Source of the DNA: an uncultured Clostridia bacterium
GTDB lineage: Bacteria > Bacillota > Clostridia > Christensenellales > UBA1242
DNA length: 33,499 nt
NCBI GenBank assembly: GCA_944345545.1
Contig: CALVMK010000055.1
Coordinates: forward strand, 1-33,499
Reading direction: 5' to 3'
Shown here: one piece after another, positions 1-33,499 of the stretch
Layout of the letters: the number at the start of each line of letters is the position of its first letter
Numbering within the stretch: the stretch's first letter is position 1
Notes under the pieces: model-generated
The model's database searches: none
Told to the model about the DNA's origin: nothing
What the model saw: only the letters and a program-made list of their open reading frames with translations
Position numbers and translations under genes: made by a program

Positions 1-1037
1 ATGCAATCATATTCTATTGCATAAGCGTTACGCATTATACTAGCATTTTCTAGACCTTTAATAGTGTGATACATATCTTCTTGAATATCTACTGGAAGTG
101 AAGTGCTTACACCTTGAATATAAAATTCATTTGTGTCTAATCCTTCTGGTTCTAGAAATATTTGATGACGTTCTTTATCTTTAAATCTAACTATTTTGTC
201 TTCAATAGACGGACAATATCTTGGTCCTGTTCCCTTGATTATTCCACTAAACATTGGGGCACGTGATAGATTATTTAAAATAACTTCATGTGTTTTAGCA
301 TTAGTATATGTTAAGTAACATACTGTTTTGTTTTTTGGAGTTTTATTAGTCATAAAACTAAAGCTTTGTATGTCGTCTTCACCATATTGAATTTCTAAAT
401 TAGAAAAATCTATGCTTTTACCATTTATTCTAGCAGGTGTTCCAGTTTTAAAACGTCTTACTTCTAAACCTAAATCTATTAAGCTTTTAGTAAGTTTATT
501 TGCAGGAGAAAAGCCGTTAGGCCCACTGTTTTTTGTGTACTCTCCAATAATAATTCTGCTCTTTAAATAAACACCAGTGCAAATAATAATGCTCTTAGCT
601 AAAAATGTTTCACCTAAAGCAGTTTTAATTCCATAAACTTTGCCATTTTTAGTTAATATCTTAATTGCTTCGCTTTGCTTTAAAGTTAAGTTTTCTTGTT
701 CTTCAAGAACTCGTTTCATTCTTGAATGATATTTTGCTTTATCTGCTTGAGCTCTTAAGCTATAAACAGCAGGTCCTTTCCCCCTATTAAGCATTCTTAA
801 TTGAATTAAGGTTTCATCTGTATTTTTACCCATTTCTCCGCCAAGAGCGTCTATTTCGCAAACAAGATGACCTTTTGCTGTTCCACCAATAGATGGGTTA
901 CAAGCTAAAAAAGCAATAGCATCTAAATTTAATGTTAAAAGAAGAGTTTTATTTCCAAGACGTGAAAGAGCTAAGGCTGATTCACAACCTGCATGACCTG
1001 CTCCTATAACTATGCTATCAAATTTTTCTGTTTTCAT
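1..1037 (-). CDS. mnmG: tRNA uridine 5-carboxymethylaminomethyl modification enzyme MnmG/GidA (3' end runs off the window)
   Basis: Not in the ORF track. Reverse translation from ATG at 1037 (ATGA overlap with the mnmE stop) gives [28 protein letters not shown]...[23 protein letters not shown], then RFKTGTP and [11 protein letters not shown], all MnmG signatures. Confidence 0.97.
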
Positions 1038-2356
1038 TTCCCTAAACAAAATTTTGAAAAGATTGCATCAATTATGCTTTCTGTTTCAGTTTCTCCTGTA
1101 ATTTTTCCTAATTCTACCCAAAGTTCTTTAAGTAAAAAACTTATTATATCAGTTGTTGAATTATCACAACTATCGAGTGCTTTTTCTGCAATTTCTTTTG
1201 CTTTTGAAAGTGCTTCTATGTGCCTAACATTTGTTAAAATTAAGCCTGAAATATCAATGTTTCCACCATCAAAACTATTAAAAATTTCTTCTTTAACCTG
1301 CTCTATATTTTTCCCATCTTTCGCACTTATTAAAATGTATTTTTCATTGATATCTAGTTTTTTCTGCTTGTCCATTTTGTTTAATATGATAATTCTTTTT
1401 TTGTCTTTAGTAAGGTCTAATAGCTTTTTATCATCTTCAGTAAGTTCACTAGAACTATCTAAAACAACTAGAACAATATCTGCACTATTTATTGAACGAT
1501 AACTACGGTCAATACCAATTTTTTCAACAATGTTATCACTTTCTCTAACGCCAGCAGTATCGATGAAATTGATCTTTATATTTTTATAAATAATTGTTTC
1601 AGTAATTGTATCTCTTGTAGTTCCTTCAATATCTGTAACGATAGCTCTTTCTTCCCCTAAAAGTGCATTTAAAAGACTTGACTTTCCAACATTTGGCTTA
1701 CCTACAATAGCAACTGTAATTCCATTTTTTATCAGTTTTCCAGCACTACTTGTACTTAATAGCTCTCTTAACTTTTTTAAAACATCACTAATAGTTTTTT
1801 TTGTTGTTAAAAGCGTTTCTGCTTCATCATCATGTTCGGGATAATCTAGCGTCATATCTAAATTAGCAATAGCGTCAACAATAGAACTTTGCAAAGTTTT
1901 AACTTCTGTTAAAAGTTTACCACTCATAAGATTATAACCAGCTTTAAGTTCAGCTTCCGTTCCTGCATTAATAACATCAATTATGCCTTCAGCGCTATCT
2001 AGACTAACTTTACCATTTAAAAAAGCTCTTTTTGTAAATTCACCATTTTCAGCTAAACTTGCACCATTTTTTATAAGTGCATTTAAAACTTCCTTAGTAA
2101 GAAATTCTCCGCCATGGCATTGAAATTCTACAATATCTTCCCCAGTGTATGAATGTGGTGCTTTAAAATATACAAGTAAACATTTTTCATTAATGTTGTT
2201 AAAATGAAAAGTACCCAAAATAACACGTCTTGGCTCAATTTTTTCTTTGCATGAAAAAACTTTAGTTGCTATGTTTAAACAACCATCTCCGCTCATTCTA
2301 ACTATGCTTATTGCCCCAACACCAATAGGTGTAGACACTGCTACTATAGGTTTCAT
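1034..2356 (-). CDS. mnmE: tRNA modification GTPase MnmE/TrmE
   Basis: G1 [10 protein letters not shown]2 GTTRD, G3 DTAG, G4 NKMD, N-terminal SYTGED..EFQCHGG, C-terminal FCLGK; adjacent to mnmG. Confidence 0.98.
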
Positions 2357-2362
2357 AATTTT

Positions 2363-2391
2363 ATTATATCACAATTAAAATTAATAGTAAA
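2363..2391 (-). promoter_or_regulatory. sigma-A promoter of mnmE-mnmG (extended -10), probably leaderless transcript
   Basis: Minus strand TTTACT-17 nt-TATAAT with TG extension. The -10 ends 6 nt before the ATG and no Shine-Dalgarno is present. Confidence 0.65.
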
Positions 2392-2546
2392 TTATCATTT
2401 AAAAAAAATATTAAATAGAATTGTAAAATTTAATTGACAAAATTTATATGCTAATTAACTTTTTAAAAAAATTTAATATTTATTTATACTCAATAAACAT
2501 TAAATCAAATCATTTTTTTAATTTAAGATTATAAAAAAAACAATAA

Positions 2547-2582
2547 TAAAAAAGACACAAAAGCCAAAATACTTTTATGTCT
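2547..2582 (-). terminator. intrinsic terminator after jag
   Basis: Minus strand AGACATAAAAG-8 nt loop-CTTTTGTGTCT (one G:U pair) followed by a T run. Confidence 0.7.
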
Positions 2583-2606
2583 AAATCCCTTTGTTTAATA
2601 AACAAA

Positions 2607-3479
2607 CTATTCGTTTTCTTCTTTTATTTTAACAGATAAAAATCTATTAGGTTCTTCACCAGTGCTATAACTTTCAAGTTCAGGATAATTTTGAATAACA
2701 GTGTGAATGATTCTTCTTTCATAAGCTGTCATAGGTTCAAGCTTTACTTGATGCTTTGTTTTTATAACCTTTTTAGCTATTCTTTCTGCTAAAGCTTCCA
2801 AACTTTCTTTTCTTCTATCTTTAAAACCATCAATATCTAATCTAACTTTTTTTGAATGGCGATTTCCCTTAGAAGTTATAATAGAAACAAGATATTGAAT
2901 AGCATTTAAAGAATCACCTCTAAAGCCAATTAAATTGCTAGCATCATCACCTTTAATTTCAAAAAAAACTTCATTTTCATTTTCTTCCACAAAGACATTT
3001 GAATTGCTTTTTAATACTTTAAGCATACCTTGTAAAAAATTTTTCCCAACACTAACTTCATCTAAACTATCAACTCTTTTTTTAGATTTTTCAGTCTTTA
3101 ATGCTTCGTTAGAAGATATAGTTTTTTCTTCTTTTTCAGCTAAATCTTCATTAACATTTTTTTCGTCTTCAAAAGAATTTATATCTATATTTTCATCTTT
3201 TAAGGTTTCAACGTTTTCAACATCTTCAACTGATTTAGTTTCTTCAAAACTTGATTTTTCTGGTTTGCATTCTTGCGAATCTGTTTCAGCCACTTTTTTT
3301 ACTTTCTTATATTTATCTAAAGCATCATCTGAAATTTTCACAAAAACTTTAGCTTTTCTAAAAAAGCCACCTTGGTCAATTATTTTAATATCAACATCTT
3401 CTCTAAGTGCCTTAAGTTCAAATAGTGCATTAGTTATAGCTTGTTCTAAATTTTTTCCTGTTGCTTCACATTCTGTCAT
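2607..3479 (-). CDS. jag: Jag/EloR/KhpB RNA-binding protein (Jag_N, KH, R3H)
   Basis: N-terminal EATGKNLEQAITNAL, KH GxxG (LIGFRGDSLNAIQ), R3H motif LEPMTAYERRIIH; downstream of yidC. Confidence 0.95.
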   Translation of the reverse strand: MTECEATGKNLEQAITNALFELKALREDVDIKIIDQGGFFRKAKVFVKISDDALDKYKKVKKVAETDSQECKPEKSSFEETKSVEDVENVETLKDENIDINSFEDEKNVNEDLAEKEEKTISSNEALKTEKSKKRVDSLDEVSVGKNFLQGMLKVLKSNSNVFVEENENEVFFEIKGDDASNLIGFRGDSLNAIQYLVSIITSKGNRHSKKVRLDIDGFKDRRKESLEALAERIAKKVIKTKHQVKLEPMTAYERRIIHTVIQNYPELESYSTGEEPNRFLSVKIKEENE

Positions 3480-3488
3480 AAATTTCTC

Positions 3489-4556
3489 CTACTTTTTTCT
3501 ACTATAATCAACAACAACTTTAGCTTCTTTTTTCTTTTCTTCTTTTTCTTCAAGTTTGTCTATAATTAAGTCTATTAAAGGTGCGGTTAAAATTGAGATA
3601 ACTTGACCTGTAATAATATACAAAGCAAAAATTGAGTTGTAGAATAAAGTGAATATACCCATAATTAAAGGTAAAACAATCATTAAAATTTTATTGGTAG
3701 GTTGAGCTGGATTTCCATTATTTTTGTTCTTCTTTCCAATTCTATATTGCATTAAAAATTGTGATAAAAATGCAGTTCCAATAGCAAGAATAGTTAAAAC
3801 TAAATATCCATTTGCTCTACCCGTTGAATCTCTTAAAGGATTCATAACTTTTTCATAGTTTTCTTTAATTTCTAATTGTTGTTCTTCTGTTAAATCATTA
3901 AAATTTTTAGTAACAACTTCACCTTCTTCCAAAACTTCAACCTTATTTCCAATCATTGAAAGATAAGAATTAAAATCTGGAATACTATTTGTCCAAGGTG
4001 TTTCACTAACCCAAACGTTTTCTATCCAAAGCCAACTGTCTTTTATTTCATCATAAGTAATTTTAACTGCATTATTTGCAGCTAATTCTTTTTCTTCATT
4101 CGTTCCTTCTGTTTCAGCATAAGTTTGCTCATAAACTGTTTCTAATTGATTATATTGCTCTGCAATTTTGAAATTAGCCATTGCATTTAAAGAATTCCAA
4201 AGAGTTAAGAAAATAACCAAAACTAATATAAAATTCACAAGCATAAAAATACAAGAACCCATAATATTAAAGTTGTTTTTCTTGTAAAGTTCAGAAAGTT
4301 TTTGGTTATATAAATTTTTATCATGTCCATATTGCTTTTGAATTTTAAGCATTTCTGGTTGTAAAACAGCTTGAACTTTCGCATTTTTTCTAGATATTTT
4401 TTTATTAAAAAAATCTAAAGGCGACATTATAATTTTAATACAAACAGTTAAAAGAATAATTCCCCAAGCATAATTACCAACACTATTAAAAGCATTAATA
4501 ATTGTTGGCCAAACACCACTAGGTGCAGTAATTAAAAGCGAGCTTAAAAAAGCCAT
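3489..4556 (-). CDS. yidC: membrane protein insertase YidC/Oxa1/SpoIIIJ
   Basis: WGIILLTVCIKIIMSPL, LQPEMLKIQKQY...LYKKNN..MGSC, C-terminal TM helices; position between yidD and jag. Confidence 0.92.
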   Translation of the reverse strand: MAFLSSLLITAPSGVWPTIINAFNSVGNYAWGIILLTVCIKIIMSPLDFFNKKISRKNAKVQAVLQPEMLKIQKQYGHDKNLYNQKLSELYKKNNFNIMGSCIFMLVNFILVLVIFLTLWNSLNAMANFKIAEQYNQLETVYEQTYAETEGTNEEKELAANNAVKITYDEIKDSWLWIENVWVSETPWTNSIPDFNSYLSMIGNKVEVLEEGEVVTKNFNDLTEEQQLEIKENYEKVMNPLRDSTGRANGYLVLTILAIGTAFLSQFLMQYRIGKKNKNNGNPAQPTNKILMIVLPLIMGIFTLFYNSIFALYIITGQVISILTAPLIDLIIDKLEEKEEKKKEAKVVVDYSRKK

Positions 4557-4819
4557 TTAGCATCTCCTTTAAGGTTAATAGGAACGGGGTCGAACCCGCA
4601 TTTACCATTTGGAGAACATCTTAAAAGACGTTTTAACCCTAAATAAACACCTTTTATGCTTCCAAACGATTTTATACTATTAATCATATATGTTGAACAA
4701 GTAGGTTGAAATCTACATGTTTTAGGCTTTAATGGCGAAATAACAAGTTTATAAAACCATACAAGCCCAATAAAAAAATAATCGACAGGAAAGATTATTA
4801 TTCTGTAAAATTTATACAT
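4544..4819 (-). CDS. yidD: membrane protein insertion efficiency factor YidD
   Basis: YKLVISPL..TCRFQPTCSTY...RLLRCSP..GFDPVP motif; position between rnpA and yidC. Confidence 0.95.
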   Translation of the reverse strand: MYKFYRIIIFPVDYFFIGLVWFYKLVISPLKPKTCRFQPTCSTYMINSIKSFGSIKGVYLGLKRLLRCSPNGKCGFDPVPINLKGDAKWLF

Positions 4820-5153
4820 TTAAAAGTTTTGCCTTTTTTAGTAAATTATAAACTTCTCTTTGAATGTGTTTAAAATCTAAATTTTCAATATCTTTTTTTG
4901 CAACAAAAATAAGATTATGTGAAGGAATAATTTCATTAAAAATAAGCCTTACAGCTTCTCTAAGTCTTCTTTTAACCTTATTTCTAACCGTACTCTTTCC
5001 TATTTTATTTGAAACACTAAAACCAATTTTAAAAGGTTGAAATTTAGTTTTTAAAAAGCAAAGATTAACATGTTTTTCAAAAACAACTTCACCCTTTTTG
5101 TATATATAATTAAAGTGTCTATTTTTCTTAAGACGGTTTTCCTTTTTTAACAT
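4812..5153 (-). CDS. rnpA: ribonuclease P protein component
   Basis: RLKKNRHF, IGFSVSNKIGKSTVRNKVKRRLRE (RNR motif). Confidence 0.97.
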   Translation of the reverse strand: MLKKENRLKKNRHFNYIYKKGEVVFEKHVNLCFLKTKFQPFKIGFSVSNKIGKSTVRNKVKRRLREAVRLIFNEIIPSHNLIFVAKKDIENLDFKHIQREVYNLLKKAKLLNV

Positions 5154-5172
5154 AAAAACCTCTTAAACTAAA

Positions 5173-5307
5173 TTAAGCAGACAATTTTTTTCTGCCTCTA
5201 TTTCTGCGTCTTTTAATAACATTTCTTCCGCCTTGAGTTCTCATTCTTTCACGAAACCCATGAACTTTACTTCTTTGACGCTTCTTAGGTTGATAAGTTC
5301 TCTTCAT
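5173..5307 (-). CDS. rpmH: 50S ribosomal protein L34 (44 aa, below the ORF-track cutoff)
   Basis: Translates [44 protein letters not shown]; GGAGG Shine-Dalgarno at 5314-5318. Confidence 0.98.
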
Positions 5308-5343
5308 AACTTGCCTCCATGTAAAAGATTCTTCACTAAATTA

Positions 5344-5398
5344 AAAAAAAGTTTAAGATAGCTACTGTCCGAGGACGATTATATCTTAAACTTTTTTT
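5344..5398 (-). terminator. inverted repeat, likely dnaN terminator, overlapping the rpmH promoter
   Basis: Perfect 17-bp arms AAAAAAAGTTTAAGATA (5344-5360) and TATCTTAAACTTTTTTT (5382-5398) with an inner GTCC-GA-GGAC mini-stem; ends in a U run on the minus strand. Confidence 0.65.
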
Positions 5399-5406
5399 AT
5401 TGTCAA
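5378..5406 (-). promoter_or_regulatory. consensus sigma-A promoter of the rpmH-rnpA-yidD-yidC-jag operon
   Basis: Minus strand TTGACA-ATAAAAAAAGTTTAAGA (17 nt)-TATAAT, perfect consensus. Confidence 0.88.
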
Positions 5407-5415
5407 CAAATTTTG

Positions 5416-6519
5416 TTAATTTATCATTCTTACTGGCAAAATTAAATAAAGGAATTCATCACTTTCAAGAGGTTTTATAATACAAGGATTAGAAGCACTG
5501 TTAAATCCTATTTTAACAAACTCGTCTTGTAAAACTCTTAAAGCTTCAATAAAATATCTAGCATTAAAAGCAATTACAATTTCTTTTCCTCTAAGTGAAA
5601 TATTAACATTTTCTTTAATATTTCCAATTTCTGAATTAGAAGTTAAGCAAAGTAAATTTTCTTTAATTTCAAATTTAACAAGATTATTTTGTCCAACTTT
5701 AGAAAGCAATGAAGCTCTTTCTAAAGCATCTTCAAATTGATTTTTATTGACTGTTATCTCAGTTTCAAAGCTTGTTGAAATTATTTGATTATAGTTTAAA
5801 AAATCACCTTCAAGCAACCTTGTGATAACTTTACAATCGCCAAAATCAACCATAATATAATTTTTTTGAATGTAAACATTAATAGTTTCATCAGTGTCAT
5901 CTAAAAGTTTGGAAATTTCTGCTAAACTTCTTGAAGGAACAATAACAGAAGTTCTAACAGTGCTTTTAGTAAGTTCTTTTTTAAGATGTGCTAGTCTATA
6001 CCCATCTAATGCAGTTGCTAAAATTTCTTTTTCTCCAATTTCCAACAAACAACCTTTTAAAATTGGTCTTGAATCATCAATAGCAACAGAAAATAGTGTT
6101 TTGTTAATAAGTTCTTTTAAATTTTTCTTTTCAATGCCAAAATACTCATTGCTTTCAATCTTTTTAAAACCAGGATATTCTAAAACTGGATAACATTGAA
6201 GCAAACTTTCACTATCTGTATATTTTATTTTTAATTGATTTTTTTCATTTAAAGAAAGTTCTATACTTTCATTAGTAAGCTTTTTAATAAACTCAGAAAA
6301 GAACCTTCCAGGAACAACAGTTTCACCTTCTTCCTTAATTTCAGCTTTAATTTTTTTCTCAATAGAAAGCTCCAAATCTGTTGCACTAAGTGTTAAGGTG
6401 TTATCTTCTGCAACAAGTTTAATACCTTCTAAAATAGGGTTTGTAGTCTTAGAAGCAATAGCTTTATTAACAACAATAGCTGCTTCACAAAGTTCTAGAC
6501 CATCACAAATAACTTTCAT
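5416..6519 (-). CDS. dnaN: DNA polymerase III beta sliding clamp
   Basis: 367 aa; PILEGI, SATDLELSI, RPILKG, ALDGYRLA, RLLEGDF, AFNARY, LILPVR; immediately downstream of dnaA. Confidence 0.98.
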   Translation of the reverse strand: MKVICDGLELCEAAIVVNKAIASKTTNPILEGIKLVAEDNTLTLSATDLELSIEKKIKAEIKEEGETVVPGRFFSEFIKKLTNESIELSLNEKNQLKIKYTDSESLLQCYPVLEYPGFKKIESNEYFGIEKKNLKELINKTLFSVAIDDSRPILKGCLLEIGEKEILATALDGYRLAHLKKELTKSTVRTSVIVPSRSLAEISKLLDDTDETINVYIQKNYIMVDFGDCKVITRLLEGDFLNYNQIISTSFETEITVNKNQFEDALERASLLSKVGQNNLVKFEIKENLLCLTSNSEIGNIKENVNISLRGKEIVIAFNARYFIEALRVLQDEFVKIGFNSASNPCIIKPLESDEFLYLILPVRMIN

Positions 6520-6765
6520 TTTTCGCCTCTCTTTTTATAATTATTATTAAAATATTTAAGTGGTATTAATATTAATAAGTGCCGTTGAAATGTGGATAAC
6601 TTTTAATAGACACAACATATAGTGCCAAAATGTTATACTACCTAAAACGAATATATTATAATATATATAGAATTTTTTTTCAAGATATTGATTAAACTTT
6701 TGTGGATAACTTTGTTAACAACCAAAAAATTTTATCCACAATCTCACAAACTTAATGTGTATAAC
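6520..6765. other. oriC (dnaA-dnaN intergenic): DnaA boxes plus unwinding element
   Basis: Boxes TGTGGATAA 6591-6599 and 6701-6709, TTATCCACA 6732-6740, TGTGTATAA 6756-6764. Next to the 6591 box lie a GC-rich GCCG (6581-6584), five TAN trios TAT-TAA-TAT-TAA-TAA (6564-6578) and an AT-rich stretch, the layout of the B. subtilis incC basal unwinding system. Gene strand bias switches nearby. Confidence 0.9.
6610..6625. promoter_or_regulatory. NrdR-box-like site
   Basis: ACACAACATATAGTGC matches the acaCwAtATaTwGtgt consensus at 14 of 16 positions. Confidence 0.4.
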
Positions 6766-8130
6766 TTAAGAGTTAACGTAACCAGAGAACATATTTTCAA
6801 TTTCTTTAACAGTGTTTGCCATTCTAATGTTATTTTTAACTTGGTCGGTAATTTTATCTCTGGCATGAATTATAGTTGTGTGGTCTCTTCCCCCAAAATA
6901 TTTACCAATTGAAATTAGTGGCATGTCGATAAGTTCACTAATCAAATAAATAGCAATCATTCTTGGTTCAACAATTTCCTTACTTTTCTTTTTTCCAACA
7001 ATATCAGCTTTGGAAATATTAAAATAATCGCAAACACATTCAATTATAATATTAGGGTTTAAGTCTTCTTTCTTTTTTTCGATAGTTTCCTTTAAAGCTT
7101 CTTTAGCTTCTTCTATTCCTGCAATTTTTTTACCTAATAAAGTAGCAAAGAAATAAACCTTAGAAAGTAAACCTTCCATCTCTCTAATGTTAGTGTCTAC
7201 TTTTTCAGCAATATATTCAATAACTTCATCGTCAATTAAATATCTTTCTTGTTGAGATTTTTTTCTCAAAATAGCAACTCTTGTTTCAAAGTCTGGGCTT
7301 TGAATATCTTGAATAAGACCACAAGTAAATCTTGAACTAAGTCTTTCTTCTAAAGTAGCAATTTCTTTTGGTGGTCTATCAGATGAAATAATTATTTGCT
7401 TGTTATTTTGATATAGTTCATTAAATGTGTGAAAAAATTCTTCTTGAGTGCTTGTTTTGTTAGATATAAATTGAATATCATCAATCATTAAAACATCAAG
7501 GTTTCTATATTTTTCTCTAAATTCTATAGTTTCGTTTTCTTTGTTAGACCTTAAAGACTCTATGTAGTCGTTAGTAAATTTTTCACAAGTTGCATACATG
7601 ATTTTTAAATCAGGCATATGTTGATGAATATAATTACCAATAGCGTGTAAAAGATGGGTTTTGCCAAGTCCAACTCCACCATAAATAAAAAGTGGATTAA
7701 ATTTTTGACCAGGGTGTTCAGCAACAGCTCTAGCCGCAGCATAAACAAATTGATTACTTTTTCCAACAACGAAATTATCAAAAGTGTATTTAGAGTTAAA
7801 CATTCCTTTACTTTGTTCTGTTAAAGTTGGAGTAGAAACAGGTTCAACTAAAACAGTATCTTTTAAATATTCTTGTTTTTCATTTTGGTCTAAGATTTCA
7901 AAATTAATACCTTCACCAAAAACTTCTCTAATACATTCTTCAAGTTTGTCAGTATGGTTTTTTAAAATTTGATTTTTTGCTGTTGTAGATGATGCTCCTA
8001 AAATCAAAGTAGTCCCGTTTTTAAATTCTAAAAGTTCAAGTGGTTTAATCCAAAGGTCAAAAGAAACTGCACTAACTTGCATTTCAAGTTTGTTTTTAGC
8101 TGTCTCCCAGAGGCTAACATATTCGTCCAT
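6766..8130 (-). CDS. dnaA: chromosomal replication initiator DnaA
   Basis: YTFDNFVVGKSN, NPLFIYGGVGLGKTHLL (Walker A), LMIDDIQF, QEEFFHTFN, domain IV GGRDHTTIIHA. Confidence 0.99.
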   Translation of the reverse strand: MDEYVSLWETAKNKLEMQVSAVSFDLWIKPLELLEFKNGTTLILGASSTTAKNQILKNHTDKLEECIREVFGEGINFEILDQNEKQEYLKDTVLVEPVSTPTLTEQSKGMFNSKYTFDNFVVGKSNQFVYAAARAVAEHPGQKFNPLFIYGGVGLGKTHLLHAIGNYIHQHMPDLKIMYATCEKFTNDYIESLRSNKENETIEFREKYRNLDVLMIDDIQFISNKTSTQEEFFHTFNELYQNNKQIIISSDRPPKEIATLEERLSSRFTCGLIQDIQSPDFETRVAILRKKSQQERYLIDDEVIEYIAEKVDTNIREMEGLLSKVYFFATLLGKKIAGIEEAKEALKETIEKKKEDLNPNIIIECVCDYFNISKADIVGKKKSKEIVEPRMIAIYLISELIDMPLISIGKYFGGRDHTTIIHARDKITDQVKNNIRMANTVKEIENMFSGYVNS

Positions 8131-8164
8131 AATTTTCTCCGTATGTTAATAAATTTACAAGCAA

Positions 8165-8193
8165 ATTCTATCACTGAACCTAATTAAAGTCAA
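8165..8193 (-). promoter_or_regulatory. sigma-A promoter of dnaA
   Basis: Minus strand TTGACT-17 nt-TAGAAT with extended TG; a one-mismatch DnaA box (TGTTAATAA, 8144-8152) lies in the leader. Confidence 0.75.
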
Positions 8194-8585
8194 GTTTTTA
8201 TGTCATCTTATAAAAATGAAAATTTAGTATAAAAACCTATAAAAATAACAAAAAACATAAAAAAATCGACAAAAAATGTCAAATTTTCGCAATTTTTCTT
8301 AATTTTTGACAATTTATGAAAAATTATTTATTTATTATTTTCAAGATTTTAAATTTTTAAACTATTTGAATTTTGTTTATATCTTATAAAACTAGAAAGC
8401 TCTTTATAAAAGATTATAAGATAAAAAAAATAATTAAATATATTATACATTATCTATTTAAAAATTATATCAATGTTAAAAGAAAGTTTTGTAATATTTT
8501 GAAATATGAAAATCAATCTATATAGTATATATATATTACTATATATAGTATATACAAATAATATATGGAAAGTTAGAATAAATTG

Positions 8586-8614
8586 TTGTCAAAAATTTGT
8601 TATTATGATATAAT
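8586..8614 (+). promoter_or_regulatory. sigma-A promoter of parA-parB
   Basis: TTGTCA-17 nt-TATAAT with extended TG. Confidence 0.75.
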
Positions 8615-8648
8615 CTTGATATTAAAAATATTTATATATGGAGAAATT

Positions 8649-9467
8649 ATGGGAAAAATTATAGCTTTTGCTAATCAAAAAGGCGGAGTTGGAAAAACAA
8701 CAACATGTATAAATTTGGCTGCAAATGTTGCTTTGATGGGAAAAAGAGTTTTGATTGTTGATATGGACCCACAAGGAAATGCAACTAGCGGAGTTGGAAT
8801 TGAAAAAAATTCTCAATTAAAAACAATTTATAATGTTATAGATGGAGATTGTTCTGTAAAAGAAGTTATTTTAGAAACAATGATTCCAAACTTAGATATA
8901 ATTCCAGCAACAGTAGATTTAGCAGGTGCTGAAATTGATTTAGTTCAAATGAGTTCTAGAGAAAAAATTGTTAAAAACATATTATCTCGTATAATAACTA
9001 ACTATAATTACATAATGATTGATTGTCCACCATCTTTAGGTCTTCTCACCGTTAATGCTTTAACTGCATCAAATAGTATAATAATTCCTATACAATGTGA
9101 ATTTTTTGCTCTGGAAGGATTAAGTCAATTAATGAACACTGTAAGGCTTGTAAAGCATCACTTAAATGCTGAATTAGACATTGAAGGTGTTATATTAACA
9201 ATGAAAGATAAACGTTCTAATTTGGTTGCTGAAGTTAGTCAAGAAATTATGAAGTTTTTTGGTAAAAAAGTATATAACACATACATTCCAAGAAATATAA
9301 GATTAGCTGAAGCTCCAAGTCATGGAAAACCAATCTTACTTTATGATATAGCCTCTAAAGGAGCTGAAGCATATTTAACTCTTGCAGAAGAATTCCTTGA
9401 AAGAAATAAAGATAGTTATAAAAAAATAACTAAACATACAAAATTCAAATTAAGGAGTGATAATTAA
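8649..9467 (+). CDS. parA: ParA/Soj chromosome partitioning ATPase (start moved to ATG 8649)
   Basis: NQKGGVGKTTT deviant Walker A, DMDPQGNAT, IDCPPSLG, QCEFFALEG, IPRNIRLAEAPSHG. GGAG Shine-Dalgarno at 8640-8643; the track's TTG start lies in the promoter region. Confidence 0.97.
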   Translation: MGKIIAFANQKGGVGKTTTCINLAANVALMGKRVLIVDMDPQGNATSGVGIEKNSQLKTIYNVIDGDCSVKEVILETMIPNLDIIPATVDLAGAEIDLVQMSSREKIVKNILSRIITNYNYIMIDCPPSLGLLTVNALTASNSIIIPIQCEFFALEGLSQLMNTVRLVKHHLNAELDIEGVILTMKDKRSNLVAEVSQEIMKFFGKKVYNTYIPRNIRLAEAPSHGKPILLYDIASKGAEAYLTLAEEFLERNKDSYKKITKHTKFKLRSDN

Positions 9468-9469
9468 AA

Positions 9470-10408
9470 ATGAAAAAAGGTTTAGGAAAAGGTTTAGAAG
9501 CTTTGTTTTCTGTTTATGATGAAGAAGTAGAAAAAGAAGAAAAAACCACAGGAAACAATGACAAATCTGTGAATTTTGATAAAGATGGTGTTTTAGAAAT
9601 ATCTATAAATGATATTCATCCAAATCCAAATCAACCAAGAAAGAATTTTGACCAATCGGCATTAGAAGAACTTGCTCAAAGTATTAAAAATCATGGAATT
9701 ATTCAACCATTAGTAGTAAATAAAGAAGACAATGGTTACATGATTATAGCTGGTGAAAGAAGATGGAGAGCTTCTAAAATTGCAGGTTTAGAATATGTTC
9801 CTTGTATTGTTAAAAATTACACAGAAAAGCAAATAAAAGAAATAGCTTTAATAGAAAACTTACAAAGAGAAGATTTAAACCCTGTTGAAGCTGCAAAAGC
9901 AATTAAACAATTAATGGACGAATATAATTTTACTCAAGAAGTTGTTGCTGACAGAATTGGAAAAAGCAGACCAAATGTTACTAACCTACTACGTTTATTA
10001 TCTTTATACCCAGACGTTCTTAAACTTGTTGGAAACGGAAGATTATCTGCTGGACATGCAAGATGTTTAGTTGTTGTGTCAGACTACACTGCCCAACTCA
10101 AGTTTGCAAACATGGCATGTGATAATAAAATGTCTGTTAGAGATTTAGAAAAAACTGTTAAGAACTATTTGAATCCAAAAAAACTTTCAAATCAAAAAAG
10201 TGAACAAAGTGTTGAATTAAAAGAACTTGTAAATGAAATGCAAAGAGTGTTTTCTACAAAAGTTTCTGTAATCGGTAATGATAAAAAAGGAAGAATTTAT
10301 ATAGATTATTATTCTCGTGATGATTTGGATAGAATTGCTGAATTAATAGAATTAGCAAAAACAAAAACGTTGACATTAAAAAATCTTAAAGACATAAATA
10401 AAAGATAA
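9470..10408 (+). CDS. parB: ParB/Spo0J CTPase
   Basis: KKGLGKGLEAL ParA-stimulating peptide, NPNQPRKNF, AGERRWRA CTP motif, ENLQREDLN, HTH GKSRPNVTNLLRLL. Confidence 0.97.
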   Translation: MKKGLGKGLEALFSVYDEEVEKEEKTTGNNDKSVNFDKDGVLEISINDIHPNPNQPRKNFDQSALEELAQSIKNHGIIQPLVVNKEDNGYMIIAGERRWRASKIAGLEYVPCIVKNYTEKQIKEIALIENLQREDLNPVEAAKAIKQLMDEYNFTQEVVADRIGKSRPNVTNLLRLLSLYPDVLKLVGNGRLSAGHARCLVVVSDYTAQLKFANMACDNKMSVRDLEKTVKNYLNPKKLSNQKSEQSVELKELVNEMQRVFSTKVSVIGNDKKGRIYIDYYSRDDLDRIAELIELAKTKTLTLKNLKDINKR

Positions 10409-10453
10409 TATTTTTAAACAAAATAGAATTTAAAAAGTATATACAAATAGCTG

Positions 10454-10479
10454 AAACCCTTTATTTTAAAGGGTTTTTT
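10454..10479 (+). terminator. intrinsic terminator after parB
   Basis: AAACCCTTTA-TTT-TAAAGGGTTT followed by T residues. Confidence 0.7.
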
Positions 10480-10482
10480 CAA

Positions 10483-10498
10483 TGTTTCACGTGAAACA
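10483..10498. other. parS site (perfect)
   Basis: TGTTTCACGTGAAACA palindrome, extending to 20 bp (10481-10500). Confidence 0.95.
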
Positions 10499-10559
10499 TT
10501 ATATTAAAACTTTAATTTTTAGCTATAAAATTTTCTTTTTATAATAATAAATTATTATA

Positions 10560-10575
10560 TGTTTCACGTGAAAAA
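10560..10575. other. parS site (one mismatch)
   Basis: TGTTTCACGTGAAAAA, 77 bp from the first site. Confidence 0.85.
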
Positions 10576-10872
10576 TTAGTATTAAAAATAATCAAAATAT
10601 TTAGTATATAATAGCTAAACAAAAAGTTATTATAAGAATTTAATTGTTTTTTTATAATAGTGTATAACACATAATCTATTAAAAGGTGTTATATAATATA
10701 AAAGAAATATAACAATAAATATATATGAAATAAATATAAAATGCCTTTGTTTTAGTAATAAAAAAATGTTGTATTATTCCCCTATCAAAAGTTTTATGTG
10801 GTAAAATTAAAAATTTTATGTTATTAAAAATATTTAAGAATTAAAACAAAAATTTTATCAAACTAAAAATCT

Positions 10873-10881
10873 TTATCCACA
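10873..10881 (+). promoter_or_regulatory. isolated perfect DnaA box
   Basis: TTATCCACA in the parB-cvpA intergenic region. Confidence 0.6.
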
Positions 10882-11074
10882 ACTAATTTTTTTAAAAATT
10901 TTTACTATGAATAAGTGGTCGTTTAATAATAAAAAAATCATTTAGAAACAAGTTTTTAAATTTGTTTAAATTTATAGATGCAAACGTTGTTTTATAAGAA
11001 TATTGTGTTTTAATTATTTGTTTAAAAGATAAAAAACACTTTTAAAATTTTTAATAAAAGGTTATAATATATGT

Positions 11075-11662
11075 ATGTATGGAATAACTATTGATATTTT
11101 ACTGATTGTTATAATATTTATATTTGGTATGGTTGGAGCTTTTAAAGGTTTTTTTAAATCTTTAACTTCTTTAATGGGAGTTGGACTTGCTATTGCTCTA
11201 ACATATCTTTTTAAAAATCAAATCTTAACATTAGATAAATCTATTGGAATTGCGTCATCAATATCAAATACGCTTGGTGAAACTGCGTCTGGTGTTATAA
11301 CTTTATTAATTTATGGCACAATTATATTTATTATTTTGAAAATTTTAGCGCTTATATTAAATATGACTATAGGAAAAATTTTTAAAAGTAAATTTTTAGG
11401 TGGTATTAATAAATTTTTAGGTTTTTTATTTGGTTTTGCAAAAGGTTTGCTTTTTAGTTTAGTCTTATTATTTATAACAACTGGTTTAATGCAAATTCAA
11501 AGTTTAAGAGATTATATTTATCCTAGGCTAGAAGGTTCCTTTATAGCTCAGCCTGTTATTGAATATCTTGAAGAAAATGTTATACCAAATTTTATTAATG
11601 GAAATGTTGACGACAACAATAGCACAGAAGAAGTTGAAAATGTTGTAGTTGGAAATGTTTAA
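11075..11662 (+). CDS. CvpA (colicin V production) family membrane protein
   Basis: IDILLIVIIFIFGMVGAFKGFFKSL and GGINKFLGFLFGFAKG motifs, four hydrophobic segments. Confidence 0.8.
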   Translation: MYGITIDILLIVIIFIFGMVGAFKGFFKSLTSLMGVGLAIALTYLFKNQILTLDKSIGIASSISNTLGETASGVITLLIYGTIIFIILKILALILNMTIGKIFKSKFLGGINKFLGFLFGFAKGLLFSLVLLFITTGLMQIQSLRDYIYPRLEGSFIAQPVIEYLEENVIPNFINGNVDDNNSTEEVENVVVGNV

Positions 11663-11688
11663 TTATTTTAAAAATAAAATTCTATAAT

Positions 11689-11713
11689 TGTGGAAATGTG
11701 GATATGTTGATAA
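11689..11713 (-). promoter_or_regulatory. three overlapping one-mismatch DnaA boxes
   Basis: Plus strand TGTGGAAAT, TGTGGATAT, TGTTGATAA at an 8-bp period. Confidence 0.5.
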
Positions 11714-11907
11714 CTTAGTATTTTTATAAGACGCTTAAAATTTTTATGTACTGCGTCTTAAAAATATTTAAAAAATAATTGATTGACAAGCAATAAATTA
11801 TCTCTTTTTTATTGATTGTTAGTCTATTAAAAAATTCTTTAAAAAAAATAAATTTATTTTGTTTTAAAAATCTTGCTTTTATTCCAATTTTTGTGTTAAA
11901 AAAAGAT

Positions 11908-12000
11908 TTGGTAAATTTGTATATTTATGATATAATTCACAAAGATTAATTAATAAATATAATTAAAAGACTTGCTTTTAAAAACTATATGTTTTAAAAT
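11908..12000 (+). promoter_or_regulatory. tandem sigma-A promoters of ftsH
   Basis: TTGGTA-17-TATAAT with TG extension (11908-11936) and TTGCTT-17-TAAAAT (11972-12000). Confidence 0.55.
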
Positions 12001-12020
12001 GCTAAAACTGGAGGATTGTT

Positions 12021-14300
12021 TTGGATAAAAACGGAAAGAAAAAAATATTATATCTATCATTAGTGCTAGTTCTTGCACTAATTGTTTTATTTACATTTGT
12101 AAACACAGGTTCACGTGGTGAAAAAATAAGCACGGAACAAGCTTACACGATGTTAGAAAATGGTGAAATCGCAGAATGGTATGCTGTTGAAAATTCTGTA
12201 ATTCAAATCAAAAAAGTTGATTCTAAAATTGAAGAAGGTGCTTTTCCTACAAACTCAGATTACTATCTTAATTACACAGAAGAGTTTTATAAAATCTTTT
12301 TAGATAAAACTATTGAACTTAATGCTGGCAAGGAAACTACTGACACAACTTATATTAAATATAATGCTGTTCCGCAAGGACCTTCTGCATGGGATACTAT
12401 AATGCCTATTATGTATATTGTTTTAGGTGTTGTTTTAATTGTGTTCTTATTTAAAATGTTTAGTTCTAATGGGAAAGGGGCAATGTCTTTTGGAAAATCT
12501 AGAGCTAAAGCTTCTGTTAATGTTAAGGTTAGATTTTCAGATATTGCTGGTGCAGATGAAGAAAAAGAAGAACTTCAAGAAGTGGTTGAATTTTTGAAAA
12601 ATCCTTCTAAGTTCACAAATCTTGGGGCTAGAATTCCAAAAGGTGTTTTACTTGTAGGACCGCCAGGAACAGGTAAAACTTTGCTTGCTCGTGCAGTTGC
12701 TGGCGAAAGTAATGTTCCATTTTTAAATATAAGTGGTTCTGACTTTGTTGAAATGTTTGTTGGTGTTGGTGCTTCTAGGGTTAGAGATTTGTTTGACCAA
12801 GCAAAAAAATCTGCTCCATGCATTGTTTTTATTGATGAAATTGATGCTGTTGGTAGACAACGTGGTGCAGGGCTTGGCGGAGGAAATGATGAAAGAGAGC
12901 AAACTCTTAATCAGCTTTTAGTTGAGATGGACGGTTTTGAAGCTAATGAAGGTATTATTGTTCTTGCAGCAACAAATAGAAGTGATGTGTTAGATCCTGC
13001 ACTTTTAAGACCAGGAAGATTTGACAGACAAATCTATGTTCATGTTCCTGATGTTAGAGGTAGAGAGGGAATTATTAAAATTCATGCAAAAAACAAACCT
13101 TTAGATGATGATATAGATTACAAAACTTTGGCTAGAATTACAAGTGGTTTTACTGGCGCTGATATTGAAAATATGTTAAATGAAGCGGCTATTCTTGCAG
13201 CAAGAGCTGGAAGACCTAAAATAATAATGGAAGACCTTACAGAAGGCATTAACAAAGTTATAATGGGACCTCAAAAAAAGAGCAGATTAGTTACTGAAGA
13301 TGATAAAAAAATTACTGCTTATCATGAAGCTGGTCATGCTATCTTAGCCAAGAAATTAAAGCATTGTGAAGAAGTTCAAGAAGTTTCTATTATTCCTAGA
13401 GGAATGGCTGCTGGTTATACTATGAGCAGACCTGAAAATGATAACATGCACATGACTTATAATAAGTTAAACGATAGAATTGCTGAACTTATGGGTGGTA
13501 GAATTGCTGAAGAAATTATATTTAAGGACATAACTACAGGTGCTTCTAGCGATATTCAACATGCTACTGATATTGCAAGAAAAATGGTAACAGAATGGGG
13601 CATGAGTAAAAAATTCAATTTTGTTAATTTTGGCAACGACCAAGAAGTGTTCATTGGCAGAGATTATCAAGCTAAAAACAGTTATTCAGAAAAAATAGCT
13701 GGTGAAATTGATGAAGAAATTAGAAAAATTTTAGATGATAATTATAAACGTGCTAAACAAATTTTATTAGATAATGAAAACTATTTGCACGAACTTGCTA
13801 AACTTCTTATTGAAAAAGAAACCATTTATAAAAATGAACTTGATATGCTTCTTGCAGGTAAAACAACTGAACAAATTGTTAAACATATGAACAATGAAGT
13901 TAAAAAGAGAAAGAAAAAAGAAGAAGAAGTAAGAGCTGAATTTGACCTAATTAAAAAGGTTAAAGAAAATGAAGTGAAAGTTAAAACTGCTGAGGTTTTC
14001 TTAAAAAATGGAATTATTAATCAAGATGAATATAACAAAATTATTGCGATAAGAGATGCTAGCCTTGAAGAACTAAAAGCACATAAAGAAAAGAAACTTA
14101 AAAAGAATGAAACTCAGTATGCTGAAGTTGTTGAACAAAAAGATTCTAAGAATAGTGAAAATATAAACTCCGAGGGCTCAAAAGAACTTAAGAGCGATAA
14201 AAAACAAAATGATAATGAAATAGAAAATAAACCTAAAAAAAGGTCTTACAAAAAGAAAGAAAAGTCTACAGAAGACAATACAGATAAAGGAGATAAATAG
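12021..14300 (+). CDS. ftsH: ATP-dependent zinc metalloprotease FtsH with long charged C-terminal extension
   Basis: Two TM helices, [38 protein letters not shown] zinc motif; TTG start with GGAGGA Shine-Dalgarno. Confidence 0.98.
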
Positions 14301-14302
14301 AT

Positions 14303-14929
14303 ATGACTAAGAAAATAACTCTTATTATTTGCTACGCTTTAATAGGTCTAATTGCACTTGCATTAGTTATTTGTGCTTTAGTTCCAGTTAGTTATTTACC
14401 AGCTAATACAAAATCGCCAGACAAACTTACTGTAACTTATATAGAAGACACTAATCAACAAGCTTTTTACAACACAAGTTCAGAAGAATTTAAAAACAAT
14501 GAAAATATTAAAGCCGATTATGACAACATTGTTTCAACATTTAGAAATTCTTTTAAGCAAAGTGTTTTAAGTGCTTTATTTGCAGGCGAATTAATTACAA
14601 CAATGATTCCAACAGGAATTGGTGAAAATAGCATAACTAAACCTGAAAAAGGCTTTGAAATAAGATTTGAATATTTTGAAGAACAAAATATATATGTTAA
14701 TGACAAAATTTATACAGACCCTAACGATTCTACTAGAACAGTTAAAACTAAAACAATGTATTGCTATATAACAGAAGATATTGGATTTGGAAGCATTTAT
14801 ATTTACTATGAAGACGATAGTCAAGAAAATAAAGATGTGGAATATTATAGAGTTCAAACTATAGCTTCAACTAAAACTTTATCTGATTTATGCTATGAAA
14901 TTTTAAATATTGAAAAAACAGAAGAATAA
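14303..14929 (+). CDS. hypothetical membrane-anchored or exported protein
   Basis: N-terminal hydrophobic helix then an acidic soluble domain; AAGGAG Shine-Dalgarno inside the ftsH 3' end; 2-bp gap from ftsH. Confidence 0.75.
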   Translation: MTKKITLIICYALIGLIALALVICALVPVSYLPANTKSPDKLTVTYIEDTNQQAFYNTSSEEFKNNENIKADYDNIVSTFRNSFKQSVLSALFAGELITTMIPTGIGENSITKPEKGFEIRFEYFEEQNIYVNDKIYTDPNDSTRTVKTKTMYCYITEDIGFGSIYIYYEDDSQENKDVEYYRVQTIASTKTLSDLCYEILNIEKTEE

Positions 14930-14933
14930 ATTT

Positions 14934-14970
14934 AAGACCTTTTAGTTTATATTACTAAAAGGTCTTTTTT
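14934..14970 (+). terminator. intrinsic terminator of the ftsH operon
   Basis: AAGACCTTTTAGT-7 nt-ACTAAAAGGTCTT plus T run. Confidence 0.85.
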
Positions 14971-15084
14971 ATTTATATAATCATGTATATCGAATAATTT
15001 ATTGCTTTTTGCTTAAACAAATATTTTCAAATAATTTGGAAATATTTGTTATATGTGTTAAACTTAAAGAAAGTTGGAGGTTTT

Positions 15085-16233
15085 ATGCAGGCAAAAAAAA
15101 TTTTTGACAAACTAACTGGGGGAACAGTTACCGATAAGGCTTATCTTGTTGATATGATTACCAAATACGGAAGGTCGGAAAAAGATAGCGAAGAAGTTAA
15201 AAAATTAGGTTTAAAGCTTTATCAAATTTTGTTAGATGGTGGCTTGAACGAAAAACAAGAAATTAACAAAGATAGGCTTCTTGAAAAAGCTGATAACTAT
15301 ATCTATGCAGAAAGATATAAAGATGCAATAGAAGTTTTAAAAGTCCTTGAAAGTTTGGAAGATTGGAAACTTGTTAAAGATAAATTTCCAATATATTATT
15401 TTAATAATGAAATAGAAGTAAAAAAATTTTCATATCTAAATCCTAATTTAGATTTTATATGGAAGCCTTCCATTAAAAATGAAATTTTGACTTTGCTTGC
15501 AAACGCCGAAATAAATTTAAAAAAGATTAAAGAAGCAAAAGAAACTTTAAATTTTTATAAGAAGATTAACCCAGTTAGTCTATCAAGCTTTATGATAGAA
15601 GCTAAGTTAGAAAAAGAAAAAAATTTAGAAAAATTTAAAAACATTTTATTAGATGCCTTCAATTATGCTTACACCCAAACACAATTTGCTAATATTTATA
15701 AAGAACTTAGTTATTATTATGAGAAAAAATCAGAATATGAAGTTTCTTATTGCCTTTTAAGAGCTGCAGTAAGTTTTAGTGATAGTTTGGAAATTGAAAT
15801 TGCTCAAAAGAAACTTTTTGAAAAATTTAAAGATTTAGGAATTAAATTGCCAACAATGACGGGTGAAGAAGTTGGCCAAAAACTTTTAAGTTTAAACATA
15901 CCAATAAAGATAACAGAAGACATGTTTACGGCTTTGTGCGAAGGATATGTTTCTTATTTAGAAAGTGGTTATGCTAATGCTGAAACTAAAGTTTATTTTA
16001 GAGATTTGATTACAAGTGTAACAGGAGAAGATAGTTTTGTTTATGAGTTAGAAGAATCAGTAAATTCTAATTCAAAAAGTCAAGATGACAAAAAAAGTGA
16101 TGTTGAAACTAAAAATGATGATAGTGAAGAAAAATTTATAGAAGTAAAGAACAAAAAATTAGAAAAAAAGAATGTAGCATCAATTAACAAAACGTACACA
16201 AAAAAAACAAGCGATAAAGGGGGTAAAAAATGA
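15085..16233 (+). CDS. hypothetical TPR-like helical repeat protein (start moved to ATG 15085)
   Basis: GGAGG Shine-Dalgarno at 15076-15080; TPR-like helix pairs (KADNYIYAERYKDAIEVL; LLANAEINLKKIKEAKETL..INP; YKELSYYYEKKSEYEVS). Confidence 0.6.
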   Translation: MQAKKIFDKLTGGTVTDKAYLVDMITKYGRSEKDSEEVKKLGLKLYQILLDGGLNEKQEINKDRLLEKADNYIYAERYKDAIEVLKVLESLEDWKLVKDKFPIYYFNNEIEVKKFSYLNPNLDFIWKPSIKNEILTLLANAEINLKKIKEAKETLNFYKKINPVSLSSFMIEAKLEKEKNLEKFKNILLDAFNYAYTQTQFANIYKELSYYYEKKSEYEVSYCLLRAAVSFSDSLEIEIAQKKLFEKFKDLGIKLPTMTGEEVGQKLLSLNIPIKITEDMFTALCEGYVSYLESGYANAETKVYFRDLITSVTGEDSFVYELEESVNSNSKSQDDKKSDVETKNDDSEEKFIEVKNKKLEKKNVASINKTYTKKTSDKGGKK

Positions 16234-17162
16234 AAAAATTAATTACTGGAATAAGTTTAGCTATTGCTTGTTTATTGCTTACTGCGTGCGGAGAAACTCC
16301 AATAAATTTTATATTCCAAAAGTTCGACAAAACTGTGTATGAAGAATTTATGGAAATATCATCAGTACAAAACAATTTCATTAGTAATGCAAATGATGTT
16401 GCTTTAATTAGTGGTCTTGTTACAGAAGAAAAAAATTATTTAGATAAGTCATTTGAACTATTTCAAAACACAAATGATTATATCTTGCTAATAATGCCAA
16501 TTTTTGATTTAGGTCAAAACAGTCCCGGTTCTAGTGCGGTTTACTCTACAAACAATTTTACAAATGAAAAATTTAAACAAATTTCAATGTTTCAAGTAGA
16601 ACATTTGGAACAAAGTTTGTTTACTGAAAACACTGAAAATTATTATTATAGAATGGATTGGACGGAAGGGGGAATTGTTATAAACTATACCCTTAACATA
16701 AATTACGATAATAACTTAAATCAAACTGAATACAAAATCAATGTTGATTATCAAGATTCTAATGTTGATGGTGTTTCATTTAATAAATTCTATCTTGTAA
16801 AATATGATACTGAAACAGGATATTTTTATTTTGAAATAAAAGATAATGAAAACGCAATAGGTGGCACTGTTGTAGAATATTATGTTCTTGAAAGTGGCTT
16901 TTACATTTCAAGAATAACAGAGTGCACTTATAATCAAATGTCTGTGCCTAATTATGTTGGTGTTGATTTCATGATTCAAAATTTTAATGGAAGAGTAAAA
17001 TATTCTAATTATGGAACAGTAAGACCTGATAATATTAAGAATTTAAACAACGTAACTTATTCAAACTTTGCGGTTATATCAAGTGATGATAAAAGCACAT
17101 CTTTTAAATATGCTTATGATATAAGTGATGGCAGAATTTCTGTAGATAAGGTGGTTAAATAG
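16230..17162 (+). CDS. hypothetical lipoprotein
   Basis: MKK, hydrophobic stretch, lipobox LTA-C; ATGA overlap with the upstream gene; beta-rich, Asn/Tyr-rich body. Confidence 0.8.
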   Translation: MKKLITGISLAIACLLLTACGETPINFIFQKFDKTVYEEFMEISSVQNNFISNANDVALISGLVTEEKNYLDKSFELFQNTNDYILLIMPIFDLGQNSPGSSAVYSTNNFTNEKFKQISMFQVEHLEQSLFTENTENYYYRMDWTEGGIVINYTLNINYDNNLNQTEYKINVDYQDSNVDGVSFNKFYLVKYDTETGYFYFEIKDNENAIGGTVVEYYVLESGFYISRITECTYNQMSVPNYVGVDFMIQNFNGRVKYSNYGTVRPDNIKNLNNVTYSNFAVISSDDKSTSFKYAYDISDGRISVDKVVK

Positions 17163-17165
17163 GTA

Positions 17166-19163
17166 ATGTTAAATGAAAGCGAATTAAATGAAGAAAAAAA
17201 ATATTTGCAAAAAACTTTTGAAAGACTTAATTACAAAATTGATGTTTTAAATCAAACCTTGGAAAATTACAATTTTAGAACTCATGAACTTTCTAAGTTT
17301 ATTGCAGAGAATTTTTATGATATGGACGCTCAAGAAGCAGCTGTTCAAAGAAATTTGTTAGACAACTTAAATTTAGAGAAGGCGGGCGTTGAGCACGCCC
17401 TCTTTAAATGTGAAAAACAAGCACAAAAGCCTTATTTTGGTAGAATTGATTTTGTTGAAAATGGGGATAGTGTTTGTGAAAGTTGTTATATTGGAATTTC
17501 ATATTTAGAAAACCCAGATGGTTTTCCTTTTGTTATAGATTGGCGTGCTCCTATTTCTAGTTTATATTACGACTACGAATTGGGTAAGGCTTCATATTCA
17601 GCCCCTGATGGAACAATTAATGGTGAAATTTTATTAAAAAGACAATATAAAATAGAAGGAGAAAAACTTGTTTTTGCTTTTGATAGTTCTGTTACTATTA
17701 ATGATGAAATTTTGCAAGATGCACTTGGACAAAATTCTGGCTCTAAAATGAAACAAATAGTTTCTACCATACAAAAAGAACAAAATAAAATTATTAGAAG
17801 CAATGATTTTGAAAATATTCTTGTTCAAGGTATTGCAGGCTCTGGTAAAACTTCTATTGCACTTCATAGAATTGCTTATTTACTCTATAAAAACAAATTA
17901 TCATCTAAAGATATTGTGATTATTTCTCCAAGTTCGCTTTTTTCAGATTATATATCTGATGTTTTACCAGAACTTGGTGAACAAAATGTTTATGCAACAA
18001 CGTTTGAAGAAATAGCTAAGGAAGAATTAGATGGCATTTTAGATTTTGAAAGCAGATTAGATATGCTTGAAAGTTTGTTAGCTGGTAATTTTGAACGTGC
18101 TAAAGAAGTTAATTATAAGGAAAGCCCTGAGTTTTTTCAAAGTTTAAAAACATTTTTAAATAGTTTTGTAGATATAAATTTTGAAGCCAAAGATATCAAT
18201 TTGGGTGATAAAAAAATAAAGGCTGATATTATTAATAATCTTTATAACGAAAGATATAAATCAAAAAAACCATCTGTTAGAATTGAATGGATAGCAGATT
18301 ATGTTATTGACCAACTTGGTGCAGAAAACAAGAATGTTGATGCTATTAGTTCTAGAATTAAAAAAGTTCTTTTAGGAATGTTTAGAATTAACAACATTAC
18401 TGAAATATATATAACCTTTTTAAAAATGATTGGAATGAAAGATAACATCTTTATTAGTAAAAAAACTTTACGATTTGAAGATGTTGCTCCAATTCTTTAT
18501 ATTAAAGATTATCTTTTAGGAACTAATCAATACAAGGAGTTTAAGTTTGCTGTAATTGATGAAATGCAAGATTATAGTGAAATTGCTTTAGATTTGATTT
18601 CTAAAAGATATCCATGTCCAAAAACTATTTTAGGAGATATTTATCAAAGCGTTGAAAGAATTTTAAATCATGCTTATTTAGATAATCTTTGTAAACTTTT
18701 AAATGATGCAAAACTTGTAAAACTTGCAAAAACTTATCGTTCAACAAAAGAGATTACTGAATATTCTCAAAATCTTATTGGTCTAAGTGGAGCAATTAAT
18801 TTTGAACGTCATGGTGATAAGGTTAAGGTTATAAAAAGTCAAAATTTATTAGAAGAACTTAAAACAGAAATCCAAGATTGTAAAGGTAAAGCTTTTAAAC
18901 ACATTGCTATTATAACTCCAACTATGAAAGAAGCAGAAGAACTTTATATAAATCATCCTGAATTAGAAAACGCTGTTTTAATTTCAGATAATACAAGTGA
19001 ACTTCCAGATGGTGTTATTATATTGTCTTCTCTTTTAAGTAAAGGGCTTGAGTTCGATGCGGTTATTTCAGTTAGAAAAAAACCTGAAAACTATTTGGAA
19101 AAGAATGCAGATTACATTGCTTCAACTAGGGCTCTTCACAAGCTTTGTGTTATTGAAGTGTAG
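17166..19163 (+). CDS. helD: HelD-family SF1 helicase-like RNA polymerase recycling ATPase
   Basis: PYFGRIDF, YIG, DWRAPIS, IVSTIQKEQN, QGIAGSGKTSIALHRIAYLLY, VLPELGE, DEMQD, YRST, KGLEFD, TRALH. Confidence 0.88.
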   Translation: MLNESELNEEKKYLQKTFERLNYKIDVLNQTLENYNFRTHELSKFIAENFYDMDAQEAAVQRNLLDNLNLEKAGVEHALFKCEKQAQKPYFGRIDFVENGDSVCESCYIGISYLENPDGFPFVIDWRAPISSLYYDYELGKASYSAPDGTINGEILLKRQYKIEGEKLVFAFDSSVTINDEILQDALGQNSGSKMKQIVSTIQKEQNKIIRSNDFENILVQGIAGSGKTSIALHRIAYLLYKNKLSSKDIVIISPSSLFSDYISDVLPELGEQNVYATTFEEIAKEELDGILDFESRLDMLESLLAGNFERAKEVNYKESPEFFQSLKTFLNSFVDINFEAKDINLGDKKIKADIINNLYNERYKSKKPSVRIEWIADYVIDQLGAENKNVDAISSRIKKVLLGMFRINNITEIYITFLKMIGMKDNIFISKKTLRFEDVAPILYIKDYLLGTNQYKEFKFAVIDEMQDYSEIALDLISKRYPCPKTILGDIYQSVERILNHAYLDNLCKLLNDAKLVKLAKTYRSTKEITEYSQNLIGLSGAINFERHGDKVKVIKSQNLLEELKTEIQDCKGKAFKHIAIITPTMKEAEELYINHPELENAVLISDNTSELPDGVIILSSLLSKGLEFDAVISVRKKPENYLEKNADYIASTRALHKLCVIEV

Positions 19164-19185
19164 TTTAAGTTTTTGTGTTGTTAAA

Positions 19186-19283
19186 CTGCTTTAATGACCC
19201 TTTGCGAGTTTGGGCTATGCCAAAAAAAAGTGCTTTGCACTTTTAGTGCGAATTATTCGCACACTCGCAAAGGGTTAAGGCAG
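19186..19283 (+). ncRNA. unidentified cloverleaf-like structured element (RNA leader, ncRNA or repeat)
   Basis: Long outer stem encloses three adjacent triloop hairpins; G:U pairs favour the plus strand. See findings. Confidence 0.5.
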
Positions 19284-19315
19284 AACAAACTGAACATTTT
19301 TAAAAGGAGTGTTGT

Positions 19316-20668
19316 ATGACATACGATTATGCTGTTATTGGTGGTGGAATTATAGGCACTGCGATATTCAATAAAATTATAAGAAAAAATAAATCTTGCA
19401 TTTTAATAGAGCGAGAGTTAGATATTGCCACAGGTGCAACAAAGGCCAATAGTGGACTTGTTCACGCAGGCTTTGATGCTGAAACTGGGTCATTAAAGGC
19501 AAAATTTAATGTAAGAGGCAATTATTTAATAGAAGAATTAGCAAAAGAGTTAAACATACCTTTTAAAAGAACAGGAGCATTAGTTGTTGGAAATGATTTA
19601 GAAAAACTTAATAATTTAAAAACGCGTGGTGAAAACAACGGAGTAAAAGAATTAGAAATAATAAATAGAGATAAGTTAAAAGAACTTGTTCCAAACTTAA
19701 AAGAAGATATAAAATATGCTTTATATGCAAAAACTGCTGGAGTCATTTCACCTTACATATTTGCAATAGCATTAGCAGAAGAAGGTGTTATAAATGGCGG
19801 AGATTTTAAACTTGGTTTTGAAATAACTAATATTGAAGAAGAAAAAAATATATTTAAAATTTATTCTAAAGATAACATAATTGAAGCCAAAAAAGTCATA
19901 AACTGTGCAGGTGCAGGATTTAATGAGATTTCAAAATTTTTGAAAGTGGAAGAATATCCAATAAAATTTAGAAGAGGAGAATATATTGTTTTAGATAAAT
20001 CCGAATTTGTTAAATTGTCGATATTCCCTTTGCCCACAAACTTAGGAAAAGGTATTCTTGCAACCCCTACAATAGATGGAAACATTTTGTTAGGTCCAAC
20101 GGCAGAAGATATTGAAGACTATAACACAGAAACAACAACAGAAGGTATTGATAAAATTTTAGGTTATATAAATTCAACATTTGATAATGTTCCGTTAAAT
20201 AAAACTATAAGACAATTTTCTGGCATAAGGGTTTCATGTGGAGAAGATTTTGTTGTAGAAAAAAGCAAAAAAAATCAAAATGTTGTTCTAGTTGCAGGAA
20301 TTAATTCTCCTGGTTTAAGTTCAGCTCCTGCTATTGCAGAATTTGTTGTAGAAGAACTTTTTGAAGAAAAAGCTCAAGATAAAATAATGAAAAGAAGAAG
20401 TCCGTATTTTACTGAAAATGCTGGAAAGATAATTTGCAGATGTGAAAAAATAGGAGAAAATGAAATTATTAATGCGATAAATGCACCAATCCCTGCAATA
20501 ACTGTTGATGCTATTAAAAGAAGAGTAAGGGCAGGAATGGGAAGGTGCCAAGGTGGACAGTGCATGCTTGAAGTTTGCAAGCTTATAGCAAGAAATAAAG
20601 GATTAAAACTTGAAGATATTAAAAAAGAAAGCAAAAATAGCTATATCATGTTTAAGGGGGAAAATTAA
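19316..20668 (+). CDS. FAD-dependent oxidoreductase, GlpA/LhgO-like, with C-terminal BFD-like [2Fe-2S] domain
   Basis: VIGGGIIG, GATKANSGLVHAGFD, AGINSPGLSSAPAI, CRCE...IKRRVRAGMGRCQGGQC. Confidence 0.85.
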   Translation: MTYDYAVIGGGIIGTAIFNKIIRKNKSCILIERELDIATGATKANSGLVHAGFDAETGSLKAKFNVRGNYLIEELAKELNIPFKRTGALVVGNDLEKLNNLKTRGENNGVKELEIINRDKLKELVPNLKEDIKYALYAKTAGVISPYIFAIALAEEGVINGGDFKLGFEITNIEEEKNIFKIYSKDNIIEAKKVINCAGAGFNEISKFLKVEEYPIKFRRGEYIVLDKSEFVKLSIFPLPTNLGKGILATPTIDGNILLGPTAEDIEDYNTETTTEGIDKILGYINSTFDNVPLNKTIRQFSGIRVSCGEDFVVEKSKKNQNVVLVAGINSPGLSSAPAIAEFVVEELFEEKAQDKIMKRRSPYFTENAGKIICRCEKIGENEIINAINAPIPAITVDAIKRRVRAGMGRCQGGQCMLEVCKLIARNKGLKLEDIKKESKNSYIMFKGEN

Positions 20669-21886
20669 ATGAAAACAGATGTAGTGGTTATAGGCGGTGG
20701 ACCTTCTGGAATGTCGGCAGCTTTAAAGGCAAGTGAACAAGGTGCAAAAGTTCTTTTAGTTGATGTTGAATCAAGGTTAGGTGGAATATTAAATCAATGT
20801 ATTCATAACGGCTTTGGCTTAAAGCATTTTAAAGAAGAATTAACTGGACCTGAATATGCTAATAGATTGGCTAATGAAGTTTATAAAGATAAAAACATTG
20901 AAGTAAAACTTAACAGTTATGTAAACTATATTGACAAAAATAAAGTGTTTGTTTTAACAGAAAAGGGACAAGAAATTATTGAATGTTCTTCAATTATACT
21001 ATCTGCTGGGGCTAGAGAAAGGACAAGCGGTGAAATATATTTAAAAGGCAAAAGGTTAGCAGGAGTTTACACAGCAGGAACAGCACAAAAAATGGTTAAC
21101 TTTTATGGAAAACTACCTGGAAAAAAGATAGTTATTCTTGGAAGTGGAGATATAGGTTTAATTATGGCTAGACGAATGACGCTAGAAGGTGCTGAAGTAA
21201 AACTTGTATTAGAAATAATGGGACATTCATCTGGACTAAGAAGAAATATAAGGCAATGTATTGAAGATTTTAATATTCCCCTTTTGTTTAATCACACAAT
21301 AACAAAAGTTGTTGGAGATGAAAGAGTATGTGGAGTATATTACGCAGAAGTTGATGAAAATAAAAAACCCAAGTTAGAGACGGAAAAATATATAGATTGT
21401 GATTGTGTTTTACTTTCGGTTGGACTAATTCCTGAAAATACTTTGCTTCCAAAACAAACATTAAGAGAAAAATTTGTTGTAGTTGATGATGAAAGACAAA
21501 CAAGCGTAGATGGTATTTTTATTTGCGGAAATGTTCTTCACATTCACGATTTAGCGGATAATGCTACTGAAGAAGGAGAAATCGCAGGAAAGTTTGCTGG
21601 ATTATATGCATTAAATAAACTAAAAAAATATGTTAAAGTTATCATAAACTTTTCTAATAAAATATCTTATTGTATGCCAAAACTCGTTAATAAAAAAACT
21701 GAAGGAAAATTCACTATTTATATGCGAGCAAACAACAATTTTATTAAAAAGTTTATAACAGTAAAAAGTGGAGATAACATTATTGCAAAAAAGTTTTGTG
21801 TTGGAATAACAACAGGAGAAATGCAAGAAATAGAAGTTGAATACTCAAAGGTTAATGGCGACCTTTACGTTGATATTGAGGGGTAA
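20669..21886 (+). CDS. pyridine nucleotide-disulfide oxidoreductase (NAD(P)/FAD-binding)
   Basis: IGGGPSG, LGGILNQCIHNGFG..ELTGPEYA, ILGSGDIGLIMARR, GNVLHIHDLAD. Confidence 0.85.
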   Translation: MKTDVVVIGGGPSGMSAALKASEQGAKVLLVDVESRLGGILNQCIHNGFGLKHFKEELTGPEYANRLANEVYKDKNIEVKLNSYVNYIDKNKVFVLTEKGQEIIECSSIILSAGARERTSGEIYLKGKRLAGVYTAGTAQKMVNFYGKLPGKKIVILGSGDIGLIMARRMTLEGAEVKLVLEIMGHSSGLRRNIRQCIEDFNIPLLFNHTITKVVGDERVCGVYYAEVDENKKPKLETEKYIDCDCVLLSVGLIPENTLLPKQTLREKFVVVDDERQTSVDGIFICGNVLHIHDLADNATEEGEIAGKFAGLYALNKLKKYVKVIINFSNKISYCMPKLVNKKTEGKFTIYMRANNNFIKKFITVKSGDNIIAKKFCVGITTGEMQEIEVEYSKVNGDLYVDIEG

Positions 21887-21889
21887 GTT

Positions 21890-22231
21890 ATGGAAACAAT
21901 TTGCATATGTTGCCCAATAGGGTGCAGATTAAAAGTGGAAAAAATTGATGGAGAGATTGTTGTTACAGGCAATTCATGTCCAAGGGGCAAAGATTATGGA
22001 ATAAGTGAATTTACTTTTCCAAAAAGAGTTCTTACAACAAGTTTAGTTTTTCCTAATGTTACGTACACTTTAAAAACAACAACAGCTTTGCCAAAAGAAA
22101 GAGTTAAAGAAGCTTTAAAAGAGATTAAAAAAATTGGTTACAAAGAATGTAATATAGGCGACGTTTTAATAAAGAATATTATAAATAGTGATGCAGATGT
22201 TGTTGTTACAGGTAAAATAGAAAATGCTTAA
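21890..22231 (+). CDS. DUF1667-family CxxC metal-binding protein
   Basis: CICCPIGC...GNSCPRG...PKRVLTTS; usual third gene of this oxidoreductase cassette. Confidence 0.8.
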   Translation: METICICCPIGCRLKVEKIDGEIVVTGNSCPRGKDYGISEFTFPKRVLTTSLVFPNVTYTLKTTTALPKERVKEALKEIKKIGYKECNIGDVLIKNIINSDADVVVTGKIENA

Positions 22232-22300
22232 AAAGTTTGTTAAGTGAATGCTTAAAAAACTTAGTAATAGTAATCTAACATTAAAAACAATAACAAACTA

Positions 22301-22329
22301 AAAGAACTTATCGCAAGATAAAGTTCTTT
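22301..22329. terminator. terminator between convergent genes
   Basis: AAAGAACTTATC-GCAA-GATAAAGTTCTTT (one bulge). Confidence 0.7.
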
Positions 22330-22361
22330 CTATTATTAAAAATATAAACAATATTTAAGAT

Positions 22362-22937
22362 TTAGTTGTCTAAATCTTCTTCATTAAAATCTTTATATCC
22401 TAAACTTCTATAGTCAATGTGGTTATTACCATTGTTATTATGCGACATATATTCATGATTTTGGTTTTGGTTGTTATTATTAGTGTAGTTTTCATTCATA
22501 GAGAAATTATTGTTTTGATTGGTATTTTCATAGTTTTGATATCTAGACATATCACGCGGAAAATTTCTTTGATTATTGTTTGAGTTATAATAGTTTGTGT
22601 TAGACATATCTAAGCCTGCTTCACTATTTGAGTTTTGAAAAGAGGATTTTTGCGTTTGATTATTTCCTGAGTTATTTGCATGTGTAACTTCTTCAGCTAA
22701 AACATCTTTTTTCTTTTTTTCAAAGCCGTCATCATTAATTTTAATTCTGCCTTTTCCTCTAAAAGCTTGCACTACTATCCAGATTGCAGCAACTCCAATA
22801 AAAAAATATACAATTCTTGAAAACATGCTAGCTTGAGAGCCAAAAAGTCCAGCCACAAAATCATATTGTAAAGCTCCTATTGAAAGCCAGTTTAACGCAC
22901 CTAAAAGAATTAGAATAAAAGAAACAAAGGTAATCAT
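22362..22937 (-). CDS. DUF378 (YuzA-like) membrane protein with Asn-rich C-terminal tail
   Basis: ILILLGALNWLSIG...DFVAGLFG....SRIVYFFIGVAA DUF378 pattern; AGGAG Shine-Dalgarno. Confidence 0.85.
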   Translation of the reverse strand: MITFVSFILILLGALNWLSIGALQYDFVAGLFGSQASMFSRIVYFFIGVAAIWIVVQAFRGKGRIKINDDGFEKKKKDVLAEEVTHANNSGNNQTQKSSFQNSNSEAGLDMSNTNYYNSNNNQRNFPRDMSRYQNYENTNQNNNFSMNENYTNNNNQNQNHEYMSHNNNGNNHIDYRSLGYKDFNEEDLDN

Positions 22938-22968
22938 AAAATCTCCTAAAATTAATATAGATTATGAA

Positions 22969-22997
22969 TATTGTGTGCAGATTTGCATATTATATGC
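22969..22997 (-). promoter_or_regulatory. possible sigma-G-type sporulation promoter of the DUF378 gene
   Basis: Minus strand GCATA-17 nt-CACAATA versus consensus GHATA-N17/18-CATAMTA. Confidence 0.4.
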
Positions 22998-23030
22998 GTG
23001 TAGGTTTTTAAAAAAACTTTAACAAATTCC

Positions 23031-23059
23031 TTGACAAGAGAATATAATAAGTCTATAAT
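23031..23059 (+). promoter_or_regulatory. consensus sigma-A promoter of greA
   Basis: TTGACA-17 nt-TATAAT, perfect. Confidence 0.88.
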
Positions 23060-23146
23060 CTCGATTGTCTAGGTAGACGCAAAAGGTTTAAAAAAAGTTA
23101 TGGTCTTTGAAAAAAGATTGAATTTTTTTTATTAGGAGGGAAAACA

Positions 23147-23617
23147 ATGACAGCAACATTTTTAACACCAGAAGGAAAAAAACAACTTGAAGAAAAATTA
23201 GAGTATTACAAAACAGTTAGAAGACCAGAAATTTCTGCAAAAATAGGAATTGCAAGAGAATATGGCGACCTTAGTGAAAACGCTGAATATGATGCAGCAA
23301 AAGAAGAACAAGCTTTGTTAGAAGCAGAAATTATGGAAATGGAAAATAAACTTCGTAATGCGGTTATTATAAATAAGGACAAAATCAATACAGATAAAGT
23401 TAGCATTGGTTGCACAGTAAAAATTTATGATGCAGAGTTTGATGAAGAAGTTGAATATCAAATTATTGGTTCAACTGAAAGTAACCCTTTAAAAGGTTTG
23501 ATAAGTAATGAATCTCCTGTTGGTAGAGCTTTAATAGGAAAAAAAGTAGGGGACACAGTAGTAGTTGAAACTCCTGCAGGTCCAAGCACCTTAAAAGTTT
23601 TAGAAATAAGAGCGTAA
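23147..23617 (+). CDS. greA: transcription elongation factor GreA
   Basis: AREYGDLSENAEYDAAKEEQ and ISNESPVGRALIGKKVGD. Confidence 0.98.
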   Translation: MTATFLTPEGKKQLEEKLEYYKTVRRPEISAKIGIAREYGDLSENAEYDAAKEEQALLEAEIMEMENKLRNAVIINKDKINTDKVSIGCTVKIYDAEFDEEVEYQIIGSTESNPLKGLISNESPVGRALIGKKVGDTVVVETPAGPSTLKVLEIRA

Positions 23618-23621
23618 AGAT

Positions 23622-23660
23622 AAAAAGGCAAGCACTTTAAAATTGTGTTTGTCTTTTTTT
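23622..23660 (+). terminator. intrinsic terminator after greA
   Basis: AAAAAGGCAAGCAC-9 nt-GTGTTTGTCTTTTT with G:U pairs and a T run. Confidence 0.75.
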
Positions 23661-23753
23661 AATTGTTGAAATGGTAATAAGTTTTTTAAGTAATATTTTA
23701 CAATATATCAAAAAATTTAGAGAAAAAATTTAAAATAAATTGTAAAAGATAAA

Positions 23754-23787
23754 CAAAAAAGTCATCGCATAAACGATGACTTTTTTG
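23754..23787. terminator. bidirectional intrinsic terminator
   Basis: Perfect 14-bp arms CAAAAAAGTCATCG and CGATGACTTTTTTG directly after the stop of the 73-aa gene. Confidence 0.85.
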
Positions 23788-23788
23788 C

Positions 23789-24010
23789 TTAAATGTTCAA
23801 TAAACGCAAAATGTGCTTGCTAACTATCATTAATATTAAGTCAAGAATCCAAACGATAGTAAAACCAAATATTAATCTTATTAAGCCTGCAACTATTTTT
23901 CCTTCCATGAATCTTGTAACAAACCCGCAAATCCATGCTGTAACTGGGATTATAGCTAAGATTACGCTTACTAGATAGCCAAGTCCAAAATAATCACTTC
24001 TTTTTGCCAT
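23789..24010 (-). CDS. small membrane protein, TM2-domain-like
   Basis: AAGGAG Shine-Dalgarno and its own terminator; TRFMEGKIVAGLIRLIFG..IVWILDLILM resembles the TM2 pattern HRFYLGK..GILYL....W.L.DLILI. Confidence 0.7.
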   Translation of the reverse strand: MAKRSDYFGLGYLVSVILAIIPVTAWICGFVTRFMEGKIVAGLIRLIFGFTIVWILDLILMIVSKHILRLLNI

Positions 24011-24219
24011 TTTACTTTCTCTCCTTTTTTATAATTCGCTTTTCAGCGAGCAAAGCTTTAAATTTCTTTAAATCTTCCTTTTATTATATTAAATCTTTTT
24101 TATGTAAATGTCAATTATTATATAAAACTATTTTTTTCTTCATTTTTATATTTTTTATGTCAATAAAAAAAATTAAATTCTATTAGTTTACTTTTTTCTT
24201 TAATTTTTTACAAAATTAG

Positions 24220-24248
24220 TTGACATATTTTGTAAAAAATAGTATTTT
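24220..24248 (+). promoter_or_regulatory. sigma-A promoter of the Spo0A-like gene
   Basis: TTGACA-17 nt-TATTTT; the track's TTG start is this -35 element. Confidence 0.55.
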
Positions 24249-24267
24249 AAGACTAAGGAGTTTCAAA

Positions 24268-24603
24268 ATGGAAAATTTAAGGAGATTTAGTGAGGGACAA
24301 AATGTTTTTATTAATAATCTTTTAACAGAAAACGATGTTAATTTAAAATGGATAGGAAGGCAATATATAAAAGATATTGTAGAAATGTTAAACTATGACA
24401 ATTCCATGTTGAAATCGTTAAATAACTATGTGTATCCTGTTATAGCAGAAAGGTATAAAACAAAGCCAAGCAATGTTGAAAAAAGTGTGAGAAATGCCAT
24501 TGCCAAATCTGCTTATTATAAAAAGGGAAAAGACGCAACAAATAAAACAATTTTAACTGAGCTGGTCGAAAAATTGAAAATATTTTCTTCTAATAACCCC
24601 TAA
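24268..24603 (+). CDS. Spo0A C-terminal DNA-binding-domain-only protein (111 aa, no receiver domain)
   Basis: G.QYIKD..EM...D.SML.SL...VYPVIAERYKTKPSNVEKSVRNAI....TNKTILTELVEKLK aligns by eye with Spo0A_C (GYLYLRE...[24 protein letters not shown]...PTNSEFIAMVADKLR); AAGGAG Shine-Dalgarno before ATG 24268. Confidence 0.8.
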   Translation: MENLRRFSEGQNVFINNLLTENDVNLKWIGRQYIKDIVEMLNYDNSMLKSLNNYVYPVIAERYKTKPSNVEKSVRNAIAKSAYYKKGKDATNKTILTELVEKLKIFSSNNP

Positions 24604-24608
24604 GCAAG

Positions 24609-24638
24609 TTGACAATTAAAAGCTTAGCGGGTTATAAT
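24609..24638 (+). promoter_or_regulatory. sigma-A promoter of the yqeY operon, embedded in an inverted repeat
   Basis: TTGACA-18 nt-TATAAT; arms TAACCCCTAAGC (24594-24605) and GCTTAGCGGGTTA (24622-24634). Confidence 0.7.
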
Positions 24639-24656
24639 ATTTTCTAGGAGAATATT

Positions 24657-25082
24657 ATGATTGTTGATGAAATAAAAAAAGCAAATTTACAAGCCATGAA
24701 AGATAAAGACGTTGTTGCAAGAAATATATATTCTGTTTTGCTTAACAAAATTATGCTTGAACAAATTAAAAAAAGAGAAAAGGGTGAAGAAATTCAAGAC
24801 CCTGATGTTGTTCAAATTTTGCAAAAAAGTTTAAAAGAATTAGAAGAAGAAAAGTCTAATTATTTAAAAGTTGGAAACAGTGATGAAGCAAGCAATTCTG
24901 AAAAACAAATTAATCTTGTTAAAGCATATTTGCCAGAAATGCTTTCTGAGGAAAAGATTGAAGAAATAATTAAGGGGCTAGATGATAAGTCTATTGGCTC
25001 TGTTATGAAATATTTTAAACAAGAATATAACGGCAAGTGCGATATGAACACTGTTAGAAGTGTGCTTGCTAAACTTCAATGA
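24657..25082 (+). CDS. yqeY: GatB/YqeY domain protein
   Basis: AMKDKD..., YLPEMLSEEKI, IGSVMK...GKCD pattern. Confidence 0.85.
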   Translation: MIVDEIKKANLQAMKDKDVVARNIYSVLLNKIMLEQIKKREKGEEIQDPDVVQILQKSLKELEEEKSNYLKVGNSDEASNSEKQINLVKAYLPEMLSEEKIEEIIKGLDDKSIGSVMKYFKQEYNGKCDMNTVRSVLAKLQ

Positions 25083-25780
25083 AAATTTTTGCTATTTCAG
25101 ACCTTCATTTATCCTTTGGCTCTAATAAGCCAATGGATATTTTTGGTGAGCAGTGGAAAGATTATCTTAATGTTATAAAACAAGATTGGAAAGACAAAGT
25201 TAAACCTGAAGATGTAGTTTTAATTGCTGGCGACATAAGTTGGGCAATGAAGCTTGAAGATACTGTTGAAGATTTTAAGTTTTTAAAAGAACTTTCTGGC
25301 AAAATATTTATGATAAAGGGTAATCACGACTACTGGTGGAGTGGGATAAGCTCTGTTCGTAAAGTGCTTCCTGAAAACGTAACAGCAATTCAAAATGATG
25401 CTTTTAAAGTTGAAGATTACATAATTTGTGGAACAAGGGGTTGGATTGTACCAGAAAATGCAAATTCAGGTTCGGAAGAAGATAAAAAAATATATCTTAG
25501 GGAGCAAATAAGACTTGATTTAACATTAAAAAGTGCAAAAAGTTTACAAAAAAATGGTGAAAAAATAATTTGCATGATGCACTATCCTCCAACAAATGCC
25601 GATTGGCAAGAAAGCGAATTTACAAAATTATTTGAAGCTTTTGGCGTAAGTGCAGTTGTGTATGGACATTTGCATGGTAAATATGTAAAAAGAGATTTGA
25701 TTAAAGAAATTAATGGAATAACTTATTATTTGACATCTTGCGACCAACTTGGTAACAAACTAATGGAAATCAATGTTTAA
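25079..25780 (+). CDS. calcineurin-like metallophosphoesterase
   Basis: DLH, GDISW, GNHDYWW, HYPP, YGHLH motifs. Confidence 0.9.
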   Translation: MKIFAISDLHLSFGSNKPMDIFGEQWKDYLNVIKQDWKDKVKPEDVVLIAGDISWAMKLEDTVEDFKFLKELSGKIFMIKGNHDYWWSGISSVRKVLPENVTAIQNDAFKVEDYIICGTRGWIVPENANSGSEEDKKIYLREQIRLDLTLKSAKSLQKNGEKIICMMHYPPTNADWQESEFTKLFEAFGVSAVVYGHLHGKYVKRDLIKEINGITYYLTSCDQLGNKLMEINV

Positions 25781-25785
25781 TGTAG

Positions 25786-25814
25786 TTGATATTTTCTCCT
25801 TTTCGTGATAAACT
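25786..25814 (+). promoter_or_regulatory. sigma-A promoter of the giant protein gene
   Basis: TTGATA-17 nt-TAAACT with extended TG; the track's TTG start is the -35. Confidence 0.55.
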
Positions 25815-25833
25815 AACGAAAAGGAGTTTTTAT

Positions 25834-28800
25834 ATGAGTTTTGGGCTTTTAGTGTTAATAGTGAACCTAGTTTTGTTGTTTTTTGTTCTTATTGGCTTTT
25901 TAATAGGTCTTAAAAGGGGCTTAAAAAAACAAGCATTATGGATAGCTTTTTTTGTTGGTGCAATAATTTTAGCCTTTATTTTTACGCCTTTAATAACTAA
26001 CAGCATAATAAATATAAAACTAAATATAAATGGAGAATCTCAATCTTTAAGAGACATCATTTTAAGCTATATAACTCAAAACGATGTTGTTGGTGGGCTT
26101 TATCAACCAAACTCTTCTTTTGCAGGAGTGGTTGATAATTTACCAGTAATGATTGCAAATCTTGCAGTGTTTGTTATTGTGCTTTATGTTTTTTTGTTTA
26201 TTATGTGGATAATCTACATGATTGTAGCAAAATTTGTTTTTAAGAAAAACAAAAATAAAGCTTTAGACAGTAAGGTTTATACAATTAAAGAAGGTCAAGC
26301 TGTTGAGTTAGTAGATGTTAAGCCAAAAAAATATAGACTACTTGGCAGTTTGCTTGGTGTTGTTACAGGCTTTTTGCTATGTTTTTTCACTCTTTTGCCT
26401 ATATCAGGAATTGTTGGAATTTATACAGATGCTTATAACACAAAAGTTGCTTATGCACAAGACGAACAAACAGCTGTGCAAAAACTTATAAACGATTATA
26501 TTCCTGAAGAATATCAACAATATATTAAAGCTTATGATAGCACAATTTTAAATAAAGTTGGAGGGCTAATTGGCTTTGATGATTTATGCTTTAATGGTTT
26601 AGCATCTATGAATGTTAATGGAACAAAAATTGTGTTAAGAAATGAAATAGTAACTTATGCAGAAATTTATGATGCCGTTGAGTTTTTAACTACTTTAGAT
26701 TTTAATAACATGGTTTGGAAAAATTTAGATTTTAAAAGATTAAATAAGGCTGTAGATTTAATTTTTGAATCTCAAATATTTAGGAGTTTATGTTCTGAAA
26801 TTGTGCCATATGCCTTAGATTATGTACAGACAGGGGATATTCTTAATAATGTAGAATACAAAGAGCAAATTTTAGAGTTATGTAATGCTTTAGAAGTAGG
26901 TTTTGAAAACAATTATGAAGCAGAAGTTTTAAAAGCAGATTTCAAAGCAATATTAGGGGTTTTTGAAACTGTTTGTGAAACAGGCATAGCAGATGAGCTT
27001 ATGAAAGACACAATAAGTGTTAATACAATTTTTGATACTTTAATAGCAGATAATTGTAAAAATCTTAATGACATATTAAACAATTTCTTCACTTCAACTT
27101 CAGTTAAAAGCTTGTTTGTTGGAGCAATAAATATAGGTCTTGATGAGCTAGAAAAAGCGTTGCCTAACCAAACTGAATTAGATAGAGTAGATGTTTCTAA
27201 GGTAGAGTGGTCTTCCTTTAAAAACGAAGTAAACACAATAGTTTTAAGCGGAGTAGAAATCTATAAAGATTTAAAAAATTCCAATTATAGTATAAATGAA
27301 ATAATAAATGACCCTAAAAAAATATATGAATTAGATTATGAAGGAATAATTAAGGAACTATTCAAAATTTTAGACACAGCAAGTAAAACCAGCGTGTTTA
27401 CAAAAAGTGTTAATGGAACAAACATTTACGACAATCTATTAACTGCATGCCAAGATACAGAAGTTGGAAAATACGTTAATATGGACGCATTTAAAAGCGA
27501 TAAAAACTTTTCTTGGATATCAGAAAGCAATGCTATAGTTAATGTGTTAAAGGAAGCAAAACCAATTATTTTGCAATCTGAAAAATTTAAAAATTTGAAT
27601 TACGCAACTTTAAAAGCATCAATTAATGCACTATTTGATTCTAACATTTTAGATGCAATTAACATAGATATTTTAGACAATATTTCTGTTGAAGACATAG
27701 GAAATGAAGATGCAAAAATAATAGTTCAAGACATAGTAAACGATATGAAGGCAAAAACTTCCTTTAAAGAGTTAGAGCAAGATGTAATGAGCTTGTTAGA
27801 TGTGATTGAAATTTGCGGAAAAGCAGATTTAATAGACCAAATGATAGAAGGAAACGTTAATTTTGCTGAAATAGTTAAAAATCTTGGAGAAAAGGTTTCA
27901 GGTAAGGCTTATTATGAAAGTTTAATAGAAAGCTTTTTATCTTCTGCAATATTGAAAAAGACATTTACTAATTCTATGAATCTTGTAGTAGGAGCGATAG
28001 AAAGTGGAATTAATGCAACACTTGAACGTATAAATCAAAAAGCGGAAGATTGGTCTGGCTGGGAACAAACAGAAAGTGGAATTAAAACCTTATTTGCAGA
28101 ATTAAGTGAAGTTGTAAAAGCTTATGAAGGTGAAGAACTTGTGTTTGGTGTAGAAATGTTCAATGAAAATTTTGTTGCATGCATAGAAAATTTTGGTGGG
28201 GCTCTAGATGCTTTTGCAACACTTCCTATATGGAATTATACAAAAGATGGAGTTAATGGAAATTTATACAACGACATTATTTCTGCGTTAGAAAAAAATG
28301 AAGATTTAGGCTCATACATTAATTTTGGAGAAGCAAAGCTAGAAAATTTTGAAAATAATGCTTTTTGGAAAAACGAATTAATGACATATAAACCTTCACT
28401 TGAAAGACTAATTAGCAAGAAAATTACAATTGACGGAGTAGAGAAAAACTTATTTAGTGCAATTTTAGATGGCGGAGATATTTTAGAAATAGTAAAAACA
28501 TTCACAACTGTAGATAGCGAGGGAGTAGAACCAATTACTAACGATGTGGATACAATTATGAAACCTATTCTAGAAGGTAAGCTTTTAAAGAAAATTGCAA
28601 TATTGATATTAGATGAAATTAACTTTCAAATTGAAAAAATAACAAATAGTGAAGTAACTTATGAAACTTCAACATTAACAAAAATTACTCTTGAAACAAA
28701 CTTGGCTATTCAAGCAAACGATATTTTAAATGTTATTAAAGAAGCAATAAATGCAATTAAATTAGAAAACCCAGAAATCTCTGATTATAAACCATTATTA

Positions 28801-29235
28801 AATGCATTGCAGACAAATGCAGAAGCAGATTATAATGGAGAAAACGGGGTGTTTAAAGAAGCATATCAATTACTTGAAAGTTATGTTAATGGGCAGGTTA
28901 AAAAATCAATAGCGGATAACTTTGGCGTCAACCAAGATGTTTTAGATACTATTGGAGATGTTCCATTAGACACATTATTAGATGTGGCTGACAAAGCAAC
29001 AGTTGTTTTAGATAAAATAACAGATGGAACGGTAACAGCTGATGATGTGAATGCTTTAGTTGATGAGTTAACAAAAACTGAAGTTCAAGAAATAGTTCAA
29101 GTTGTAGCGGATAATGGGGGAAATATAGAAATACCACAAAATATCAAAGAAGATGTTGCAGGATATGTTCAAGAAGCAGGGCTTGATGAAGAACTAAAGA
29201 ATAAACTGTCTTCAATATTTGGAATTGGAGTTTAA
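25834..29235 (+). CDS. large (~1,133 aa) membrane-anchored protein: CvpA-like N-terminal TM domain plus acidic helical repeat region
   Basis: AAGGAG Shine-Dalgarno before ATG 25834; GFLIGLKRGLKK and YRLLGSLLGVVTG CvpA-like motifs; ~290-aa internal duplication. Confidence 0.75.
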   Translation: MSFGLLVLIVNLVLLFFVLIGFLIGLKRGLKKQALWIAFFVGAIILAFIFTPLITNSIINIKLNINGESQSLRDIILSYITQNDVVGGLYQPNSSFAGVVDNLPVMIANLAVFVIVLYVFLFIMWIIYMIVAKFVFKKNKNKALDSKVYTIKEGQAVELVDVKPKKYRLLGSLLGVVTGFLLCFFTLLPISGIVGIYTDAYNTKVAYAQDEQTAVQKLINDYIPEEYQQYIKAYDSTILNKVGGLIGFDDLCFNGLASMNVNGTKIVLRNEIVTYAEIYDAVEFLTTLDFNNMVWKNLDFKRLNKAVDLIFESQIFRSLCSEIVPYALDYVQTGDILNNVEYKEQILELCNALEVGFENNYEAEVLKADFKAILGVFETVCETGIADELMKDTISVNTIFDTLIADNCKNLNDILNNFFTSTSVKSLFVGAINIGLDELEKALPNQTELDRVDVSKVEWSSFKNEVNTIVLSGVEIYKDLKNSNYSINEIINDPKKIYELDYEGIIKELFKILDTASKTSVFTKSVNGTNIYDNLLTACQDTEVGKYVNMDAFKSDKNFSWISESNAIVNVLKEAKPIILQSEKFKNLNYATLKASINALFDSNILDAINIDILDNISVEDIGNEDAKIIVQDIVNDMKAKTSFKELEQDVMSLLDVIEICGKADLIDQMIEGNVNFAEIVKNLGEKVSGKAYYESLIESFLSSAILKKTFTNSMNLVVGAIESGINATLERINQKAEDWSGWEQTESGIKTLFAELSEVVKAYEGEELVFGVEMFNENFVACIENFGGALDAFATLPIWNYTKDGVNGNLYNDIISALEKNEDLGSYINFGEAKLENFENNAFWKNELMTYKPSLERLISKKITIDGVEKNLFSAILDGGDILEIVKTFTTVDSEGVEPITNDVDTIMKPILEGKLLKKIAILILDEINFQIEKITNSEVTYETSTLTKITLETNLAIQANDILNVIKEAINAIKLENPEISDYKPLLNALQTNAEADYNGENGVFKEAYQLLESYVNGQVKKSIADNFGVNQDVLDTIGDVPLDTLLDVADKATVVLDKITDGTVTADDVNALVDELTKTEVQEIVQVVADNGGNIEIPQNIKEDVAGYVQEAGLDEELKNKLSSIFGIGV

Positions 29236-30168
29236 ATGGAATTTTATCACGAACCAATAATGGTTAAAGAAGTTCTGGAAGGGTTAAACATTAACCCTTC
29301 TGGAATTTATTTAGATTGCACTCTTGGTGGGGCTGGTCATAGTCAGCAAATTTTAAAAAGGTTGAACAGTCAAGGTCTTTTGATAGGCATAGACAAAGAT
29401 GATGATGCCATTAATTATAGTTCAAAACGATTAAAAGAATTTGACAATAAAATTTTGGTTAAGGCTGATTTTAAAAATGTCCAAAGTGTTTTAAGCGAAA
29501 AAAACATAGATAAGTTAGATGGGGTTTTAATTGACCTAGGAGTAAGTTCTCATCAAATAGACACAGCGGAAAGAGGATTTTCTTTTTTGAGAGATGGCAA
29601 ATTAGACATGAGAATGGACCAATCTTCAACCCTTACGGCGTATGATGTAGTAAACAAATATCCAGAAGAAAAATTATTAAGGATCTTATGGGACTATGGC
29701 GAAGAAGATTTTGCAAGAAAAATAGTTCATGCAATAATAGAAAAGAGAAAAATAAAGCCAATAGAAACGACTTTGGAACTTAAAAATTTAATAGAAGAAG
29801 CATTGCCTAAAAAATATGTTTATAAGAGTGGTGGGGCAAGCAAAAAAACATTCCAAGCAATAAGGATAGAAGTTAACGGCGAACTTGAACAGCTAGGCGA
29901 AACGTTAAAATTTCTTATAAGCAAATTGAAAAAAGGTGGAAGATTAGTAGTTTTAACCTTTCATTCTTTGGAAGATAGAATTGTTAAAAAAATTTTTAAA
30001 GAGGAGGCAACTGATTGTCTTTGTCCTTCAAATTTACCAATTTGTATATGCGGGCATAAAAAAAGTGTCAAACTTATTAATAAAAAACCAATAGAAGCTT
30101 CAAAAGAAGAAGTTAGTAAAAATTCAAGAGCAACTTGTGCTAAATTAAGAGTTGTAGAAAAGCTTTAA
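29236..30168 (+). CDS. rsmH: 16S rRNA m4C1402 methyltransferase RsmH/MraW
   Basis: HEPIM, DCTLGGAGHS, DLGVSSHQID..ERGFSF..LDMRMD, FQAIRIEVNGEL, TFHSLEDRIVK. Confidence 0.98.
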   Translation: MEFYHEPIMVKEVLEGLNINPSGIYLDCTLGGAGHSQQILKRLNSQGLLIGIDKDDDAINYSSKRLKEFDNKILVKADFKNVQSVLSEKNIDKLDGVLIDLGVSSHQIDTAERGFSFLRDGKLDMRMDQSSTLTAYDVVNKYPEEKLLRILWDYGEEDFARKIVHAIIEKRKIKPIETTLELKNLIEEALPKKYVYKSGGASKKTFQAIRIEVNGELEQLGETLKFLISKLKKGGRLVVLTFHSLEDRIVKKIFKEEATDCLCPSNLPICICGHKKSVKLINKKPIEASKEEVSKNSRATCAKLRVVEKL

Positions 30169-30172
30169 GTTG

Positions 30173-30201
30173 TTGACTTAAACAATTAAATTATATATAA
30201 T
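30173..30201 (+). promoter_or_regulatory. sigma-A promoter of the MarR-like gene and cysS
   Basis: TTGACT-17 nt-TATAAT; it ends immediately before the track's ATG 30202, so ATG 30211 is the plausible start. Confidence 0.7.
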
Positions 30202-30210
30202 ATGGGCGAT

Positions 30211-30582
30211 ATGGAATCGGAAAAATTGTTTGAAATAAGTTTGCTTGCTGACACTTTTTGTAGTCAGCATTCTTTTAGATTAAATTTAAGTAAAATTAAA
30301 ATTTTGTATTTAATAAAAAAATATGAACCAGCACCAGCAAGTTTGCTTATCAATAAGTTAGGGCTTATAAAAACTAATCTATCTTCTGCTTGTTTAGAAC
30401 TTGAAAAGAATGGATACATAATTTCTAAGAAAGGTAAAGAAGATAAACGTTCTAGAAGTTATAGAATTACTGAAGAAGGAAAATTAATTTTAAAAGAATT
30501 TTTAGAAGATATAAATAAACTTTTAAGAGAAGAAAATTTGGGTTTAGATAAAGCACTTGAAATTTTAAACAAAAAAATTTAA
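30211..30582 (+). CDS. MarR-family winged-helix regulator
   Basis: KTNLSSACLELEKNGYI...EDKRSRSYRITEEGK (DxR wing motif). Confidence 0.8.
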   Translation: MESEKLFEISLLADTFCSQHSFRLNLSKIKILYLIKKYEPAPASLLINKLGLIKTNLSSACLELEKNGYIISKKGKEDKRSRSYRITEEGKLILKEFLEDINKLLREENLGLDKALEILNKKI

Positions 30583-30609
30583 AATGAATATATAAAAGAA
30601 AGGAAAAAT

Positions 30610-31995
<1,386 letters not shown>

Positions 31996-32097
31996 TTTTT
32001 CACTGATGTTTAAGATGTTAAACATATTAAATATTGTTCAATATATTAAATATTTAAAAAAATATATTTAATATATTAATGTCAATTTAAAATTATT

Positions 32098-32120
32098 AAA
32101 CGCCTAATGTGGCGTTTTTT
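32098..32120 (+). terminator. intrinsic terminator after cysS
   Basis: AAACGCC-TAATGT-GGCGTTT plus T run. Confidence 0.75.
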
Positions 32121-32216
32121 GTTTATGAAATAAAAAAGGTTACAAAATAAATTAAAAAAATTAGATAAAATTAATAAAACAAAAACCATGATAATATAAA
32201 TAAAGTAGGAGAATTT

Positions 32217-32462
32217 ATGCAAAACACAATAACATTAACAAACAGACAAACTTTAAATATATTAGGGGTAACCAAAGTAAATGGGGTAAGTCCTAGTGAA
32301 GTGGTTTTAGAAATAGAAGGAGATAAATTGATAGTAACAGGGGAAGAAATGGAAGTTCAAACATTAGATGTTGAAAACAAAGTATTAACAATTTTAGGGA
32401 AAATAAACAGCATGAAATTTACAGGACCAAAAGTACCATTATTAAAAAGGATATTCAAATAA
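32217..32462 (+). CDS. yabP: sporulation protein YabP/YqfC family
   Basis: ITLTNRQTLNILGVTKV...L.VTGEEMEVQTLDVE..L.I.GKINSM; precedes a yabQ-like and a divIC-like gene. Confidence 0.85.
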   Translation: MQNTITLTNRQTLNILGVTKVNGVSPSEVVLEIEGDKLIVTGEEMEVQTLDVENKVLTILGKINSMKFTGPKVPLLKRIFK

Positions 32463-32833
32463 TGTTAGGTGAGACCTTATCTCAACCGTTTATTTTTTTA
32501 ATGTTAATTCTGTTTGGTTTTGGAAGCGGAATTATTTTTGATATATCTAATTTTATTTGGAAGTTGTCAAAATGTAATAAAGTTTTAAAACATTTTTTAG
32601 ATTTTTTTGCAACAATTTTTGTATTCATAATATTTTTTGTTTGTATTTTGAATTTTAATTATGGGGAGTTAAGATTTTATGAATTTCTCGTGTTCTTTGC
32701 ATTTTTTGCAATAGAAAGATTTAGTATTGGTAAATTGGTTGAAAAAATAATATCATTGTGCTATAATCAATTTATAAAATTAGTTAATAAGATAAATTTT
32801 CGAGGTAAGAAAAATGACAAAAAGTCTAGCTAA
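32462..32833 (+). CDS. yabQ: spore cortex biosynthesis protein YabQ (N-terminal domain)
   Basis: GFGSGIIFD...FLDFF...NYGELRFY membrane motif; TAATG coupling to yabP. Confidence 0.8.
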   Translation: MLGETLSQPFIFLMLILFGFGSGIIFDISNFIWKLSKCNKVLKHFLDFFATIFVFIIFFVCILNFNYGELRFYEFLVFFAFFAIERFSIGKLVEKIISLCYNQFIKLVNKINFRGKKNDKKSS

Positions 32834-33083
32834 AACACTTATTATTTTATCTGCAATTTTGCTTTTAGCATTATTTATAACTGGAATTGTGCAATCTTTT
32901 CAAATTTCATCTTTGAAATCGCAAGAAGCTTTAGCTAAGCAAAAAAATAATGAAATGATAGAAAACCTTCAAGAAGTCCAAGACGAGATAGATTATAAAA
33001 ATAGCGATGATTACTATAAAGATTATTATGAATTAGAAGAAAAATATGGGCAAGAAGGAGATAAAATATACGAAATAAAATAA
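32814..33083 (+). CDS. septum formation initiator DivIC/FtsB-like bitopic coiled-coil protein
   Basis: Single TM, coiled coil, C-terminal SDDY......YGQEGDKIY; occupies the divIC position after yabQ. Confidence 0.6.
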   Translation: MTKSLAKTLIILSAILLLALFITGIVQSFQISSLKSQEALAKQKNNEMIENLQEVQDEIDYKNSDDYYKDYYELEEKYGQEGDKIYEIK

Positions 33084-33119
33084 TAAAGTTTGGAATTTTA
33101 ATTCCAAATTTTTTATTAA
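33081..33119 (+). terminator. terminator after the yabP-yabQ-divIC operon
   Basis: TTTGGAATT-TT-AATTCCAAA core, extendable arms, T run. Confidence 0.6.
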
Positions 33120-33340
33120 TAAAACAGACAAATTAATATAAAAAACAAAAAAACAGTAAAAATTTTTAAAAGTATTATTTACAATCGATTTTAAAGAAAA
33201 ATTGGATTAAAAAAATAATTATTAAATAAAGAAAATAAATATAATTTCACTTATTAAATGATTTTATAGTAGTTTATTAGTTTTAGGAATTAGAATAGAA
33301 AACTATTAAAATATATAGACAAATAAATAATAATATTTAA

Positions 33341-33499
33341 TTAAAAAAAGTAAAAAAAAGATGAAAAAAGAAAAAAAATAGAAGAAAAATGTAAAAAAAC
33401 AGAAAAATAAGAAAAAAAATAGAAAAAATTAGCCATGATATTTATTTTGTGTTAGATAAGGGAATGTGATACTATATATAGGTCGCAGGTAAGAAGAAA
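33341..33499 (+). promoter_or_regulatory. phased A-tracts leading into a probable strong promoter at the window edge
   Basis: Nine consecutive ~10-bp units each with an A-tract, followed by extended -10-like sequence; the downstream gene is outside the window. Confidence 0.4.

Follow-up and report, generated by a model that had tools for sequence, protein, structure and literature searches.

In the 33,499-nucleotide stretch of DNA analysed here (the window), from an uncultured Clostridia bacterium, the spacer that separates helD from an oxidoreductase cassette contains a compact element with the geometry of a cloverleaf. The helD stop codon lies 31 nt before the closing stem, and the downstream start codon follows 38 nt after the element. 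The features of the locus are as follows.

17166..19163, + strand: helD, RNA polymerase recycling motor (NF041464 above cut-off)
19186..19283, + strand: whole element, including a 6-bp outer extension (19186-19191 with 19278-19283)
19195..19209, + strand: closing stem, 5' arm (from sequence and fold)
19210..19223, + strand: arm 1, hairpin with one bulge and a marginal triloop (from sequence and RNA fold)
19226..19244, + strand: arm 2, perfect 8-bp hairpin with A/T base, G/C tip and 3-nt loop
19246..19262, + strand: arm 3, perfect 7-bp hairpin with 3-nt loop
19263..19277, + strand: closing stem, 3' arm (from sequence and fold)
19304..19309, + strand: Shine-Dalgarno-like hexamer of the next gene
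19316..22231, + strand: FAD oxidoreductase with BFD 2Fe-2S domain, Pyr_redox_2 protein and DUF1667 cassette

A sequence-only reading of the window had proposed the closing stem, its extension and three hairpins joined by linkers of 0-2 nt, and all of these positions agree with the sequence. Its description of every loop as a triloop holds cleanly for hairpins 2 and 3; the tip of hairpin 1 is a 6-nt loop in the MFE structure, and its triloop is therefore marginal. One G.T pair lies in the outer stem (19195-19209/19263-19277) and one in the extension (19186-19191/19278-19283). Folded as RNA, the element reaches -51.4 kcal/mol (z -8.37) and, folded as DNA, -33.7 (z -8.42), with none of 200 shuffles as stable in either case. 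It is indeed richer in GC than its surroundings (43% against 28% for the window), and its end at 19283 falls, as previously noted, about 20 nt before the Shine-Dalgarno hexamer that begins at 19304.

The same reading had seen neither a U tail nor tRNA hallmarks. A scan of 18900-19400 yields neither a terminator-like site nor a U-tract directly 3' of the stem, and promoter matches at chance level only; ARAGORN returns nothing on this contig, and the loops of the family described below are not of tRNA type. No Rfam family matches the whole window at the gathering threshold (best E 0.74 for 19100-19400), as the proposal of a novel element required; this search, which among the copies was confined to that of the window, included Clostridiales-1 (RF01699), a motif listed in PMC2864571. 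The downstream oxidoreductase cassette, which G3P-oxidase models match but below their cut-offs, is context only and is not tied to the element. Elsewhere in the window, just after the two genes at 8583-10408, lie two copies of a 16-bp palindrome (10475-10501 and 10552-10578) that resembles parS.

A family recognised by its shape

BLAST of the spacer against its own genome (G000, 0.97 Mb) yields the self-match only, and nhmmer yields one weak match, on contig C61 (E 0.0075), which folds to the same shape from different stem sequences and revealed a family. The BLASTN test suggested earlier, by which many copies would favour a repeat and a single copy a leader, returned a single copy although a dispersed family exists; it would mislead here, since only structure reveals the family. 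A scan that ignores sequence and looks for closed junctions of several hairpins gives 25 matches in G000, two of them a near-identical pair at contig ends, and 23 are compact once a tRNA-adjacent match on C28 and a loose one on C25 are dropped; covariance models added two degenerate copies to this set. The spacers of G000 hold 21 junctions versus none in each of 10 dinucleotide shuffles, and three block shuffles of the genome give 0, 0 and 1.

The architecture is a closing stem of 8-15 bp around exactly three short-looped hairpins. Two or four arms were also allowed, and three were found in 19/19 compact junctions of G000 and 17/17 of G001; folding every gene end without a seed adds only a tRNA and loose structures and upholds the three-arm result. 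About 20 unrelated genes in G000 have this fold 3' of them (gene names such as groEL, tyrS, gpmI, ackA, alaS, scfA and spoIIE are our own assignments, read off the protein sequences).

A set of 75 copies from six species, with transcript strand and internal/end labels assigned by hand, was assembled from 77 listed copies, two of which gave no junction (degenerate C53 and mis-centred L148). Median copy length is 84 nt. In the stems, 2,652 pairs are Watson-Crick and 26 are internal mismatches (99% Watson-Crick); the outer arms differ among sites except for short motifs, and median identity among paralogues is 54%. An A/T-tract hairpin stands beside a shared outer-arm motif in 50 of the 75, giving these copies a polarity that runs in either direction relative to transcription (first in 35, last in 15). 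The window copy is of the other type, without the A/T-tract arm.

Outside the source genome, covariance model R1 finds matches in five of six congeners (G001 and G003-G006, with G002 the exception), together with one borderline site among 54 other relatives and one across 150 genomes of the order. Model R2 matches G001, G004 and G006 and gives none in G002, G003 and G005; among 150 family genomes it is confined to the genus plus one borderline site. Weak matches outside the genus (G015, G081 and G137; E ~6e-4) form no compact junction on folding and were rejected. The structure-only scan yields three junctions in 179 kb of G003, none in 194 kb of G002 and none in 120-140 kb each of G010, G029 and G032. 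The source species is present in chicken-gut DNA sequencing runs; a search for RNA runs that contain it listed none.

Inheritance, stem evolution and inversion

The copies are inherited vertically: 52 of 63 have their best cross-species match at the same site. At sites with a junction in both species, a choice that favours conserved pairing and does not force identical letters, stem pairs changed far less often than four-fold-degenerate sites of the flanking genes. Between G003 and G005 the figures are 1/168 stem pairs (0.6%) versus 423/924 sites (46%), and between G001 and G004 45/275 (16%) versus 796/1910 (42%); a third comparison gives 96/363 (26%) versus 908/1774 (51%) and a fourth 115/329 (35%) versus 1134/1852 (61%). 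Loops change at rates between those of stems and four-fold-degenerate sites. If one arm were repaired from the other without bias, pairs should change roughly as fast as neutral sites; the stems are slow, and selection is therefore needed. The proposal of an undescribed structured element is supported for both structure and selection, and a part in transcription or processing would be putative.

The interior of the junction is inverted between uninverted flanks in 1/5, 1/8, 2/11 and 4/10 comparisons, or 8 of 34 that are not independent of one another. The sister genomes G003 and G005 show the cleanest such flip, at spoIIE; at gpmI in the same pair a single loop is inverted. Inversions of this kind, together with block compensations, are ascribed in a section of PMC8794818 to replication template switching. 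The matches listed from four DNA runs on contig C72 include no inversion joint, and one contig from these runs bridges the scfA copy with orientation unchanged. At the groEL copy a G.T pair reads as G-C in 4/4 runs. Four other DNA runs gave no coverage of the element in the window. Alignment A5 holds three reverse-complement rows, and its covariation result is therefore not used as evidence.

Occupancy is patchy at several sites. G001 and G004 carry a copy where the spacer of G000 is 8 nt, and G000 carries one at a site that is empty in G001; sites of patchy presence include helD, yitT and C70:17613. Copies at C16:6456-6538 of G000 and L163:2606-2686 (G006) are 82% identical at different genomic sites and are the only candidate case of a move or a new copy. 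The distance from stop codon to copy varies among orthologues from -1 to 110 nt, and a mechanism that needs fixed spacing from the stop codon was rejected on this ground.

At the helD site itself, the oxidoreductase is present in 7/7 genus genomes and the cloverleaf occupies the orthologous spacer in G000 and G001 only. That spacer is 15-20 nt long in G003, G004 and G005 and AT-rich without the fold in G006; its flanks differ in G002. The G001 copy has its outer stem in common with G000, lacks the outer 6-bp extension, and has an interior that aligns better when reversed (29 vs 17). On the order of gain and loss at this site, two single-gene trees disagree or lack resolution beyond G003+G005.

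Genomic context and pair chemistry

The copies are found downstream of a stop codon or a promoter, and about a third are operon-internal. Divergent spacers hold 1 copy in 79 versus 17 in 264 for other spacers (p=0.085; this and every other p-value given here overstates the evidence, because neither the copies of one species nor those of different species are independent of each other); the lone divergent-spacer copy is a mis-call, due to a short gene upstream that the annotation misses. The two strands fold about equally well; the sense-strand fold is the lower in 47 copies versus 27. RNase III is above cut-off in G000.

A T-run follows the stem in 20/75 copies and the mirror A-run precedes it in 18/75; since the T-run is no commoner than its mirror, the family is not a class of terminators. 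At five sites (groEL, C16, gpmI, ackA and scfA) the position is taken in other species by a plain hairpin that resembles a terminator. The idea that a cloverleaf replaces a terminator was set aside as anecdotal, separate terminators not being depleted beside cloverleaves (9/49 versus a background of 28/244).

G.T pairs make up 7 of ~2,680 pairs in cloverleaves versus 47 of ~2,210 in a control of 168 terminator hairpins, and are thus about eight-fold rarer (p 2e-10). In the control hairpins the G.T:A.C ratio of 47:17 is an RNA signature; in cloverleaf helices it is 7:3 (p=0.34), which fits RNA or DNA, and at the outer end of the stems 19:7 (p=0.23 against flank composition). Loops of 3-4 nt account for 208 of 225, with 142 triloops, 103 of them closed by C-G. 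The loops are strand-symmetric (AAA 32/TTT 25, GAA 14/TTC 12), and neither GNRA loops (4 sense vs 1 antisense) nor cUUCGg (2 vs 2) show a bias. GNA-type loops number 40, on either strand; such triloops are described in part of PMC13037366 as unusually stable in DNA and as occurring at phage and plasmid priming sites. A 3' CCA is found in 1/75 copies, and tRNA-type loops are absent. A near-consensus promoter immediately precedes two copies in G000 and one in G004; a T-rich run follows the two in G000.

Comparison with known elements

The family resembles REP elements and SRPS stem-loops and does not pass as a REP/RAYT system, an SRM repeat, a terminator, a tRNA-like element or a GlpP leader. 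No description of its four-way-junction architecture was found in openly accessible main texts of the literature. REP/BIME/REPIN elements with their RAYT (TnpAREP), as presented in a portion of PMC6006769, are likewise extragenic GC-rich palindromes in many copies, situated just downstream of genes, in either orientation and restricted to lineages. They are hairpins or doublets of 20-40 nt in that account, whereas the present family is one closed three-armed junction. Unlike REPs, its copies are ~54% alike, the foot tetranucleotide is seen in 3/75, no Y1 transposase is found, and orthologous sites show flips in place.

The suggestion of a REP- or MITE-like repeat stands in part. The dispersed family exists, with 23 compact copies of an extragenic palindrome in G000; its sequences are divergent, are mostly fixed at orthologous sites and come with no REP tag, RAYT or SRM. 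GTAG, GTGG or CGTC occurs within 6 nt of the foot, on either strand, in just 3/75 copies. The copies also lack the high identity of REPs, BLAST returning a single copy and paralogues having a median of 54%, and they show no sign of the current mobility of a MITE, with 52/63 best matched at the same site and one relocation candidate. As to the terminal inverted repeats and target-site duplication of a MITE, the outer arms have only short motifs in common, and filled sites have diverged strongly from empty ones. The RAYT/IS200-type transposase sought on the advice of the sequence-only reading (PF01797) is found in 0/6 genomes searched (76-98% complete, all but G002), a result that loss of a transposase after the spread could also produce.

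Ssn nucleases with their SRM/NTS repeats (described in a portion of PMC11893778) are alike in being structured intergenic repeats, and Ssn-like genes occur in two congeners: Ssn-type GIY-YIG genes flanked by GTC-tagged hairpins are present in G001 (3) and G004 (2). Unlike SRM/NTS repeats, 0/75 cloverleaves carry the SRM pattern or tag. The published pattern, which is insensitive here (1 match in G001), and the GTC tag that occurs 72 times in G001 each gave 0/75. An Ssn nuclease as mobiliser was rejected, the GTC tag being absent from cloverleaves; with the query used here, no Ssn homologue was found in G000, G003, G005 or G006. The stand-alone Ssn-like GIY-YIG genes lie on L223, L238 and L239 (G001), L224 and L237 (G004) and L225-L228 (other genera), and the published SRM pattern misses almost all GTC-tagged hairpins beside such genes in low-GC gut bacteria.

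G001 also contains a larger modular palindromic repeat at ~40 sites (for example L105:10150-10420 and L120:2634-2775), with one match in G000. It is recently expanded, folds in part as long-armed three-hairpin junctions, adjoins Ssn-type genes and lies within or over a cloverleaf at three sites.

SRPS stem-loops of cellulolytic Clostridia, for which an excerpt of PMC4423207 proposes a role in differential mRNA stability, are likewise very stable and placed between or after cistrons; they are site-specific stem-loops with measured processing, whereas the cloverleaves are a homologous junction family known from sequence. RNA hairpins maintained by template switching, as covered in part of PMC8794818, have similarly perfect stems, multi-base compensation and loop inversions; unlike them, the present family is dispersed and inverts whole three-hairpin interiors of ~55-65 nt. 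Rho-independent terminators, finally, are alike in lying 3' of stop codons, and the middle arm of the cloverleaf often has their A-tract/GC-stem/T-tract form; unlike them, cloverleaves have no consistent U-tract and far fewer mismatches and G.U pairs.

Discussion

Taking the fold, the three-armed family, its vertical inheritance, the slow stems and the flips as established, we tentatively favour, at a probability of roughly 45%, a domesticated palindromic repeat whose orientation-independent junction would serve as a likely barrier at the 3' ends of mRNAs or between cistrons. The element would have spread long ago, when a common ancestral copy multiplied in a burst, as suggested by the outer-arm motif and A/T-tract arm that about two thirds of copies share and by one copy that occurs at different sites in two species. 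Replication template switching between inverted arms would then yield both the flips and the multi-base compensatory changes, while selection would keep about -40 to -60 kcal/mol of pairing as four short helices, a split that would avoid offering RNase III one long duplex. The resulting transcript barrier, defined by shape only, may slow exonucleolytic decay between or after genes; in the window, the segments made more stable would be those of helD or oxidoreductase mRNA, and G3P would not be sensed. Site-by-site selection suits a cis effect on neighbouring mRNA. Against an mRNA barrier, the scarcity of G.T pairs and the triloop chemistry look DNA-like, and neither exactly three arms nor a conserved A/T-tract arm is obviously needed.

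The main competitor, which we judge less probable, is that the selected structure may be DNA, each strand, as ssDNA or as an extruded branched cruciform, folding to a Holliday-junction-like junction to which a nucleoid protein, a topoisomerase or a replication protein would bind, a role already suggested for REP/BIME. Nearly equal folding of both strands, G.T pairs eight-fold rarer than in terminators, C-G-closed triloops with 40 loops of the GNA type (PMC13037366, in the part cited above), tolerance of orientation flips and strictly three arms all fit such a structure. HU, according to a passage of PMC4550694, binds both cruciforms and REP-derived RNA. SbcD is not found in 7/7 genus genomes, but it is above cut-off in only 10/61 relatives, most of which are without the element; SbcD loss as the cause was rejected, being not genus-specific and extending to most relatives. 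With ~23 redundant sites in each Mb, strong site-by-site selection would not readily be expected; the near-absence of copies from divergent spacers and the slight sense-strand tilt sit better with a transcript, and none of the searches identified a binding protein. A wider version, in which a self-inverting, mismatch-free junction present on both strands at about two dozen loci would constitute a new chromosomal element of shape only, selected, bound by a junction protein and with independent counterparts in unrelated bacteria, we likewise hold to be doubtful.

It is improbable that the family is a neutral relic of a selfish REP/MITE-type repeat, in which template-switch self-repair keeps the stems perfect and the host gains nothing. 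The narrow distribution, patchy presence at helD, yitT and C70:17613, and the 82% identical pair at non-orthologous sites would suit a relic, as would a sister genome in which Ssn-type genes accompany an expanding larger repeat that shares the A/T-tract hairpin tip. The rate of change in stems, however, is 2 to 75 times lower than at synonymous sites, whereas unbiased self-repair would probably leave it near neutral; two- or four-armed intermediates are absent, and the six genomes searched for a Y1 transposase have none.

Still less probable are tRNA-sized structured RNAs, excised or separately transcribed, that act in trans as a protein sponge or nucleoid RNA. The 84-nt median length and the three promoter-proximal copies (the G000 pair with its T-rich run and the one in G004) point that way, but most copies have no promoter, CCA (1/75) and tRNA-type loops are as good as absent, and a flip changes the RNA sequence and yet is tolerated.

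The sequence-only reading had also proposed a leader for the oxidoreductase cassette, by analogy with GlpP-controlled leaders. Such a leader, whether under the control of GlpP or of a ligand, would suit an element 38 nt before the start codon but is very improbable indeed, given a cloverleaf in 2/7 orthologous spacers with interiors apparently inverted between the two, PF04309 (the glpP check) in 0/5 genomes searched, unrelated genes adjoining the same fold, and no conserved unpaired residues.

What is new here are the interior flips, the stem-rate test and the controls. BLAST and Rfam miss this selected multi-copy element because only its geometry is conserved, and small gut-bacterial genomes may thus have spacers that hide structured families from sequence-based repeat finders. 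If the mRNA barrier we favour is correct, its function survives a back-to-front interior; the family would offer a natural system for the origin and persistence of perfect multi-helix structures through template switching plus selection, and a compact, testable design for an mRNA barrier or DNA junction that works in either orientation.

Other observations

L125:8071-8306 (G001:C17) holds two tandem cloverleaves with nearly the same outer stems and different arms. In G000, C28:1-700 is a tRNA-Lys region in which the 5' half of the tRNA is partly duplicated and several complex palindromes occur.

At least 10 near-consensus sigma-70 promoters of G000 contain a run of 8 or 9 G in the spacer: C5:15329, C18:22346, C21 (2 sites), C25:31, C26:5441, C29:22572, C33:16454, C44:~290 and C61:11137; another is at L167:1241-1270 (G004). 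Often a hairpin and T-run or a cloverleaf follows directly, and several lie at contig ends. The length of the G-run varies among these promoters, as it does in slipped-strand phase-variable promoters.
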